Assembly: GCA_963815455.1 (NCBI GenBank)
Contig: CAWFGO010000002.1
Coordinates: 652,708-716,707, forward strand
Length of the DNA: 64,000 bases
Direction: 5' to 3'
Source of the DNA: an uncultured Verrucomicrobiae bacterium
GTDB taxonomy: Bacteria > Verrucomicrobiota > Verrucomicrobiia > Chthoniobacterales > UBA10450
Shown: piece by piece, positions 1-64,000 of the stretch
Layout of the letters: each line of letters starts with the position of its first letter
Numbering within the stretch: position 1 is the stretch's first letter
Position numbers and translations under genes: made by a program
Notes under the pieces: model-generated
What the model saw: the letters and a program-made list of their open reading frames with translations, nothing else
Database searches by the model: none
What the model was told of the DNA's origin: nothing

Positions 1-2379
1 GCAATCCGTGCCCGATCATGGACTTGGTCAATGCGATGTCCGAACTGCTCATCGATCCATCGGCGCTGATGTCTTCGCGGAAATTTGCGTTTGTCACGGG
101 CTGGCCGCCCTGCCCTTTCACGATCGCAACATCCGTTGCGTTAACCACCTTGTTTCCTGTGGCGTCGCCCTTCAACATATTCACACTCACCGCCGTGTCG
201 GGCAGAACCTGCGAGAAGCCGTCGATCACGTTGCTCAAAGTAACAGCGATCTTCTGCACATCTGTCACTCCAGTTAAATGAATCGTCATCGTGTTGCCGT
301 TGAAGGTGGGACTTCCCGCGACGCTGCCGATGCCGTTCGTCACGCTCGCGTTGCCACTCGCCGGCGGGTTACTAAATGTCACAGCAATGGTGTGATTCCC
401 GTTGCCGTTCCGGCATTCCAGGCCGGGTTCGCCAGCCAACGGCAAATCGATATCGAAGTCGCCCGCACCTCCATGCGTCATCCGCGAGACCGCCGACATG
501 AGTTGCAGCGGGTTACAAGGTGCCGGGCCCTGAATTCCAACGGTGATCGGGCTCCCGGTCTTGAAGAAGCCGATCGTCGCGTTCGTGCGCCTGCGGCGGA
601 CTGTTGGAATCGAAACGGAAATTGTACGTCGTGCCAAAACGAATCGCGTTCGCGTTCTGGTTCTGGGCAAAGGTCTCCGTGCTCCAGCTCAGGGCGTTGG
701 AAGTTTGATTCGAGATCCAGGCCGCATTGCTAAAGCCGGCGTTTCCGAGCGTTCCATCGTTTGGGAATCCGGGATGATTCGGCGGCGCGTGAAAGCCGAG
801 GTTGCTGACCGTAATTCCGCATCCCAACGGCAGACTGAAAGATTGGATCGAGCGATCAAGATTCTGATTATGAATCGCGTATTCATAATGCCATACGCCG
901 GCAGATGGGTTTGTTACCTTATAGACAACGAAAGCCCGGCCATCGATTCCCGGCTGCGGGTTCAATCGTCGCGCTGGTCGCCCCGGTCCAGGCATCCGTC
1001 GCGGGCATCATTCGCACGGTGGCTCCGACTTGCGCGAAGGTGAAACTAGTCGTGCCGGTAACACTGTAGCGGCGATAGGACGCGTTGTTATACATGTTGC
1101 ATTGCCCGGGATGGGCCTGGCACCAGGCATACTCATGCGGTGTGTCGTATTGGACCTCGGCGTAATAGGTCGCGCCCGGATTTAGCGTGGTATTCAGGTC
1201 GCTCATTTCCACCAAAATCCTGTGCGACGTACCGGTGTGAGTGTGGCCCGCGTGGCTCTCTGGCCTGGGACTCGCCCCTGGAAATGCGCCGGTAAACGGA
1301 TTGACCCATGCCCGCGAACCCATGGCGCCCACGTGATCCGTCTGGCTCGCGTTTTGACTCGCGGAGTAAGGATCGGAGCATCCCACTCCCAGAGTCGTTG
1401 AGTTTACTGCGGGAGTACACCCCAAGCTGCAGTCGTCATCCTGGTTTGCCCCAAACGTATGCTTCACCCACGACTGGCCAATTTGTTCGAAGCGATCATT
1501 GTTGCTCGGTCCGCCGCTCATTCGATAGAGATTTTGGCAAAAAACGGAATGGTCAGTGTTCGGCAGCTGAAAAAAATGCAATTCCTGGTCACCGTTGTTG
1601 CAGGAGGTCGTTCCAGTCCCCAGGCCGACCTGGGTTCCACTGCTGCCAAATTGCGCCAAACCCGACATGTCTCCCACGATAACATCAGGCCCTTGCACAA
1701 AGGCCGGCGCATTCGGCGAGCCGCCGCGTCTCGGGGGCATGATCGACGATCGGGCCGCACCGTTAACGAATGTGACGATCTCGATCGGATACACTGTCGC
1801 ATCGACAGATATTTCCCCGACGACCGCTCTTGCGTCCGCCGGACGTCCCATTTTGTTGGCCAGCTCTTCTGAAATCAGAAGTCGTCCGCCCTTGATCCTA
1901 AAAAAATGCGCGGCCGGATCGTAATCGTAGAGGTGTCCTTCAATGTTGAAATAGACGAAACCCGTTTTCCCGTCGCGGATAATCAGCTCGAATGGCTCGC
2001 CCGGAGCGGTTTTTTCGATCACGAGCTGGTTCGAAGACGCAGTTAACGGCTCGGGAAGAATCGTGGAATTTCGCAACGCTATCGAGCCTGGATCGGGGTC
2101 GCGAAAAACATGGTTGAAGACACGGATCGTGAAAAACGAATTCGGACCAATCTCAAAACGGACGGTGTTCCGTTTCGATTCTCCGGCCGCGGCCTCGCTC
2201 CCATTTAATCGACTCAAATCGAGATCGAGCGCGACGTGCCCGTCTCCAACGATCATTCTTTCCAGAGTTCCGGTCTGGCTTTCCGGGCTCGTCTCTGGCG
2301 ATTGCCGCGCGGAATTTCCAGAGCTATCGCTCAATAGAAAAAGCAACGCGAACGTAAAAAAACAGAGTATTTTTTTCAT
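1..2379 (-). CDS. Large secreted protein with C-terminal dockerin-like (paired Ca-binding loop) module; frameshifted near 960 and 590; 3' end at or just beyond the window edge
   Basis: Signal peptide MKKILCFFTFALLFLL from ATG 2379. ORFs 919..2544 and 513..995 join a third frame I read by hand: ...SAVSRMTHGGAGDFDIDLPLAGEPGLECR...GDATGNKVVNATDVAIVK...EDISADGSMSSSDIALTK. Confidence 0.7.
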
Positions 2380-2542
2380 GATGATCGCGGCTTCCCGACG
2401 TCTTGGATACGCCGAAGGATTGTATACAGATTGGGCCGAAAGTAGACTGTTTTTTTCATGGGCTAAAAGCGTTTCAATCGCGCTCGCCTCGATCCGTCCA
2501 CGTTGATTTGTCGAGCCACGGATGCTAGGTAGCCGCGCCGCC

Positions 2543-5356
2543 ATGGGCCAGAACTACAAGGACACGCTCAATCTGCCGCGCACGGATTTCCCGATGAAGG
2601 CGAACCTTGCTTCGCGGGAGCCGGAATTGCTCAAAGCGTGGGAGGAAACAGGCCTCTATCGGCAAATTCAAGAGTCACGACAGGATCGAGAACTGTTCGT
2701 TTTGCATGACGGCCCGCCCTTTGCCAACGGCGACGTCCACATGGGCACCGCGCTCAACAAGATTCTCAAGGATTTCGTGGTGAAATCGCAAACCATGCTC
2801 GGCAAACGCGCGCCGTATGTGCCCGGCTGGGATTGTCACGGACTGCCCATCGAATTCAAAGTGGTCAAGGAATCACGCGACCTTTCGCCGCTCGAAGTCC
2901 GCAAAAAATCCGAGGCGTTTGCCCGCAAATATGTCGATATCCAGCGCGAGCAGTTCAAACGGCTCGGCGTTCTCGGCGATTGGGAGCACCCCTACCTCAC
3001 TCTCGATCCGAAATACGAAGCTGAGATTTTGCGCGCGTTCGCCGTGTTCGTCGAAAAGGACCTGGTTTATCAATCGCAGAAACCGGTGTTCTGGAGCACC
3101 GGCGCGCAGACCGCGCTGGCCGAGGCCGAGGTGGAATATCAAGAGCGCGATGACACGACTGTTTATGTGAAGTTTCCGATCGCCAGCAATTCTGTAAGGG
3201 AAGCTGACAGCTTCCCAGCCGGAACCAGCATCGCCATCTGGACAACAACGCCGTGGACGTTGCCGGCCAACCTCGCCATCGCTGTCGATCCTAAGGAAAC
3301 CTATGTAATCCAAAAGTTTTCGCGCGATGGCGCTTCTGAGACGCTCCTGCTGGCCGAAAAACTCATCCCGCAATTCTGCGCCAATACCGGATTCGCGCCT
3401 CTCGGCAAACCGCTCGCATCGTTTCCCGGAGCGAAGATCGACAAGATCAAAGCGCGCCATCCTTTCTTGGATCGCGAAGCAATCGTGCTCACGGCGGATT
3501 TTGTCACGATGGATACTGGTACCGGCGCCGTGCACATCGCGCCCGGCCACGGCGAGGACGATTACAAACTCGGCCGCGCAAACAATCTGCCAATCTTGTC
3601 TCCGGTGGACGATCACGGCCTGCTCACGGACGAAGCCGGTCTGCCGAATCTTACGGGCAAGTACGTGTTCGACGCCAACATCGACATCGTCAATTTGTTG
3701 CGCGAACGCGGGATGCTGCTGGCCGCGCAAAAATTCCATCACTCTTATCCGTACTGCTGGCGCTCGAAGACGCCGATCATTTTTCGCAACGTCGAACAAT
3801 TCTTCATCCGCATCGACGCGCTCCGCGAAAAAGCGCTCCAGGCCATTCATAAAGATGTGAAATGGATTCCGGCCTGGGGCGAGAACCGCATCGCCGGCAC
3901 CGTCGAATCGCGGCCCGACTGGGTCATCTCGCGTCAGCGCAGTTGGGGCGTGCCCCTGCCGGTTTTCTATTCAGCCGAAGGCAAACCGATTCTCGACGCG
4001 AAAATCATTCGCAAACTGGCCGATCTCGTTGCCGAGAAAGGTTCAAACATCTGGTTCGAATTGAACGATGTCGATCTTGCTAAAAAGCTCGGGCTTCCCG
4101 ACGGCACAACGAAACGCAACGACACCATCGACGTTTGGATCGATAGCGGCGTGTCGCATAAAGCGGTTTGCGCCCTTCATCCCGAACTGCGCGATCCCGC
4201 CGATATGTATCTGGAAGCGACCGATCAACATCGCGGCTGGTTTCAATCCTCGCTCATGACCAGCATCGCGCTGAACAATCGCGCGCCTTACAAAACCTGC
4301 GTCACCCACGGGTTCGTTGTCGATGTGGATGGCAAGAAAATTTCCAAGTCGGGCACTTACGATAAACCGATGGATGCCGGTCATTTCGTGAACAAACACG
4401 GCGCCGATCTGGTCCGGCTTTGGGCGAGCAGCATCAATTACACGGATGACGTCCCTTTCTCGGAAGAAATGTTCACCCGTCTCGGCGATACCTATCGCCG
4501 GATTCGCAACACGCTGCGGATTTTGCTGGGCAATCTTTTTGATTTCCCTGTAGCCGCGGTCGCTGACCGCGGCCCGGGGTCAACGACCCCGGCTACAACA
4601 TTAGTCGATCGCTGGATCCTGGAGCGGCTCGATGAAGTGATCCGCGATTGTCGAACCGCCTACGAGTCGTTCGAGTTTCACAAGGTTTATCACACGCTCA
4701 ATCAATTTTGCGCAGTCGATTTGAGCAGCCTCTACATCGACATCACCAAGGACCGGATGTATTGCGATGCGCCGGATTCTCCCCGTCGCCGGGCCACGCA
4801 GGCGGTCATGCGCGAAGTTTTCGACGCGCTTTGCAAATTGCTTGCCCCCGTTGTGGCCTTCACCGCCGAGGAAGCCTGGCGACATTTCGCTGTAGCCGCG
4901 GTCGCTGACCGCGGTCCGGCGTCAACGACCCCGGCTACAACATCGATCCACCTCGAAGAATTTCCGGGGCAAAGTGGCATGGGCTTCCAGCCCATGTCCC
5001 CTCGGCAGGATGCCGATGCCACCAGTCAAGTCGGCGAACTGTTGAAGCTGCGCGGCGTAATCGGCCAGGCGATCGAGAAAGCGCGCCAGGAAAAACTCAT
5101 TGGGAACGCGCTGGAGGCCGCTGTTACTTTGAATTCAAACTCCGATGTAACAGCAAAAATCGACAAGGCCGAGCTGGAAGAATTTTTTATCCTCAGCGAT
5201 CTCACGATTGAGCAGGCGACGGAAGCGAGCGCATCCGTCACAAAAACAGCGCACAAGAAATGCGCCCGTTGCTGGCGTCACCGCGAATACGTCGGCAAAA
5301 GCAAGGCGCATCCGGAATTGTGCGACCGGTGCGAACAAGTAGTGAACGCGCGTTAG
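2543..5356 (+). CDS. ileS: Isoleucine--tRNA ligase (type 1)
   Basis: LHDGPPFANGDVHMGT (HIGH-like), GWDCHGLPIE, WTTTPWTLP, DWVISRQR, KISKS, C-terminal CARC...CDRC zinc finger; followed by lspA. Confidence 0.98.
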   Translation: MGQNYKDTLNLPRTDFPMKANLASREPELLKAWEETGLYRQIQESRQDRELFVLHDGPPFANGDVHMGTALNKILKDFVVKSQTMLGKRAPYVPGWDCHGLPIEFKVVKESRDLSPLEVRKKSEAFARKYVDIQREQFKRLGVLGDWEHPYLTLDPKYEAEILRAFAVFVEKDLVYQSQKPVFWSTGAQTALAEAEVEYQERDDTTVYVKFPIASNSVREADSFPAGTSIAIWTTTPWTLPANLAIAVDPKETYVIQKFSRDGASETLLLAEKLIPQFCANTGFAPLGKPLASFPGAKIDKIKARHPFLDREAIVLTADFVTMDTGTGAVHIAPGHGEDDYKLGRANNLPILSPVDDHGLLTDEAGLPNLTGKYVFDANIDIVNLLRERGMLLAAQKFHHSYPYCWRSKTPIIFRNVEQFFIRIDALREKALQAIHKDVKWIPAWGENRIAGTVESRPDWVISRQRSWGVPLPVFYSAEGKPILDAKIIRKLADLVAEKGSNIWFELNDVDLAKKLGLPDGTTKRNDTIDVWIDSGVSHKAVCALHPELRDPADMYLEATDQHRGWFQSSLMTSIALNNRAPYKTCVTHGFVVDVDGKKISKSGTYDKPMDAGHFVNKHGADLVRLWASSINYTDDVPFSEEMFTRLGDTYRRIRNTLRILLGNLFDFPVAAVADRGPGSTTPATTLVDRWILERLDEVIRDCRTAYESFEFHKVYHTLNQFCAVDLSSLYIDITKDRMYCDAPDSPRRRATQAVMREVFDALCKLLAPVVAFTAEEAWRHFAVAAVADRGPASTTPATTSIHLEEFPGQSGMGFQPMSPRQDADATSQVGELLKLRGVIGQAIEKARQEKLIGNALEAAVTLNSNSDVTAKIDKAELEEFFILSDLTIEQATEASASVTKTAHKKCARCWRHREYVGKSKAHPELCDRCEQVVNAR
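3193..3216 (+). repeat. REP-like palindrome inside ileS (TGTAAGGGAAGCTGACAGCTTCCC)
   Basis: GGGAAGCTG-A-CAGCTTCCC hairpin; a related copy (22/24) is reconstructable at 30414-30468. Confidence 0.7.
4549..4597. repeat. 49-bp GTAG-type REP doublet inside ileS, copy 1
   Basis: TGTAGCC...GGCTACA ends, two internal hairpins; 47/49 identical to 4891-4939. Confidence 0.9.
4891..4939. repeat. 49-bp GTAG-type REP doublet inside ileS, copy 2
   Basis: Near-identical to 4549-4597; encodes VAAVADRGPASTTPAT. Confidence 0.9.
4974..5022. repeat. 49-bp GTGG-type REP doublet inside ileS
   Basis: GTGGCATGGGCTTCCAGCCCATG-spacer-CGGCAGGATGCCGATGCCAC; GTGGCAT/ATGCCAC ends and two hairpins. Confidence 0.8.
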
Positions 5357-5358
5357 CC

Positions 5359-5441
5359 GTCATGTCGAGCGAAGTCGAGACATCCCGCGGCGCTACCATT
5401 CAGTGTTGCAACGGGATTCCTCGGCTTCGCTCGGAATGACA
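5359..5441. repeat. GTCAT...ATGAC palindromic MITE-like intergenic repeat
   Basis: GTCATGTCGAGCGAAGTCGAG...CTCGGCTTCGCTCGGAATGAC imperfect inverted repeat; related element at 13349-13513. Confidence 0.75.
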
Positions 5442-5446
5442 AGATT

Positions 5447-5953
5447 ATGAAATTCATCTTCTGCCTTTCTCTGCCGCTCTACCTGCTGGATCAATGGACG
5501 AAACAGCTCGTTCTACGACACATCACCGAGCCATACGATGTCGGAGAGCAATTGATTCATTTGAAGAATTTTTTTCATTTGGTGAATGTGACCAACACCG
5601 GCGCGGCGTTCGGCTCGTTTAAGGATAACAACGCGTTCTTCGTGGCGATCTCCTGCATCGCGATGCTCTTTGTCTTGATTCTCCTCCTCCGGCGCGGGAC
5701 GCCCGACACCTGGCGCGACGTCTCGCTGGCCCTGCTCCTGGCCGGGATCCTGGGCAATCTGACCGATCGCCTTCTTTACGGACACGTAATCGACTTTCTC
5801 CTTTTCGATTTCGGTCCAAACGCGCCGAAACTGTTTGCTCCCTGGCCGGCATTTAACGTGGCCGATTCCTGCATCACCATCGCCGTGATTTGCTTCATCA
5901 TTCATTCCTTCTGGGAGGGCAAGAGAAGAGAGCAGCCGGCGCAGCAGCCGTAG
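5447..5953 (+). CDS. lspA: Signal peptidase II
   Basis: LDQWTK, NTGAAFG, GNLTDR, VIDF, FNVADS motifs; adjacent to ileS. Confidence 0.97.
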   Translation: MKFIFCLSLPLYLLDQWTKQLVLRHITEPYDVGEQLIHLKNFFHLVNVTNTGAAFGSFKDNNAFFVAISCIAMLFVLILLLRRGTPDTWRDVSLALLLAGILGNLTDRLLYGHVIDFLLFDFGPNAPKLFAPWPAFNVADSCITIAVICFIIHSFWEGKRREQPAQQP

Positions 5954-6013
5954 CCGCAGTTCGAACGCCTCTAACAGGTCGCGCGTTGCGCTTCGCACAG
6001 CGAAGCGGCTACA
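5950..6013. repeat. GTAG-type REP doublet (degenerate left unit) overlapping the lspA stop
   Basis: GTAGCCGC...GCGGCTAC ends; right unit contains hairpin CGCTTCGC-ACA-GCGAAGCG. Confidence 0.65.
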
Positions 6014-6106
6014 GTGGCTTCCGGAAGTCCTTCGGGTTTTGATCCTTTGCCCACTGTCCGTCAAATCGATGCAACCCTAGATAGACTCCTTCTATCCCAA
6101 AGGTCC

Positions 6107-6532
6107 CTATTCAGCTGGGCAAACCAACAACACGGAATTACTTCGCAAATGAGGCGGTGGTCCAATTTGGACGTAAACCTCAAGGAGATCGCCTGGTTGC
6201 GCGTAAATGTCGGGCGTAATCCTCTTCCATTCCACGCTGTTCGGTGTCAGAAAGTGGTTTGCAGGCGCACTGGTGCTTGTTTTGCCCTGAATCTCTACCG
6301 GAGCGGGCGAATTTTTGCCGGAGAGTTTTTTCGAAGACGAAATCGTGGAGATGAACTCCAGCGAGGGCACCTTTGCCCTTCGAGGACCAATGTTACAAAC
6401 GTAAACATCAAAGCTGATCTTGGAATGCGGCTTTACTGTGGTCTCGACTGGAATTAAGAGCAGACGGGGCTCTTGCGCTTGGACTGCCGCCAAGATAAGG
6501 ATTTGCGAGAGTATGATTAGGACAATCTTCAT
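6107..6532 (-). CDS. Small exported protein, candidate immunity protein
   Basis: Signal peptide MKIVLIILSQILILAAVQA; directly downstream of Rhs C-terminus; AT-richer than flanks. Confidence 0.6.
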   Translation of the reverse strand: MKIVLIILSQILILAAVQAQEPRLLLIPVETTVKPHSKISFDVYVCNIGPRRAKVPSLEFISTISSSKKLSGKNSPAPVEIQGKTSTSAPANHFLTPNSVEWKRITPDIYAQPGDLLEVYVQIGPPPHLRSNSVLLVCPAE

Positions 6533-6569
6533 CGATTAGATCATTAATAGTTTTTTTAGAAATGTATGA

Positions 6570-7527
6570 TTAGTGAATAATTTGAATGAAAAAGCGCGTA
6601 CCTGGTGACTCGAACCTTGACGGCCGCTCATTGGAGCTAAACCTATGATGGGTATTCCCGTCATCCTCTCTTTTTCTGATGTCGCTCCACTCTTTCTTTG
6701 GTTCATGGGATTGGATCTTAGTGTCGAACTGATCGGCCAATCGCTTGGCCATGCGTTCCGCAGCTTTGTCTGGGTTTTGCCCTAGTTCGAAATGACCCAC
6801 CGCCTTCCCAATCAAGTTATGATATTGCCCCTCAAGCACCTTCGCATCGGCCACGTGTTTATCTTCGTGTTGCTTGGTAGCTTCGATCGCTTTTTGGTTT
6901 CGTAGTCCCCACTGGTCTGTTTTGGTTGCAATATCTCTCTTACCGACGGTGACATCATATTTTGTCAGTCTTAGTTCTCCGTTTGTATAAGGCGTGACCC
7001 CAATTTTGCGGTCTATATGAGTCTCTCCATATCGATCTCCTCCTGGATTCTTTATTACGTCGACCGGATTGAAACGATTGGGAGACCCCTCATAGGGGTC
7101 GCTGTAGTCTAATCCCATTGGGTCGGTTCGATCCAACGGATCGTTGCCGCAATAGCGATAGAGATTAGTCGGATCGGCGTCGAAGCTCTTGGGATCGCTC
7201 TGGAGAAAACGGCCGAACTCAGGTGAATACGCGCGGTTCCGATAATCGTAGAGCTCGAGATCGACCATCCATTCGCGGCCGGTGAAGAGGAAGCGATTAC
7301 CAAACAGTGACGAGGGACGAGGGACGAGGGACGAGTGACGGGTCAAGAATGGTCGGCTTGCCGAAGATGTCGTATTTGTAGCGCTCGATCACATTGCCGT
7401 TCGTGTCAGTCAGCGCGACCACGCTGCCTTCGGCATCGGTGTGATAATAGACCGTGCCGTAGCTGTCGATCTTGGCGATCATTTCGTCCTGCCGCATCGT
7501 AAACGAAAACAATCCAGCCGAATCCAT
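6570..7527 (-). CDS. Orphan Rhs core fragment with variable C-terminal (toxin) domain; frame broken in a heptamer tract
   Basis: YYHTDAEGSVVALTD...YKYDIFG (7297..7527), then FTGRE...YDYRNRAYSPEFGRFLQSDP...NLYRYCGNDPLDRTDPMGL, then ~180 aa tip containing HEDKH. Confidence 0.85.
7306..7340. repeat. Heptamer tandem repeat (AGKGACG)x5
   Basis: AGTGACG AGGGACG AGGGACG AGGGACG AGTGACG read directly. Confidence 0.95.
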
Positions 7528-7564
7528 GCTTTGGAGGATGGCAGACCATTGCTAGAATGAACAA

Positions 7565-8902
7565 ATGAAAGGCAACGATCTGTCGCCCATGGAAAAGACG
7601 GCGCGCGAAATCGCTGCGCAGTTGCGCAAGGCCGGTCATATCGCCCATTTCGCCGGCGGTTGCGTGCGCGATATGATCCGCGGATTGACGCCGAAGGACT
7701 ACGATATTGCTACTGATGCGCGACCAGAAGCGGTGCAGAAGCTTTTTCCACGGACCTACGCGGTCGGCGCGCATTTCGGAGTAGTGGTCGTCGTAGAAGG
7801 CGAGATGAATTTCGAAGTTGCGACTTTTCGCTCCGACGACGCGTACATCGACGGCAGGCGCCCGGTCTCAGTGCATTTTTCTTCACCGGAGGAGGACGCC
7901 AAGCGGCGCGATTTCACCATCAACGGAATGTTCTTCGATCCCGAGAAAAACGAAGTGATCGATTTTGTCGGTGGCCGGGCCGATCTGGAGGCGAAACTTG
8001 TGCGCGCGATCGGCGACCCGGCCCAGCGTTTCGCCGAAGATCGTTTGCGGATGCTGCGGGCGGTGCGCTTTGGCACGGTGCTCGATTACAAGATCGACAA
8101 TCAAACCTGGGACGCTCTCCTGGCCGATGCGTCGTCAATCACCCAAATCAGCGCCGAGCGAATCCGCGACGAGCTGGTGCGTATTTTTCTTTCGCCCAAT
8201 CGGGTGCGGGGCTGGGACCTGCTCGACCAAAGCGGACTGATGCGCACGATCTTGCCCGAGATTGAGCCGATGAAAGGTTGCGAACAGCCCGAGCAATTCC
8301 ATCCCGAAGGCGATGTCTTCACCCACACGCGCCTGATGTTACAGATGCTTCCCGGAAAAGTTTCGGTGCCGCTGGTATTCAGCGTGATCCTGCACGATGT
8401 GGCCAAGCCGGTCACGGCGACTGTCGATCCAACCGGCCGAATTCGTTTTAACGAGCACGATCGAATCGGCGCGGCCATGACCGAGCAAATCATGGAACGC
8501 CTGCGATTTTCGCGCGCGGAGATCGACGCCACGGTCGAGATGGTCCGGCAGCACATGGTTTTTAAGGATGTGCCGAAAATGCGGGTGGCGAAATTGAAAC
8601 GCTTCATGGCGCGGCCCACTTTCGACGAAGAACTGGAGCTGCACCGGGTCGATTGCCAGAGCAGCCATCGGATGCTCGATAATTACGAATTTCTCATGCG
8701 CAAACGCGAAGAGTTTGCCAACGAGCCGATCATCCCGCCGCCGTTTGTTCGCGGCGACGATCTCATCGCGCTTGGTTTAAAGCCGAGCCCGAAGTTCGGC
8801 GAAATTCTCGAAGCGGTGGAGACGCGTCAGCTTGAAGGAACATTGCGCACGCGCGAAGAAGCGCTCGACTGGGTGAAAAAAGAGTATTCGTTAAATGGTT
8901 AA
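7565..8902 (+). CDS. cca: CCA tRNA nucleotidyltransferase / poly(A) polymerase family with HD domain
   Basis: GGCVRD...DYDIAT, RRDFTING, EDRLRMLRAVRF, HPEGDV, LHDVAK. Confidence 0.9.
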   Translation: MKGNDLSPMEKTAREIAAQLRKAGHIAHFAGGCVRDMIRGLTPKDYDIATDARPEAVQKLFPRTYAVGAHFGVVVVVEGEMNFEVATFRSDDAYIDGRRPVSVHFSSPEEDAKRRDFTINGMFFDPEKNEVIDFVGGRADLEAKLVRAIGDPAQRFAEDRLRMLRAVRFGTVLDYKIDNQTWDALLADASSITQISAERIRDELVRIFLSPNRVRGWDLLDQSGLMRTILPEIEPMKGCEQPEQFHPEGDVFTHTRLMLQMLPGKVSVPLVFSVILHDVAKPVTATVDPTGRIRFNEHDRIGAAMTEQIMERLRFSRAEIDATVEMVRQHMVFKDVPKMRVAKLKRFMARPTFDEELELHRVDCQSSHRMLDNYEFLMRKREEFANEPIIPPPFVRGDDLIALGLKPSPKFGEILEAVETRQLEGTLRTREEALDWVKKEYSLNG

Positions 8903-8918
8903 ACGGCTAAATCGCTAA
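8890..8918. repeat. Degenerate octamer tandem repeat spanning the cca stop
   Basis: GTTAAATG GTTAAACG GCTAAATC GCTAA. Confidence 0.6.
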
Positions 8919-8922
8919 GTTG

Positions 8923-10374
8923 ATGAGAATTCTAATGATCAGCGCGGAAGGACCGCCCTTGCAACGCGCCGGAGCGCTGATCGATGTGATGGATGCTTTG
9001 CCGCACGAGCTGCGCGACCGAGGCCATGATGTTAGTGTGGCCCTGCCATTCTATCGCGAGATCCGGGAAAATTCCGCGTTCAAGGAAAAGGACACGGGAG
9101 TGACTGTCGATGTTCGCGTCGGCGAGAAAACATACGTCGCCGAGTATCTCGAGGGACGCAGCCCAGAGGGCGTCCAGTTGTTTCTCGTCCGGTGCGATGA
9201 ATTTTTCGATCGCCCGGAAATTTACGGCGAGCACGGCGAGCCCTACGAAGATAACGCGGCCCGCTTCGTCTTTTTCTGCAAAGCGACCCTGGAACTGGCG
9301 CGCCGGTTGACGCCGGCGGTGCAGATTCTGCACGCGCACGATTGGGCGGCGGCGCTCGTGCCCGTTTTTGTGCATGCCCATCGGTTGCCGTTCAAAACCG
9401 TGCTCACGATTCATCATCTGGCCGAGCAAGGCAGTTTCTGGGGACTCGATTTCGCGCTAACGAATTTACCGGAGCGCTTTTTTACGCTGAACGGCCTCGA
9501 ATATTTCGGGCGAATGAATTTTCTCAAAGGCGGAATCCTCTACGCCGATAAAATCACAACGGTGAGCGAGCATTATCTGCGCGAAATTCAGACGGTGTCG
9601 GGCGGTTGCGATCTCGATGTCGTGCTCCGGGAAAATGCTCATCGCCTTTCCGGAATTCTGCACGGCGCCGATTACGAGCGATGGGACCCCGAAACGGACA
9701 AGCTTCTTCTCGCAAATTACAGTGGCCATTCGCTGGCCGGCAAAAAATTTTGCCGGGAGACGCTCTTGAGCGGTTCACATCTGGCGCCGGAACCGAGCGG
9801 CCCCGTTTTTGGAATGGTCACCCGCGTGGTCCAGGAAAAAGGATTCGAGATTCTGGTGCCGCTTCTCGACCGGCTTCTCTCGGCCGACGTGCGCCTTATT
9901 ATTCTGGGCGAAGGCGATCCGGCCTACGAAACGGCGCTGGCCATCATCGCGCGGAAGTTTCCTTCCAAGTTCGCTTATCGCAAAACCTACGATGAAAAAG
10001 TCGCGCACGTAATCGAGGCCGGAATGGATATCAGCCTGATCCCGTCGCGAATCGAACCGGCCGGGCTAAGCGCGATGTACAATCTCAAATACGGCGCTTT
10101 GCCGGTGGCGCGTGCCACCGGCGGCATCCACGACATCATTGAGGATTACGATCCGACGATGGACAGCGGTTACGGCTTTCTTTGTTACGAACATTCCACC
10201 GAGGCGTTCTGGGATGCGATCAAGCGAGCTCGCGACGTTTTTCAAGATCGCGATCTCTGGACCAAATTGATGAAACGCGCGATGGCGAGAGATTTTTCGT
10301 GGGATGAATCGGCAGCGCGATACGAAGAGCTTTATCGCGAGCTCGTCGGCCAAGAAGACGAAGCGGCGGCCTAG
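8923..10374 (+). CDS. glgA: Glycogen synthase-like glycosyltransferase (GT5)
   Basis: HAHDW, TIH, NFLKGGI, TTVS, SRIEPAGL, TGGI motifs; N-terminal KTGGL motif altered to RAGAL. Confidence 0.85.
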   Translation: MRILMISAEGPPLQRAGALIDVMDALPHELRDRGHDVSVALPFYREIRENSAFKEKDTGVTVDVRVGEKTYVAEYLEGRSPEGVQLFLVRCDEFFDRPEIYGEHGEPYEDNAARFVFFCKATLELARRLTPAVQILHAHDWAAALVPVFVHAHRLPFKTVLTIHHLAEQGSFWGLDFALTNLPERFFTLNGLEYFGRMNFLKGGILYADKITTVSEHYLREIQTVSGGCDLDVVLRENAHRLSGILHGADYERWDPETDKLLLANYSGHSLAGKKFCRETLLSGSHLAPEPSGPVFGMVTRVVQEKGFEILVPLLDRLLSADVRLIILGEGDPAYETALAIIARKFPSKFAYRKTYDEKVAHVIEAGMDISLIPSRIEPAGLSAMYNLKYGALPVARATGGIHDIIEDYDPTMDSGYGFLCYEHSTEAFWDAIKRARDVFQDRDLWTKLMKRAMARDFSWDESAARYEELYRELVGQEDEAAA

Positions 10375-10555
10375 CCTTGCCGGTCAACGCTGCCGAATAA
10401 ACACGCGGGCGGATCGTCAAAACTCCTGCCGCGGAAAGCGGCATTTTGGTGACTTCGTTCAATTGCGATCCATGACCGCGCTCTCTCTGGGACCGACAAG
10501 TTCTTGCAATAGAAATGCCTTTGGTATCTGCTCGGCGATTCCTACCAATGGCGTT

Positions 10556-11782
10556 ATGACTCGCTCGCAATCGCCGTTTAAGCCGATGCTGGCGGGTTTA
10601 TTCCTTGCCTTGGCCCAGATCGCCCTGGCGGTGTTTCTCCTCGCTCCGGAGGGACCGTTTTCCTATCGATATTCCTCTCTTATTCAGCACGACAGTCTCT
10701 GGTTCATGAACATCGTCGACCGCGGCTATGGGACCACGGTGCCGCCGATCGATCATAAAGTGATGGAAGTTTCCAACGTCGCGTTTTTTCCAGCCTACCC
10801 GGCGATTGCCGCCGTCCTTCGTTACGCTTTGCACTTCGATTCCGGTAATGCGCTGCTGATCACGGCGCAGACCGCGGCCTGGGGCTTCTGGACCTACTTC
10901 TTCCTGTTTTGCGAACGCTGGAATCTTTCGCCCACGCTCCAATTTTTCGGCGCGATGTCGATCTTCGCCCATCCGGCGGCTTTCTTCCTGATCGCGGCAT
11001 ATTCGGAATCGCTTTTCCTGATGGCGTTGCTCGGTTTTATGTATTGGAGCAGCGCGGAAGGGCGATCGGCCAAAATCCTGGCCGCAATTCACGGCATCGT
11101 GATGTCGGCGACACGAATTGTTGGAATCCCGTGCGCCGCTTTTCCAGTTGTGCGCTCCGTTATTGCAAAAGGTCGGGCCGGTTTGCGCGACCCACGGGCG
11201 TGGCTCCGCCAGCACACGCAGGCGATTGCTTTGATGCTGGTGGCGACGCTGGGCGCACTCCTGTTCTTTGCCTATTGCCAACTGCGCTGGGGCCACTGGG
11301 ATATTTACATGCTCACGCAAGGAGCTGGTTGGGGAATCGCTCCGGATTATCTCGCGCTGTTCAAGCCTTCGAGTTATCGCTGGTTCGTTCCAGCAATGGA
11401 TGATCCGATCGAAGCGAGCCAGATGTCAGTCACACTCGGCGCCCTGCTCTTTCTTGCGATTGCCATCTGCGAATTCTTCCCCCCGATTCGCAGGCTCACG
11501 AACTGGCCCACTCGCGCCGGAATCTACTTTTGCGCAGCCGTGATCTTTTACGTCTCGTTGAGCGGGGTCGCGGGCGTCTCGATGCAAAGCATGCTTCGCT
11601 ACGAGCTTTGCGTCCACGCGCTGATCGTGCTCGCGCTCGTGAATTTTCTGCACCAATTTCATACCCCGCCCGTCTTCGCACGCGCGCTTGGAATGGCCGG
11701 AGTCGCTTTGACTTGCGCAGCCGGGCTCAGTCTGCAGGGATGGTACATTTGGAATTTCACGCGCGGACATTGGGTGGCCTAA
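10556..11782 (+). CDS. Multi-pass membrane glycosyltransferase (PIG-V/GT-C mannosyltransferase-like)
   Basis: [27 protein letters not shown] motifs; many TM segments. Confidence 0.75.
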
Positions 11783-11789
11783 CATCGAA

Positions 11790-13310
11790 ATGAAAACAAC
11801 TGTTGCCATAATCGGCGCCGGACCGGCGGGACTCACCGCCGCCTATCTCCTGGCCAAAAACGATGTCGATGTTGTCGTTTTGGAAGCCGACCCAGTTTAC
11901 GTCGGCGGCATTTCCCGCACCGCCACCTACAAAGGCTTCCATTTCGACATCGGCGGACATCGCTTCTTCTCAAAATCGAAAGCAGTGGAGGATTTTTGGA
12001 CCGAGATTTTGCCTAACGATATGCTGGTGCGGCCACGCTCCTCGCGCATTTTCTACGATGGCACATTTTTCTCGTATCCACTCAAGCCCTTCGAAGCTCT
12101 TTTCAAGCTCGGCATTCTCAGGTCTGTCCTGTGCATTTTCTCGTGGTTGAGGTCGCGCTTCAATCCGGTGCGAAACCCACGCAACTTCGAAGACTGGGTC
12201 AGCAACCAATTCGGCAAACGGCTATTCAATATCTTCTTTAAAAGTTACACCGAAAAAGTCTGGGGAATGAGTTGCCGGGAAATCTCCGCAGATTGGGCGG
12301 CCCAACGCATTAAAGGTCTTTCGCTTGGAAGCGCGATCAAGAACGCTCTCGTGCCGCAGCGCTATAACGGCGATCGCGCAAAGGTGATTAAGACACTGAT
12401 CAATTCATTCCGTTATCCGCGCCGCGGACCCGGGATGATGTGGGAAACCTGCGCTGAAAAGACCAGGGCGCTGGGTGGCCGGATCGAAATGGGCTGCAAA
12501 GTCACTCGCTGTTCCTACGATGAAATTTCCCGAGCATGGGCGCTCGAGTACCAGGATCGGCAAGGCGCGGCGGCTACGATTGAAGCCGAGCACGTCGTTT
12601 CTTCCGCGCCAATGCGTTCGCTGATTTGCGGATTAACTCCACCCGTGAGCGATCAAGCCAAACGCGCCGCGGAAAGTTTGAAGTATCGCGACTTCTTAAC
12701 GGTCATGCTCATTTTGAAGGAACGAAATCTGTTTGCCGATAATTGGATTTACATCCACGACCCGAGTGTAAAGGTCGGCCGGATCCAAAACTTTCGTTCC
12801 TGGTCGCCGGAGATGGTGCCCGATCCGGACAAGGCCTGTTACGGTCTCGAATATTTTTGCTTCGAGCACGACGGCCTGTGGAATTCGACCGATGCCGATT
12901 TGATCGAACTAGCCAGGCGCGAATTGATCCAGATCGGGCTCGCCGAGGAGAGCGATGTTGTCGATGGAACGGTGGTGCGCCAGAAAAAGGCCTATCCGGT
13001 TTACGACGATGATTACGCGCGCAACGTGGCGACAATTCGCCAGGAACTCGAAAATCGTTATCCGAATCTTCATCTCGTCGGCCGGAACGGGATGCACAAA
13101 TACAACAACCAGGACCACGCTATGATGACCGCGATGCTTTGCGTGGAAAATATTCTGTCCGACACCAAGCTCTACGATCTCTGGCAGGTGAACAGCGACG
13201 CCGAGTATCACGAATCCGGCCCGGCTGCACGTGAAGAAACCACAGGCACCGCGTTGCGCCTCGTCCCGAGTCGCGTCGTCGCCACTCCCGAGCTCGCGCC
13301 GGAAAGCTAA
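11790..13310 (+). CDS. FAD-dependent oxidoreductase (protoporphyrinogen oxidase/UDP-galactopyranose mutase-like)
   Basis: [33 protein letters not shown]. Confidence 0.85.
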
Positions 13311-13348
13311 TCCAGCCAGCGCCGGATTTTGCTCGCGCCTCTTTAGTC

Positions 13349-13513
13349 TGTCATCCTGAGCCGCGCAGACGGCGAAGGATCTCACGAAACGTCCTGCGCT
13401 TGCGTATCTCAAAGGCACCACAACACGAGTGCCTCGCACGTTGATTCTTCAAAGCACGAAAGCATCTCACGCGCACGGGAGATCCCTCGTCGTCTTCGCG
13501 ACTCGGGATGACA
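13349..13513. repeat. TGTCAT...ATGACA palindromic MITE-like repeat
   Basis: TGTCATCCTGAGCCGCG...GGATCTC / GAGATCC...CGCGACTCGGGATGACA terminal inverted arms. Confidence 0.8.
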
Positions 13514-13606
13514 ACAGCGGAATACGCTCCCGAACTCGCACCCGAAGCCAAAGAGATTCCAGTTTTTTCCTTGCTCTACCAAATATTCTGAGGCGTTTAT
13601 TCCCTC

Positions 13607-14225
13607 ATGCCAACGCGGCGCAACCGGCCGAAAGCGGAAAAATTCAACCGTGATGCCGAACTGCCATTTCAATTGCGACTCAAGGATTTCGAGCTCGCGA
13701 TGCAGGACGTTTACGACTTATTCTTCGACGTAAACACGAGCTTGCTCGAAAAGGGTTTAGAACGTCTGGATGATTTCTTGCGGCCGGCGATCATGTCCGG
13801 TCTGCTTTCGGATCTGCTGACTGCAAGTGTCGCCAAGCATTCCCGTACGCTAACGCAAAACAACTACTTTAATGGCCACCCTGACTTGGTGGTGAAAGGA
13901 GTTTATCCGAACGACTCAATCAAGGCTGGAACGAAAGGCGTCGAAATCAAGACGACGCGCAAGGCTGGCGGTGCGGTGGATACACATGGCGCCCGGGATC
14001 AATGGATGGCGGTTTTTGTCTACGACATCGACAATGTCACTGAGCCCGCGCGCGAAAGAGGCCCTATGAGATTCACCGAGATCTACCTCGCGCACGTTTC
14101 AGTCGAAGACTTTCGAAAAAATCCCGCGCGGCGAACTCGGCACCCGCACCGCAACGTTGCATCGCGAAGGAATTCAAAAGCTCCGCGAGAATTGGATTTA
14201 TCGGGATGTCCTAGTCAAATCTTGA
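13607..14225 (+). CDS. Putative PD-(D/E)XK restriction endonuclease (one frameshift near 14124)
   Basis: GHPDL...GVEIKTT motif; corrected C-terminus RGELGTRTATLHREGIQKLRENWIYRDVLVKS*; convergent with a DNA methyltransferase. Confidence 0.7.
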
Positions 14226-15372
14226 GCGCACAAAGTTTCGGTATGGCGGCGCGCGCTATCTCGAAGTAGCGCGGGTCTTTCTCGATGCCGATGCTCTTGT
14301 AACTGAGCGCTTCAGCGGCGGCTAACGTCGATCCTGCGCCAGTGAACGGATCGAGACCGTTCCTTCGCCCATGGGCAAGACCGCGCGCACGATTTTTCGG
14401 ACAAAGGCCTGCGGCTTTAAACTCGGATGCGGCGCGAGAGCGCGCTCTGTCTTACGCGTAGGCGCCGAGGAGATGACATCGCCAAATGGTTGATCCCTTG
14501 ATGGGCGGCGAAAGCCGCCAGTTCTCCATCGTCGCAAATTGTCCTGCACGCGCCCCTCAATCGGTTTGCGGAAAATCAACCACGGCTCCCACATCGAGCG
14601 CGGCATGACGCTGATCTCCGCGAATTCCGTGTGCGCTGCTTTTGGTCGATCACCACCGCGCATGGTCATCGTCAGGCGAATAACTTCGCCGCGGCGTTCA
14701 AATCCCGCGCGCGTCACTGCGCCCGCAACAACGAACGACAGAAGCGGATTCGATGCGATCAAAACGTGCGCGCCTGGAACGAGGATCGGAAACAGCAAAC
14801 GCGCCCACGCAGAAAAAAATCGTTCCAACTCGCCGATATCGTCGCGCGACAAGACTGTAAAACGTGGGAGCGGTGCGCGCTTGTTCCCGTCGAACGAAGG
14901 CGGGATTCGCCAAACTCCACCGCGGCCGGCTCGCAATTTCGCCTGTTCTTCATCGCTATATTCCACCAAGCCGTATGGCGGATCAGTCACAACCGCTTCG
15001 ATGCTGTTCGTCTGGGCGTGCGCCAACCAATCGAAGCAATCGCCATGAATCAAAGTCGCTTTACCGAACCGAAACGCCCCGCGCAAAATTGGAGTATGTC
15101 GATCTTCGCTGGCCGTTTTGCTCCACGAGGGCCAATGAGGTTTGTGCTTCCTCCCGCACCACGTAATGCCCGCGATCCATTTTCTTAAAGAGTTTGGGCG
15201 TATTCAGCCGCAAGTAAGATCGAATCGACGAGGCTGGTGTCGTCCCGATCCGCTGACTGACTCCCTCCGTGATCTCCGCGACCGTCGCGCCGCTCGTTCG
15301 ATAGGCCAGCGTCTCCATGATCGCATCACGCACGGCCCCAGGTTTACGCTTCGTTGGTTTCGAATATTTCAA
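14215..15372 (-). CDS. N6A/N4C DNA methyltransferase (beta class) with probable N-terminal HTH domain; frameshifts near 15090 and 14355
   Basis: VTDPPY, HPSLKP, then in the shifted frame LDPFTGAGST...GIEKD. Upstream 103-aa ORF has an HTH-like segment ATVAEITEGV...SSIRSYLRLN. Confidence 0.85.
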
Positions 15373-15426
15373 TATTCAAAATTAAACGTTTGAAGCGTCT
15401 TTCGGCAATAAATTATTCGGGCTACG

Positions 15427-18275
15427 TCAAATTTCAACCGCCGGACACGAACAAAACAAATTCCGGTCGCCGTAGACATTGTCGATCCTCGCCACCGCGG
15501 GCCAGAACTTGTGGTCGCGTGTCCAGGGCGCGGGAAACGCGGCTTGCTCGCGCGAATAGGGCCGGTCCCATTTGTCGGACGCGATTTGTCGCGCGGTGTG
15601 CGGCGCGTTCTTGAGCAAATTGTTTTCTCGATCCTGTTTGCCGCTGGCGATTGCTTCCATCTCGGCGTGGATCGACATCATCGCTTCGCAAAAACGGTCG
15701 AGCTCGTGTTTCGGTTCGCTCTCGGTCGGCTCGATCATCATCGTGCCCGCGACCGGGAACGAAATTGTCGGCGCGTGAAAACCATAATCCATCAGGCGTT
15801 TGGCCACGTCTTCCACTTCGATTCCTGCGGTCTTCCACTGGCGAAGATCGACAATGCATTCGTGCGCCACGAGGCCGTGTTTTCCTTTAAAAAGAATCGG
15901 GAAATGACGATCGAGTCGCTTCGCGATGTAATTGGCATTTAGAATTGCGACCTCGCTGGCGCGCTTCAATCCCTCCGCGCCCATCATGCGGATGTACATC
16001 CAGGTGATTGTCAGAATGCTCGCGCTGCCGTAAGGCGCAGCGGACACAGGACCGGGAGTATTTCCGATTTTCGATTTTCGATTTTCGATGGTGGGGACGC
16101 CTGGCAAAAACGGCGCGAGATGTTTCGCTACGCCGATTGGGCCCATGCCGGGACCGCCGCCGCCGTGCGGGATGCAAAACGTCTTGTGCAGATTCAAATG
16201 GCAAACATCGGCCCCGAAATCGCCGGGGCGACATAGCCCGACCTGCGCGTTCATGTTCGCGCCGTCCATGTAAACCTGGCCGCCATGAGAATGAACGATG
16301 TCGCAAATCTCGCGAATGGTCGGCTCAAAAACGCCGTGCGTGCTCGGATACGTCACCATAAGCGCAGCCAAATCTTTTGCGTGCTCGTCCGCTTTGGCGC
16401 GGAGATCGGCCAGATCGACATCGCCATCTTTCAAGCAGGCCACGGCAACAACTTTGAAGCCGGCCATGACCGCGCTGGCCGGATTGGTTCCATGCGCCGA
16501 AGTCGGGATCAGGCAGACGTTACGATGCGCTTCGTTGCGCGAGGCGTGATACTCACGGATTGCCAGCAGCCCGGAGTATTCGCCCTGCGATCCGGCATTC
16601 GGTTGCAGCGAGACCGCGGCGAATCCGGTGATTTCAGCGAGCCAGTCTTCCAGTTGCTTGCACATGTCGATGTACCCGGGCGTTTGATCGGCCGGCGCGA
16701 ACGGATGCAGCTTGGCAAATTCCGGCCACGAGATCGGGAACATCTCCGCGGTCGCGTTGAGTTTCATCGTGCAGGAGCCGAGCGGAATCATCGAATGACA
16801 AAGCGACAAATCGCGCGACTCGAGCCGGCGCATATAACGCAGCATTTCCGTCTCGGTGTCGTGCGTGTTGAAGATCGGGTGAGAAAGAAATGACGAATGA
16901 CGAATGACGAATGACGAATCCGAGGATGAATGCGAGCTGTCGGCAAGCTTCGTCCCGAAAATTTCGCAGAGATCCGCCAGATCTTCTTTCTGTGGTCGTT
17001 TCGTCGAGTGAAATGCCGACGGCGTGATCGCCGAGTTTTCGCAAATTGATTCCGGCTTTTGCCGCGCGTCCCAAAATGTCATCAGCGCTCGTGCTGCCAA
17101 GATCGACATGAAGGGTGTCGAAGAAACCCTGGTGAACGATCTTCAAACCGGAATCCGTCAGGCACGGCGGGTCAGGTTGTGCACGCGTTCGGCGATTGCG
17201 CGCAGGCCGCGCGGTCCGTGATAAACGGCGTACATCGCAGCGATCACTGCGAGAAGGACCTGGGCCGTGCAAATGTTGCTGGTCGCTTTATCGCGCCGGA
17301 TGTGTTGTTCGCGCGTTTGCAACGCGAGCCGATACGCGGGGCGGCCTTCGGCATCGTGCGAAACGCCGACCAGCCGTCCCGGCATGTGGCGCTTGTATTG
17401 ATCGCGCGTGGCAAAATACGCCGCGTGCGGTCCGCCGAACCCGAGCGGTACGCCAAATCGTTGCGTGTTACCCACGGCAACATCGGCGCCGAATTCGCCC
17501 GGCGGTTTCAACAATGTCAGCGCGAGAATATCGGCGGCCACGACGACCAGCGCGCCGGCATCATGCGCCTGCTTAACGAATTTGGCGTAATCGTAAATCG
17601 CGCCGTCGGTGGCGGGATATTGAACTAGCGCGCCAAAAATCGTGTCGTCGAATTTGAATCGCGAAAAATTGTCGATCTTGATTTCGATGCCGAGCGGTTT
17701 CGCCCGGGTCTGGGTCACTTCGATCGTTTGCGGATGACAATTGTCGGCCACGAAGAAAGTTTTTCGATCTGAGGCGACGGCATGACAAAGCGTCATCGCT
17801 TCGGCGGCGGCGGTCGCTTCGTCGAGCAGCGACGCATTGGCGATGTCCAGCGCCGTCAAATCCATGATCATCTGCTGGAAATTCAGAAGCGCCTCGAGCC
17901 GGCCTTGAGCAATTTCCGCCTGGTACGGCGTGTAAGCGGTGTACCAGCCGGGATTTTCGAGAATGTTCCGCTGAATTACCGGCGGCGTGACGCAATCGGA
18001 ATAGCCGGCGCCAATGAACGAGCGCGCAAGTTTGTTCTTCTTCGAAATCGCGCGCAGCTCAGCCAGCGCTTCCATTTCCGATTTCGCTTCCGGCAAATTC
18101 AGTTCCCGATCCAACCGGATATTTTTCGGGACCGCGGCGTCGATCAGGCCATCCAGATCGTCGAACCCGACTTCGCGCAGCATCTGGCGCACTTCCTCGT
18201 CATTCGGCCCAATATGCCGGCGCGCAAAGTCCGAGTCGGACTGGCATTGCCGATGCTATTTTCGCGCGCATGCAT
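15427..18275 (-). CDS. gcvP: Glycine dehydrogenase (decarboxylating), glycine cleavage P protein; frameshifted
   Basis: [73 protein letters not shown]. Confidence 0.95.
16060..16087. repeat. Heptamer tandem repeat (ATTTYCG)x4 inside gcvP
   Basis: Encodes [10 protein letters not shown] in frame. Confidence 0.85.
16889..16916. repeat. Heptamer tandem repeat (AATGACG)x4 inside gcvP
   Basis: Encodes [10 protein letters not shown] in frame. Confidence 0.9.
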
Positions 18276-18340
18276 GGCAAGAGATATACGAAGCGCAATC
18301 CGCATTCAAGCGTTCGTGCGTGATCAAGGCGTAAATGCTC

Positions 18341-19552
18341 CTATTTCACGTCGCGCGTTTCTACGCCGTGAGTTTTCAGTTGAGCCAGCAAAAGGGCCAG
18401 ATGGTCGCGGTCGCGTGTTTCAACAGTGCAAAGGACGCGCACGGCGGAAACGTCACTGCTGGCAAAGGCCCGGTCGTGGACGACTTGTTTAATACTGGCG
18501 CCGGCCTCCGCGATCTGGCCGGAGAGATCGGCCAGGCCGCCGGGGCGATCGCTGATAATTGCGGTGAATCGGCAGAGGCGGCCATCCGCGACGAGGGCGC
18601 GCTCGATCACCCGGCTCAGGACATTCGGATCGATGTTGCCGCCGCAGAGCGCAAGCACGACGCGTTTGCCGGCAAACTCTTTCAATTTGCCAGACATGCA
18701 GGCAGCAAGCGGCGTTGCCGCCGCGCCTTCGACGACGCTTTTCTCCAGCTCAACCAGACGCAGAATCGCCAGCGCGATCTCTTCCTCAGTCACGGTGACC
18801 GTAAGATCGACATTCGACTTCGCGATCTTGAACGCGTTCGTGCCGACCTGGGGAATGGCGAGGCCGTCGGCCAGCGTGGGGTGCATGTCGATCTTTACCG
18901 GCTTGTCCGCGCTGAGCGCAGCGGAAAAACTGGCGACGTTCTCCGCTTCCACGGCAATGATTTTCGCGTTTGGTCGCAGGGTCTTTATGGCCAGCGAAAC
19001 GCCGGCAATTAATCCGGCGCCCCCGACCGGTACAACCACAGCATCGAGATCGGGAACTTGCTCGACAATTTCCAGCCCCATCGTTCCCTGTCCCGCGATG
19101 ATCGCGGGATCGTCGTAGCCGTCGATGTAAGCCAGACTTATCTCATTCGCGATCTCGTGCGCGCGCGTCTTGGCGGCGGCGAAATCTTTTCCCCCCAGCA
19201 CGACCGTCGCGCCGAGTTTCTGGCAATTATTTACTTTGATCAGCGGCGCAAATTTCGGCATCACCACCGTCGCCGGGATGCCGAGCAGCTTCCCCTGATA
19301 AGCGAGCGCCTGGGCGTGATTGCCGGCGGAAGCGGCGATGACTCCGCGCTTTTTCTGTTCGGGCGAAAGCTGGACGAGCGCATTGCGCGCCCCGCGCTCC
19401 TTGAAACTTCCGGTCCTCTGCAGGTTGTCGAGCTTGCAGAAAATTTCCATGCCGGTGATTTCGCTCAGGGGAATGGACGACGCGCAGGGCGAAAAATAAA
19501 CCGCATCGGCAATGCGCTGGCGCGCTTCTTCGATGTCCTCGAACGTGATCAC
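18341..19552 (-). CDS. ilvA: Threonine ammonia-lyase with single C-terminal ACT domain
   Basis: LQRTGSFKERGA, ASAGNHAQ, VGGAGL, GGNID, DRPGGL. Confidence 0.92.
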   Translation of the reverse strand: MITFEDIEEARQRIADAVYFSPCASSIPLSEITGMEIFCKLDNLQRTGSFKERGARNALVQLSPEQKKRGVIAASAGNHAQALAYQGKLLGIPATVVMPKFAPLIKVNNCQKLGATVVLGGKDFAAAKTRAHEIANEISLAYIDGYDDPAIIAGQGTMGLEIVEQVPDLDAVVVPVGGAGLIAGVSLAIKTLRPNAKIIAVEAENVASFSAALSADKPVKIDMHPTLADGLAIPQVGTNAFKIAKSNVDLTVTVTEEEIALAILRLVELEKSVVEGAAATPLAACMSGKLKEFAGKRVVLALCGGNIDPNVLSRVIERALVADGRLCRFTAIISDRPGGLADLSGQIAEAGASIKQVVHDRAFASSDVSAVRVLCTVETRDRDHLALLLAQLKTHGVETRDVK

Positions 19553-19615
19553 GCGCTGCAATCTTGGCGCAAGATCGCCAATCGACAACTCCGGCCGTCG
19601 GTGCGGTGTCGGTTT

Positions 19616-21271
19616 CTACGAATCCAGCGCCTGCCGAATGGTGTTGGCAAGTTGCTCCGGGTCGAACGGCTTGGGGAGGAAGAACATTCCGTTGTCGATC
19701 CTGTCTCCGGGATTGAGCGAATCAGCCAGATAACCGGAGACGAAAACGACTTTGGTATTTGGACTGATCTTGCGCAACCAGTCGGCGAAATAACGGCCAC
19801 TCATTTGCGGCATTACGACGTCGGTAAGCAGGAGATGGATGTTGCGCCCGGCGACCTCGGAAATCATGCGCTGGGCATCGTCGCCAGTGGCGGCCTCGAT
19901 GACCTGATAGCCCAGTTTGCGAAGGACCCGCACGGAAATGTGTCGCACACTGACGTCGTCCTCGAGAACGAGAATCGTTTCCGTGCCGGTGGGAAGTTTT
20001 TTTAGATTCGGCTTTTTATAAGAGGGCAACGGCGGAGCGGCAACCCGTGGGAAGTAAATCTGCGCGGTCGTGCCCTTGCCTTCTTCGCTTTCAACGCGGA
20101 TGTGCCCGCCGCTTTGATGCACGATGCCGTAACAAGTGGCGAGGCCCAGGCCGCTTCGATCGTCTTTGGTGGTAAAAAACGGTTCAAACAGATGCGACTT
20201 TGCTTCCTCGCTCATGCCTGTGCCGGTGTCGGCCACGCTGATGACGACATATTCGCCGGGAACAAAATGCCCGCAGAGAAAAGCCGGATCGGTTTCGCCA
20301 GTTAACTCGACAATTGCTGTTTCCAGGGTGAGCCGGCCGCCTTTCGGCATCGCGTCGCGAGCGTTCACAGCAAGGTTGAGAATGATCTGTGAGATCTGGC
20401 TGGGATCGACTCGGACGTGAGCGTCTTCTTTAAAAGGATGCAAATGACAAACGATGTCTTCGCCGAGCAACCGCAGCAACGACCGCTCCAGATTGACAAT
20501 GAGCGAATTGACCTCGATGACTCGCGGTTCGAGAGCCTGCTTGCGACTGAACGCGAGCAATTGGCCGGCCAGATCGGACGCGCGACCGGCGGCTTTTCGA
20601 ATCTCGGAGATGTGGTTTGCCACGATGCCTTTCGCGCCGGGCTCGGCCAGGGCGAGATCGCCGTAGCCCAGGATGGTCGTGAGAAAATTATTGAAGTCGT
20701 GCGCCAGACCACCGGCGAGCTGGCCAAAGGCTTCCATCTTTTGTGAACGGCAAAGCTGATCTTGAAGTTGTTTGCGCGCGGTAATGTCCATGAGCGATCC
20801 GATAAATCGCACAGCCCGCCCATCGCTACCGCGCTCGATCAGAGCGCGCTCGAGCAGGTGAACATAAGTTCCATCGGCGCGGCGGAAACGGTACTCGCCA
20901 CTCCAATGTGGCTCCGCTCCAGCCAGCGCGTCGCGAATGCCGGTTGCGACGCGGGTGCGATCGCCGGGATGGAGCCGTGCCTGCCAGAAACCGATCGTGC
21001 TGCTATTAGAGGCGGCCGGATCGAAGCCGAGCAGGCTTTCGAACCCTTGCGGCCAGGACAGGGCTCCCGTTGCTACATTCCAATCCCGAACTGCATCGTT
21101 TGTAGCCCGGGCAACAATCTCAAAATGGTCCGAAGCCTGGGGCGAGCGATTCTCAGATAATATGCAATTTTCGTCTTCATTGGTGGGTTGTCCGTTGTAG
21201 GGGTTCGCGTCATAAACGCCCGGCAATTGCGCTAGACTGTTTTCCTTCTGATTCCCCGTAGCCAATTCCAT
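19616..21271 (-). CDS. PAS-domain hybrid sensor histidine kinase/response regulator
   Basis: PAS, AHDFNNFL H-box, NLAVNARDAM, DTGTGM, FFTTK, GLGL, C-terminal receiver LLTDVVMP. Confidence 0.93.
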   Translation of the reverse strand: MELATGNQKENSLAQLPGVYDANPYNGQPTNEDENCILSENRSPQASDHFEIVARATNDAVRDWNVATGALSWPQGFESLLGFDPAASNSSTIGFWQARLHPGDRTRVATGIRDALAGAEPHWSGEYRFRRADGTYVHLLERALIERGSDGRAVRFIGSLMDITARKQLQDQLCRSQKMEAFGQLAGGLAHDFNNFLTTILGYGDLALAEPGAKGIVANHISEIRKAAGRASDLAGQLLAFSRKQALEPRVIEVNSLIVNLERSLLRLLGEDIVCHLHPFKEDAHVRVDPSQISQIILNLAVNARDAMPKGGRLTLETAIVELTGETDPAFLCGHFVPGEYVVISVADTGTGMSEEAKSHLFEPFFTTKDDRSGLGLATCYGIVHQSGGHIRVESEEGKGTTAQIYFPRVAAPPLPSYKKPNLKKLPTGTETILVLEDDVSVRHISVRVLRKLGYQVIEAATGDDAQRMISEVAGRNIHLLLTDVVMPQMSGRYFADWLRKISPNTKVVFVSGYLADSLNPGDRIDNGMFFLPKPFDPEQLANTIRQALDS

Positions 21272-21526
21272 GCGTCACGACATCTCGAATCCCGCAGGGA
21301 AAAATAGCTAGTTCCATGCCTAGAGTTGAAGATGCGCAGAGCGAAGAAAAGTGTGGATTCATTTCGCAAAAATCGCTGCCACAGACTTCGTTTTTGGCGC
21401 GATCGAGCAGCAGTTGAGCATGGTTTGATTTTTCAAATCGTGATTTCGTGAAATTGTGTTGCCGGTGCGTGATCAAGGAATCTCGGGGCAAGAACTCCTG
21501 TCACTAACTCGATCAAAAAATTCGAC

Positions 21527-22150
21527 CTAATCGCGCGCAGCGCGCAGGACAGAAGGCGCCTCGAGACGGACGTAACCGAATCTGAGGGCTGTCGATGGAT
21601 TCACGAACCGCACTCGATTTTCCCGATTTGCCGCAGCGGTGGACCCGGCCACGCGAAAGGAGAGTTTCACAAACCGCGCTTCGACGCCGATCATGGAGAG
21701 ATTGAAAAGTCGCTTGCGAGCAAACGGAATCGCGCCATCAACCGCTGTCCAGGCCGGGCTATCCGCCGGGAGAGGAGAATTCGAAACGGCAATATCGAGC
21801 TCGCCCTGAGCTGCGGCATTCTCGTTCACGAATGTAAACCGATCGAGCAACGCAATTCTGGCAAAGCTGATAATGAAAATCGTTTTACCCTCACGCAATG
21901 GGCAGCTGATCGTCTCGTCATCTTTGATCGTCGCCGGCGCGTTTTGCGCCGAACCGTCGGCGTCGGCTACGGGCGAAACACGGCCGTCCGGCGTGATGCA
22001 TTGAATCTGGGTGACAGCATGCAGCGGTTTTGAATTAACCCCCGGATTTTCAGCCTCCGCCGCGGTGGCCCGGCCGGCCGGGACGAAACCGGGCACCAGC
22101 AGTCCGGCGGCCAACGCCAGGGACAAAAAGTGAGATTGAGAGCGATTCAT
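21527..22150 (-). CDS. Hypothetical exported protein
   Basis: 207-aa ORF with signal peptide and GAGGGG RBS. Confidence 0.65.
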   Translation of the reverse strand: MNRSQSHFLSLALAAGLLVPGFVPAGRATAAEAENPGVNSKPLHAVTQIQCITPDGRVSPVADADGSAQNAPATIKDDETISCPLREGKTIFIISFARIALLDRFTFVNENAAAQGELDIAVSNSPLPADSPAWTAVDGAIPFARKRLFNLSMIGVEARFVKLSFRVAGSTAAANRENRVRFVNPSTALRFGYVRLEAPSVLRAARD

Positions 22151-22612
22151 GACCCCTCATCCAACAGCTTAGATTGGGCCAAACTGGACCGCTTTCCCAA
22201 GTTCGCCTCCCCGGTGGCAGAATCGCCGAACTCTGCCACTGTCTCCCAGTTGAGATTCTTCGCCGTCATCCCTTAGGAAATGCCCGTCGCCGGGCCCCAA
22301 AGAGGCAAAGCCAGACCGGTCCGGCATCGGTCAAAGACCACAAGAATTGGCCCCATCTCCCCTCGGAGGGCGCCCGGTTGCACCGGGCCAAGCGAAGGCG
22401 ATTCTTATGGGGGAAAAAATGGGCGTTTTTTTTGGGCTGATTTCGCTTGCTAGCTCCTTGAAGCATTTAGTAGAAGTAGCGGGACAAGGAGAAATCTGTA
22501 GTCAGCCAGCATTATTATATCCATGGAAGACGTGTCGAAAAAATCCAGCCTTCCCAAACGAAATTTATTTTGGTACCACAACTGCTATCGTTCAAACTCG
22601 CCTGACCTGTCT

Positions 22613-23946
22613 ATGAGCCGCCAAACCATCTCTTGCTCGCGTTTTCCAAAGCGGATCGCTTTGGTCTGTTTACTGCCGCTTCTTCTTGTGCCCTCAGTGG
22701 TTCGGTCGCAAGACGCGGTACGTCCGTCGCTGGCAGGCGAAGCAGCCAGCGAAGCGCGCCGGCAGGATGTCGATCGAATTCCCTACAATCTTCTCGTCGG
22801 CCCGGTCCGTCTCCGTGTCGGCGCAAGCGTCGGTGTGGAATACAACGACAACATCAATTACGCCGATGACGGTTTTGCCGAGGAGGACGTCATCATCCGG
22901 CCGCAAATCAATTTCGACGCCATCTGGCCGCTCACCCAGCTGAATACTCTGCGGCTGGATATCGGGATCAGCTACGCCGCTTATCTCGATCACTCGGAGG
23001 CGAACACGAACCAGATTCTGGTGGCCCCGAATTCGCAGTTGGCTTTCGATATTTTCGTGGGCGATTTCCGGATCAACTTCCACGATCGCTTTTCGGTCCA
23101 GCAAGACCCGATCGCCGAGGTGGGCCTGAACAATGTGACCGATTATCGGACGCTTCCAGAACTATGCCGGCGTCTCGGTCCTGTGGGATCTGAACCAGAT
23201 TTTGATCACCCTGGGATACGATCATTACAATTATGTTTCCACGACCGATCGGTTTGATTATCTGGACCGTAACGCGGAGCAGCTGTCGGGAACGGCCGGC
23301 GTGAAGGTCTCGGACGCCATTTTCACCGGCGTGGAAGGAAACGCCGTCTTCACCCGTTATAACAAGAGCGTTTTGAACGATCAGCGAGAATTACAGCGGC
23401 GGCGGATTCATCGAAGCTCAATTGAGCAATAATATCCGGGCGCGCATCGCGGGCGGCTATCAATGGATCGATTTCGATCACAACTTTGTGACGTTTGATT
23501 TTGGTTTTCCCTTCGGAGTGGTCATGCTTCCCGACAAGAAGGACCAGGCGGATTACTACGCCAACGGTCTCCTGACTCACCAAATCAACGAATCTATCAG
23601 CCAATCGATCAGCGCGGGTCATGAGAATCAGCTGGGTGTGAACTCAAACTCCATCCGGCTCAATTACGTCCGGCACACGGTGAACTGGAAGGTCTTGCGC
23701 AATACGCTGCTCACCACCGAATTCTTTTACGAAGATGCGAAAGATTCGGGCGGTCTGGCCGCGTTTCCGTTCTCGGCCAAGGGCGAACATCTCCAGCGTT
23801 ACGGCGGAGCGCTCACTGTTGGCTATCAATTAACACCCCACGTAACCCTTGGCTTGCGTTACCAGTACACCCGGAAAGATTCCGACGTGCCGCTGCGTGA
23901 CTATGAGCAAAACCGTGTTTCATTAGACGGAACCTACAGTTTCTAA
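22613..23946 (+). CDS. Outer-membrane beta-barrel protein of EPS locus; frameshifts near 23150 and 23385
   Basis: Signal peptide, EYNDNI, amphipathic strands, C-terminal ...NRVSLDGTYSF. Confidence 0.8.
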
Positions 23947-23961
23947 AGGGATGAAGTGGGA

Positions 23962-24670
23962 ATGTTAATGAGAGTTCGTGTCTATGCGTTAATCTCCGCT
24001 GTTTTTGTCTGGGTTTCGCCGCCAGGGAATGCCCAGCACTCTCAGCAATCGCAGGACGTTGCTACGCCCATTCCGTTAACGACCAGAACGCCCTCAAACG
24101 AAGCTTCTTCGAGGCACGAGCACCGTCATGCTCACCAACTCGATGGATGTCCTGGACGATAAGAAAAAACTTGGCTCGAACGATTTCGTCAGTTTCCGGG
24201 TTGTCGAAGACCGCGATAACGAATCGCAACGGCTCCGGGTAAACGACAATGGGGAATTGGAAGTCCCCTATATTGGCCCGGTGCCGGCCTCGGGGAAAAC
24301 TTGCAAACAGCTCGCCCGCGATATCAAAGGCGCCCTGGAGAAAGAATATTATTATCACGCGACGGTGATTCTGGCCCTGGACCGGGTCAGCGAAAAATCC
24401 CGCGGGCGCGTTTACGTTTACGGTTCAGTCAGGGCCCAGGGGCCGCAGGAGATCCCACCGGACGAGGTTTATACCGTCAGCAAGGCGATCATTCGCGCCG
24501 GGGGCTTCGGCGATTTCGCAAACAAGCGCAAGGTCAAGCTCACCCGCCTGGATGGCAAGGATTACACTGTCGATCTTAAACGCGTGATCGAAGAAGGACA
24601 CTCCGACGAAGACGTCGCCCTTCAGCCCGACGACACGATCTACGTGCCCCAGAAGTTAATTAACATGTAG
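23962..24670 (+). CDS. wza: Polysaccharide export protein (Wza/SLBB family); frameshift near 24110
   Basis: GELEVPYIGPV.ASGKT, VYVYGSV, AIIRAGGF, LQPDDTIYVP. Confidence 0.85.
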
Positions 24671-24672
24671 CC

Positions 24673-26826
24673 ATGCAACTTCCGACCGCTGAAAAATACA
24701 CGGCGCCTTCCTGGTCCACCAGTTTCGTTACCCGGCTCCACCGCTACAAGACCCTCCTGCTCAGGCGCTGGTGGATCCCGGTGCTGACCATTTGTCTCGG
24801 GCTGTTTGTCGAAGCGTGGATCACCGTTCAAACGCCGCCTTCATTTCTCTCGACCAGCAAAATGATGATGCCGGGACAACTGCGAATCCCCCAGGGCGCA
24901 ATTTACAGCGAGGAATCGCAAAACTTTTTCGGCACCCAAATCCAGCTGATGCAGAGCGCCGAAGTGAAACGTGGCGCGGAAGCGCTCGTCCGCTCGATCC
25001 ATCCGGAAATGCAGCCGGTGCCGGTCATACTCACTATTTATCAGCGCCCGCGCACTTCGATTTTTGAGCTCCAGGCCATTGGCCGCTCGCCGGAGTACAC
25101 CCAGGCTTATCTCAATGCGGTGATGCAGAAGTATCTCGACTTCAAAAAAGGGGTGCGGGAGGGCCAGGGCCAGACGGTGATCACCGGTATTACCGAACAG
25201 CTCATCCAGACGGAAAAGGACTTGAGGACGGCCGAAGATGAAATGCTCGAGTTCCAGAAACAGAACAACATCGGTTTTATCCAGGAGGAAGGAAACAGTG
25301 CCGCCGCTTATCTGGTAAAATTGAATCGCGATTATGCCGCGTTCAAAACCGAATACGATTTGCTCGATTTGCTCGACCTCGATCAGACCCTCGATCGGGC
25401 CAAGAACAGGTCCGAAGGCGGCGCCGCCACGGAAACCGACCAGCAAGTGATGCCGTTTTCCGGCGTCGGTCCGGAAGCGGATTACTTGAAGGCCAAACAG
25501 CAAGTCCAGTTGCTTAAGGCGGAGCGGGACATTCTGGCGAAAAATCTTCGCCCCAACCACCCCAAGATCATCAAGATCGCCGACGAAATCTCGAAGCAGG
25601 AAAAATTGATCGATCTCTACCGCGGCGACGCTTTGGAAAAACTGAAGACTCGCCGCGAATCCATCGGCAAGCAGATGGAAAACCTCCAGACGAACATCAA
25701 GGAGTGGGAAGCAAAAGCGCTCGACCTCAGCCAGCGCCTGGCCCTGTTCAATCGGGTCAAAGGCAAAGTTGATCGTCTAAAAGTTTTGTATGAACGATTG
25801 GCCAACAATCTCAAGGAAGTCGATGTCTCACAGGTGGTTGATTCGGCCGATCAAATCGCCATCATGGAAATGGGCACGACGCCAGTCTCGGTGCATCCCG
25901 GGTTGGTTAAAAGTCTCCTGATCGGTTTCGGGTGCGGCCTGTTCGCCGGTATTGCCATTCTCATCCTGCTCGATCGCATCGACGATCGCATGGCGTCTTT
26001 GAGCGAATTTCAGCGGCAGTTCTCCGAAAGCGTGCTGGGCCAAATCCCCAAAGAGAGAACCAAAGGGAAAGTCACGTTGCTCCAGCCCGATGATGCCCGC
26101 CATGTCTTTGCCGAATCGTACCGGAACGTCCGCTCGTCAATTTTCTTCATGCCTTACGATGGACCGAGGCCGAAAACGCTGCTTATCACCAGCGCTGTTC
26201 CCAACGAAGGGAAATCAACCATCGCAGCCAACCTTTCCATTACCATGGCGCTCTCCGGCGCGCGCACGTTGTTGATCGATGCCGACCTTCGCCGCGGCGC
26301 CGTTCGCGAGACTTTCGGCATTTCATCGAAGATCGGTTTTTCGGAAGTGCTCAAACAGGAAGTAAACTGGCGGGAAGTAGTCGTCCCGACCTCCTATCCG
26401 AATTTGTTTATTCTGCCGCGCGGGCGCACGTTGTCGCAGCCGAGCGAACATCTCCTGCGCGAATCCACCGATGCGTTGCTGCAAGAGATTTACAACGAAT
26501 ACGACTACATCGTGATCGACAGCTCGCCGATCCTGGCTGCGGACGATACCACGAGCCTGGCTCCCAAGATCGATGCCACCCTGTTCGTTGTCCGCCTCGG
26601 TTACACCTCCGGACGGCTCACCCGCAAATCCCTCGAATTACTTTACAATCGGCAGGTAAACGTTCCGGGCGTCATTCTCAATTTCGTCGATACGACGCTG
26701 CCCGAATATTATTACTACCAGTATTCGGAATATTACAACACGCCTGCGCCTGCAGCGACTAATGGTGAAACCATGACGCCGTTGCCGCCGCGTCGTGGCC
26801 AACCCAAGCACGCCCAGACTTCCTAG
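24673..26826 (+). CDS. wzc: Polysaccharide co-polymerase/tyrosine autokinase
   Basis: Two TM segments, coiled coil, PNEGKST, IDADLRR, VIDSSP, Tyr cluster EYYYYQYSEYY. Confidence 0.93.
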   Translation: MQLPTAEKYTAPSWSTSFVTRLHRYKTLLLRRWWIPVLTICLGLFVEAWITVQTPPSFLSTSKMMMPGQLRIPQGAIYSEESQNFFGTQIQLMQSAEVKRGAEALVRSIHPEMQPVPVILTIYQRPRTSIFELQAIGRSPEYTQAYLNAVMQKYLDFKKGVREGQGQTVITGITEQLIQTEKDLRTAEDEMLEFQKQNNIGFIQEEGNSAAAYLVKLNRDYAAFKTEYDLLDLLDLDQTLDRAKNRSEGGAATETDQQVMPFSGVGPEADYLKAKQQVQLLKAERDILAKNLRPNHPKIIKIADEISKQEKLIDLYRGDALEKLKTRRESIGKQMENLQTNIKEWEAKALDLSQRLALFNRVKGKVDRLKVLYERLANNLKEVDVSQVVDSADQIAIMEMGTTPVSVHPGLVKSLLIGFGCGLFAGIAILILLDRIDDRMASLSEFQRQFSESVLGQIPKERTKGKVTLLQPDDARHVFAESYRNVRSSIFFMPYDGPRPKTLLITSAVPNEGKSTIAANLSITMALSGARTLLIDADLRRGAVRETFGISSKIGFSEVLKQEVNWREVVVPTSYPNLFILPRGRTLSQPSEHLLRESTDALLQEIYNEYDYIVIDSSPILAADDTTSLAPKIDATLFVVRLGYTSGRLTRKSLELLYNRQVNVPGVILNFVDTTLPEYYYYQYSEYYNTPAPAATNGETMTPLPPRRGQPKHAQTS

Positions 26827-26941
26827 CGCAGGCAGCTTGTCTGTGGCGGGGTGGCGCCGGCAGGCATACTGCCCGTAAAATTCTTGGAATTCATCTTGGC
26901 ACTTCGATAGCTCATTGCTCTCTTGAGCAGATGATCACGCC

Positions 26942-28261
26942 ATGAGTTTCTTCGGCCCCATTCCAACGCCGCTCGAGGATGAGACTTCATCCCCTTTGAT
27001 CCGGCGCGCGTTATATCGGGCGAAAATCGTCGGTCGTTTCGCAATCGTTCAAGCAATAGTCCAAATCATCGGCTTTGGCAGCGGCATTTTGCTCGTTCAT
27101 AAACTGAGCCAGCAGGAATACGCCTACTTCACTATCGCCAATAGCATGCAGGCGACGCTGCAGATTCTTGGCGACCTCGGGATCAGCGTAGGCTTGATCT
27201 CGATTGGCGGTCGCGTTTGGCAGGATCGACATCGATTCGGCCAGCTCATCAATACCGCGCTAAGCCTCCGCAAACGACTGAGCGTGCTGGCCATTCTCGT
27301 CGTAACGCCGTGTCTCTATTTCCTTTTGGCCAGGAATAACGCGCCGATCTCTTACGCCGCGATCATCATCGCTCTGGTTGTTGGCGGCATACAAATTCAA
27401 CTGTCGATCGGCGTCCTGACCGTTGTTCCTCGTCTGCACTCCGATATTCGCAAGATCCAGAAAATCGATCTCACCGGCGCGATCATTCGTCTCACTTTGC
27501 TGACCGCACTGATGTTTCTGTTTCTCGACGCGGCCGTGGCCATCGCGGTGACGGCGGCAACCTGGCTCATTCAATACTTCATGCTTCGCGGTTACGTCAG
27601 CGAAACGATCGATCGCAGCGCGCCGCAAAATTCAGAGGATCGACGTGAGATTTTTCGCCTGATCAAACATCTGGCGCCCAATTCGATCTTTTATTGTCTG
27701 CAAGGACAGATCACGGTTTTTCTCATCAGTCTTTTCGCCCGCCACACCACTTCGATCGCCGAAGTCGGCGCCCTCGGCCGATTGGCCATGATCTTCACCA
27801 TCCTCAGCAATCTGCTCGCCAATATTTTTGTCCCCGCGTTTGCCCGATGTCAGGATCCGCGAAAAATGCGATGGTTCTACGCCGCGATTGTCGGCGGCGT
27901 GACGGCATTCAGTTTGGTAGTCCTGGCCGGCGCGCGATTTTTTCCGCGGGAATTCCTGTTCGTGCTCGGAAACAAATACGCCAATCTTGATCACGAATTG
28001 TTCTTGATGATTGCGCTTGCCATCGGCGCAGCGATCACCGGCACGCTCTGGTCTTTGAATGCGGCAAAGGCCTGGGTCACCGGCTCCTGGCTCTATATTC
28101 CTCTGACCTTGGTTACGCAGATCGCTCTCATTCCCTTCACCAATTTTTCCAGTGTGTCCGGTGTTCTTATTTTCAATCTAATCTCGATCGTGCCGAATTT
28201 GTTTCTCAACGCTGTTCTGACCTACCGCGGCTTTCGATCCTTGCCGCAGCCCGCTGGATGA
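26942..28261 (+). CDS. wzx: Polysaccharide flippase-like membrane protein
   Basis: About 12 hydrophobic segments; located in the EPS cluster. Confidence 0.75.
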   Translation: MSFFGPIPTPLEDETSSPLIRRALYRAKIVGRFAIVQAIVQIIGFGSGILLVHKLSQQEYAYFTIANSMQATLQILGDLGISVGLISIGGRVWQDRHRFGQLINTALSLRKRLSVLAILVVTPCLYFLLARNNAPISYAAIIIALVVGGIQIQLSIGVLTVVPRLHSDIRKIQKIDLTGAIIRLTLLTALMFLFLDAAVAIAVTAATWLIQYFMLRGYVSETIDRSAPQNSEDRREIFRLIKHLAPNSIFYCLQGQITVFLISLFARHTTSIAEVGALGRLAMIFTILSNLLANIFVPAFARCQDPRKMRWFYAAIVGGVTAFSLVVLAGARFFPREFLFVLGNKYANLDHELFLMIALAIGAAITGTLWSLNAAKAWVTGSWLYIPLTLVTQIALIPFTNFSSVSGVLIFNLISIVPNLFLNAVLTYRGFRSLPQPAG

Positions 28262-29100
28262 TCAACTTCCCCTACCATCTCGCCCGTGCCGAAGGCCACG
28301 CCAGTCGAGATATCTATCGGGCCGCTCTTCCTTTGATCGTTCGCCGGAAAATCGAGTCGCCTCGCAAGATCGACATCGATGTCTATTCCTATTCCGGCGA
28401 GCGGGCGCTGCCCGAGCAAGTCGCCTCCATTCGTTCCTTTCTGCGATTTGCCGGTCGCCCCGCTCGTTTCACTGTCGTGTCCGACGGAAGCTACACGTCA
28501 CAAAGCAGCGGCCTGTTGCAGCGAATCGATCCCGTTGTTCAGATCCAAGCCGCAACTCCTCCTCCCTCTGTCGATCTTCCCGAAAAACTTCGGAATTACC
28601 TCTCCCGCCATCCGACCGGCAAACAACTTGCGCTGATCATGTCCTTGCCAAAAAACAATCCGGCGTTGTACATCGATTCCGATGTTCTCTTTTTCGCGGG
28701 CGCCACCGATCTGGCAGGTCGTGTGGCCGTTCATGATGCGCCGGCTTATTACCTCAGCGATTGCCAATTCTCAGGCGACTCCCGTCTTCTGCACGATGCG
28801 CAGGAACAACGAGAACCGGTGAACACGGGCGCATTACTCCTCTTTGAAAAACTCGACTGGTCGCTCAGTATCGATCGATTTCTCAAACTCGACGGCGATC
28901 CCAGTTTTTTTACCAACCAAACAATGACGCACTTGACGATGCACGCGAACGGAGCGCAGCCGTTCGATCCGGCGAAGTACGTGCTTCAGCTCGGCGATCA
29001 GTTCGGTTACGGCGATCGCTATGCCAACAAGTCGCTCGTCATGCGCCATTATGTAAATCCAGTCCGTCACAAATTCTGGACTCGTCTTGCCCGTGGATAA
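28258..29100 (+). CDS. GT-A fold glycosyltransferase-like protein
   Basis: YIDSDVLF (DxD), NTG, NQT motifs. Confidence 0.6.
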   Translation: MINFPYHLARAEGHASRDIYRAALPLIVRRKIESPRKIDIDVYSYSGERALPEQVASIRSFLRFAGRPARFTVVSDGSYTSQSSGLLQRIDPVVQIQAATPPPSVDLPEKLRNYLSRHPTGKQLALIMSLPKNNPALYIDSDVLFFAGATDLAGRVAVHDAPAYYLSDCQFSGDSRLLHDAQEQREPVNTGALLLFEKLDWSLSIDRFLKLDGDPSFFTNQTMTHLTMHANGAQPFDPAKYVLQLGDQFGYGDRYANKSLVMRHYVNPVRHKFWTRLARG

Positions 29101-30274
29101 GCCGCTGCGAATTCTGGTCATCGTGAACCTCCCGTGGGACCCGCGCCTGGGCGCCTCTCGCGTTTACATCGAACTCGTCAAACAATGGAAAACCGCCGGA
29201 CATCATGTCGAAGTTTTCTGCCTCACCGATGCCTTCCCGCGAGCGACCAGGTCTTCCGGCCGGGCCGCGGTGCGCCAAATTTTCTTTCGCTCGCATGCCG
29301 CTCGCCATGTTCGCCAGAACGCTTCTCGATTCGATGTCATCGACGCGACGATCGGCGTCCTTCCGTTTCCGAAGAAACGATTGAACTTCTCTGGACTTCT
29401 CGTTGCCCGTTCAATCGGTCTTTATCGCGCGTTCGATGACTTTGTGCGTTTCAGCCGAAAACGCTGGCCCGATGAATCCAGCGGCAAATTTATCGGCCGC
29501 TACTTTCATCGACTAAAGCGGCGCTGGCTCGCTCGTGAATCTGATCGTGCCCTCCAATATTGCGACGTAATCAATCTGCCTAACGCCGACGAGCGCGACT
29601 TGCTCCCAAAAACGAAAGTCGTTGGAAAAAAAATATTGATCCAGCCTTACGGCCTCAATGAAAACGATAGGACCGCCCTTGCTGCCGCGGCGAAATCCCC
29701 CGAGGCCCGACTTCAAGGCAAAGAAATCTGCTTCGTTGGGATGTGGAGCCTGCGCAAAGGGGCGCGCGATTGGGGCGAGATTGTCGATCGTGTTCGCAAG
29801 ATCATTCCGAACGCCCGATTTAAATTTCTCGGCACCACGGCGACCGACCAGAAAGTTCTGAACGATCTCCGTTTGTCGCATAGCGAGTTTATTTCCTGCA
29901 TTTCGACTTACGATCCAGACGAACTTCCCAGGCAGCTCGGTTCTTGCGCAGTCGGCCTTTTCCCAAGCTACGTGGAAGGTTTTGGTCTCGCCGTTCTCGA
30001 ACAGTTAGCCGCGGGAATTCCCACCGTCGCCTACGATGTCCCTGGCCCGCGTCACATTCTCGAGCCGCTTCGCAGCAAGCTTCTGGTGCCGGTAGGCGAA
30101 GCCAGCGCAATCGCTGGACGCGCCACGGAGATTCTGCGCCTGGCTCCGGACGATTACGACGTTCTTGCGAACCGGTGTCGATCCATCGCAAACGAATTTC
30201 AGTGGGAACGAATCGCGAGCGATACCGCGCAGCAGTATCAAGCCGCCTTACAAGAACTGCGGCCCCCACAATGA
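29093..30274 (+). CDS. Glycosyltransferase family 4
   Basis: RKG; PSYVEGFGLAVLEQLAAG. Confidence 0.88.
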   Translation: MDKPLRILVIVNLPWDPRLGASRVYIELVKQWKTAGHHVEVFCLTDAFPRATRSSGRAAVRQIFFRSHAARHVRQNASRFDVIDATIGVLPFPKKRLNFSGLLVARSIGLYRAFDDFVRFSRKRWPDESSGKFIGRYFHRLKRRWLARESDRALQYCDVINLPNADERDLLPKTKVVGKKILIQPYGLNENDRTALAAAAKSPEARLQGKEICFVGMWSLRKGARDWGEIVDRVRKIIPNARFKFLGTTATDQKVLNDLRLSHSEFISCISTYDPDELPRQLGSCAVGLFPSYVEGFGLAVLEQLAAGIPTVAYDVPGPRHILEPLRSKLLVPVGEASAIAGRATEILRLAPDDYDVLANRCRSIANEFQWERIASDTAQQYQAALQELRPPQ

Positions 30275-31401
30275 CGCGATCGTCAAAAATTTTGCAGATC
30301 GTGCCGCGGCCGCCGGGAATGCAGGACGGCGTGGGAGATTATGCTTTGACCGTCTCCCGTAAACTGCGTGATCGTTTCGATTGTCAGACAATCTTTGCTG
30401 CCCCGGCAACGTCTGTAGGGGAACCTGCTTGCCACGCCGAAGCCGAGCGAAGGCGGGACAGCTTCCCCCGCGATTTCGAGATCCTGCCGCTATCTGGTTC
30501 GCTAGCCGCCAAAGAATTCGATCACGTTATCCTCCATTACGTGAACTACGGCTATCAAAAGCGCGGCGTTCCGTTTGGATTATTGTCGATCCTGCGGCAA
30601 TTGCGCCGCCAGTGCTCGGGTCGTTTGCTCACAGTTTTTCATGAGCTCTATGCCTCCGGCCCGCCGTGGCGCAGCGCCTTCTGGTTGCGCCCGTTTCAAA
30701 AGCACATCGCGCGGCGGATCGCTCAAATTTCCGACACAGCAATCGTCAGCAGTGAAACGATGCTGGCACAGCTCCAGAACTCGACGCCGGTCGCAAACGC
30801 ACGCGTCCATCCCGTTTTCTCGAATTTTGGCGAACCAACGCTGACTCGCGAGCAACTCGCAGATCGGTCGCCGCATCGCTGGGCGATTTGCGGCGGCACA
30901 ACATTAGTCGAACGCTCCCTGCGGTCGTTTCGAACGATCTCGAAGCGAATTCCCGAGCAATCTTTTCCACGCCAATTGTTCGTGCTCGGCGGGAAGCCCA
31001 ATCCAGCAATTCGAGCGCTCATTGTCGATCTTCCAAACCTGGAAATCGATTACCGTCCTCAAGTTGCCGCCGCCGAAGCATCGGAGATTCTTTCATCCTG
31101 CGCATTCGCCTGGCTCGATTATTTCCACCGCGCCGATGTGCCGACCGATGCGGTGCTCAAGTCCAGTGCTTTCGCCGCGGCCTGCGCGCATGGCGTTATC
31201 ACGATTTTCCCGAATGTCAGTTCAGCGATCGGAATCGATAACGATCGATTACCCGGCCCATATTTTGTCGACTCAACTCGGGTCGAATTGCCACGAGACC
31301 AATCGAAAGCCGCATCGGAAACTTATGACTGGTACCTGCGCCGCGCGGCGTCATCTCATGTTGTGCGCGGCATTGCCGGCGCGCTCGGCTTAGGCGCATG
31401 A
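30271..31401 (+). CDS. Glycosyltransferase (GT-B-like) with in-frame nested repeat insertion
   Basis: DGVGDYA, HYVNYGY, VFHELYA, KSSAFAA. Confidence 0.75.
   Translation: MTRSSKILQIVPRPPGMQDGVGDYALTVSRKLRDRFDCQTIFAAPATSVGEPACHAEAERRRDSFPRDFEILPLSGSLAAKEFDHVILHYVNYGYQKRGVPFGLLSILRQLRRQCSGRLLTVFHELYASGPPWRSAFWLRPFQKHIARRIAQISDTAIVSSETMLAQLQNSTPVANARVHPVFSNFGEPTLTREQLADRSPHRWAICGGTTLVERSLRSFRTISKRIPEQSFPRQLFVLGGKPNPAIRALIVDLPNLEIDYRPQVAAAEASEILSSCAFAWLDYFHRADVPTDAVLKSSAFAAACAHGVITIFPNVSSAIGIDNDRLPGPYFVDSTRVELPRDQSKAASETYDWYLRRAASSHVVRGIAGALGLGA
30414..30468. repeat. REP palindrome interrupted by a 30-bp second element
   Basis: TGTAGGGGAACCTG[CTTGCCACGCCGAAGCCGAGCGAAGGCGGG]ACAGCTTCCCC; outer part matches 3193-3216. 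Confidence 0.75.
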
Positions 31402-32384
31402 AACAGAACCGAATCGAATTGGTTGCGGTCATTAATTCTTTCAACCGGAGGGAACTGCTGGAGAAGGCAATCGCCTCGCTCACGTTCGCTTTGCGAAAGG
31501 CGCCTTTCCATTCGGCTATCGTCGTGTTTGAAGCGGGCTCCACCGATGGCAGTGCTGAGTTTCTAAATAATTGGCGTGACCAGAATCCCGAGGACAATCT
31601 CGCCGTCGTTACGGCTCCGCCGCAGACCTCGTCTTTCGCGGACGGCGCAAATGCCGGATGCGCCACCGCTATTGCGCGCTTCCCCGATTGCCGCTGGCTG
31701 TTCCTTTATGAGACCGACAACTGGCTGGCCGATGTCGATCCTCTCATCAATGCCATTTCGCTTCTCGAAGCGCAGCCACAACTCGCGGCCGCGGGTTTTA
31801 CCGTGAGATTGCACAATGGCCAACCGTGCGGCTACGGGATTCGTTTTCCAAGCAGACTGTCGTTAGTGATGGGGCAGAATCTTTCGCTTCACTGGAATCT
31901 CAATTCGCCCAACGATTCGCCCTGGCAAATGACCGATAACATTCGCTGGCGCACGTGCGATGTCGTGTTTACCAGCCCGCTGGTTATCCGCCGTCTCGTC
32001 TGGGAGAAAACCGGCGGATTCGACGCGAAGTCATTCCCATTCTCGGATAGCGACGTCGATTGGGCCTGGCGCTGTGCAGAGGCCGGATGGAAAATGGCGG
32101 TGCTCGAGACCAACGCGGTGATTCACGATAATTTGCGACAAGCATCCCCCTGGTCGGCGACGCGCGTAATTGATTTTCACCGTGGCCGTCTTCGGGTCCT
32201 CAGGAGTCATCGAAGAAGCCTGTATGTCCTCATTAAGCCGGCGCTCTTTCTCCGGCACTGCGCTGAAACAATAGTCCTCGCATGGAAGACCCGTTCAGAT
32301 CCCAGTGCACGGCAGAAACTAGCGAGTCGAAAGCAAATGTTGCAAACCGTCTGGACTGATTATTCCGGGCGCCCTCGCTCATGA
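31398..32384 (+). CDS. Glycosyltransferase family 2
   Basis: INSFNR, EAGSTDGS, TGGFD, DVDWAWR. Confidence 0.85.
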   Translation: MKQNRIELVAVINSFNRRELLEKAIASLTFALRKAPFHSAIVVFEAGSTDGSAEFLNNWRDQNPEDNLAVVTAPPQTSSFADGANAGCATAIARFPDCRWLFLYETDNWLADVDPLINAISLLEAQPQLAAAGFTVRLHNGQPCGYGIRFPSRLSLVMGQNLSLHWNLNSPNDSPWQMTDNIRWRTCDVVFTSPLVIRRLVWEKTGGFDAKSFPFSDSDVDWAWRCAEAGWKMAVLETNAVIHDNLRQASPWSATRVIDFHRGRLRVLRSHRRSLYVLIKPALFLRHCAETIVLAWKTRSDPSARQKLASRKQMLQTVWTDYSGRPRS

Positions 32385-32487
32385 TTTTTTCGCCTTGTCA
32401 AAGGGTTGGCTTTCTACTCAAGGCACTCTGGCCATGTGTGGTCGATGATTTTGCGACTCATTTCGGCTGGCGCACCATCTCCGAGAG

Positions 32488-33708
32488 ATGATCGCTTCCG
32501 CGCTACGCGACCTGATCCGCCGCGAAAAGTGGCGGCTACGGTCCCTAAAGACGCTCGTCTTGCCCCTCCGGAAAATGAAGCGCGGGATTGTGAAGTTTTC
32601 TCGCGCGCTACGCGGAAAACCAACACTGCGAATCGAAAGATCGACAATCGCCTATCTCGAGTCGCACCTGTCCGGCTCGGTGACCAAACTCCATTCCGCG
32701 GAACACGTCATTGCTCTGCCGCCTCCGTTTCCGCAATCCATCTCTGACGCGGAAAGCAATTTAGCGGAGCCCGCCTACCTCTTCGAACTTCGCGACATTG
32801 ACTTTTGGGCGCGCTATGGCGGATCCGTTGCGACTCCTGATGGCGCGCTGCTCGCTGACCTTTCACCGGAAGTCTGGGGCGTTGAGAATCATCCGATCTT
32901 CTCCACATTCCGACTCCCGTGGGCGAGGTCGCTTGATGGGCGTACGGCAATTCTGATCACGCCGGAAGCGCGGGGGAATTACTACCACTGGCTTGTCGAC
33001 CTTCTGCCGCGTGCGCTTCTCCTGCGAACCGCGTCGGGAGGTTTTCAAGGTTTCGATCGCATCCTCATCAATGGCTCGCATGCTTCTTACGAGGAGCACT
33101 CACTCCGCGCGGCCGGGGTGCCGCTAAATAAATTGGTTTACGTCGATTCAAGAGATCGTTTCCAAATCGCACAGGCCGTGATCCCATCCATGGATCATTC
33201 GTCCAAAATCGTCGCGCCCTGGAAAATTCGTGATCTCCATTGTGTGGCGGATGCAATCCGAGAGGTTGACCCCGGCCTGCGGCGTTCGGGGCCCGCAGCT
33301 AAAAAGATTTATGTTTCACGCAAACGCGCGGCTGTCCGCCGGTTGTTGAATGAAGAGGCGTTGATTCCCCTCTTTGAGAAAGCCGGTTTTACCGTGATTG
33401 AGTTGGAGTTGCTTCCGTGGGTCGAGCAGATGCGGTTGTTCTCGAATGCAGAGATCATCCTGACTCCCCATGGCGCAGCCCTCGCCAACATCGCTTTCTG
33501 TAGGCCTGGCACCATGGTTGCAGAAATCGGAACCCGGGCAGGTTATCTTGATTTCTACCTGCATCTCGCCGCGTCGGCGCAGCTGCGATACCATTTTCTC
33601 GAAGCACACCCTCGGAGTCCGGTGCGCAGGGATTCCCTCCGCGCCTACGAAAACGAGGACATGATCATAGACGGAGCTGATCTGAAGAATTTTCTACGCG
33701 AACTGTAA
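32488..33708 (+). CDS. Glycosyltransferase family 61 (DUF563)
   Basis: NYYHWLVDLLPR, YVSRK, RRLLNE, PHGAALANIAF. Confidence 0.88.
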   Translation: MIASALRDLIRREKWRLRSLKTLVLPLRKMKRGIVKFSRALRGKPTLRIERSTIAYLESHLSGSVTKLHSAEHVIALPPPFPQSISDAESNLAEPAYLFELRDIDFWARYGGSVATPDGALLADLSPEVWGVENHPIFSTFRLPWARSLDGRTAILITPEARGNYYHWLVDLLPRALLLRTASGGFQGFDRILINGSHASYEEHSLRAAGVPLNKLVYVDSRDRFQIAQAVIPSMDHSSKIVAPWKIRDLHCVADAIREVDPGLRRSGPAAKKIYVSRKRAAVRRLLNEEALIPLFEKAGFTVIELELLPWVEQMRLFSNAEIILTPHGAALANIAFCRPGTMVAEIGTRAGYLDFYLHLAASAQLRYHFLEAHPRSPVRRDSLRAYENEDMIIDGADLKNFLREL

Positions 33709-33710
33709 CG

Positions 33711-34571
33711 ATGAATCCGTGGAAACAATTCGGCCGGAAATCATTGCGCCGGATCTTGAAATCGTTGGTCGAACATGCGCTACCAGCGGGGGAACTGCTG
33801 ACTGGTTTTCAAACTGCGAAGGGCGATTATTTGCCTAATCGGCTGCGCATCCTATTTGGCAGTTATGAAGCAGAAGAAAGGCGTCTGATGCGTCCGTTCC
33901 TCCATCCCGGCCAGACAATTCTGGATGTCGGAGCAAATGTCGGTTACTTGACGCGCTTCCTGGCTGGCACCACGGGACCAAACGGCAGAGTTTACGCCTT
34001 TGAGCCTAATCCACTCATTTTCCCCATGCTCGAAAGGAACACAGCGTCGTTTCCTCAAGTCAGGGCGATGAATTACGGTCTTTCCATGAAAAGGACAGAG
34101 TCCACGCTTTTTTTTGCTAATGCTCGACATTCGGCCGGCTCTTTCGCCGCAGAATTCCCCGCCTCTCATGTTTTTCATGAGGAGACAACAGTGCTAACTG
34201 CGGTGCAGGCGCAGTTGGTCAATGGCGATCAATTCATGGCCGAGCAGGGAGTGGATAAAATCGATATCCTCAAGATCGACGTGGAAGGCTGGGAACTGAA
34301 TGTGCTGCGCGGATTGGAAAAAACAATCGCGGGGTCGCCCCACATCGCGATCTTTTGCGAACTTAACCGGGCCGCACAAAAGTGCGCAGGCTATCGACCC
34401 GAACAGTTGCCCGCCTGGTTTTGGGACCGGAATTTTACCCTGACCGCTCCGCAACATCATGGCTTACACGAGCTGTCTCGTCACACGATCGCTCAATGGA
34501 TTGAGCAATTGCCGGCGCCCGGTTACACGACTCTTTTTGCGTCGCGTGGTCCGGGCCAGTTTCCCAACTGA
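33711..34571 (+). CDS. FkbM-family methyltransferase
   Basis: LDVGANVG, AFEP, LKIDVEGWE. Confidence 0.9.
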   Translation: MNPWKQFGRKSLRRILKSLVEHALPAGELLTGFQTAKGDYLPNRLRILFGSYEAEERRLMRPFLHPGQTILDVGANVGYLTRFLAGTTGPNGRVYAFEPNPLIFPMLERNTASFPQVRAMNYGLSMKRTESTLFFANARHSAGSFAAEFPASHVFHEETTVLTAVQAQLVNGDQFMAEQGVDKIDILKIDVEGWELNVLRGLEKTIAGSPHIAIFCELNRAAQKCAGYRPEQLPAWFWDRNFTLTAPQHHGLHELSRHTIAQWIEQLPAPGYTTLFASRGPGQFPN

Positions 34572-35623
34572 TGAAGATTCTTTTTTCATCTTACGCCTAT
34601 CGCGCCTAATGTCGGCGGCATTGAGTCGGTTTCGGCGATCCTGGCCGAGAAATTCGCGGAGGCGGGGCACGACGTAGAACTCATCACTGAGACTCATGAA
34701 GAAGAAAACGCCCAACGATCCAACACAATGTCCAACGTCGAACTGAAGACGCTGGACAGGAAATATCGCATTATGCGAGAGCCTTCATTATCGGAAACTG
34801 CTCCGGCTTCTTTCCGGGTGCGACATGCTTGTTTCAAAATAACATCAGTCTGCGCAGCTTGATTCCCGCGTTGCTCCTGCGAAAACGCGTCATCGTGGTT
34901 CATCAGACCTGGTTGCGCGGCCCGACCGGTAAAATCGGGTGGAACAATCGGATCAAGCGCGCTCTGTTGCCGCGCGTCACGAATGTCGCGATTAGCGAGG
35001 CCATTCGCGAGCACATTGGTTTGCCAGCTACTGTTATTGGAAATCCGTACGACGATCGGGTTTTCCGATTGCTTCCCGTCGCCCGAGATAAGACGCTCGT
35101 GTTTCTCGGACGCCTCGTTTCCGATAAAGGCGCCGATCTCCTTCTGCGGGCGATGAAGATTCTCTCTGACGACGGAATCAGGCCCGATCTGACAATCATT
35201 GGCCGCGGCCCCGAAGAGCAAAATTTGCGGAACCAGGCGCGCGATCTCGGGTTGAATGGACAGGTGACTTTCGCCGGTCAGAGATCTGGGCACGAGCTCG
35301 CCGATCTGCTCAATCGGCATCGAATAATGGTCGTCCCGTCGCGCTGGCCTGAGCCATTTGGAATTGTCGCTTTGGAGGGAATTGCCTGCGGCTGCGCGGT
35401 GATTGGATCGAAAGATGGCGGACTCGCGGAAGCGATTGGTCCCTGCGGAATGACTTTTGAAAACGGAAACGAACACGCCCTTGCCGAATGTTTGAAAGAA
35501 GTGGTGCTAGAGCCGGAATGCGCCGGGAGATTTCTTCGGGAAGCTCCGGCCCATCTTGATCGATTCACGGCACAAACGGTGGCGAATGCCTATTGCCAAC
35601 TGCTGAAAAGCGCCGCGTCATGA
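34571..35623 (+). CDS. Glycosyltransferase family 4; frameshifted near the N-terminus
   Basis: MKILFSSY..PNVGGIE; FLGRLVSDKG; PSRWPEPFGIVALE. Confidence 0.85.
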
Positions 35624-36390
35624 AAATTAAACAAGTCCTGAAGAAATTGGCTCCGCCGATTTTGCTGGAAGGTTACCGGAAATTTCAGCGGCGACGGCAG
35701 AAGAACCGGAATGCCGGGAAAACCACGGAGCAGATATTTACAGAGATCTATGCCGCCAATCAATGGGCGCCCGACTCCGAAGGCTTCGACTCAGGGGCTG
35801 GCTCGTCGGACCAACGGATTACCGGCGCTTATGTTCGAGCAGTGCGCGACTGGTTGAAGACCATCGATTCAACCAAGCTGACCATTGTCGATCTTGGCTG
35901 CGGAGATTTTCACGTGGGACGGCAGTTGGTCGACTGCTGCGCGCGGTATGTGGGAGTCGACATCGTGAAACCGCTGATCGATTTTAACACTGCGCAATTT
36001 GCTTCGCCCACGGTTGAGTTCCTTCACCTAAATATCTTGAAGGATCCGCTCCCGGACGGAGGCGTCTGTTTCCTGCGCCAGGTATTGCAGCATCTCTCCA
36101 ATGATCAGATTCAAACCGTTCTGAACCGGTTGAATAAATATCGATGGACGCTGATCACGGAACATCAGCCGTCCACGGCGTATTTTCGCCAGGCAAATCG
36201 GGACAAACCTCACGGCGCGGATATTCGCCTGTTCGATCATTCCGGCGTTTTTTTGGATCAGCCGCCGTTTAATGTGCCGCGGGAACGTCTCAAGCTCTTG
36301 CTCGAAGTGAATGGCCACGCCTTTCCCGCCTGGCCCGATCCCGGCGTGATCCGAACCTACGTGCTTACGCAAGATACCGAGACAGCGTGA
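35620..36390 (+). CDS. Class I SAM-dependent methyltransferase
   Basis: IFTEIY..NQW, SGAGS, VDLGCGD, RQVLQHL. Confidence 0.85.
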   Translation: MKIKQVLKKLAPPILLEGYRKFQRRRQKNRNAGKTTEQIFTEIYAANQWAPDSEGFDSGAGSSDQRITGAYVRAVRDWLKTIDSTKLTIVDLGCGDFHVGRQLVDCCARYVGVDIVKPLIDFNTAQFASPTVEFLHLNILKDPLPDGGVCFLRQVLQHLSNDQIQTVLNRLNKYRWTLITEHQPSTAYFRQANRDKPHGADIRLFDHSGVFLDQPPFNVPRERLKLLLEVNGHAFPAWPDPGVIRTYVLTQDTETA

Positions 36391-37580
36391 TGATCCTGCT
36401 CTCGCATCCTACCGGAAATGAAAATGTCCGACAGGCCCTGGTGGCTTTCGAGAAGGCCGGATTACTGGGCGAATTCTGGACAACGCTGAATTGGAATCCA
36501 GACGGCGTCATTCATCGGTTTCTTCCTCACGCTCTCCAGCAGCTATTGAGTCGCCGCTCATATCCGGCATCGATCCGGACGCGCATTCACACGGTTCCGT
36601 TGCGTGAAATCGCACGACTGCTCGGCGGCACGTTTAGCATGGATGCCGTCTCAACTTCATTGGACGACAAAGTCGCCGCGCGTCTTCGCAAGATCGACCG
36701 GATCAAAATGATTTATGCGTACGAAGACGCCGCGCTGCGAAGTTTCCGAGCCGCGGCGGAGCGGGGAATTTCTCGCGTTTACGATTTGCCGATCGGTTAC
36801 TGGCGAGTGGCCCAGCGCATTTTCGCCGAGGAGAAAGAACGCGAGCCGGAATGGGCGTCGTACGTTGACCGGAATCCGCGACAGCGCTGAAAAGCTCGCG
36901 CGCAAAGACGAGGAATTGAGCCTGGCGCAACGGGTAATCGTGGCCAGCACATTTACCAAGACCACCCTTTCCGAAGCACCAGGCCATCCGAAGATCGACA
37001 TCATTCCGTATGGCGCGGCGAAAACGGTCTCCGTCCGAAATCCGAAAACCGGATGGTCCGCTAAAAGTGCTTTTCGTGGGCGCGTTAGGCCAGCGCAAAG
37101 GCGTGTCTTATCTTCTCCGGGCGGTCGCGCTCCTGAAAGACTCTGTCGAGCTGACATTGCTGGGCCGGAAAAGCTGCCCCCGATTGTCGCCCGCTGGAGG
37201 CGGCCACGCGAAAATATCGCTGGATTCCGAGTCTGGATCACGCCGGTGTCTTGCACGAAATGCACAACCACGACCTCCTCGTTTTTCCCTCGCTGTTCGA
37301 GGGTTTCGGACTGGTCGTTCTGGAAGCGATGGCCCAGGGCACGCCCGTTATTACCACCGGGCACACCTGCGGCCCGGATATCATCGAGGACGGGACCGAC
37401 GGATTTATCGTCCCGATTCGATCCGCCGAGGCGATTGCCGAGAAGATCGACATCCTGGCCGGGGACCGCGAACGCCTGATGGCGATGAAAATCGCCGCCC
37501 GCCGCAAAGCGGAATCGCATCCATGGGAAATTTATCGTCAACGGCTCGTTAAAATGGCACGAGAAGTGATCGCAGAGTAA
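36387..37580 (+). CDS. Glycosyltransferase family 4; several frameshifts
   Basis: LSHPTGNENVR; LFVGALGQRKG; FPSLFEGFGLVVLEAMAQG in successive frames. Confidence 0.85.
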
Positions 37581-37592
37581 GATGCCCAGTTC

Positions 37593-39101
37593 ATGAGAGC
37601 AGCTTCTACAAATCGCGCCCAAGGACCGTTCCCGTCGTTCCGCGCTCTTACTGTCGATCGCAGCAAGAAGGTCCGCCTCGTGGGCTGGTTAATCATGGTT
37701 TACATCGTCCTGCTGATGATCGAAGGCGCGTTGCGCAAATGGGTCGCGCCGGGGTTATCAAACCCGCTTCTGGTCATTCGCGATCCGGTTCTGGTCTTGA
37801 TCTACTTCATGGCTTTTCGGGCACGCGTGTTCCCGCGCAACAACTACGTGGTTTCCATCGCCATCATCGGCTTTCTCTCCCTGGCCATGAGCCTTTTTAT
37901 TCTCTCCGATTACATCATGTCGTTGTCGCTTTGGGTAACGGTGCTTTACGGATTCCGTTCCAATTTTCTTCACATGCCGCTTATCTTCTTAATGGCAAAC
38001 GTTTTTGACGAGGACGACGTGAAGCGAATCGGCTGGTGGATGCTCCTCGGCATGATTCCGATGGCTCTTCTCATGGTGGCGCAGTTCCAGGCGTCGCCTG
38101 ATTCGTTCATTAACGGCACCGCCGGCATGGAGGAAGGCGCGGAGCAACTCTCACCGGCCGGAGGCAAAATACGGCCGGCCGGCACATTCTCCTTTATCTC
38201 GGGTCCGATCTTTTATTGCAGCGTAGTCGCTGCGTTTTTGCTCCACGGAATGCTTTCGCGCGGCTCCTACAAAATCTGGCTCGTTGCTTCCGGCGGGAGT
38301 TGCATTGGCGGTTGCCGTTGGCGTTTCCGGCAGTCGGGCCTGCGTGATGTCCGTGCTTTTGGTTGTTGCCGCGATGCTCATTATTTTTGTGCTTCGGCCA
38401 CAGGCGGTCAATCAGTTTGGCCGGCTTTTTCTCATCGGCCTCGTTGCCGATGGTCGTTATCTCGAGGCTGCCCGTTTTTAAGGAAGGCATCAACGTTCTT
38501 TCCGAGCGTTTTACCTTAAGCGCCGAGGTTGAGGAAACCACCGTAGCCAAAGGCATGATCAATCGTGTGCTGGAAGGATTTACCGAATCGCTAACCAATC
38601 TCGATAAGTTTCCGGCCGGCGGTTACGGACTTGGGATCGGCACGAACGTGGAGCTCATTACCTCATTGGAGGCCCCGCATTTCTTCTCTCCGAGAAAGAG
38701 TGGACGCGAGTGTTATACGAAAGCGGCCCGCTTTTGGGGCTGGCATTCCTTTTCTGGCGTGTCGCGCTAACCGTTCGCCTCGGCTATCTCAGCATTGTTG
38801 CCCTCCGAGACACGAAATTCCACTCTGCCGCTTCTTTTGTTTAGCTCGGTGTTTTTCATTTTACTGGATGGACAGCTCGGCCAGCCGACGACTCTTGGTT
38901 TTGTCGTTGTTCTAAGCGGTCTTTGTTTGGCCTCGATGCGAAAAGCCGAAAGACAAGACTGAAGAAGCTGGGCTTTCGGCAGACGAATCGCTTATTCCCG
39001 CGCCCACGCCGAAACCTCTCCCGCGTCGTTCGCCCTACGCCACCCGGCTCCACGGCCCGAACCTGGATCCCGACCCAAACAATGGTTTTGTTGATCGGTA
39101 A
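37593..39101 (+). CDS. Putative Wzy-like polysaccharide polymerase; several frameshifts
   Basis: IEGALRKW, RPAGTFSF, GSR, GYGLGIGTN, GQLGQPT; multi-TM protein in the EPS cluster. Confidence 0.65.
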
Positions 39102-40209
39102 TTATTCGCCCGATCAGCAGCAAAGCATGCAGCGCTTCAGTTCCATGATGCTGCATGGTCTGACAACCATCGGCCTCACGGCCGAATTGATCCAGCCCGA
39201 GTCGGTCCTGGGAAATTTCGAATCAGCCGGCCGGTTTATTGGCAAGTGGCTCGGTTACATCGACAAGTTCATTTTGTTCCCGCGCCGGTTGAAACAGGCC
39301 CTCGCGAAAAATCCGGCGATCGTTCACATCTGCGATCATTCCAACGCAGTATACGTCAGCCGGTGCCACAATGTGCCGGTTGTGGTCACGTGCCATGATC
39401 TCCTGGCCGTGCGCGGCGCTCTTGGCGAAAACACCGATTGCCCGGCATCGCTCACCGGTCGGTTCTTGCAGCGCTGGATTCTTAGCGGTCTGCGGCACGC
39501 GACAGTTGTCGCTTGTGTCTCGCGTGCAACCGCCAGCGATGCCGAGCGTCTGGTCAAGCGCCGAAGCGATCGGCCCCGGATCGACATCGTGTCTCTGGGT
39601 TTAAACTATCCGTATCAAAAACTTTCGCCCGAGCTGGCGCGTGCCCAACTCGCGAAGATCGACCGATTCGATGTCGATCTTCCGTTTGTTCTGCATGTCG
39701 GTTCAAATCAACCCCGCAAAAATCGCGACGCGGTGTTGCGCATTTTTGCGCGGTGCAAGGAGAAATGGAACGGCCGGCTGGTTTTCGCCGGAGATCGCCT
39801 GAATGCGGAATTAATGTCGCTGGCCCAAACACTGGGCGTAGCCAACCGCGTGACTCAATTGGAAAATCCCGACAGCAGCTTACTCGAAACTCTGTATAAC
39901 TGCGCGGCCGCGCTGTTGTATCCGTCGCGCTTTGAAGGATTCGGCTGGCCCATTATCGAAGCGCAAGCCTGTGGTTGTCCGGTGATTTGCAGCGATTCAG
40001 GACCGCTTCCTGAAGCGGCGGGCGAGGCCGGACTTTTTCACGATGTGGCCGATGAAGAAGGATTCGCCGCCGATCTGCTCCGGCTCACCGATCCCCAAGA
40101 ACGCGCGCGTTGGCGTGAAAAAAGTTTGCAGAATGCGCAAAGATTCTCGACCAAGAACATGATCGCGCAGTACATCGACATCTACCGAACCCTGGGAGCG
40201 AAGTTGTGA
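39082..40209 (+). CDS. Glycosyltransferase family 4
   Basis: TCHDL, PRKN, YPSRFEGFGWPIIEAQACG. Confidence 0.88.
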   Translation: MVLLIGNYSPDQQQSMQRFSSMMLHGLTTIGLTAELIQPESVLGNFESAGRFIGKWLGYIDKFILFPRRLKQALAKNPAIVHICDHSNAVYVSRCHNVPVVVTCHDLLAVRGALGENTDCPASLTGRFLQRWILSGLRHATVVACVSRATASDAERLVKRRSDRPRIDIVSLGLNYPYQKLSPELARAQLAKIDRFDVDLPFVLHVGSNQPRKNRDAVLRIFARCKEKWNGRLVFAGDRLNAELMSLAQTLGVANRVTQLENPDSSLLETLYNCAAALLYPSRFEGFGWPIIEAQACGCPVICSDSGPLPEAAGEAGLFHDVADEEGFAADLLRLTDPQERARWREKSLQNAQRFSTKNMIAQYIDIYRTLGAKL

Positions 40210-40871
40210 AACAGATCGTGATACTGCTCAGTTTTTTTCTGCCCTGGGCGATGCGCCGCTCGTTTCTGGAAAAGCAATTGGGCTACAGGATTCATCCGAC
40301 TTGCCGGATTGGGTTTTCCTGGGTTCTGCCGACTCGCCTGATCATGGAAGAAGGCAGTGCCATCGGTCATCTGACCATGTGCAAAAATATCGACCTGCTC
40401 CATTTGCACGCCCATGCAACAATCGGCCGCGGTAATTGGATCACCGGGTTTCCCCTCGGCCCCTCGCGCCATTTCGCCCAGGAAAAGGATCGACTGCCAC
40501 AGCTGATCCTGGGCGAACATTCGGCCATCACCCATCGGCATCTGATTGACTGCACCAACTCGGTCATGATCGGCAAGTTCACCACCTTCGCCGGATTTCA
40601 ATCACAGATCGTGACTCATAGCATCGACATCGAAAAGAATTGTCAGGCTTCGGCCCCGGTCCGAATTGGCGACTACTGCTTCGTCGGCACAAACTGCGTT
40701 TTGCTCGGCGGCAGCGCGCTCCCGGATTTTTCGGTGCTCGGCGCGAAATCCTTGTTAAACAAAAGTTTTACCGAATCGTATCAGCTCTACGGCGGCGTTC
40801 CGGCGCGGCCCATCGAGAAATTGTCGCCGGATTGCGCGTATTTTCGGCGGACGGAAGGTTTCGTTATTTAG
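40206..40871 (+). CDS. Hexapeptide-repeat acyltransferase
   Basis: IGDYCFVG..., GGVPARPI. Confidence 0.85.
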   Translation: MKQIVILLSFFLPWAMRRSFLEKQLGYRIHPTCRIGFSWVLPTRLIMEEGSAIGHLTMCKNIDLLHLHAHATIGRGNWITGFPLGPSRHFAQEKDRLPQLILGEHSAITHRHLIDCTNSVMIGKFTTFAGFQSQIVTHSIDIEKNCQASAPVRIGDYCFVGTNCVLLGGSALPDFSVLGAKSLLNKSFTESYQLYGGVPARPIEKLSPDCAYFRRTEGFVI

Positions 40872-40875
40872 CGTC

Positions 40876-42049
40876 TTGAAGATTTTACAAATGGCTCACA
40901 CGCTCGACCCGAGCGTGGGCGGCGTGGCGCCTGCGATGCTCGCTCTCAGCCGCGGGCTGGCCCGGCGCGGCCATAAGCATCGACATCGTCACGCTGGATG
41001 ACGAGCCAACCGACGGGCCGCGGTCGGCGCCCGCGGTTACAACCGGCAATTTAACCATTCACGCGCTCGGCCCCGGCCTAACCAGCTATCGGTATTCAAA
41101 CAAACTCTTGCCCTGGCTGCGGCAACACGGCGAGGAATACGATCGCGTGATCGTCAATGGACTCTGGCAATACTTAAGCTTCGCCGCCTGGCGCCGCTTC
41201 CATGGATCGCCCATCCCATATTATGTTTTTCCGCACGGAATGCTCGACCCCTGGTTCAAACGGACTTTCCCGCTTAAACATTTGAAAAAATGGCTGTATT
41301 GGCCGTGGGCTGATTACCGCGTCTTGCGGGACGCGGCCGCGGTGATTTTTACCTCGGAGGAGGAGCGTGTCCAGGCGCGCAAATCTTTCTGGCTCTACAA
41401 ATGCCGCGAGCGGATTTCCCCGCTCGGCATCGAGGCATCTGGTCCGATTTCCGCGACGGCAAAAGAAGCTTTCCTGGCCCGTTACCCGCAATTGCAAGAC
41501 AGGCGGATTCTCCTTTTTCTTGGCCGGCTCCATCCGAAAAAGGGATGCGATCTTCTCATTGACGCGTTACCGCGCGATCCGGAGAGCAACATTTCGCTGG
41601 TGCTGGCCGGCCCCGATCAGGTCGGCTGGCGCCGGCAGCTGGAACTGCAGGTGGAACGGATCGGCATGTCACGTCGAATCGTCTTCACCGGCATGCTCGA
41701 GGGAGAAATGAAACAAGGCGCCCTCGCCGCCGCCGATGCTTTCATTCTCCCATCGCATCAGGAGAATTTCGGGATGTCGGTCGTCGAAGCGCTGGCGGCC
41801 GGATTGCCGGTCCTGATTTCCGATCGGGTTAACATCTGGCGCGAGATTGATGCCGATGAAGCCGGGTATGTCGAAAGCGATGATTTAGCCGGAACGACGC
41901 GTCTGATCGAACGCTGGATGAAGACATCGCCGGAAAAATGCGAACAGATGCGAGCGAATGCGCGCCAATGTTTTTCCAAACGGTTCGAAATTGAACATGC
42001 GGTCGATTCTTTGCTGAAAATTCTGAACGAAGCTCGCTCCCAGGCATGA
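40876..42049 (+). CDS. Glycosyltransferase family 4; frameshift near 40978
   Basis: LDPSVGGV, PHGMLDPW, FLGRLHPKKG, PSHQENFGMSVVEA. Confidence 0.88.
41014..41041 (-). repeat. Single REP unit of the ileS family, in frame inside a GT gene
   Basis: Reverse complement TGTAACCGCGGGCGCCGACCGCGGCCCG is 25/28 identical to 4549-4576. Confidence 0.75.
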
Positions 42050-43189
42050 AGATCACGATTGTGAACGGCGCGTTCCTGCCGGTGCCTCCCGTCATGGGCG
42101 GCGCCATTGAAAAGGTGAGCCTCGCTCTGGCCAACGAATTTGCCCGGCGTGGCAATGAAGTGACCAGTGTCTCTCGCGCTATCCCGCAATTTCCGCGAGA
42201 GGAAATGCGCGACGGCGTGAAATTCGTGCGCGTTCCCGGTTTCGATACTCCACGTTTCCTGCGTCTGGTTGAAATTTCTAGATCTTATCTACTCGCTTCG
42301 AGTGGTTCGCGTTTTACCTGTGGCCGATATCATCGTTACCCACACGTTTTGGCTGCCGATACTGCTTCGAAACACGAAACACGGGCAGGTCTATGTCCAC
42401 GTCGGTCGTTATCCGAAAGGCCAGATGCGGCTCTACCGGCACGTGGCCCGACTACAAGCGATGACCCACGCCCTGGCCCGCGCCATTGCGAAGGAAGTCC
42501 CCGATCTGCAATCGAAAATCTCCGTCATTCCCAACCCGGCGCCTGAACCACAAATCCCGGGCCTGCCGCCCCCACTGGACGCGCGCGAACGGGAGATTCT
42601 TTTTGTCGGTCGCGTTCATCCAGAAAAGGGTGTTCATCTTTTGATTGAAGCTTTTGCGGGCAAGCCGGCTGCTCTGGAAGGCTGGAAACTTGTGATTGTA
42701 GGCCCGGCAGAAATCAAATTTGGCGGCGGTGGCGAACCGTACCTGGCCGATCTTAAGCGGCAGGCAGGAGATGCGCCGGTGGTCTTTCGCGGCCCGATCT
42801 TTGATTCCCTTGAGCTGGAGAAGGAATTCCACCGGGCCCGGGTTTTTGTTTATCCATCACTGGCCGAGTGGGGTGAAACTTTCGGCCTCGCCGCCGTTGA
42901 AGCGATGGCGCATGGTTGCGCCGTCTTTGTCTCCGACCTCGGCTGTTTTCACGATTTTATTCGCGACGGCGAAACCGGCTTCATTTTCGATCATCGCGCC
43001 AAAAACCCAGCGGAATTGCTCAACCAAAAAATCGCGAACGCCATTGCCGATCCCGCCCTGCTCGCGCGCGTGGCCGAGTCGGGTTATCGTAAATCGGCCG
43101 ACTTTTCGATTTCCAAGGTTGCCGATCAGTTTCTGAACGACTTCAATTCAATTCTATCCAAATCAGATGCCCGAAACCCAAGTCGTTAA
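42046..43189 (+). CDS. Glycosyltransferase family 4; frameshift near 42260
   Basis: PVPPVMGGAIEK; FVGRVHPEKG; ETFGLAAVEAM. Confidence 0.88.
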
Positions 43190-43721
43190 CCCAGCCCAAA
43201 CCTCCGCCTACGAATCGCCCTGGTCGGGCTCCGACCGCTTCATGCGCGTGCTATGGGAATTTTGCTGGTTCGTTTTTTGCGCGTGGACGCCCAAGCCATT
43301 GAACGAATGGCGGCTCTTTTGGCTGCGCGTGTTCGACGCCAAGATCGACGGCAAACCATTCGTGCATCAACGCGCCCGGATCGCCATTCCCTGGAACCTG
43401 ACGCTGCACGATCACGCCTGTCTGGGCGATCGTGCGAACGCCTACAGCCTTGGTGAAATCGAAATCGGCGCCCGGGCCACGGTCGCCCAGGAAGCGTATT
43501 TGAGCACAGGCAGCCACAATTTCGAACAACCGGGAATGCCGTTAGTAACCGCCAAAATCACCATCGGCGAAGACGCCTTCGTCGGCGCGCGGGCGTTCGT
43601 TATGCCCGGTGTCACCGTTGGCGCGCGCAGCATTGTCGGCGCCTGCTCGGTGGTGACGCACGACGTGCCGGAAAACGTGATCGTGGCCGGCAATCCCTGC
43701 AAGGTGCTGCGGACGCGATGA
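43167..43721 (+). CDS. wcaF: Colanic acid-type acetyltransferase
   Basis: WRLFWLRVF, PWNL, QEAYLSTGSH, AGNP. Confidence 0.85.
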   Translation: MPETQVVNPAQTSAYESPWSGSDRFMRVLWEFCWFVFCAWTPKPLNEWRLFWLRVFDAKIDGKPFVHQRARIAIPWNLTLHDHACLGDRANAYSLGEIEIGARATVAQEAYLSTGSHNFEQPGMPLVTAKITIGEDAFVGARAFVMPGVTVGARSIVGACSVVTHDVPENVIVAGNPCKVLRTR

Positions 43722-44567
43722 CTTCGCGCGTTCCGGTTTCAGTCCTGGTTCCGATCAAAAACGAGGCGGCGAACCTGCCGCGTTGTCTCGACTCGGTGAA
43801 ATGGGCTGACGAAATCTTCGTGGTCGATTCGAAGAGCATGGATGGTTCCATCGACATCGCCCGGAAAAATGGCGCGGCCGTTGTTCAATTCGAGTTCAAC
43901 GGGACCTGGCCGAAGAAAAAGAATTGGGCGCTCGAAAATCTTCCTTTCAAGAACGAATGGGTTTTCATTCTCGACGCCGATGAGGTTCTGCCTCCGGAAG
44001 CAGAGATCGAATTTGCCAGCGCAATCAAAAATGCCGGGGCCATTGCCGGTTATTGGATTAATCGCCATTTCATCTTCCTCGGCACGAAAATTGCGGCACG
44101 CTTATTATCCAAATTGGAATCTCCGCCTGTTCCGGCATGCGCTCGGCCGCTACGAGAAGCTCACGTCGGCGGAGACAGCGAGCGGTGACAACGAAGTGCA
44201 CGAACACGTGATCGTGAACGGTCCGACGGCGAGGTTGCAATGCGAGATGGAACATCACGCCTTTCCGTCAGTCGATGTTTTCATGGAAAAACATCAGCGT
44301 TACTCGAACTGGGAAGCCCGCGTGGCGGTCGCAGGCGAACCGGCGGAAGACCTCGCCCATGAACATGTCGATCTTAAACGGCGGCTAAAAAGAATTTCGC
44401 AACGGCTGCCCTTTCGACCCCTGCTGCGGTTCCTCTACATTTACATTTGGCAAAAAGGATTTCTCGACGGGCGCGACGGGTATTACTTCGCCCGACTCCA
44501 CGCCGTTTACGAATTTCTTTCCGTCGCCAAAACTTATGAGTTGCGGCGACGCGCCGGACGCGACTGA
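43718..44567 (+). CDS. Glycosyltransferase family 2; frameshift near 44085
   Basis: KNEAANL, VDSKSMD, LDADE, EVHEH, GFLDG. Confidence 0.88.
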
Positions 44568-45784
44568 TGCGGATCGTTGTCTGGGGAATTAATTACGCGC
44601 CCGAGATCACCGGGATCGCGCCGCACAATGTCGCGCTTTGCGAGTTTTTGCGCGGACACGCCGTCGAAGTCGAGATGGTGACGACGTTCGCCTACTACCC
44701 GGCCTGGCGAAAACGCGACGAAGATCGACATCGGCTTTATCGCACGGATGTAATCAACGGCGTGCCGGTTCACCGTTGCTGGCATTTTGTCCCGCGAGCG
44801 GTTTCTGCCTGGAAACGGATCATACACGAAGGCACATTCATCGTTACATCGACCTTGTGCATCCTGTCGCTCGACCGAGCCGATGTTTATGTTGTCGCTT
44901 CGCCGCCTCTGCTTCTCGGCGCAGCGGCGTGGTTCGTCACCAGATTCAAGCGCGCGCCATTTGTCTTTCATGTCCAGGATTTGCAACCGGACGCGGCCGT
45001 CGGTCTCGGAATGCTTAAAGCGGGCTGGTTCACCCGAGCGCTTTATTGGCTCGAGGCCCTTGCCTACAAAAAAGCGACGCGCGTTTCCGGGATCAGCGAA
45101 GAGATTGTCGATGCTTTCCGGCGCAAAGGCGTGCCGGAAGAAAAGTTGATCTTGTTTCCAAATGGGGTCGCGATTCCAAAAGAATTTCCACCGCGAGGCA
45201 GATTCCGCGAGAAACAGGGGTTCGCTTCCGATGAGTTTCTCGCGATTTACGCCGGCAATCTTGGAGTCAAACAAGGACTGGAAATTCTACTCGATGCCGC
45301 CGAACAATTTCAGAACGATCGAATCCGCATTGTGCTGTGTGGCGACGGCGCCGCCCGCCCGGCGCTGGAGAAAAACCTGGAGGATCGACATCTCACCAAT
45401 GTGACGATGCTGCCGCTGCACTTTGGCCGGGATTATCAGGAATTGCTCGTGGATGCGGACGTCTCGCTCATCACGCAACAAAGCGGCTCAGGGAACGCAT
45501 TTTTTCCCAGCAAACTTCTGGTCACGCTCGCCCATTCGAGTCCGGTTGTTACCGTGGCCGACGAGGAAAGCGCGCTGGCTCGTGCTGTCGAGCAAGGCGG
45601 ATTTGGCCGAAATGTCCTTCCCGGTAAGCCCGGAGAGTTGGCGAAAGCCTTAAGCGACCTGGCCCAGGATCGACAACGGTTGCGCGACTGGGGCCAGGCC
45701 GGCCGCGTTTATGTCGAACGGTTCGAGCAAAAGCGATTGCACGAACAGTTCGCGAAAGAGATTGAAGCGCTGGCCCGAGGATGA
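44567..45784 (+). CDS. wcaI: WcaI-family glycosyltransferase
   Basis: GINYAPEITGIA, YYPAW, HVQDLQPDAA, YAGNLGVKQGL, PSKL. Confidence 0.9.
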   Translation: MRIVVWGINYAPEITGIAPHNVALCEFLRGHAVEVEMVTTFAYYPAWRKRDEDRHRLYRTDVINGVPVHRCWHFVPRAVSAWKRIIHEGTFIVTSTLCILSLDRADVYVVASPPLLLGAAAWFVTRFKRAPFVFHVQDLQPDAAVGLGMLKAGWFTRALYWLEALAYKKATRVSGISEEIVDAFRRKGVPEEKLILFPNGVAIPKEFPPRGRFREKQGFASDEFLAIYAGNLGVKQGLEILLDAAEQFQNDRIRIVLCGDGAARPALEKNLEDRHLTNVTMLPLHFGRDYQELLVDADVSLITQQSGSGNAFFPSKLLVTLAHSSPVVTVADEESALARAVEQGGFGRNVLPGKPGELAKALSDLAQDRQRLRDWGQAGRVYVERFEQKRLHEQFAKEIEALARG

Positions 45785-45870
45785 GGTGGATCGGTCGCTC
45801 CGCGAGCGATGGTAAGACGAATTGCGCTTGGCGCCACTATATCATCGCCCGCGGAGCGGCCGATCCACCT
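45784..45870. repeat. REP doublet (REPIN) left of RAYT
   Basis: AGGTGGATCGGTCGCTCCGCGAGCGATG (45784-45811) and inverted copy (45843-45870). Confidence 0.9.
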
Positions 45871-45903
45871 TGCCATTTTCACGGCACGTTTGCACGATCG
45901 CGC

Positions 45904-46365
45904 GTGCCATATCGCGGATTTCCAGCCAAGCTGCATCATGAGGTTCCGGGCTGGGTCGAGTCCGGTGCAATATTTCATATTCGCATGGCTCTCGATCATG
46001 AGAAAAAACAGCGATCGCTCGTTGCGCCCTCTCTGGCAGCGGCGTTACTCGATTCCGCGCGATTCTATGAATCGAAGGGACGTTGGTACATCACGATCTT
46101 CATGCTAATGCCAGATCACATTCACGCACTTCTGTCCTTCAGAAGCGATCAGGCAATGAGTCGCATAATTGGCGATTGGAAGCATTTTCACGCAGCCAAC
46201 AACTCAGTGAAATGGCAGGAAGGATATTTCGATCATCGCTTGCGTGATGACGAGCGGGGCGAACAGCTCTCTGCGAAAATCGAATATATTCGCCAAAATC
46301 CGGTAGCCGCCAGATTGTGCGCAAGGACTGACGATTGGCCGTGGAGGATTGACCCGTTCGCATAG
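45904..46365 (+). mobile_element. REP-associated tyrosine transposase (RAYT, IS200/IS605 Y1 HUH family)
   Basis: FHI, LMPDHIH (HUH), WQEGYFDHRLR, YIRQNPV; REP doublets on both sides. Confidence 0.92.
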
Positions 46366-46448
46366 GTGGATCGGTCGCTCCGCGGGCGATGACAAAAGAT
46401 CGGCTCCGCCGCCAAAGTAGCATCGAGCGACGGAGCGCTCGATCCACC
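46364..46448. repeat. REP doublet (REPIN) right of RAYT
   Basis: AGGTGGATCGGTCGCTCCGCGGGCGATG (46364-46391) and inverted variant (46421-46448). Confidence 0.9.
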
Positions 46449-46460
46449 AGCCATCGCTGG

Positions 46461-47858
46461 CTAGTACGCCGTTCGCGGTGGAAACATTAGTTGCGCGAAT
46501 GTGCGCAGGATGATTCCGCACTCGAGAGAGAGATTCCAGTTTTCCAGATATTCGAGGTCGCACGCGACTCGATTCTCGATGTCGGCGCTGTTTCGCGCTT
46601 CGCCGCGAAATCCGCGCACCTGGGCGAGACCGGTGATGCCTGGCTTCACAAAAGCTCGGACGTGATAACTTGCCAGCAGGGTTGAGAATTGGTTGTTATG
46701 TTCGACCAGATGCGGGCGCGGTCCGACAATGCTCATGTCGCCGCGCAGCACGTTCCAAAATTGCGGCACCTCGTCGATGCTCAGTTTGCGGAACCATCTC
46801 GCAAGCGGGTACACGCGCTCATCGTTATCGCTCGCCTGTCGCGCGACCTCGGAGTGATCGGGCCGCATGGTGCGGAACTTGTAGATCGTAAATTGCCGGT
46901 TTTGCATGCCGGCCCGGACTTGTTTGTGAAAAAGCGGACCGGGCGATTGGAGCCGTTGAGCAATCCAAACGACGATCGCCAGCACCGGAAAGACAAACAG
47001 CATCACCGGAAGCGCGATGACGAGATCGATCGCGCGCTTGAAGAAACGGTTGAGCGGATTCTCGAGCGGCTCTTCCCGAAGACCGATGAACCGAAAACCG
47101 TCATCCTCAAAATGGGTGATCGAGTGACGCAGCTTCTCCTCCAGATCGCTGACAATAAGCAGCCGGATGCCGAGCTGGTCGCAGGCGTGAATAACATTGC
47201 GATCCATTTCGGTAAGGGGAAACTCCAGGAGAATCACCTGGGTGATCCCCCGCTCCCGAACAATTTTCTCGAGATCGTTGGATGCGCCGAGAACCGGAAT
47301 CCCGTCGTGGATCTTTTCGGTTGGCTCATCGCAAATGAGGCCAACGGCATGAAGCCCGATTTTGTTCTTACGGCGGAGCCACTCGCCGAGCTGAGTCGCC
47401 TTTCGAATGGAACCGACAAGGAGCGTTTTTTCTTCTCGCTTAAAAAACGTCCGGGCCAGGATCGACGGAAAATAATGGTGGGAGAAAAGCAACCCGACGT
47501 AAAGCCACGGAACAAAGTTGAAGAAAAATATTCGAGAGATGAAAGCGTCCTTGGTGGCGATCAGGTACAACACCAGGGTCCCGGTGCTGGCGATGGTTTG
47601 CCGAAGACTAAGGCGATGCTGCCGGAGCAGTTCGTTTTGCAGAAAATAGTTTTTCGAACCATCGCGGCTGAGCGATTCCAAAAACATGCCGAGCACGAGC
47701 ATCGCGCAGTAAATGCTGTAACGGCGCCAGGTCAGTTCCGCACCCGGCGAATAGAAAGTGACCATGATCCAGACGCCGGTCCAGAAGAGCAGAGCGACCA
47801 GGATGATCTGGCAGAACAGGAAAAGGCGGTACAAACCTTCCGTGCGTTGTGTGACCAT
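46461..47858 (-). CDS. wcaJ: Undecaprenyl-phosphate sugar phosphotransferase (priming glycosyltransferase)
   Basis: KRAID, KFRTM, DEVPQFWNVLRGDMSIVGPRP, KPGITGLAQV. Confidence 0.92.
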   Translation of the reverse strand: MVTQRTEGLYRLFLFCQIILVALLFWTGVWIMVTFYSPGAELTWRRYSIYCAMLVLGMFLESLSRDGSKNYFLQNELLRQHRLSLRQTIASTGTLVLYLIATKDAFISRIFFFNFVPWLYVGLLFSHHYFPSILARTFFKREEKTLLVGSIRKATQLGEWLRRKNKIGLHAVGLICDEPTEKIHDGIPVLGASNDLEKIVRERGITQVILLEFPLTEMDRNVIHACDQLGIRLLIVSDLEEKLRHSITHFEDDGFRFIGLREEPLENPLNRFFKRAIDLVIALPVMLFVFPVLAIVVWIAQRLQSPGPLFHKQVRAGMQNRQFTIYKFRTMRPDHSEVARQASDNDERVYPLARWFRKLSIDEVPQFWNVLRGDMSIVGPRPHLVEHNNQFSTLLASYHVRAFVKPGITGLAQVRGFRGEARNSADIENRVACDLEYLENWNLSLECGIILRTFAQLMFPPRTAY

Positions 47859-48010
47859 GACTATTGCGCTCCGAGCGAACTGAGAGTACGCGATGGCTGC
47901 GCGGCTTCAACTCGTGCTAAACTGTGAGCGAACATGGGATACGCACCGCAGAAAGCCATGCGCGCCAGTCTAATTAGCTATTCTCATACCATGGTAATCC
48001 ACTTCAGCTG

Positions 48011-50383
48011 ATGCGAGACCCGGCGCACTCTTCCCGCCTCCAGCGCAGGCGGGCAATCTCGGCCGGCCAATGGGCCGGGAGCGGCTTGATTGCTCTCTTG
48101 CCAGTCCTGGCTTCTTTCCTCGGCGGTGGGTCGCCAAAATGGGCCGAAGGAATCGTGCTCGGGCTGCTGGGATTATTGTTGCTCGTCCGGCCGCCGCGAG
48201 CATCGCTCGGCCTGTTAACGAATTGTGTGCTGGTCGCGCTCGTTGCTTTGGCAGGCATTGCATTTCTGCCGGCTGATTGGTTCTTTGTGCCAGCCTGGCG
48301 TCACGCGGTGTTGAATGATTTTGACATCCACCTGCCGCCGACCCTTGGTCCGCAACCCTGGCTCACCGCGGGTTGTCTGGTCAGTCTGGTGGCGGGCGTC
48401 GCCTGGCTCTATGTCGTGAGCACGCAGGAAATCGGGCTTCGCTCCGCCCGGTTCCAACTGCGGCTCTTCGTAGTGGGCATCGTGTTCCTGGCGGCTTTAT
48501 GCATTGCCATGTACTGGGCGCATGCCGCCTTTCCTTTTTGGAAAAATGAGCGTGGCTTCGGGCCGTTCCCGAATCGAAATCATACGGCCGATCTTTTCGG
48601 CGTCGCTGCGATCATGCTTCTGGCTTGTGGACAGGACGATCTTCGGCACGGCCGGAAAACCTGGCTGCTCTGGCTGGCCGGTCTGGTCATCTTGATCGGC
48701 GCGATCATTCTGGATTATTCGCGGGCCGGGATCGGTATTTTAGTAGGCGGAAGCGCTCTCTGGATCGGCACGGTGGCAGTGCGGCAGCGATCTCCCGCCC
48801 GGCTGGCGCTCGGTCTTTCGTTTCTCCTGATCCTGGCAACGGCGCTCCTGCTTTTCGGCGGACAAACTCTGGAACGTTTTCATCTCCGCGGCCTCGAGGG
48901 GCCCGGCATTTCGACCGATTTTCGCTGGCGGATATTTCACGATGCCTTCCAGCTGATCCGTTCCTCGCCGTGGTGCGGGATTGGATTGGGAAATTTCGAT
49001 TCCGTGTTCGCGATCTTTCGCGCGGCATCGCTCGGCAATACCCGCGCGCTTCATCCGGAGAGCGATTGGATTTGGTTGTGGGCCGAGCTCGGCTGGCCGG
49101 CGGTTGCGTTTGCCATTGTCGGGGCCGTGCTTCTGGTTCGCCGTGTCTTCCCGTTGCGAGAAGGAACCAATCAGCGCTTTCGCCTGGCCGCGATCATCGG
49201 CGCACTCATCGTGGCGGCTCACGGGCTTGTCGATGTTCCCGGCCACAAGATTGGAACAGCGTTCTCAGGAATTTTCCTGCTCGGCCTGGCCTTGCATCGG
49301 CCGCTCAATTTAAAGGCAAGCCGCCTTGCTCCGGTGGTTTTTCGTCTGATCGGACTCATCCTGCTGGCCAGCGGGATCGCCTGGACGTTTGCGGGAAATA
49401 GAATGCTGCTGCCCGGATCGTCCGGGGTGGATCGGGCTCAACACCTGGCCGAAATTTCGACCCGAGGTCGCAATTTCACCGAGACGATCGCTCTGACCTC
49501 GCGCGCGCTGGAATGGGAGCCTCTCAATTGGCAGCTTTATTTCCTGCGTGCCATCGGAGAAGTGGGATCGAGGCAGCCGGCGAAAGCGCTCGAAGATTTC
49601 CGGCGCGCTCGTTTTCTCGAGCCAAACGCCTATGAGGTTCCGCTGGCTGAGGGCAACGTCTGGATGTCATCGAATCCGATTTTGGCGACAACGGCGTGGC
49701 GAGAAGCGTTGCGTCGGGCCGGCAAAGAAAGGACCAATGTTTACAACGTTATTCTGAGGAACGCGCCCAAGAACAACGAGGTTATCGGGCGTCTCCTGGA
49801 GGAGACCGCGCTGCGTCAGCCCGACCTGACGCTGGCTTACCTGGGCGAAGTTTCCGGCCCGAGCTTTAATCAAACTCTCGCGCGTTTCTTGAAAGGCGAC
49901 CCCGATTTGAAGTCGTTGAGCGAGCCGCAAAAAATAGCCCTCTTCGCCATGTGGTCGAGCAAGGGCCATCCGGAAGAGCTGGCCCGCGCGGTCGAACAGC
50001 ATCCCGATTGGCTCCAGTACGCCTGGCTCGGCATGGCCAAATATCACGCGAGCAAAAACGAGTTTCGCGCCGCTTACGAATTGACCCAACGCTACGGCGA
50101 GCCCGTGGCGTTCCCGCGGGTCACCGAAGCCGGCCCCTTCGAAGAACTCAAAAAACGTTTCGCCGTCGCGCCAGACAACTACGGAGTGGGTTATGCGCTT
50201 TTTCACGAGCAAATGAAACGCGGCCTCGTTACCGACGCGCTCGTGACGATAAGACGCTTTAACGAACGCGGAAACGCCCCGCCGTACTTTCGGTTCCTGG
50301 AAGCGCAGAGTTGGGCTGCCCAGGGAGACTGGGAACACGCCTGGAACGCCTGGCTTGCCTACCGGGAGGCTGCCCGCCGGTAG
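48011..50383 (+). CDS. O-antigen ligase-family membrane protein with TPR-like C-terminus
   Basis: GPFPNRNH, YSRAG, GIGLGNF, HPESDW. Confidence 0.85.
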   Translation: MRDPAHSSRLQRRRAISAGQWAGSGLIALLPVLASFLGGGSPKWAEGIVLGLLGLLLLVRPPRASLGLLTNCVLVALVALAGIAFLPADWFFVPAWRHAVLNDFDIHLPPTLGPQPWLTAGCLVSLVAGVAWLYVVSTQEIGLRSARFQLRLFVVGIVFLAALCIAMYWAHAAFPFWKNERGFGPFPNRNHTADLFGVAAIMLLACGQDDLRHGRKTWLLWLAGLVILIGAIILDYSRAGIGILVGGSALWIGTVAVRQRSPARLALGLSFLLILATALLLFGGQTLERFHLRGLEGPGISTDFRWRIFHDAFQLIRSSPWCGIGLGNFDSVFAIFRAASLGNTRALHPESDWIWLWAELGWPAVAFAIVGAVLLVRRVFPLREGTNQRFRLAAIIGALIVAAHGLVDVPGHKIGTAFSGIFLLGLALHRPLNLKASRLAPVVFRLIGLILLASGIAWTFAGNRMLLPGSSGVDRAQHLAEISTRGRNFTETIALTSRALEWEPLNWQLYFLRAIGEVGSRQPAKALEDFRRARFLEPNAYEVPLAEGNVWMSSNPILATTAWREALRRAGKERTNVYNVILRNAPKNNEVIGRLLEETALRQPDLTLAYLGEVSGPSFNQTLARFLKGDPDLKSLSEPQKIALFAMWSSKGHPEELARAVEQHPDWLQYAWLGMAKYHASKNEFRAAYELTQRYGEPVAFPRVTEAGPFEELKKRFAVAPDNYGVGYALFHEQMKRGLVTDALVTIRRFNERGNAPPYFRFLEAQSWAAQGDWEHAWNAWLAYREAARR

Positions 50384-50398
50384 GTTTTACGCGAACGA

Positions 50399-50893
50399 AT
50401 GACCGAACATCGCCATCCCGGTCGCCGCCGTTGGCTGGTCTTTACGATTGGTTATTCCCTCGGGGCTCTGTTTCTCGCCGCTTTTATTTTAATCGGCGGC
50501 CGCGAGCTATGGACGAGCGGCCAGGGAAAATTCATCGCCCCGGGTCGGTCTGCCTCCGTCGATGCTCATCTGCAAACGCTCCTTGGAGTTCAAAACGCCT
50601 CTGAGAAATGCCTCGCGGCAATGACCAAAGTGCGGAGCCCAAAGCCTGTCGTCTTTGTTTGCCCTCGGGACGATGCGGCCGGCGATTTCATCTATTACCT
50701 GCTCGCCTACTTAACCTGGCCGCAAAAGATAGAAAAAATCGACATCGATGACGCGCAACTGAGTTCGAAAGACTTTGATCGCACCGCAAAATCGGCGTTC
50801 GTATTTTTCAAGGTGTCACCGCCGCCCGGTTTGACCCGGGGTTGGCCGATCGGTTCGAGTCTTTTGATCGTGCCGCTCGAACCCACGCCATGA
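50399..50893 (+). CDS. Hypothetical membrane-anchored protein
   Basis: N-terminal TM segment; stop overlaps the next start. Confidence 0.65.
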   Translation: MTEHRHPGRRRWLVFTIGYSLGALFLAAFILIGGRELWTSGQGKFIAPGRSASVDAHLQTLLGVQNASEKCLAAMTKVRSPKPVVFVCPRDDAAGDFIYYLLAYLTWPQKIEKIDIDDAQLSSKDFDRTAKSAFVFFKVSPPPGLTRGWPIGSSLLIVPLEPTP

Positions 50894-52251
50894 TCGCGTT
50901 TGTGGCGACGCTGACCGCGTTGCTGATTATTTTTGCCGCCGGCTTTGGTTTTGTCAGTTTGTTGCCGCGCGATAACAGACGCGTGGCCACGACGGAGTTG
51001 ATTGTCCTGTCCTGGCTGCTCGGCGCGGCAACCGTCTCCCTTGCTCTCTGGCTGCTCGGAACTTTCCTGCACGGCATTTCACTGCAGATCGCGGTAACGA
51101 TCGTTTCGCTTGCGCTTGCTCTTTGCGGCATTGTGCGGCGGCCGAAAAACGAATTATCGATTCGAATTCCATGGCCCCGAGGCTTCCTTGAGTGGCTCCT
51201 CGCCATTGCGCTCGGCTTGGAAATCGCGCTCGTCGTTGTCGTCACATTCAAACACACGCTTGGCTGGGATGGGATTCTGGTCTGGGAGATGAAAGCGCGG
51301 TATGCCTATCTCAACGGCGGCGCGTTACCAGCCGCCTATTTTCACGATGCGACCCGCTCCTTTAGTCACCCCGAATATCCGTTGTTCCTCCCGATGCTGG
51401 AAATGTGGATTTATTTCTGGATCGGCGATTGCGATCAGTATTGGGTCAAACTGCTCTTTCCGGTTTTCTATGCCATCGGAATGCTGATTCTCGCGCAAGC
51501 CGGTGCGTGGTGGAGCGGGAAACGCTGGGTCGGTCTGCTCGCCGCCGATCTCTTCCTGTTCATCCCGGCGCTTACCGCCATGGCCGGCGGGATTGCCGGC
51601 GGTTACGCCGACGTGCCGCTGTCGATCATCTACCTGGCGGGGTTCTATTTCCTTGCCGTTTTTGTTCGTGAGAATTCCAAAACGGCGTTGTCGATCTTCA
51701 TCGCTCTGGCCGCGCTTCTTCCCTGGATGAAACGGGACGGCATTGTCCTCTGGTTCATCCTTTTCGTTATCGGGGCCGTGGTCATTGTGCGGCGCCGGGG
51801 AATCTTGCCCGCGTTAATGTCGATCCTGCCCGGGGTCTGCATGGTCGCGATCTGGAAAATCTATCTGCACGCGATGCACGCGTCTCCCGCTCACGATTTT
51901 CTTGCCGTCAATTTCAACACGCTCTGGCCGAACCTTGATCGGCTTGGACCGGTGTTGAGTTCATTGGCCGTTGAGACCACCGATATTTCGCTTTGGAACC
52001 TGCTTTGGTTCGGCCTGCCGATTGCACTCGTTCGCCTCGCCTTTCGCTATCGAACTCATCAAGCCGGGCTCTTTGCCATCTGCATTCTCGCGCCGGTGGG
52101 TCTTTATTGCTCGACCTACGTGTTCAGCGCATGGCCCGATTATCTGCATCACGTGCATTCCTCCCTGCCGCGTCTCCTCCTGCATGTTGCGCCGTTGTCG
52201 ATCCTGGCGATCACCCTGGCGCTAACTCCGAAACGGGAAACTCGAGAGTAA
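50890..52251 (+). CDS. Multi-pass GT-C-like membrane protein
   Basis: WDGILVWEMKAR, HPEYP, GYADVP, WMKRDG. Confidence 0.7.
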   Translation: MIAFVATLTALLIIFAAGFGFVSLLPRDNRRVATTELIVLSWLLGAATVSLALWLLGTFLHGISLQIAVTIVSLALALCGIVRRPKNELSIRIPWPRGFLEWLLAIALGLEIALVVVVTFKHTLGWDGILVWEMKARYAYLNGGALPAAYFHDATRSFSHPEYPLFLPMLEMWIYFWIGDCDQYWVKLLFPVFYAIGMLILAQAGAWWSGKRWVGLLAADLFLFIPALTAMAGGIAGGYADVPLSIIYLAGFYFLAVFVRENSKTALSIFIALAALLPWMKRDGIVLWFILFVIGAVVIVRRRGILPALMSILPGVCMVAIWKIYLHAMHASPAHDFLAVNFNTLWPNLDRLGPVLSSLAVETTDISLWNLLWFGLPIALVRLAFRYRTHQAGLFAICILAPVGLYCSTYVFSAWPDYLHHVHSSLPRLLLHVAPLSILAITLALTPKRETRE

Positions 52252-52261
52252 AGGCGATCCG

Positions 52262-55025
<2,764 letters not shown>

Positions 55026-55187
55026 AATCAATCCAGCGGAGAACCCAGGGGCGCGCGCCGGAACCGCCAAAGTAGTTCCCCCTATTGGTGTGTCAACGAA
55101 CCGTCTCCATCCGCCAACGTAGCACTGGCCTCCGGCCTGTGGGGCCGGCGGGCCCCCGCCTGCCGAGTAGCTCGATTCCTCCCGGAA

Positions 55188-55718
55188 ATGGAAAAACTGC
55201 TGGACCGGACGCGGTGGCAGCTACGTGCGAAACATTATTCCATTCGAACGGAGGAAGTCTACGTCGACTGGATTCGCCGCTTCATACTGTTTCACCGGAA
55301 ACGCCACCCAGACGAGATGGGTGAACGCGAGATCAGCAAGTACCGCAACGCCAATCGTTCCTGGGTATGGCAATATGTATTTCCGGCCGATAAATTGTCG
55401 ATCGACCCGCGTTCGGGAGAACTGCGTCGGCATCATGTGTTAGAAAAGAATCTGCAAAAAGCGGTCAAGATTGCCATCGAGCGAGCGGCCATCAAGAAGG
55501 CGGGCAGCTGCCATACCTTTCGGCATAGTTTTGCTACGCATTTACTGGAAAATGGCCAGGATATTCGTACTGTGCAGGCATTGCTCGGGCACAAAGACGT
55601 ATCCACCACCATGATATATACCCATGTCCTAAATAAACCCGGATTGGGTGTGAGAAGCCCCTTGGACTACGATGCCCCTCCTATTGAAATGAAACCCAAC
55701 CCCGCTCGAAATAGGTGA
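55188..55718 (+). pseudogene. intI: Integron integrase with large in-frame internal deletion
   Basis: N-terminal [27 protein letters not shown] is joined directly to the IntI-specific [15 protein letters not shown]...DPRSG.LRRHH, then [16 protein letters not shown] and TTMIYTHV. Only 176 aa; box I is missing. Confidence 0.92.
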
Positions 55719-55746
55719 ACAATTGTTCCTCTACTTCTCGTTAGGC
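55717..55746 (+). other. Probable attI site
   Basis: Core GTTAGGC at 55740-55746 just before the first cassette ORF, with no upstream attC arm; palindrome GAACAATTGTTC at 55717-55728. Confidence 0.6.
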
Positions 55747-55748
55747 CC

Positions 55749-56066
55749 ATGCGCCGCGCGTTTACAATCGCCCTACTCTGCGCACTAGCAACTGGATGTG
55801 CGGAGCTTCCGTCTCGGGAAGATCGAGCTGTCTCTCAGCTTGACCGTGTCATCATCGCATGGATGCGCGCCAATTCAGTTCGTCCATTTCCAGTGCAGCA
55901 AGAACGTATCGTGGCTTTCGCAGCGGCTTGCCATATGTCCCTCGATTTATCACCATTTAGTCGGCTGGACTGGCAGACCGGAGCGACTTATTTGATCATC
56001 ACATGGCACGTCTCCACTCCAGCTTACCGTGAAGGCACGCTCACATACAGCACCGGGACTATTTGA
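55749..56066 (+). CDS. Cassette 1: putative lipoprotein
   Basis: Lipobox-like LATGC after a hydrophobic signal; bounded by a core site and attC1. Confidence 0.75.
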   Translation: MRRAFTIALLCALATGCAELPSREDRAVSQLDRVIIAWMRANSVRPFPVQQERIVAFAAACHMSLDLSPFSRLDWQTGATYLIITWHVSTPAYREGTLTYSTGTI

Positions 56067-56075
56067 TTCGACCCG

Positions 56076-56198
56076 GTCTAACCAATCGCTCGAGCGAACC
56101 GCCACCCGTCGCGCGCCCGCATTTCAGATGATTAAGCCACTTCCACTTCGAGCACCGCTCGCCCTCACTGGCGGTCGCTCAGCTCTGTCTCGTTAGAT
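56076..56198 (+). other. attC site 1 (123 bp)
   Basis: GTCTAAC...GTTAGAT; arms GCT[C]GAGCG[A]ACCGCCA / TGGCGGTCGCTCAGC with two extrahelical bases. Confidence 0.93.
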
Positions 56199-56200
56199 CT

Positions 56201-56551
56201 ATGAAGCGTCACGTCGCTGTCATCATGCTCTTCGCCGCGGCTTATTTGCATGCTGAGCTACCGCCAGAGATGCAAGGCGCAGAAGCAGTTCGTCTGAACT
56301 TGCTTTTACGTCATCCGCCGCCGGAATTTCCATATGAGGTGCGCCGGACGCTTAAGACCTATAGCGGGGTCTTTCTGCTACGGTTTGATTACGAAAGCGG
56401 CCAGCCACGACAGATTCACATTGCCAAGAGCAGCGGCAATGAGACTTTCGACGCTTCCGTCGTTGCAGCATTGAAGCAGTGGCAGGCAAAGCCTCGTTCA
56501 CTGAAGGTTATCCGGGTTCCAATTACCTTTACCCATAGTGCGCCACGGTAG
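56201..56551 (+). CDS. Cassette 2: exported TonB C-terminal domain protein
   Basis: Signal peptide; PPPEFPYE, SSGNETFDASVVAALKQWQAKP, VPITF. Confidence 0.8.
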   Translation: MKRHVAVIMLFAAAYLHAELPPEMQGAEAVRLNLLLRHPPPEFPYEVRRTLKTYSGVFLLRFDYESGQPRQIHIAKSSGNETFDASVVAALKQWQAKPRSLKVIRVPITFTHSAPR

Positions 56552-56674
56552 ATCTAACCAATCGCTGCAGCCGACGGCTACCCGCTGCGCGTTCACATTT
56601 TTTATGACTAAAACAGTTCCAGAGATTCTCACCCTCGCTTCCGGTAGCCGCGGCTGAGCTTTGTCTCGTTAGGT
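56552..56674 (+). other. attC site 2 (123 bp)
   Basis: ATCTAAC...GTTAGGT; inverse core complementary to the cassette's own core GTTAGAT. Confidence 0.93.
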
Positions 56675-56679
56675 GCTTC

Positions 56680-57543
56680 ATGCGACGCTTGCTCACCATC
56701 GTGATCCTCCTTGCAACCGTTTGTGTCGGTGCGGGGGCATCGGCACCGCACCAGAAAGCGCACGTACTGGATGCCACCGCCTCGCATCCGGTGCGGCTCT
56801 CGTATCTTCTGTTCGTTCCCGACAGCTACGCGAGCACGCCGGATACACGTTGGCCCCTCATTCTTTACTTGCATGGCGGCTCACTGCGCGGCGCCGATGC
56901 AGAGCGCTTACGCACGCTAGGACTTCCCCACATCCTGGAGGACAAGCCGGATTTTCCCTTCATCGTTGTTTCCCCGCTATGTCCCGCGGGCGAGATTTGG
57001 ACGGATGCGGACGCTATCGGCGCGTTGATGGATCGCGTGCTTCACGATTACCGCATCGACGTGAGTCGTGTGTACATCACCGGCCACAGCATGGGCGGTC
57101 GCGGCGCACTCTATTTCGCTTATCGGTTGCCCTCGCGGTTTGCCGCCGTCCTCGCGCTGAGTCCCTATTCTCCGATTACCGCTTGGGGCGGCGAGCTCGC
57201 CCAGACTCCTCTTTGGCTTTTTCATGGCACAGCAGATACGCTCGCACCCATCGCAGATACGAGGGAGATAGTTCAGGCCGTCGAGTCTGCGGGCGGGCAT
57301 CCCAAGTTCAGCATTCTGGAGGGACGCGATCATTTCATTTTGGACGTTTATGATCAGCCGGATATTTACGATTGGCTTTTACGGCAGAAGCGACGTATCC
57401 GGTCCCTCAGCAGCCACCCCGCACCTAACCATGCGATGGAGCGAACGGCGGACCGCTCCGCGTCTACATTTGAGATGACTTCCACACTTCCACTCCGGGC
57501 GAAGCGCGCCCTCGTCCGCCGTCGCTCATCTTGTTCTCGTTAG
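56680..57543 (+). CDS. Cassette 3: exported alpha/beta hydrolase (predicted peptidase/carboxylesterase); ORF reads through attC3
   Basis: LYLHGG, TGHSMGG, FHGTAD, GRDH catalytic triad motifs. Confidence 0.88.
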   Translation: MRRLLTIVILLATVCVGAGASAPHQKAHVLDATASHPVRLSYLLFVPDSYASTPDTRWPLILYLHGGSLRGADAERLRTLGLPHILEDKPDFPFIVVSPLCPAGEIWTDADAIGALMDRVLHDYRIDVSRVYITGHSMGGRGALYFAYRLPSRFAAVLALSPYSPITAWGGELAQTPLWLFHGTADTLAPIADTREIVQAVESAGGHPKFSILEGRDHFILDVYDQPDIYDWLLRQKRRIRSLSSHPAPNHAMERTADRSASTFEMTSTLPLRAKRALVRRRSSCSR

Positions 57544-57545
57544 GT
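57423..57545 (+). other. attC site 3 (123 bp)
   Basis: ACCTAAC...GTTAGGT; very similar to attC4. Confidence 0.93.
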
Positions 57546-57557
57546 GCAGCTCGCGTT

Positions 57558-57995
57558 ATGGTCTTTGATCGTCTCTCTCAGCCGATTCCCCGCGCAGACC
57601 GTCATCGACTTTACCTCTACAGGATTGCCGCTCTATCTCCCAACGCGCGTTTCATGGACTACCTGCTCAACTTCATCGAAGAGCGCTTCGAGCTCCTGCC
57701 ACGCGAGTCTCCTTCGAGGCAGATTTGCTTTCGCCCGCAGTTCACTGCGTTCGTATCTGCAAACAAGACAAAAGGCGGGCTTCACGTTTCACTATTCGGC
57801 GAGGAGTTTCTTACTGGTACGGTTCAGCGCGCCAAGTTTCCCAACTGGCGAAAGTTCGTTGTTTCGCATTCGGACGATCTCTTTACCGCACGTTGCCTCA
57901 TAGAGGAGGCATATCAGCATCGTGTGTCTGCGGACGCCGAGGGCAAGTGGACGTTCCAGGAAGAGCTTGCTCGACTCGCCGAGTTCCATGTGTAA
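57558..57995 (+). CDS. Cassette 4: hypothetical protein
   Basis: 145-aa ORF filling the space between the core site and attC4; no family I can assign firmly. Confidence 0.65.
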   Translation: MVFDRLSQPIPRADRHRLYLYRIAALSPNARFMDYLLNFIEERFELLPRESPSRQICFRPQFTAFVSANKTKGGLHVSLFGEEFLTGTVQRAKFPNWRKFVVSHSDDLFTARCLIEEAYQHRVSADAEGKWTFQEELARLAEFHV

Positions 57996-58004
57996 AACCG
58001 CCAC

Positions 58005-58128
58005 ACCTAACCATGCGATGGAGCGAACGGCGGACCGCTGTGCGATCTGCTTCTGAGATGACTCCCACACTTTCACTCCGAGCGACGCGCGCCCTCGTCC
58101 GCCGTCGCTCATCTTGTTCTCGTTAGAT
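58005..58128 (+). other. attC site 4 (124 bp)
   Basis: ACCTAAC...GTTAGAT with paired arms. Confidence 0.93.
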
Positions 58129-58304
58129 CCAAACAGAGCGGATCACGATCAGCGCGCATCAGTTCTTTTTCGCATCGCCCGTTTGCCTCTCTCGTGATAC
58201 ATTTGGTTTCTCCTCGATTTTCAGACCAGCCCGATGAGTGTCTTGAACTTCCCCGCACACTTCGAAGCCAGATCGAACCGCTGTCGCGACATGGAACGGT
58301 TTCG
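58129..58304. other. Cassette 5: short cassette without a long ORF
   Basis: 176 bp between matching GTTAGATC and GATCTAAC. Confidence 0.8.
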
Positions 58305-58325
58305 ATCTAACCAATCGCTGGAGCT
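58305..58325 (+). other. attC site 5, left part (split by IS)
   Basis: ATCTAACCAATCGCTGGAGCT aligns with the starts of attC1 and attC2. Confidence 0.9.
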
Positions 58326-58336
58326 CCTATGAGGGT

Positions 58337-58342
58337 TGTCAA
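58337..58342 (-). promoter_or_regulatory. Outward-facing -35 box (TTGACA) for a circle-junction promoter
   Basis: Perfect TTGACA on the minus strand, 11 bp inside the IS end. Confidence 0.65.
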
Positions 58343-58395
58343 CCGTGGAACGGGTATTGTTTGTTTTTCTTTAGTTTTTTCCTTTCCCGGTTTTT

Positions 58396-58661
58396 CCAGC
58401 CTTTAGTGGTTTGATCCGCAGGGTGCAGCTTCCCTCTGTCGTGTTGTCTCGCCGGGGCGAGTCACCAGCTCCTATTCGAGCATCGCTTTTGTTGTGCGAG
58501 CCCATGATGTCGTGCCTGACTTTGGGAAGCCGCTTTGGGCGGAACGCGCCCCATCTAAGCGATGATCCCTTGGTTTCAAAGGACCAGCTCCAGCGCCGAG
58601 CAGCGTTCCACCCTGCAGCCAAATCAAACTTTGCTTGGAAGTTCCGTTTCGTAAAAGCTGA
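58396..58661 (-). ncRNA. Predicted bridge/seek RNA of the IS110-family element
   Basis: Two internal-loop hairpins (58537-58613, 58460-58521) whose loop strands match the target and donor junction sequences; enclosing long-range stems. Ends are approximate. Confidence 0.85.
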
Positions 58662-58677
58662 GGGTTAAATCTGTTTG

Positions 58678-59799
58678 TTAGGGTTTCACCTGGGATGTAG
58701 ACAGGCTCCAGCCCAGTTCGGCGGCACTGGCCCGGCCGGTTCGCCAGCGCCAGATGTCTATGGCGAGTTGCCGGGCCAGGGCCACTGCGATTTTCTTTTT
58801 CAGCGAGGCGCCGTGCCTTAATTTCTCCAGATATTTCTGACGAGCATGCCAATTAGGCTGCCAGCGAAGAAGTCGCCAGACCGCCTCGACCAGGAGCGTG
58901 CGCAAATGTTTGTTGCCGTGCCGGTCGATGCTTCCAAAACGCTGGATCCCGGCCGAACTGTATTCGCTAGGACAACACCCAGTGTAACTGCCCACGGCTT
59001 TGCGATGCTTGAAGCGTTGCCAATCGCACACCTCCCCGTCGATCAGCGATACCGTTAGCGCACCCAATCCCGTCGGGATTTTTTCTTCCCTCACCAGCGC
59101 TTCAATCTCCTGGGTCAACCGATCCAATTGCGCTTTGGCCGCTCGGATCTGTTCCATGACCGGTTCAAGCTGCCCGCGCACAAACTCGCTGCACTGCGGC
59201 CCGATTCGTTTCCACTTCCGCGGTCCGCCCCACCCAGCCTCCAGCGTCTCATGCTCGTGCTCGATCCGCAGCGCTCGCCCGTGATTCTCCAGCCGCCGCA
59301 CTTGGCGTTTCCAAAACTCCCGCTGCCGCCCCAGCTCCCGCCGTTGTTGCTCCCCCCGGCTCGGGATTCGGATTGGTCTTAATTCCTCTCTCTGCCCATC
59401 CAGGTAACGGCTCAATCGCACACACAACTCGCGCGCATCCATCCGGTCGTTCTTCCGCCGCCGCTCCAAATTTAATCGCATCGGGGTCGTCCCGACGCTC
59501 TTTGCTCCCGCTTGAGTTAATTGCTCGTGCAGCGTATAACCAAATCCGCAGCATTCCCACACCGCGTAGACCACATCGCCTACACCCACTTTTTGCTTCA
59601 CCCACTCGAGCAACTGCTCGCGAGTATACTTCCGCGCCGGCCCAATCGTTCCCCGCCCACACTGGATCGCCACCACCATAAAACGCAGGTCCACGTCCAG
59701 CCCAAGCTTCCACACCCGCCTCACTGCCCCATTGCCAGGGGCGCTTGAATTGTTAAACTTCTCTCCGCCATGAAGGGTTGTTGTTGTTTTGTTTTTCAT
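58678..59799 (-). CDS. IS110-family DEDD recombinase/transposase
   Basis: LGLDV, VWECCG, KNDRMDA (DEDD RuvC-like); GCCPSEYSSAG, GNKHLRTLLVEA, VALARQLA. Confidence 0.93.
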   Translation of the reverse strand: MKNKTTTTLHGGEKFNNSSAPGNGAVRRVWKLGLDVDLRFMVVAIQCGRGTIGPARKYTREQLLEWVKQKVGVGDVVYAVWECCGFGYTLHEQLTQAGAKSVGTTPMRLNLERRRKNDRMDARELCVRLSRYLDGQREELRPIRIPSRGEQQRRELGRQREFWKRQVRRLENHGRALRIEHEHETLEAGWGGPRKWKRIGPQCSEFVRGQLEPVMEQIRAAKAQLDRLTQEIEALVREEKIPTGLGALTVSLIDGEVCDWQRFKHRKAVGSYTGCCPSEYSSAGIQRFGSIDRHGNKHLRTLLVEAVWRLLRWQPNWHARQKYLEKLRHGASLKKKIAVALARQLAIDIWRWRTGRASAAELGWSLSTSQVKP

Positions 59800-59847
59800 A
59801 CAACGCGTGTGCCCGTTTTGCCCACGCTTTTCAACCCTTCATGGCAT

Positions 59848-59953
59848 CTAACCGCCACCCGCCGTACGCTCCGCGCGACAACATGACTACTGACCACCGA
59901 CTACGGACCACGCTCGCTCTCGGTGGCGGTGGCTCAGCTCCTTCTCGTTAGAT
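59848..59953 (+). other. attC site 5, right part
   Basis: CTAACCGCCACCCG...GGTGGCGGTGGCTCAGCTCCTTCTCGTTAGAT aligns with attC1. Confidence 0.9.
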
Positions 59954-60416
59954 ATTGAACCCCGCGGACTCGGGTAAACGCCCGTTTGTGGGAGGTCAGC
60001 CAACGTCCTTACCGTGCCGCTTTGGTTCGGCCCAAATAGAAGGCGATCGAAGCTGGGATCCCAATGAATACGACAAGAAAACCGATTACGAGCATATGTT
60101 CACATTTAGCACCAATCGTGCCTTTGTTACAACTGTGTTACAGTTGTGTGACGATCATGTAAACAAAAATCGTCGATTAAGTGAAGATTTTTCGGCCGCG
60201 TCCGAAAACGGCTGGCCCAGCCATCCGATAACGGATTCAACCCAACAACCTAGCCAACAAGGTAAGAGGAAACACGGGGCCAGCTCCGAAAGTGTTCGCC
60301 CCGCCACGATGGTATCCCCGCGTGAATAAAGTTCGTCACCGCGAGGACGCGCTCACCAGACACGCCAAACGCCCGAACCGGCGGGCAGGCGGTGCGCTAC
60401 CCTGAACTACGGCAGC

Positions 60417-61424
60417 TTAGCGGCTGCCGGTTCGCGCGCCGGGCGTCGGGCTGGGCCGGGATTTTGTTTTCGTGCTTTTGCGTACGGTGATGGTGGCTTC
60501 GCCGGCCGCTTGTTCTTCAGAAGATTTCTTGCTGCCGCGCCAGATCAGACGCCACGGCTCCGCTTTTATGGTCTCGCTGAATTCCTTGATGTTCGCGCCG
60601 ACCGGTTCGAGATCGCGCATCGTAATTTTTAATTTTTCCGACGAGTCCCGGAAGTTATCGAGCGTCACGGCGAGATTATTGTTGGCCGAGAGGTCGTTGC
60701 TGATTTTTTCTATGTTCCTGAGCGAGACCGAAAGCGGGCTGTCCGGCGCGGAAAGATCGACAAGGTGCTCGCCGAACTTCTTGAACTGAACCAGGGCAAG
60801 GTTGAGCTCGGAATTCTGCTCGGTGATACGGCTGAGATTTTGCGCCGTGGTCTCCAGCTCTTTCATGGTGGAGGTCGCTTCGGCCGCGACCGGCTTGATG
60901 ATTTCGAGCATCTTGGACGCCGCTTCGCTAAAATCCGGGGTGCGTTCGCCGGCGAAAATCTCGCCGTCGTGGGCCTGCCCTGACGCCTCGGTGCCCTGGG
61001 TGAAGTCGATCGCCATTTCGCCGAGCAAGCCGAGCTGCATCAGGCGCGCGTAGGCATCGCGATAAACGATCCCGCTCTTGTCCACCTGGACGTCGATGCG
61101 TGCTTCATATTTCGGTTTGCCATCGGGCCGCGCCGGCGTCGCGCCTGGCTCCGGTTTACGATAAACAGCGGCGGCTTCCTGCGCCCGCTGCTCTTCTTCA
61201 CGCGACACGGGCGAGAACAATTTTGAAACCTGGCCGATCTTTCGTCCGGCCAGCATGACCGGCGCCCCCAGTTTAATTCCGGCGGCGTTATCGACGTAAA
61301 TTCGATAGGTCACCAGCGGGCGGAAAAGCCCGGGCGCGCCGAGAAGGATGAGCACAAACGCGAGCGCGGCCACGGTGCCGACCACGAGCAGTCCGGTCAT
61401 TATTTCATTTCGTCGTAATTGCAT
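60417..61424 (-). CDS. mlaD: MCE/MlaD family protein
   Basis: N-terminal TM, NAAGIKLGAPVMLAGRKIGQV, GLLGE. Confidence 0.88.
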   Translation of the reverse strand: MQLRRNEIMTGLLVVGTVAALAFVLILLGAPGLFRPLVTYRIYVDNAAGIKLGAPVMLAGRKIGQVSKLFSPVSREEEQRAQEAAAVYRKPEPGATPARPDGKPKYEARIDVQVDKSGIVYRDAYARLMQLGLLGEMAIDFTQGTEASGQAHDGEIFAGERTPDFSEAASKMLEIIKPVAAEATSTMKELETTAQNLSRITEQNSELNLALVQFKKFGEHLVDLSAPDSPLSVSLRNIEKISNDLSANNNLAVTLDNFRDSSEKLKITMRDLEPVGANIKEFSETIKAEPWRLIWRGSKKSSEEQAAGEATITVRKSTKTKSRPSPTPGARTGSR

Positions 61425-62196
61425 CTTGGCTGCCTTCCAGAATGGGACCTTCGGTGCTGCCGCTCAAGAACTGAGCGACGACCGGGTTTTGCGATTGTTT
61501 GAATTTCTCGGGCTCGGCATCTTCAATGATTTTTCCCTGGTATAACATAGCCATTCGCGTGCCGATGCGAAAGGCGCTGCCCATGTCGTGGGTCACTATA
61601 ATCGAAGTCACTTTCGATTTCTCGGTGAGACTGATTATTAATTCGTCGATGACCGCGGTGATCACGGGGTCGAGCCCGGCGGATGGTTCGTCGAACAGGA
61701 TCAGCTCCGGCTCGAGAACGAGAGCGCGGGCCAGGCTCACGCGTTTCCGCATACCGCCGCTTAACTCCGAGGGCATTTGTTCTCGCGCTTCCAGCATGCC
61801 GACGAGCTCGAGTTTGTGATCGACAATTTCATCAATTTCTTTGCGCGATTTATCGGTCAATTCCTCGAGCGGTAAAGCGACGTTTTCCCGCACGTTGCGC
61901 GAGCTCAATAGCGCGGAGTATTGATAAACCATTCCGATGTTCTGACGGACCTGTTGCAACTTTCGCCGGCGCAGCCGGGTGACTTCGAATTGTTTAAAGA
62001 ACACCGAGCCTGCGTCGGGTTGAAGAATTCCCAGAATAAGCCGCAGAATGGTGCTTTTGCCGCTGCCGCTTTGGCCCATTACGACCAGCCGATCGCATGA
62101 GTTCACATCGAGCGACATGTCGTCGAGCACTTTCTTTTCCTCGAACTGCTTGGTCACATCGCGCAGCTCAACCACGTGGGAATTGGTCGCGTTCAC
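61405..62196 (-). CDS. mlaF: ABC transporter ATP-binding protein, MlaF/Mkl family
   Basis: GQSGSGKS, PSELSGGMRKRV, LFDEPSAGLDP, VTHD. Confidence 0.92.
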   Translation of the reverse strand: MNATNSHVVELRDVTKQFEEKKVLDDMSLDVNSCDRLVVMGQSGSGKSTILRLILGILQPDAGSVFFKQFEVTRLRRRKLQQVRQNIGMVYQYSALLSSRNVRENVALPLEELTDKSRKEIDEIVDHKLELVGMLEAREQMPSELSGGMRKRVSLARALVLEPELILFDEPSAGLDPVITAVIDELIISLTEKSKVTSIIVTHDMGSAFRIGTRMAMLYQGKIIEDAEPEKFKQSQNPVVAQFLSGSTEGPILEGSQDAITTK

Positions 62197-63050
62197 AATG
62201 GGAAGAAGACGATGTAAACAATGTTATAGAGCGTATCGAAACCGATCACCGTGGTGATGGCGGTAACCACGCTCGATGTAGTCGCCGTGCCGACACCGGC
62301 GGCACCGCCTTTCACGGTTAGCCCCCGGTAACACGCAATTCCAGCGATCAAGAAACCGAAAATGAAGCTCTTGAGGATGCCGGTGATGATATCGCGAATG
62401 AGCAATGCATCGGTCACCAGATCGATAAAATAAGGGAAAGCCATGCTAAAGTAAGCCCGACAAACCAGACTGCTGCCGGCAATCGCGGCCACGTTCGCCA
62501 CCGTGGAAAGACACGGCATCAGGAGAAACAGCGCCAGCATACGAGGCGCAACCAAAAATCGCAGCGGACCGATTCCCATTGCTTCGATCGCTTCCACTTC
62601 CTCGGATACCTGCATTGTGCCCAGCTCGGCCGTGAAAGCCGCGCCGATCCGGGCCGCCAGCATGATTCCCGTGATCAATGGGCCGAGCTCGCGGGTAAAC
62701 GCGATTGAAACCAGGCCAGGAACCAGCCGCTCCGTGCCAAAACGCTGCAATTGATAGCCGGTGAGCAGGGCCATGGTCAGGCCAAGCAAAAATGAAACCA
62801 GGCCCACCAACGGGACCGAATCGACCCCGGCCCGTTCGGTATGCCGGAAAAAACTGGACGCGCGAAATGGGACGCGGCCGTTGCGAATACGCTCGAACGT
62901 TTCGGCAAGCGTCTGAATGACGAACCAAAAGATGCTCCCAACTTCTATGAAAAAGTTGTCGCCAAACCGGCCAAATTCGCGGACAAAAACAAGCGGATTC
63001 GCCGAGAGCGCGTTCTCGGATTCGGATTTGTCATTGTCGATGCCGGGCAT
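62193..63050 (-). CDS. mlaE: ABC transporter permease, MlaE family
   Basis: RELGP, AELGTMQVSEEVEA, VGTATTSSVV. Confidence 0.93.
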   Translation of the reverse strand: MPGIDNDKSESENALSANPLVFVREFGRFGDNFFIEVGSIFWFVIQTLAETFERIRNGRVPFRASSFFRHTERAGVDSVPLVGLVSFLLGLTMALLTGYQLQRFGTERLVPGLVSIAFTRELGPLITGIMLAARIGAAFTAELGTMQVSEEVEAIEAMGIGPLRFLVAPRMLALFLLMPCLSTVANVAAIAGSSLVCRAYFSMAFPYFIDLVTDALLIRDIITGILKSFIFGFLIAGIACYRGLTVKGGAAGVGTATTSSVVTAITTVIGFDTLYNIVYIVFFPL

Positions 63051-63164
63051 GTTCAGGGGAAGGTGGCCCAGTAATCAGGCTGGAAAAGCAGAAAATTGAA
63101 TGCTCGACGCTCCTTTCACGAAAGCTTTCGACACGGCCGACCGGGCAAGGTTAGATTCGCGTCC

Positions 63165-64000
63165 ATGAATTCCGCGATGGCGCTCGTGGCGATGGCAGCA
63201 CTGGCGCTGGCCTCCGCGCAGAAAGCGCCGGGGAAAAACCGGAGGCGCCGGAGAAAAACATGAAATTGGATAAGGCAAAATTCGGCATAGCCGTCCACGG
63301 CGGGGCGGGGACGATCGACCGGACCAAAATGACGCCCGAACGCGAGCGCGAATATCAGCGGGGCTCGAGCGAGCGCTCACTGCCGGTTACGAAATTCTTA
63401 AGCGTGGCGGATCGAGCCTTGACGCAACCGAAGCCGCCGTCCGCGTTCTCGAAGACGATCCCCATTTCAACGCCGCGCGCGGCTCGGTGTTTACGAATGC
63501 GGGGACGAATGAAATGGACGCGGCAATCATGGACGGCAAGAGTTTAAAAGCCGGCGCGGTAGCGAACTTGCGCCATATCAAAAGTCCAATCAGTCTCGCC
63601 CGCTTGCTCATGGACAAGGCGAAACATGCATCAAAGTCTCCGCGGGTCGGTCCGGTTTTGATGGCTGGAGAAGGCGCGGAAGTGTTCGCGAAACAGAACG
63701 GTGTCGAGCTTCTGCCCGATCAAAAATATTTTTACACTGAAGAACGCTGGCAGGCATTACAGAAGATCAAGACCGCCGAGGAGAGCGGCGCGGCGGGCAA
63801 GAGTTATATTATCACAGATGAAGATCGACACGGAACGGTCGGCGCGGTGGCGCTGGATAAAGACGGCGATCTTGCCACAGCGACTTCCACCGGCGGCACC
63901 ACTAACAAAAGAGCGGGCCGCATCGGCGATTCACCTGTGATCGGCGCCGGGACGTACACGAACAATGTGGCTTGCGCCGTCTCGGCGACCGGCGACGGCG
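63165..64000 (+). CDS. iaaA: Isoaspartyl peptidase/L-asparaginase (Ntn hydrolase); frameshifted, runs off the window
   Basis: IAVHGGAG, LEDDPHFNA, EMDAAIMDG, GTVGAVALD, ATSTGG, GRIGDSP. Confidence 0.9.

What the first reader, a model, noticed from the sequence alone, without database searches (positions are those of the whole stretch)
58396..58661. Bridge/seek RNA in the IS non-coding region, with guides matching an integron attC target and the element's own ends
Seen in the sequence: on the transposase (minus) strand the region after the stop codon can form hairpin 1, with outer stem GGGUGGAACGC/GCGUUCCGCCC (58613-58603 / 58547-58537) and inner stem GGUCCUUUG/CAAGGGAUC. Its internal loop carries CGCUGGAGCU (58595-58586), identical to the left target flank plus core CGCTGGAGCT (58316-58325). 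The opposite loop strand carries UUAG (58558-58555), complementary to core plus right flank CTAA (59848-59851). Hairpin 2 (stem AGUCA/UGACU, inner GGGC-UCGC/GCGA-U-GCUC) has CACGACAUC (58514-58506), 7/9 identical to the donor end CATGGCATC (59840-59848). Its other loop strand, AUAGGAG (58475-58469), is complementary to core plus the other IS end, CTCCTAT (58324-58330). Long-range pairs (58652-58660 with 58397-58405; 58623-58629 with 58409-58415) enclose both hairpins. Established: IS110/IS1111 elements use a bispecific RNA with target- and donor-binding loops around a 2-nt core, and IS1111-type elements carry it 3' of the transposase. Inference: this is a complete RNA-guided recombinase system aimed at attC sites, and it may be reprogrammable. 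I cannot tell from the sequence whether this particular element is already described.
Basis: partly seen in the sequence, partly recalled or inferred. Interest (0 to 1): 0.95.

Follow-up and report, generated by a model that had tools for sequence, protein, structure and literature searches.

The report
Guide RNA of an integron-seeking jumping gene
The stretch after the transposase gene of this 1.5-kb insertion sequence encodes a folded guide RNA that spells out the integron recombination site the element sits in, a mechanism described in 2024, here seen in a soil Verrucomicrobiota lineage.

Summary
The element (58324-59849) is an IS1111-type IS110-family insertion sequence. It splits the fifth attC site of a short cassette array, with its transposase antisense to the cassettes.

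Its 352-nt 3' non-coding region folds into a closed RNA domain. On 65 distinct relatives, 97.0% of cells pair, against 41-48% in slid controls, and 18 of 46 pairs change on both sides.

The two guide strands of hairpin 1 match the attC flanks. They co-vary with the flanks across 54 and 59 unique insertion sites (0 of 10000 permutations each).

Hairpin 2's inner stem and its match to the right end hold, and both co-vary in relatives at 34-40% identity. Its outer stem AGUCA/UGACU is unresolved, so the donor guides probably sit in a multiloop.

Whether the RNA is made could not be tested.

This is a new member of a known kind. attC-targeting IS1111 seekRNAs were shown experimentally in 2024 (PMC11187229), and this scan has noted the kind in at least eight other genomes.

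Most novel point: at 55 of 55 informative sites the junctions carry the pattern expected from transfer of one strand only.

The parts
58324..59849 (-). Whole insertion: 1522-bp IS body (58326-59847) between two copies of the core dinucleotide (58324-58325 and 59848-59849, both CT on + in this copy).
   Evidence: Five copies in the genome. The boundaries come from four copies with different flanks and from an uninterrupted attC at 58005-58128. Collapsed-repeat contigs of relatives begin and end at the same motifs.
58678..59799 (-). Transposase gene, 373 aa, IS110-family RNA-guided (DEDD/Tnp) type.
   Evidence: NCBIfam NF033542 scores 160.9 bits against a cut-off of 140. Pfam Transposase_20 gives 1.6e-15. 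DEDD_Tnp_IS110 reaches only 17.2 bits, below its cut-off of 29. The protein aligns full-length with relatives at 59-82% identity. The copy at C3 is identical in protein.
58396..58661 (-). Bridge/seek RNA domain, closed by long-range pairing of its 5' and 3' ends.
   Evidence: MFE z = -3.85. 46 pairs are 97.0% paired on 65 sequences. The segments outside P1 form duplexes of -13.9 kcal/mol, against -7.5 when shuffled and -11.4 when cross-paired; L011, L015 and L016 use different but complementary sequences.
58537..58613 (-). Target-binding hairpin: outer stem 58603-58613 / 58537-58547, internal loop, inner hairpin 58564-58585.
   Evidence: Helices 2 and 3 are 98.6% and 98.5% paired. Six of their pairs show changes on both sides.
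58586..58595 (-). 5' guide strand CGCUGGAGCU. It is identical to + 58316-58325 and would pair with the other strand of the attC arm.
   Evidence: In 54 unique sites the 8 nt next to the core match exactly in 34, with one mismatch in 15, with two in 3, and worse in 2. Permutation gives 449 matches against 403.3 +/- 5.4, 0 of 10000.
58552..58561 (-). 3' guide strand CGCUUAG, followed by AUG (handshake-like). It matches the junction + 59845-59854 at 9 of 10 positions.
   Evidence: Across 59 unique sites the guide co-varies with the left flank: 375 matches against 350.8 +/- 3.9, 0 of 10000.
58425..58533 (-). Donor-binding domain: closing stem P2 (58524-58533 / 58425-58434), inner hairpin (58496-58503 / 58478-58486) and third hairpin (58441-58465).
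   Evidence: Helices 4 to 7. The inner hairpin is 99.8% paired, with 21-27 of 65 sequences changed on both sides at three of its pairs and 4 of 65 at a fourth.
58467..58475 (-). Donor guide for the right end: AUAGG + AG (core) + CU. It equals the reverse complement of + 58322-58330.
   Evidence: The strand is invariant in 91 of 95 loci, though that motif was also my search anchor. The distant clade has AUAGCAG together with a right end reading ...CATAGC, in 4 of 4 visible ends.
58505..58514 (-). Candidate donor guide for the left end, CACGACAUCA. It matches the expected CATGGCATCT at 7 of 10 positions.
   Evidence: The position next to the inner stem is conserved. In distant relatives the base opposite the 4th base of the left end co-varies: U with ATGAC in 6 elements, G with ATGCC in 1. 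This clade carries a mismatching A.
58329..58338 (.). Sub-terminal inverted repeat, right-end copy (ATGAGGGTTG). It overlaps a TTGACA on the minus strand at 58337-58342.
59832..59842 (.). Sub-terminal inverted repeat, left-end copy (reverse complement ATGAAGGGTTG).
58305..58325 (+). Left part of the split attC: R'' box ATCTAAC, spacer, L'' arm.
   Evidence: Comparison with four intact 123-124-bp attC sites in the window.
59850..59953 (+). Right part of the split attC, ending in the R' box GTTAGAT.

Best explanation
The window holds an intact IS1111-type member of the IS110 family. It is inserted just after the L'' arm, 13-14 bp inside the R'' end, of an integron attC site.

**The RNA.** The 352-nt region after the transposase stop codon is transcribed with the transposase, on the minus strand. 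It folds into a closed domain of about 266 nt with two guide-bearing modules.

**Module 1, the target-binding loop.**
- It is an internal loop.
- Its 5' strand (CGCUGGAG + CU) pairs with one strand of the attC arm to one side of the crossover.
- Its 3' strand (CGCUUAG) pairs with the other strand on the other side.
- The two meet at a core dinucleotide.

**Module 2, the donor-binding part.**
- It presents AUAGG+AG for the right end and GACAUC for the left end of the circularised element, probably in a multiloop.
- In both modules, two or three bases after the core complement (AUG and CU) match the partner DNA as it would read after strand exchange. This is what the handshake guides of IS621 do.

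**Recombination.** The transposase-RNA complex then recombines circle and target at the core.

**Shown here.** Sequence matches, conserved structure, guide-target and guide-end covariation, several near-identical copies all in attC sites, and unoccupied matching sites.

**Inferred.** That the RNA is made, where its ends lie, that the protein binds it, and the chemistry.
For: **The element**
- The transposase is a member of NF033542, 'IS110 family RNA-guided transposase' (160.9 bits, cut-off 140).
- It has the IS1111 anatomy: a 48-nt left and a 352-nt right non-coding end, and 10-11-bp sub-terminal inverted repeats.

**Activity**
- The genome holds five copies at 96-100% DNA identity.
- The four copies with visible flanks lie at the same point of four different attC sites.
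- Two copies encode the full 373-aa protein.

**Structure**
- 46 pairs counted on 65 distinct sequences are 97.0% paired, against 40.8-48.0% with the partners slid by 1-3 columns.
- 18 pairs change on both sides.
- 0 of 500 shuffles reach any of the five measures.

**Target guides**
- The 10-mer is seen only twice in 64 kb.
- 5' guide variants go with their own flanks. All counts are exact matches of the 8 nt next to the core.

| 5' guide (8 nt) | exact matches |
|---|---|
| CGAUGAAG | 10 of 13 |
| CGCUGCAG | 4 of 7 |
| CGAUGGAG | 4 of 4 |
| CGCUGGAG (ending CU or UU) | 16 of 28 |

- Permutation gives 0 of 10000 for each guide strand.
- On a tree of 87 elements the guide state changes at least 13 times. 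Phylogenetically independent pairs go the same way about 10 times and the opposite way 0 times. Each single test is too small to reach 0.05.

**Donor guides**
- AUAGGAGCU matches the right junction at 9 of 9.
- Relatives at 34-40% identity have AUAGCAG in 7 of 7 and right ends reading ...CATAGC in 4 of 4 visible.
- Their left-end guide base follows the left end.
- Their target guides match quite different, non-attC flanks: 8 nt each in G054 and G294.

**Agreement with the literature**
- The guide order is the one reported for IS1111 seekRNAs: the strand complementary to the top strand comes first, in transposase orientation (PMC11187229, section 9 read).
- The multiloop donor site is as reported for many IS1111 (PMC11208160, passage read).
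Against: - **No evidence that the RNA exists.** No run on record as RNA holds the stretch (a blank, not evidence either way). No sigma-70-like promoter was found on the minus strand inside the element.
- **Weak left-end guide in this clade.** It matches at only 7 of 10 positions, and its last base does not match the core.
- **Mismatched core base.** The second core base of the target disagrees with the guide's U in most sites; the exact base is present in 11% of the 54 unique right-flank sites.
- **A recurrent guide mismatch.** The commonest 3' guide, CGCUUAG, mismatches the commonest flank, CGGTTAG, at one fixed position (16 of 59 sites).
- **Exceptions.**
  - L014 is offset by one base.
  - L011 and L017 have deviant left ends.
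  - L027 and L083 have deviant right ends.
- **A published limit on the donor module.** For ISEc11 a short 82-nt RNA holding only the target module was enough for transposition (PMC11187229, passage read). The donor module may therefore not be required.
- **Weak protein evidence beyond the family hit.** Pfam's DEDD domain is below its cut-off. No solved relative is found by sequence. The AlphaFold model is too poor to compare (mean pLDDT 55.0).
Confidence: 0.88

Rival explanations
1. Only hairpin 1 is the working guide, a short seekRNA of about 80 nt. The second module is a scaffold, a processing signal or a transcript-stabilising structure, and its matches to the element's ends are by-products of the ends being conserved.
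For: For ISEc11 the 82-nt RNA was sufficient, and more efficient than the long form (42% against about 15-23% for reprogrammed long forms). The authors say the role of the long RNA is not established (PMC11187229, passages read). In this clade both ends and both donor strands are nearly invariant, so there is no covariation within the clade. The left-end match is 7 of 10.
Against: Across clades the right-end guide and the right end change together (AUAGG/CATAGG against AUAGC/CATAGC). The left-end guide base follows the left end in 7 of 7 distant elements. The geometry copies that of module 1: inner stem, 2 nt, 7-nt guide ending in AG, then bases matching the partner DNA. The inner hairpin is under strong structural selection.
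Confidence: 0.2
2. The transposase recognises the folded attC by protein contacts alone. The non-coding region is an ordinary structured 3' UTR or terminator, and its 10-nt identity to the flank is chance or a captured piece of target.
For: attC sites are recognised as structures by integron integrases (established knowledge). No RNA evidence is available here.
Against: Guides and flanks change together at several positions and in several lineages. Sister elements with the same RNA architecture carry guides for unrelated, non-attC flanks. The matching segments lie in the internal loop between two covarying stems. The scan found no terminator-like site on the minus strand in 58326-58677; the two minus-strand sites it found lie inside the gene.
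Confidence: 0.03
3. The region is protein-coding. ORFs of 83, 85 and 126 aa overlap it.
For: The mechanical ORF list shows 58371-58622 (-), 58411-58668 (+) and 58472-58852 (-).
Against: Relatives differ by insertions and deletions of 1, 2 and 4 nt in the hairpin loops, and by paired compensatory changes. That is the pattern of an RNA, not of a reading frame.
Confidence: 0.01

Closest known systems
seekRNAs of the attC-targeting IS1111 members ISKpn4, ISPst6 and ISPa25 (Siddiquee et al. 2024, PMC11187229), and the IS1111-attC group (ISPa21, ISPst6; Tetu & Holmes 2008, known to me only through citing passages)
   Same: - The RNA lies downstream of the transposase.
- Two short guide segments match opposite strands of the target, in the IS1111 order.
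- The element inserts near the 5' (R'') end of attC, antisense to the cassettes (PMC3001079, passage read).
- It has sub-terminal inverted repeats.
   Different: - The host is a soil Verrucomicrobiota (Limisphaerales-like) chromosome, not a proteobacterial integron.
- The transposase is under 30% identical to every listed hit among the 5000 best-scoring plasmid records, including IS5075 and IS4321 at 24%.
- Identity to ISKpn4, ISPst6 and ISPa21 themselves was not measured.
- I could not compare the exact cut point within attC with theirs, because those papers are not held.
IS621 bridge RNA (Durrant et al. 2024, PMC11208160; Hiraizumi et al. 2024; PMC13626964)
   Same: - There are two modules, target first and donor second.
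- In each module a 5' strand is identical to the left arm plus core on the CT strand, and a 3' strand is complementary to core plus right arm.
- The donor core is CT.
- Two or three bases next to the core complement match the partner DNA after exchange, like the handshake guides.
   Different: - The RNA is in the right end, and the element sits in the opposite orientation relative to the CT strand.
- The sub-terminal repeats are long.
- The donor guides are probably in a multiloop.
- The target's second core base is free, whereas the IS621 core is described as invariant CT (PMC13626964, passage read).
- No sequence-detectable similarity to solved IS621 chains was found.
ISEc11 and ISPa11 (IS1111 members with linear or REP targets)
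   Same: The same family anatomy and the same RNA position.
   Different: The targets differ. The distant Verrucomicrobiota clade found here (G054, G294) resembles these in aiming at non-attC sites.

Membership tests
IS110 family, IS1111 group | DEDD/Tnp-type RNA-guided transposase | tested here: met
   NF033542 scores 160.9 bits against a cut-off of 140 over residues 33-351. Transposase_20 gives 57.7 bits.
IS110 family, IS1111 group | RuvC-like DEDD domain and catalytic serine in place | tested here: inconclusive
   PF01548 reaches 17.2 bits, below its cut-off of 29. Invariant D35, E82, D118, D121 and S281/S282 in alignment A1 fit the recalled motif positions. No structural check was possible: mean pLDDT 55.0 and no PDB hit.
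IS110 family, IS1111 group | Long non-coding end downstream of the transposase, short one upstream | tested here: met
   352 nt against 48 nt.
IS110 family, IS1111 group | Sub-terminal inverted repeats of 7-17 bp | tested here: met
   ATGAGGGTTG (58329-58338) against ATGAAGGGTTG (reverse complement of 59832-59842). They lie 3 and 5 nt from the ends.
IS110 family, IS1111 group | Site- and orientation-specific insertion without a long target duplication | tested here: met
   Four of four flanked copies in the genome, and 59 unique sites in relatives, lie at the same point of the attC arm.
IS110 family, IS1111 group | Circular intermediate with a junction promoter | not testable with these tools
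   A TTGACA lies 13 nt from the right end. The matching -10 across the junction would be weak (CATGAA at a 17-nt spacing, read from the sequence).
Bridge RNA / seekRNA | Structured RNA with an internal loop whose two strands match opposite strands of the target and meet at the crossover | tested here: met
Bridge RNA / seekRNA | Guides co-vary with insertion sites | tested here: met
Bridge RNA / seekRNA | Second loop matching both ends of the element | tested here: met
   The right end matches at 9 of 9, with covariation across clades. The left end matches at 7 of 10 here, with covariation among distant relatives. The loop topology is unresolved.
Bridge RNA / seekRNA | RNA is made and co-purifies with the transposase | not testable with these tools
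   No RNA holder is listed.
Bridge RNA / seekRNA | Match to a curated RNA family | tested here: not met
   No relevant Rfam 15 match in 57500-60500 at E up to 1; the only hit was a chance snoRNA at E 0.23. This is not a defining feature of the kind. It only means that no curated model covers this RNA.
IS1111-attC group | [quoted passage not shown] | tested here: met
   The R'' box is at 58305-58311 and the insertion follows 58325. The cassette ORFs and attC sites read on +, the transposase on - (definition from PMC3001079, passage read).
IS1111-attC group | Transposase falls in one clade with ISPst6 and ISPa21 | not tested
   No reference sequences were at hand. Identity under 30% to all listed plasmid-borne relatives hints at a separate lineage.

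The most novel reading that the evidence does not exclude
**One-strand transfer.** The natural insertion junctions of this family are a footprint of one-strand transfer.

- The target's second core base usually differs from the donor's T.
- In 55 of 55 informative unique sites, the junction on the target's left arm keeps the target's base and the other junction carries the donor's CT.
- A two-strand exchange across a mismatched core would leave a heteroduplex. About half of the descendants would then show the reverse pattern; none does.
- This fits transfer of the CT strand only, cut 3' of the core and completed by replication. Two recent preprints report this from in-vitro work on IS110-group elements (abstracts read for both; passages of the 2025 one as well).
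- If so, it extends that mechanism to the IS1111 group, in nature, and shows that the second core base need not match.

**Independent origin of attC targeting.** attC targeting in this lineage may have arisen independently of the proteobacterial IS1111-attC group, by natural rewriting of guides. The sister clade is aimed at non-attC sites.
Probability: 0.45. Interest if true: 0.55.

Novelty: new member of a known kind. Interest (0 to 1): 0.35.

Why it matters
This is not a new principle. It does give an unusually well-replicated natural data set for an RNA-guided recombinase:

- about 90 related elements
- at least six guide variants
- more than 50 independent insertion sites
- a sister clade with other targets

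From such a set one can read which guide positions must pair and which tolerate mismatch or wobble. The set also shows how the donor guides sit in an IS1111-type RNA. It shows which strand's information survives integration.

The finding also shows that integron cassette arrays of soil Verrucomicrobiota are colonised by RNA-guided elements that split attC sites, and a split attC is unlikely to recombine, which would fix that cassette in the array.

Tried and rejected
- **Rfam**: no family matched; the only hit was a chance snoRNA at E 0.23.
- **Sequencing runs**: no RNA holder listed. All 20 holders are DNA runs holding a small share of the words, so I laid no reads.
- **PDB by sequence**, with the single protein and with a profile: nothing.
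- **AlphaFold2 on a 7-row alignment**: mean pLDDT 55.0 and pTM 0.35. This is too poor for a fold search, so I ran none.
- **Promoter scan**: the one promoter-like site is on the + strand at 59732-59759. None lies on the transposase strand.
- **RNAalifold's consensus**: it pairs CAUCA with UGGUG and closes the target hairpin with CGC/GCG instead of using the long-range P1. I preferred P1 and a GUG/CAC base for the third hairpin on the strength of L011, L034, L038, L052, L061 and L095. The three options around 58460-58468 cannot be told apart by covariation.
4 of its 5 pairs are compatible in 56-65 of 65 sequences, but they are almost invariant. The fifth pair forms in only 18 of 65.
- **The Tetu & Holmes 2008 paper** (PMC2447020): not held.
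- **Finding ISKpn4 or ISPa21 in the plasmid collection by tblastn**: the listed rows are IS5075, IS4321, ISEc45 and unnamed elements. The relation to the named attC group is therefore untested.
- **A slip in the tree test**: my fifth test used the wrong guide position and says nothing.
Full report

- The 10-mer CGCTGGAGCT occurs exactly twice in the 64-kb window. One copy is the flank at 58316-58325 (+) and the other lies in the non-coding region at 58586-58595 (-). Shuffles expect 0.15.
- Folded alone, 58396-58661 (-) gives -107.2 kcal/mol against -86.9 +/- 5.3 for 200 shuffles (z = -3.85). That fold contains hairpin 1 and the long-range closing pairs.
- Rfam 15 has no family that matches.

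**What the element is.**

- The minus-strand ORF 58678-59799 (373 aa) meets NCBIfam's equivalog model for 'IS110 family RNA-guided transposase' (160.9 bits, cut-off 140). It also meets Pfam Transposase_20. The Pfam DEDD domain is only weakly seen (17.2 bits, cut-off 29).
- The genome is 3.6 Mb in 7 contigs. The record titles of its relatives name Verrucomicrobiota/Limisphaerales MAGs.
- It holds five copies at 96-100% DNA identity.
  - Two copies encode the whole protein.
  - One has a changed C-terminus.
  - One is frameshifted.
  - One is decayed and cut off by a contig end.
- I set the boundaries by comparing the four flanked copies with an uninterrupted attC at 58005-58128. The body is 58326-59847 (1522 bp), with a dinucleotide on each side at 58324-58325 and 59848-59849.
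- The anatomy is that of the IS1111 group:
  - a 48-nt non-coding left end and a 352-nt right end;
  - sub-terminal inverted repeats ATGAGGGTTG / ATGAAGGGTTG, 3 and 5 nt from the ends.

**Context.**

- The window carries four intact attC sites of 123-124 bp: 56076-56198, 56552-56674, 57423-57545 and 58005-58128. A fifth is split by the element into 58305-58325 and 59850-59953.
- Upstream lies an internally deleted integron-type integrase (54957-55718).
- The cassettes and attC sites read on the + strand and the transposase on the minus strand.
- The insertion is 13-14 bp inside the R'' end. This is the placement reported for the IS1111-attC group: 'near the 5'-end of attC, antisense to the cassette array' (PMC3001079, passage read).
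- The genome holds 55 empty-site-like matches to the guide, 34 of them in an attC context. Targets are therefore not exhausted.

**Relatives.**

- A scan of species-representative genomes gave 10 loci at 60-86% protein identity.
- A metagenome scan gave 270 confirmed stretches out of 467 pattern matches. The best 80, at 75-84% identity, were kept.
- Of the 95 loci in hand, 91 carry the RNA motifs I used as anchors. The four without them are L005, L019, L044 and L067. 87 hold the full stretch that I cut out, and they give 65 distinct sequences.

**Structure.** I aligned 65 distinct 277-nt stretches (A2) and counted a structure of 46 pairs in seven helices.

- 97.0% of cells form standard pairs, against 40.8-48.0% when the 3' partners are slid by 1-3 columns.
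- 18 pairs show changes on both sides (120 cells).
- 0 of 500 shuffles reach any of the five measures.

| Helix | Window coordinates (minus strand) | Note |
|---|---|---|
| P1, long-range | 58611-58617 with 58417-58423 | closes the domain |
| Hairpin 1, outer stem | 58603-58613 / 58537-58547 | extended by three more pairs (CUC/GGG) |
| Hairpin 1, inner hairpin | 58564-58585 | |
| P2 | 58524-58533 / 58425-58434 | closes the donor domain |
| Hairpin 2, inner stem | 58496-58503 / 58478-58486 | 21-27 of 65 sequences changed on both sides at three pairs, 4 of 65 at a fourth |
| Third hairpin | 58441-58465 | counted as two helices |

- Outside P1 the 5' and 3' flanks still pair: -13.9 kcal/mol on average, against -7.5 shuffled and -11.4 cross-paired. 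L011, L015 and L016 achieve this with different sequences.
It competes with CAUCA/UGGUG, which RNAalifold chose, and with GUG/CAC at the base of the third hairpin. All three are nearly invariant.
- The donor guides therefore probably sit in a multiloop. Durrant et al. say the same of many IS1111 orthologues (PMC11208160, passage read).

**Target guides.** In transposase orientation, the 5' strand of the hairpin-1 loop is the reverse complement of core plus right flank. The 3' strand is identical to left flank plus core. This is the order reported for IS1111 seekRNAs (PMC11187229, section 9 read).

Of the 91 loci, 77 have a 5' guide with a right flank and 79 have a 3' guide with a left flank. 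Four were dropped for deviant ends: L027, L083, L011 and L017. Collapsing duplicates leaves 54 and 59 unique sites.

- *5' guide.* The 8 nt next to the core match the flank exactly in 34 of 54 sites, with one mismatch in 15, with two in 3, and worse in 2 (L011; L014, which is offset by one base). All counts below are exact matches.

| 5' guide (8 nt) | Flank that goes with it | Exact matches |
|---|---|---|
| CGAUGAAG | CTTCATCG | 10 of 13 |
| CGCUGCAG | CTGCAGCG | 4 of 7 |
| CGAUGGAG | CTCCATCG | 4 of 4 |
| CGCUGGAG (ending CU or UU) | CTCCAGCG | 16 of 28 |

- *3' guide.* CCGUUAG goes with CCGTTAG, CGGUUAG with CGGTTAG, and CGGUCAG with CGGTCAG. The commonest guide, CGCUUAG, keeps one fixed mismatch to CGGTTAG in 16 sites.
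- *Permutation.* Shuffling guides among sites gives 449 matches against 403.3 +/- 5.4, and 375 against 350.8 +/- 3.9. Both are 0 of 10000.
- *Relatedness.* Kin inflate such tests, so I built a tree of 87 elements from the transposase region (FastTree). The guide state changes at least 13 times. In phylogenetically independent pairs the flank goes the same way about 10 times and the opposite way 0 times, summed over four positions. No single position has enough pairs to reach 0.05.

**Donor guides.**

- AUAGGAG is followed by CU, so 58475-58467 equals the reverse complement of + 58322-58330 at 9 of 9 positions. Read from the RNA's 5' end, that is the right end, the core, then two bases of the target arm.
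- The 3' strand of hairpin 1 reads CGCUUAG then AUG. It matches the other junction at 9 of 10 positions: three bases of the left end, the core, then the target.
- In both modules the bases after the core complement thus match the partner DNA as it reads after exchange. This is the role of the handshake guides in IS621 (PMC13626964, passage read). This is an analogy by position, not a test.
- Within the clade the ends and donor strands hardly vary, so I looked further out. In a sample of 401 genomes of the phylum, 8 including this one have a match at E <= 1e-30. The other seven hold elements at 34-40% identity.
  - All seven carry GGAUAGCAGGUU in the homologous place.
  - The four whose right end is visible end in ...CATAGC before AG. 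The guide and the end thus differ from ours together (G to C).
  - Their left ends begin ATGAC in six elements and ATGCC in one. The guide base opposite the fourth position is U in the six and G in the one.
  - Our clade has ATGCC with a mismatching A.
- Their target guides match quite different, non-attC flanks. G054, with four copies, has AAGCCCCU (8 nt) and UUGUAG. G294 has UGACCCCU (8 nt) and UAAAG.

The second module is therefore best read as a donor-binding site. The architecture as a whole is re-aimed between clades.

**A caution on the donor module.** For ISEc11 the short 82-nt RNA holding only the target module was sufficient for transposition, and the authors leave the role of the long form open (PMC11187229, passage read). 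I keep 'hairpin 2 is dispensable' as a rival at 0.2.

**The core and the junctions.**

- I read the junctions on the strand that carries CT, the window's + strand.
- In all 59 unique sites with both junctions, the right junction reads CT. The left junction reads CC in 37, CG in 16, CT in 4 and TC in 2.
- Empty attC sites in this genome have G (21), C (9) or T (4) at that position. The left base therefore belongs to the target and the right one to the element.
- The guide's U can wobble with the G that lies opposite a C, but it mismatches the others.
- The IS621 core is described as invariant CT. Here it is not.
- A two-strand exchange over a mismatched core would leave heteroduplex at both junctions, and half the descendants would carry the reverse pattern. 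In 55 of 55 informative sites none does.
- This is what transfer of the CT strand alone, cut 3' of the core and completed by replication, would leave. Two preprints report top-strand insertion and single-strand excision for IS110-group elements in vitro (10.1101/2025.10.25.684509, abstract and passages read; 10.64898/2026.08.31.748434, abstract read).
- Biased mismatch repair, or a cut geometry without a 2-nt stagger, are not excluded.

**What is not shown.**

- No RNA run holds the stretch, so expression, RNA ends and processing are unknown.
- No promoter-like site lies on the transposase strand.
- A perfect TTGACA sits 13 nt from the right end. It could serve as the -35 of a junction promoter on the circle, as known for ISEc11. 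This is recalled from citations and was not tested.
- The protein model was too poor to compare with IS621.

**Novelty.**

- The kind is known. seekRNAs of attC-targeting IS1111 members (ISKpn4, ISPst6, ISPa25) were purified with their transposases and mapped in 2024 (PMC11187229). Bridge RNAs were predicted in 93% of IS1111 elements (PMC11208160).
- This scan has already reported attC-targeting IS1111 guide RNAs in at least eight other genomes.
- A full-text search for Verrucomicrobi* with attC and IS110 found three papers. Judged by titles and the starts of their abstracts only, none is about such an element.
- The transposase is under 30% identical to every listed hit among the 5000 best-scoring plasmid records. 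Its place relative to the named attC group was not tested.
- I file it as a new member of a known kind. The size and cleanness of the natural guide-site table, and the junction footprint, are its real value.

Noticed in passing
window 58324-58325 and 59848-59849; relatives L002-L099: The junctions are asymmetric. The right (+) junction core is CT in 59 of 59 unique sites. The left junction keeps a target-derived base (CC 37, CG 16, CT 4, TC 2). The pattern fits one-strand (CT-strand) transfer.
   Followed up: partly
window 54957-55718 (+): An integron-type tyrosine recombinase ORF with an internal deletion. It matches the N-terminal SAM-like domain (residues 81-130) and only profile positions 94-169 of 172 of the catalytic domain. 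It lies on the same strand as the cassettes, directly upstream of the array.
   Followed up: partly
window 55749-58128: The cassette array has 123-124-bp attC sites. The cassette ORFs include a TonB_C-domain protein (56201-56551), an alpha/beta-hydrolase or esterase (56680-57543), and two ORFs with no Pfam match. Two ORFs run into the attC and share the same C-terminal residues, which the attC encodes.
   Followed up: partly
window 59846-59852: The last four bases of the insertion (AT + CT) plus the target's AAC recreate ATCTAAC, identical to the original R'' box at 58305-58311. My attC pattern scan therefore calls a 108-bp pseudo-attC (59846-59953) that lacks the L'' arm.
   Followed up: no
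L077:1966 region; L005: L077 has lost the 5' half of the target-binding hairpin, so it is a naturally guide-less copy. L005, the fifth copy in this genome, has several 1-2-nt deletions in the gene and changes within AUAGGAG and just after it.
   Followed up: no
L016 (two RNA motifs, near 3787 and 5906): Two copies of the element appear to lie about 2 kb apart in the same orientation, probably in neighbouring attC sites.
   Followed up: no
G000:C1:1714426-1714580 (L006): A 155-nt stretch 68% identical to part of the transposase gene lies about 2 kb from the copy at C1:1710952. It is possibly the remnant of a second, related element.
   Followed up: no
L107, L108, L109 (contigs of 1413-1487 bp): In three genomes the distant relative is a whole contig. 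In each contig where I saw an end, the contig starts at the left-end motif after AG, and two of them end just after the right-end motif. This is the signature of a multi-copy repeat collapsed by the assembler, and it independently marks the element's boundaries.
   Followed up: partly
window 60417-63050 (-): A MlaD-ABC ATPase-MlaE operon (Pfam MlaD, ABC_tran, MlaE) follows directly after the cassette array.
   Followed up: partly

Follow-up and report, generated by a model that had tools for sequence, protein, structure and literature searches.

Comparative evidence for a position-7 handshake in the guide RNA of an IS1111-type element inserted into attC

The DNA analysed here, called the window, is a stretch of 64,000 nucleotides from the genome of an uncultured Verrucomicrobiae bacterium. 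It probably carries an RNA-guided insertion sequence of the IS1111 type that inserts into attC sites, and in whose RNA position 7 of each of two loops acts as a handshake. Handshake guides are already known from IS621, where they were named and tested and where the covariation signal lies at position 7 (PMC11208158). The present analysis adds comparative evidence for the position-7 rule in an IS1111-type RNA encoded downstream of its gene. The initial annotation was right in its register and in its analogy to IS621, but it overstated the handshake for positions 5 and 6. In the titles and text passages covered, no handshake was found described for an IS1111-type RNA; such cases may already be included in Extended Data Fig. 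10c of PMC11208160 and in the IS110 covariation set.

An IS1111-type element in an attC site

Judged by its sequence features, the element belongs to the IS1111 group, with inverted repeats 7 and 3 nt inside its ends and long non-coding DNA downstream of the transposase gene (about 350 nt, against less than 60 nt upstream). The repeat spacing is kept in most relatives, with 6 nt in L007 and L012. The lack of a target duplication, long known for IS1111 (PMC11187229), is found here as well: in 68 of 119 insertions, one junction has a different core from the other, and a contig of run X7 preserves an empty site, in which 58324 is joined to 59850 with a single G between and the core is CG. The earlier reading of CT as a duplicated core is contradicted by three of four copies in the genome; the right-end junctions of the four read CT, CG, CC and CG, and the other junction is CT throughout. 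A further near-full copy, the fifth (L005, G000:C6), lies at a contig end and is damaged, with stops in its gene and several changes in the region of the right donor guide, which may reflect decay or assembly error.

Table 1. Features of the element, its guide RNA and its surroundings (window coordinates)
Feature	Position	Strand	Basis or remark
IS1111-type insertion sequence	58326..59849	-	five genomic copies with differing flanks; left end at the high coordinate
CT, part of the element	59848-59849		
IS110-family transposase, 373 aa	58678..59799	-	NF033542, 160.9 bits (cut-off 140)
Sub-terminal inverted repeat	58329..58338	+	sequence; 3 nt from right end
Sub-terminal inverted repeat	59832..59842	+	sequence; 7 nt from left end
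TTGACA, -35 box of predicted junction promoter	58337..58342	-	ends joined in silico
-10-like CATGAA	59838-59843		17 nt spacing from TTGACA
Predicted two-loop guide RNA	58420..58622	-	downstream of gene; ends inferred; fold z -3.3
Left target guide	58586..58595	-	10/10 match to left flank 58316-58325
Right target guide, core plus 2 nt	58555..58558	-	positions 10 and 11 match in 61/64 and 62/64 close relatives
Putative target-loop handshake guide AU	58553..58554	-	58554 (position 7) separates donor T from target G; 58553 (position 6) does not
Loop-closing base, third letter of initial annotation	58552	-	U in most distant lineages; stem begins one base on
Left donor guide	58505..58514	-	7/10 match here
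Right donor guide, core plus CCTAT	58469..58475	-	identical to right end of element
Putative donor-loop handshake guide CU	58467..58468	-	58468 (position 7) discriminates; 58467 (position 6) does not
attC target, left part	58306..58325	+	TCTAAC box, left target, own core 58324-58325; pattern recurs in 51 empty sites
attC target, right part, ending GTTAGAT	59850..59953	+	sequence
Four more attC-like sites, empty, same cassette array	56077..58128	+	
Integron-integrase-like ORF, short	54957..55718	+	TIGR02249, 221.9 bits (cut-off 265), two stretches

The transposase residues D35, E82, D118, D121 and S282 align with the catalytic motifs of IS621, as seen from a profile match to the IS621 and ISCro4 structures and from conservation. 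Both the DEDD RuvC-like domain and the C-terminal serine domain of the IS110 family are present; among the Pfam models, PF02371 (the C-terminal domain) was matched, and PF01548 gave no match at E 0.001. The protein is distant from IS621 (profile E 4e-7), and its identity to plasmid IS1111 proteins is only 24-29%. Its named close relatives are Verrucomicrobiota, and a search of viral contigs for relatives returned one fragment.

Several architectural traits are shared with the seekRNA elements ISEc11, ISPa11 and IS4321/IS5075 as described in PMC11187229: the sub-terminal repeats with their spacing of 7 and 3 nt, the downstream non-coding region, the absence of a target duplication, and a top-strand match that precedes the bottom-strand match in element orientation. 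Those elements differ in being described there, in the passages covered, with target guides and without a handshake. They also have a junction promoter. The one predicted here, from ends joined in silico, would form in the circle only; joined ends were found neither in the 176 loci of set 1 (see below) nor in the contigs of four runs.

The target is an integron attC site. Like ISKpn4, ISPst6 and ISPa25 of the IS1111-attC group, the element has inserted near a TAAC box, with its gene directed against the cassette array. Compared by position, it lies elsewhere in attC than that group: its distance from the GTTAG box is 14 nt, and the distance tabulated in PMC13604230 is 6 nt. Empty attC-like sites, each about 120 bp long, number at least 51 and are spread over several arrays on three contigs of the genome (G000 C1, C2 and C3). 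The integrase-like ORF of the array in the window (54957-58128 region) appears internally shortened.

A second IS1111-type element of the same genome, 38% identical (L007, G000:C1:1712926-1716080), has inserted at the identical place in attC; both of its junctions read CC, and its left end is shorter by 1 nt. In a sister clade (L014, L016, L059, L060, L062, L064 and L085), the insertion lies 1 nt from the GTTAG box. On this sequence record, members of the subfamily have used two different positions in attC as targets, and both add to the positions at which attC is a target.

A two-loop RNA with four guides

Positions are numbered as in IS621, with 1-7 as the left arm, 8-9 as the core and 10-14 as the right arm, on the CT strand (+ here). 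The whole non-coding region folds better than its shuffles (z -4.1). Among 37 representatives, the stems covary: pairing reaches 99% in the closing stem of the target loop, where both sides of the stem have changed, and 88% in the donor-loop hairpin. An inner target-loop hairpin found no support on the distant alignment, where it is 39% paired. A search of Rfam with positions 57000-61000 gave no match at gathering level.

The predicted RNA has the guides of a bridge RNA. In the target loop, left and right guides covary with the target; more specifically, a comparison of 62 close relatives shows the left target guide changing together with the flank at positions 2 and 5. The guides of the donor loop follow the ends of the element. 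The right donor guide tracks the right end across five different right ends, and the left donor guide agrees with donor positions 4, 5 and 6 in 33/39, 39/39 and 39/39 rows, with covariation, but with positions 7, 8 and 9 in only 20/39, 18/39 and 22/39 rows.

Two loops, four guides and a right target guide of 4 nt are also the layout of IS621. The differences are that the RNA here is encoded downstream of its gene and is antisense to the CT strand, that the left donor guide has no hold on positions 7-9, and that position 6 is common to donor and target. Bridge RNAs of IS1111 elements were predicted in PMC11208160, and their target guides were demonstrated in PMC11187229, whose authors did not commit themselves on a shared mechanism.

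In alignment A4, the left target guide has either of two registers with respect to the loop end, which differ by one base, according to lineage. In genome G119, the left target guides of three copies (L012, L030 and L036) differ, apparently through recent retargeting, and only that of L030 fits its flank well.

Junction matches in this element

The initial annotation had noted that bases next to the right guides match the recombinant junctions, and both matches were confirmed. CATCTAA at 58552-58558 equals the right junction at 59845-59851, and AGCTCCTAT at 58467-58475 equals the left junction at 58322-58330; each string occurs exactly twice in the window. In shuffles, 3.3 occurrences are expected for the 7-mer, which is not above chance, and 0.17 for the 9-mer, which is. 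With the register fixed by the core and the right guides, the five extra letters would match by chance with a probability of about 6e-4 (0.013 x 0.044).

The further claim, that these bases match only after strand exchange, holds for position 7 (58554 and 58468) and fails for position 6 (58553 and 58467), which pairs before and after. Position 6 does not discriminate here because both the donor (59846) and the target (58322) have A. Since it is shared by donor and target, only two of the five letters of the annotation discriminate. Positions 6-7 of the element form two Watson-Crick pairs before exchange and four after. For the two discriminating letters in this single element, the chance of a match is 0.084, so that the support rests on relatives.

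Covariation at position 7 among relatives

Two sets of relatives were compared. Set 1 holds 176 loci, with the RNA segment in 155, giving 139 distinct rows, 123 distinct insertions and 28 lineages, relatives of at least 50% identity being merged into one lineage. The left end was placed manually in 5 loci and dropped in 12; the right end was dropped in 4. Set 2 (52 loci) was collected after the prediction had been fixed; 6 repeats, 9 loci with no match to the RNA and 1 locus whose register was doubtful were removed, which left 36 loci in 25 clusters, three of which are members of the close clade. From the tree rows, L050 was left out, and L184 and L224 are long and doubtful. The lineages are kin, and the counts below are not independent.

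Position 7 of the donor loop forms a Watson-Crick pair with position 7 of the target in 33 of 43 lineages, with 2 wobbles and 8 mismatches. The target is paired in 20/23 lineages of set 1 (shuffled mean 7.9) and in 13/20 clusters of set 2 (shuffled mean 8.6, P 0.012). With its own donor, the same base never makes a Watson-Crick pair (0/40), a G-T wobble before exchange being possible in 22/40. It takes three states that track the target (G, C and U); on the tree, it changes jointly with the target four times, and no change runs in the opposite direction. Tree-aware sign tests were not significant, with at most four independent pairs on well-supported branches.

The position-7 base of the target loop forms a Watson-Crick pair with donor position 7 in 37/40 cases and a wobble in 2 more, and it pairs with its own target in 3/43. 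Donor position 7 is almost invariant across lineages; the target-loop match therefore rests on conservation and on one change, in L012, where the register is uncertain. An A at position 7 of the donor loop is found in L012 alone, the lineage with the changed donor letter. In IS621, the mutation G166A abolishes recombination, while C and U at this place work (PMC11208158); the 0/40 own-donor pairing and the lone A in L012 mirror these mutants. The IS110 covariation signal reported in the same paper falls in the same columns as that found here. Across the relatives, position 7 thus pairs in the exchanged state, where it faces the non-cognate strand, and not in the state that precedes it; position 6 does not show this behaviour.

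The idea that CAT and AG consist of handshake bases throughout was borne out at position 7 alone among the bases compared. Covariation among homologues, which the initial annotation had proposed as a check, is present there and missing at donor-loop position 6 and at the third letter, 58552. Position 6 of the donor loop pairs with the target in 8/42 and with its own donor in 24/40, which rules it out as a handshake. A three-letter target-loop handshake is likewise ruled out, position 5 of that loop pairing with the donor in 10/40 (9/41 for position 5 of the donor loop). Position 6 of the target loop pairs with the donor in 34/40, the target being paired too in this element, and in one clade (L199, L211 and L213) the donor and the target loop have changed together at position 6.

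Among close relatives, L046, L122, L125 and the L161 family show a mismatch at position 6 or 7 of the target loop or an altered donor end; the L161 family has made six insertions despite its position-6 mismatch. In the canonical IS5075 (L229), examined by eye and in an unsure register, the donor loop matches target positions 8-7 and no target-loop match to the donor is seen. IS5075 lacks a clean pattern, and the handshake claim is therefore not extended to all IS1111 elements.

A proposed mechanism and its alternatives

In the terms used for IS621, the + strand of the window is the 'top' (CT) strand. In each loop, the letter at position 7 would mismatch its own DNA before the strand swap and pair with the incoming strand after it. 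The rise from two to four pairs at positions 6-7 would then favour insertion and disfavour excision, as in IS621, where handshake control of direction was tested and a bias to integration shown (Hiraizumi 2024, PMC11208158; 2026, PMC13626964). IS621 resembles the present element in its net gain of two pairs on insertion, in its position-7 covariation and in a target-loop handshake of AU facing AT in the donor. The design rules of IS622 also rely on the handshake (bioRxiv 10.1101/2025.05.14.653916). A bias to integration in this element would follow by the same logic. The strict rule would be the absence of pairing before the swap; pairing after it would be preferred, not obligatory.

That last asymmetry bears on a rather unlikely alternative, in which position 7 is selected solely against cognate pairing before exchange and pairing afterwards adds little. 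It would account for the complete lack of own-donor Watson-Crick pairs together with the 8/43 mismatches after exchange, and it agrees with the recombination still seen in IS621 with G166C and G166U (PMC11208158). Avoidance would, however, permit any of G, C and U, whereas a donor-loop C is found with a target G in 8/8 lineages of known target, and a donor-loop U with a target A in 6/8. We consider it improbable that the extended matches instead aid RNA binding of finished junctions for copying-out, and not a bias to insertion. The matches are literally the product junctions, and circle formation by ISEc11 requires target flanks according to PMC11187229; against this, pre-exchange pairing is reported to inhibit excision of IS621 (PMC13626964), and IS621 excision is reported to proceed without the need for target complementarity (bioRxiv 10.64898/2026.08.31.748434).

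The least probable of these alternatives is an inherited coincidence, with the RNA letters kept for the fold or for protein contact and the DNA ends kept for repeat spacing and the junction promoter. It does hold for positions 5 and 6 of the donor loop and position 5 of the target loop, and the near-constancy of position 7 in the donor and in the target loop, like the chance value for the single element, speaks in its favour. It does not explain why position 7 of the donor loop shifts with the target on at least four branches.

Unmatched cores and the strand retained at the junctions

In contrast to IS621, this element does not require target and donor to agree at the second core letter, and finished insertions show top-strand sequence at both junctions. 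In relatives of IS621, T9 is described as 'almost invariant' and is contacted by the protein; here, position 9 of the target is mostly C or G. The target-side core of 62 close relatives is CG in 28, CC in 28, CT in 5 and TC in 1, so that a core dinucleotide shared with the donor, CT, is found in 5/62. The 51 empty sites have CG in 23, CC in 22 and CT in 6, and comparison of the 62 relatives with these sites gave no preference for or against CT targets (Fisher p 0.54). The same sites have G at position 7 in 51/51 and A at position 6 in 50/51.

Among the 119 insertions with both ends, 68 have the donor CT at the left and another core at the right, none shows the reverse, 48 are CT/CT and 3 are CC/CC. 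All informative counted insertions (68/68) thus have the top-strand outcome at each junction. No insertion has donor positions 6-9 at the right end, although these would be expected in one daughter if the bottom strand is cut between positions 5 and 6, as we read the reported cut. The end scoring of set 1 favoured the usual left end through a bonus; scoring by the repeats only arrived at identical ends in most of the close clade. The dropped left ends, when rechecked, were contig ends, damaged ends or CT, with one further case of the common class, L215.

Taken together, the junction sequences are consistent with top-strand cuts after position 9. Integration of the top strand only, followed by host resolution, fits them; such integration is reported for CazIS110-1, in which it exceeds bottom-strand integration more than 1,300-fold (bioRxiv 10.1101/2025.10.25.684509), and accords with the single-strand excision reported for IS621 (bioRxiv 10.64898/2026.08.31.748434). 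An equally good fit is given by two-strand exchange in which repair invariably takes the top strand as its template, a possibility admitted by the IS621 authors, and by a blunt second cut. The CazIS110-1 result is biochemical and the present one genomic, and genomic junctions cannot separate one-strand transfer, directed repair and a blunt second cut. We therefore offer only tentatively the reading that the clade is a natural bridge recombinase that transfers the top strand alone, in which case no matching core would be needed.

The clade routinely recombines unmatched cores, which provides a natural strand marker for the question of one-strand versus two-strand integration and suggests an enzyme that is not restricted to a CT core. 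If transfer of the top strand alone is correct, these genomes record one-strand integration of IS1111-type elements in vivo, and bridge editing would be less bound, with this enzyme, by the core-matching rule that now restricts it.

Both right guides read the donor T at position 9, and the left target guide has been reprogrammed to the target letter (CC, in three separate clades). More specifically, where targets are always CC (the L014 clade, L071 and L215), the left target guide has CC and the right target guide keeps CT, with L060 as the exception. The right junctions of L043 and L228 carry one or two additional letters, which suggests imprecise resolution. One aberrant insertion (L040:1130-1150) has target positions 9-5 at its left end and has lost six donor letters; no other insertion has target letters there, and this one is not a clean bottom-strand product.
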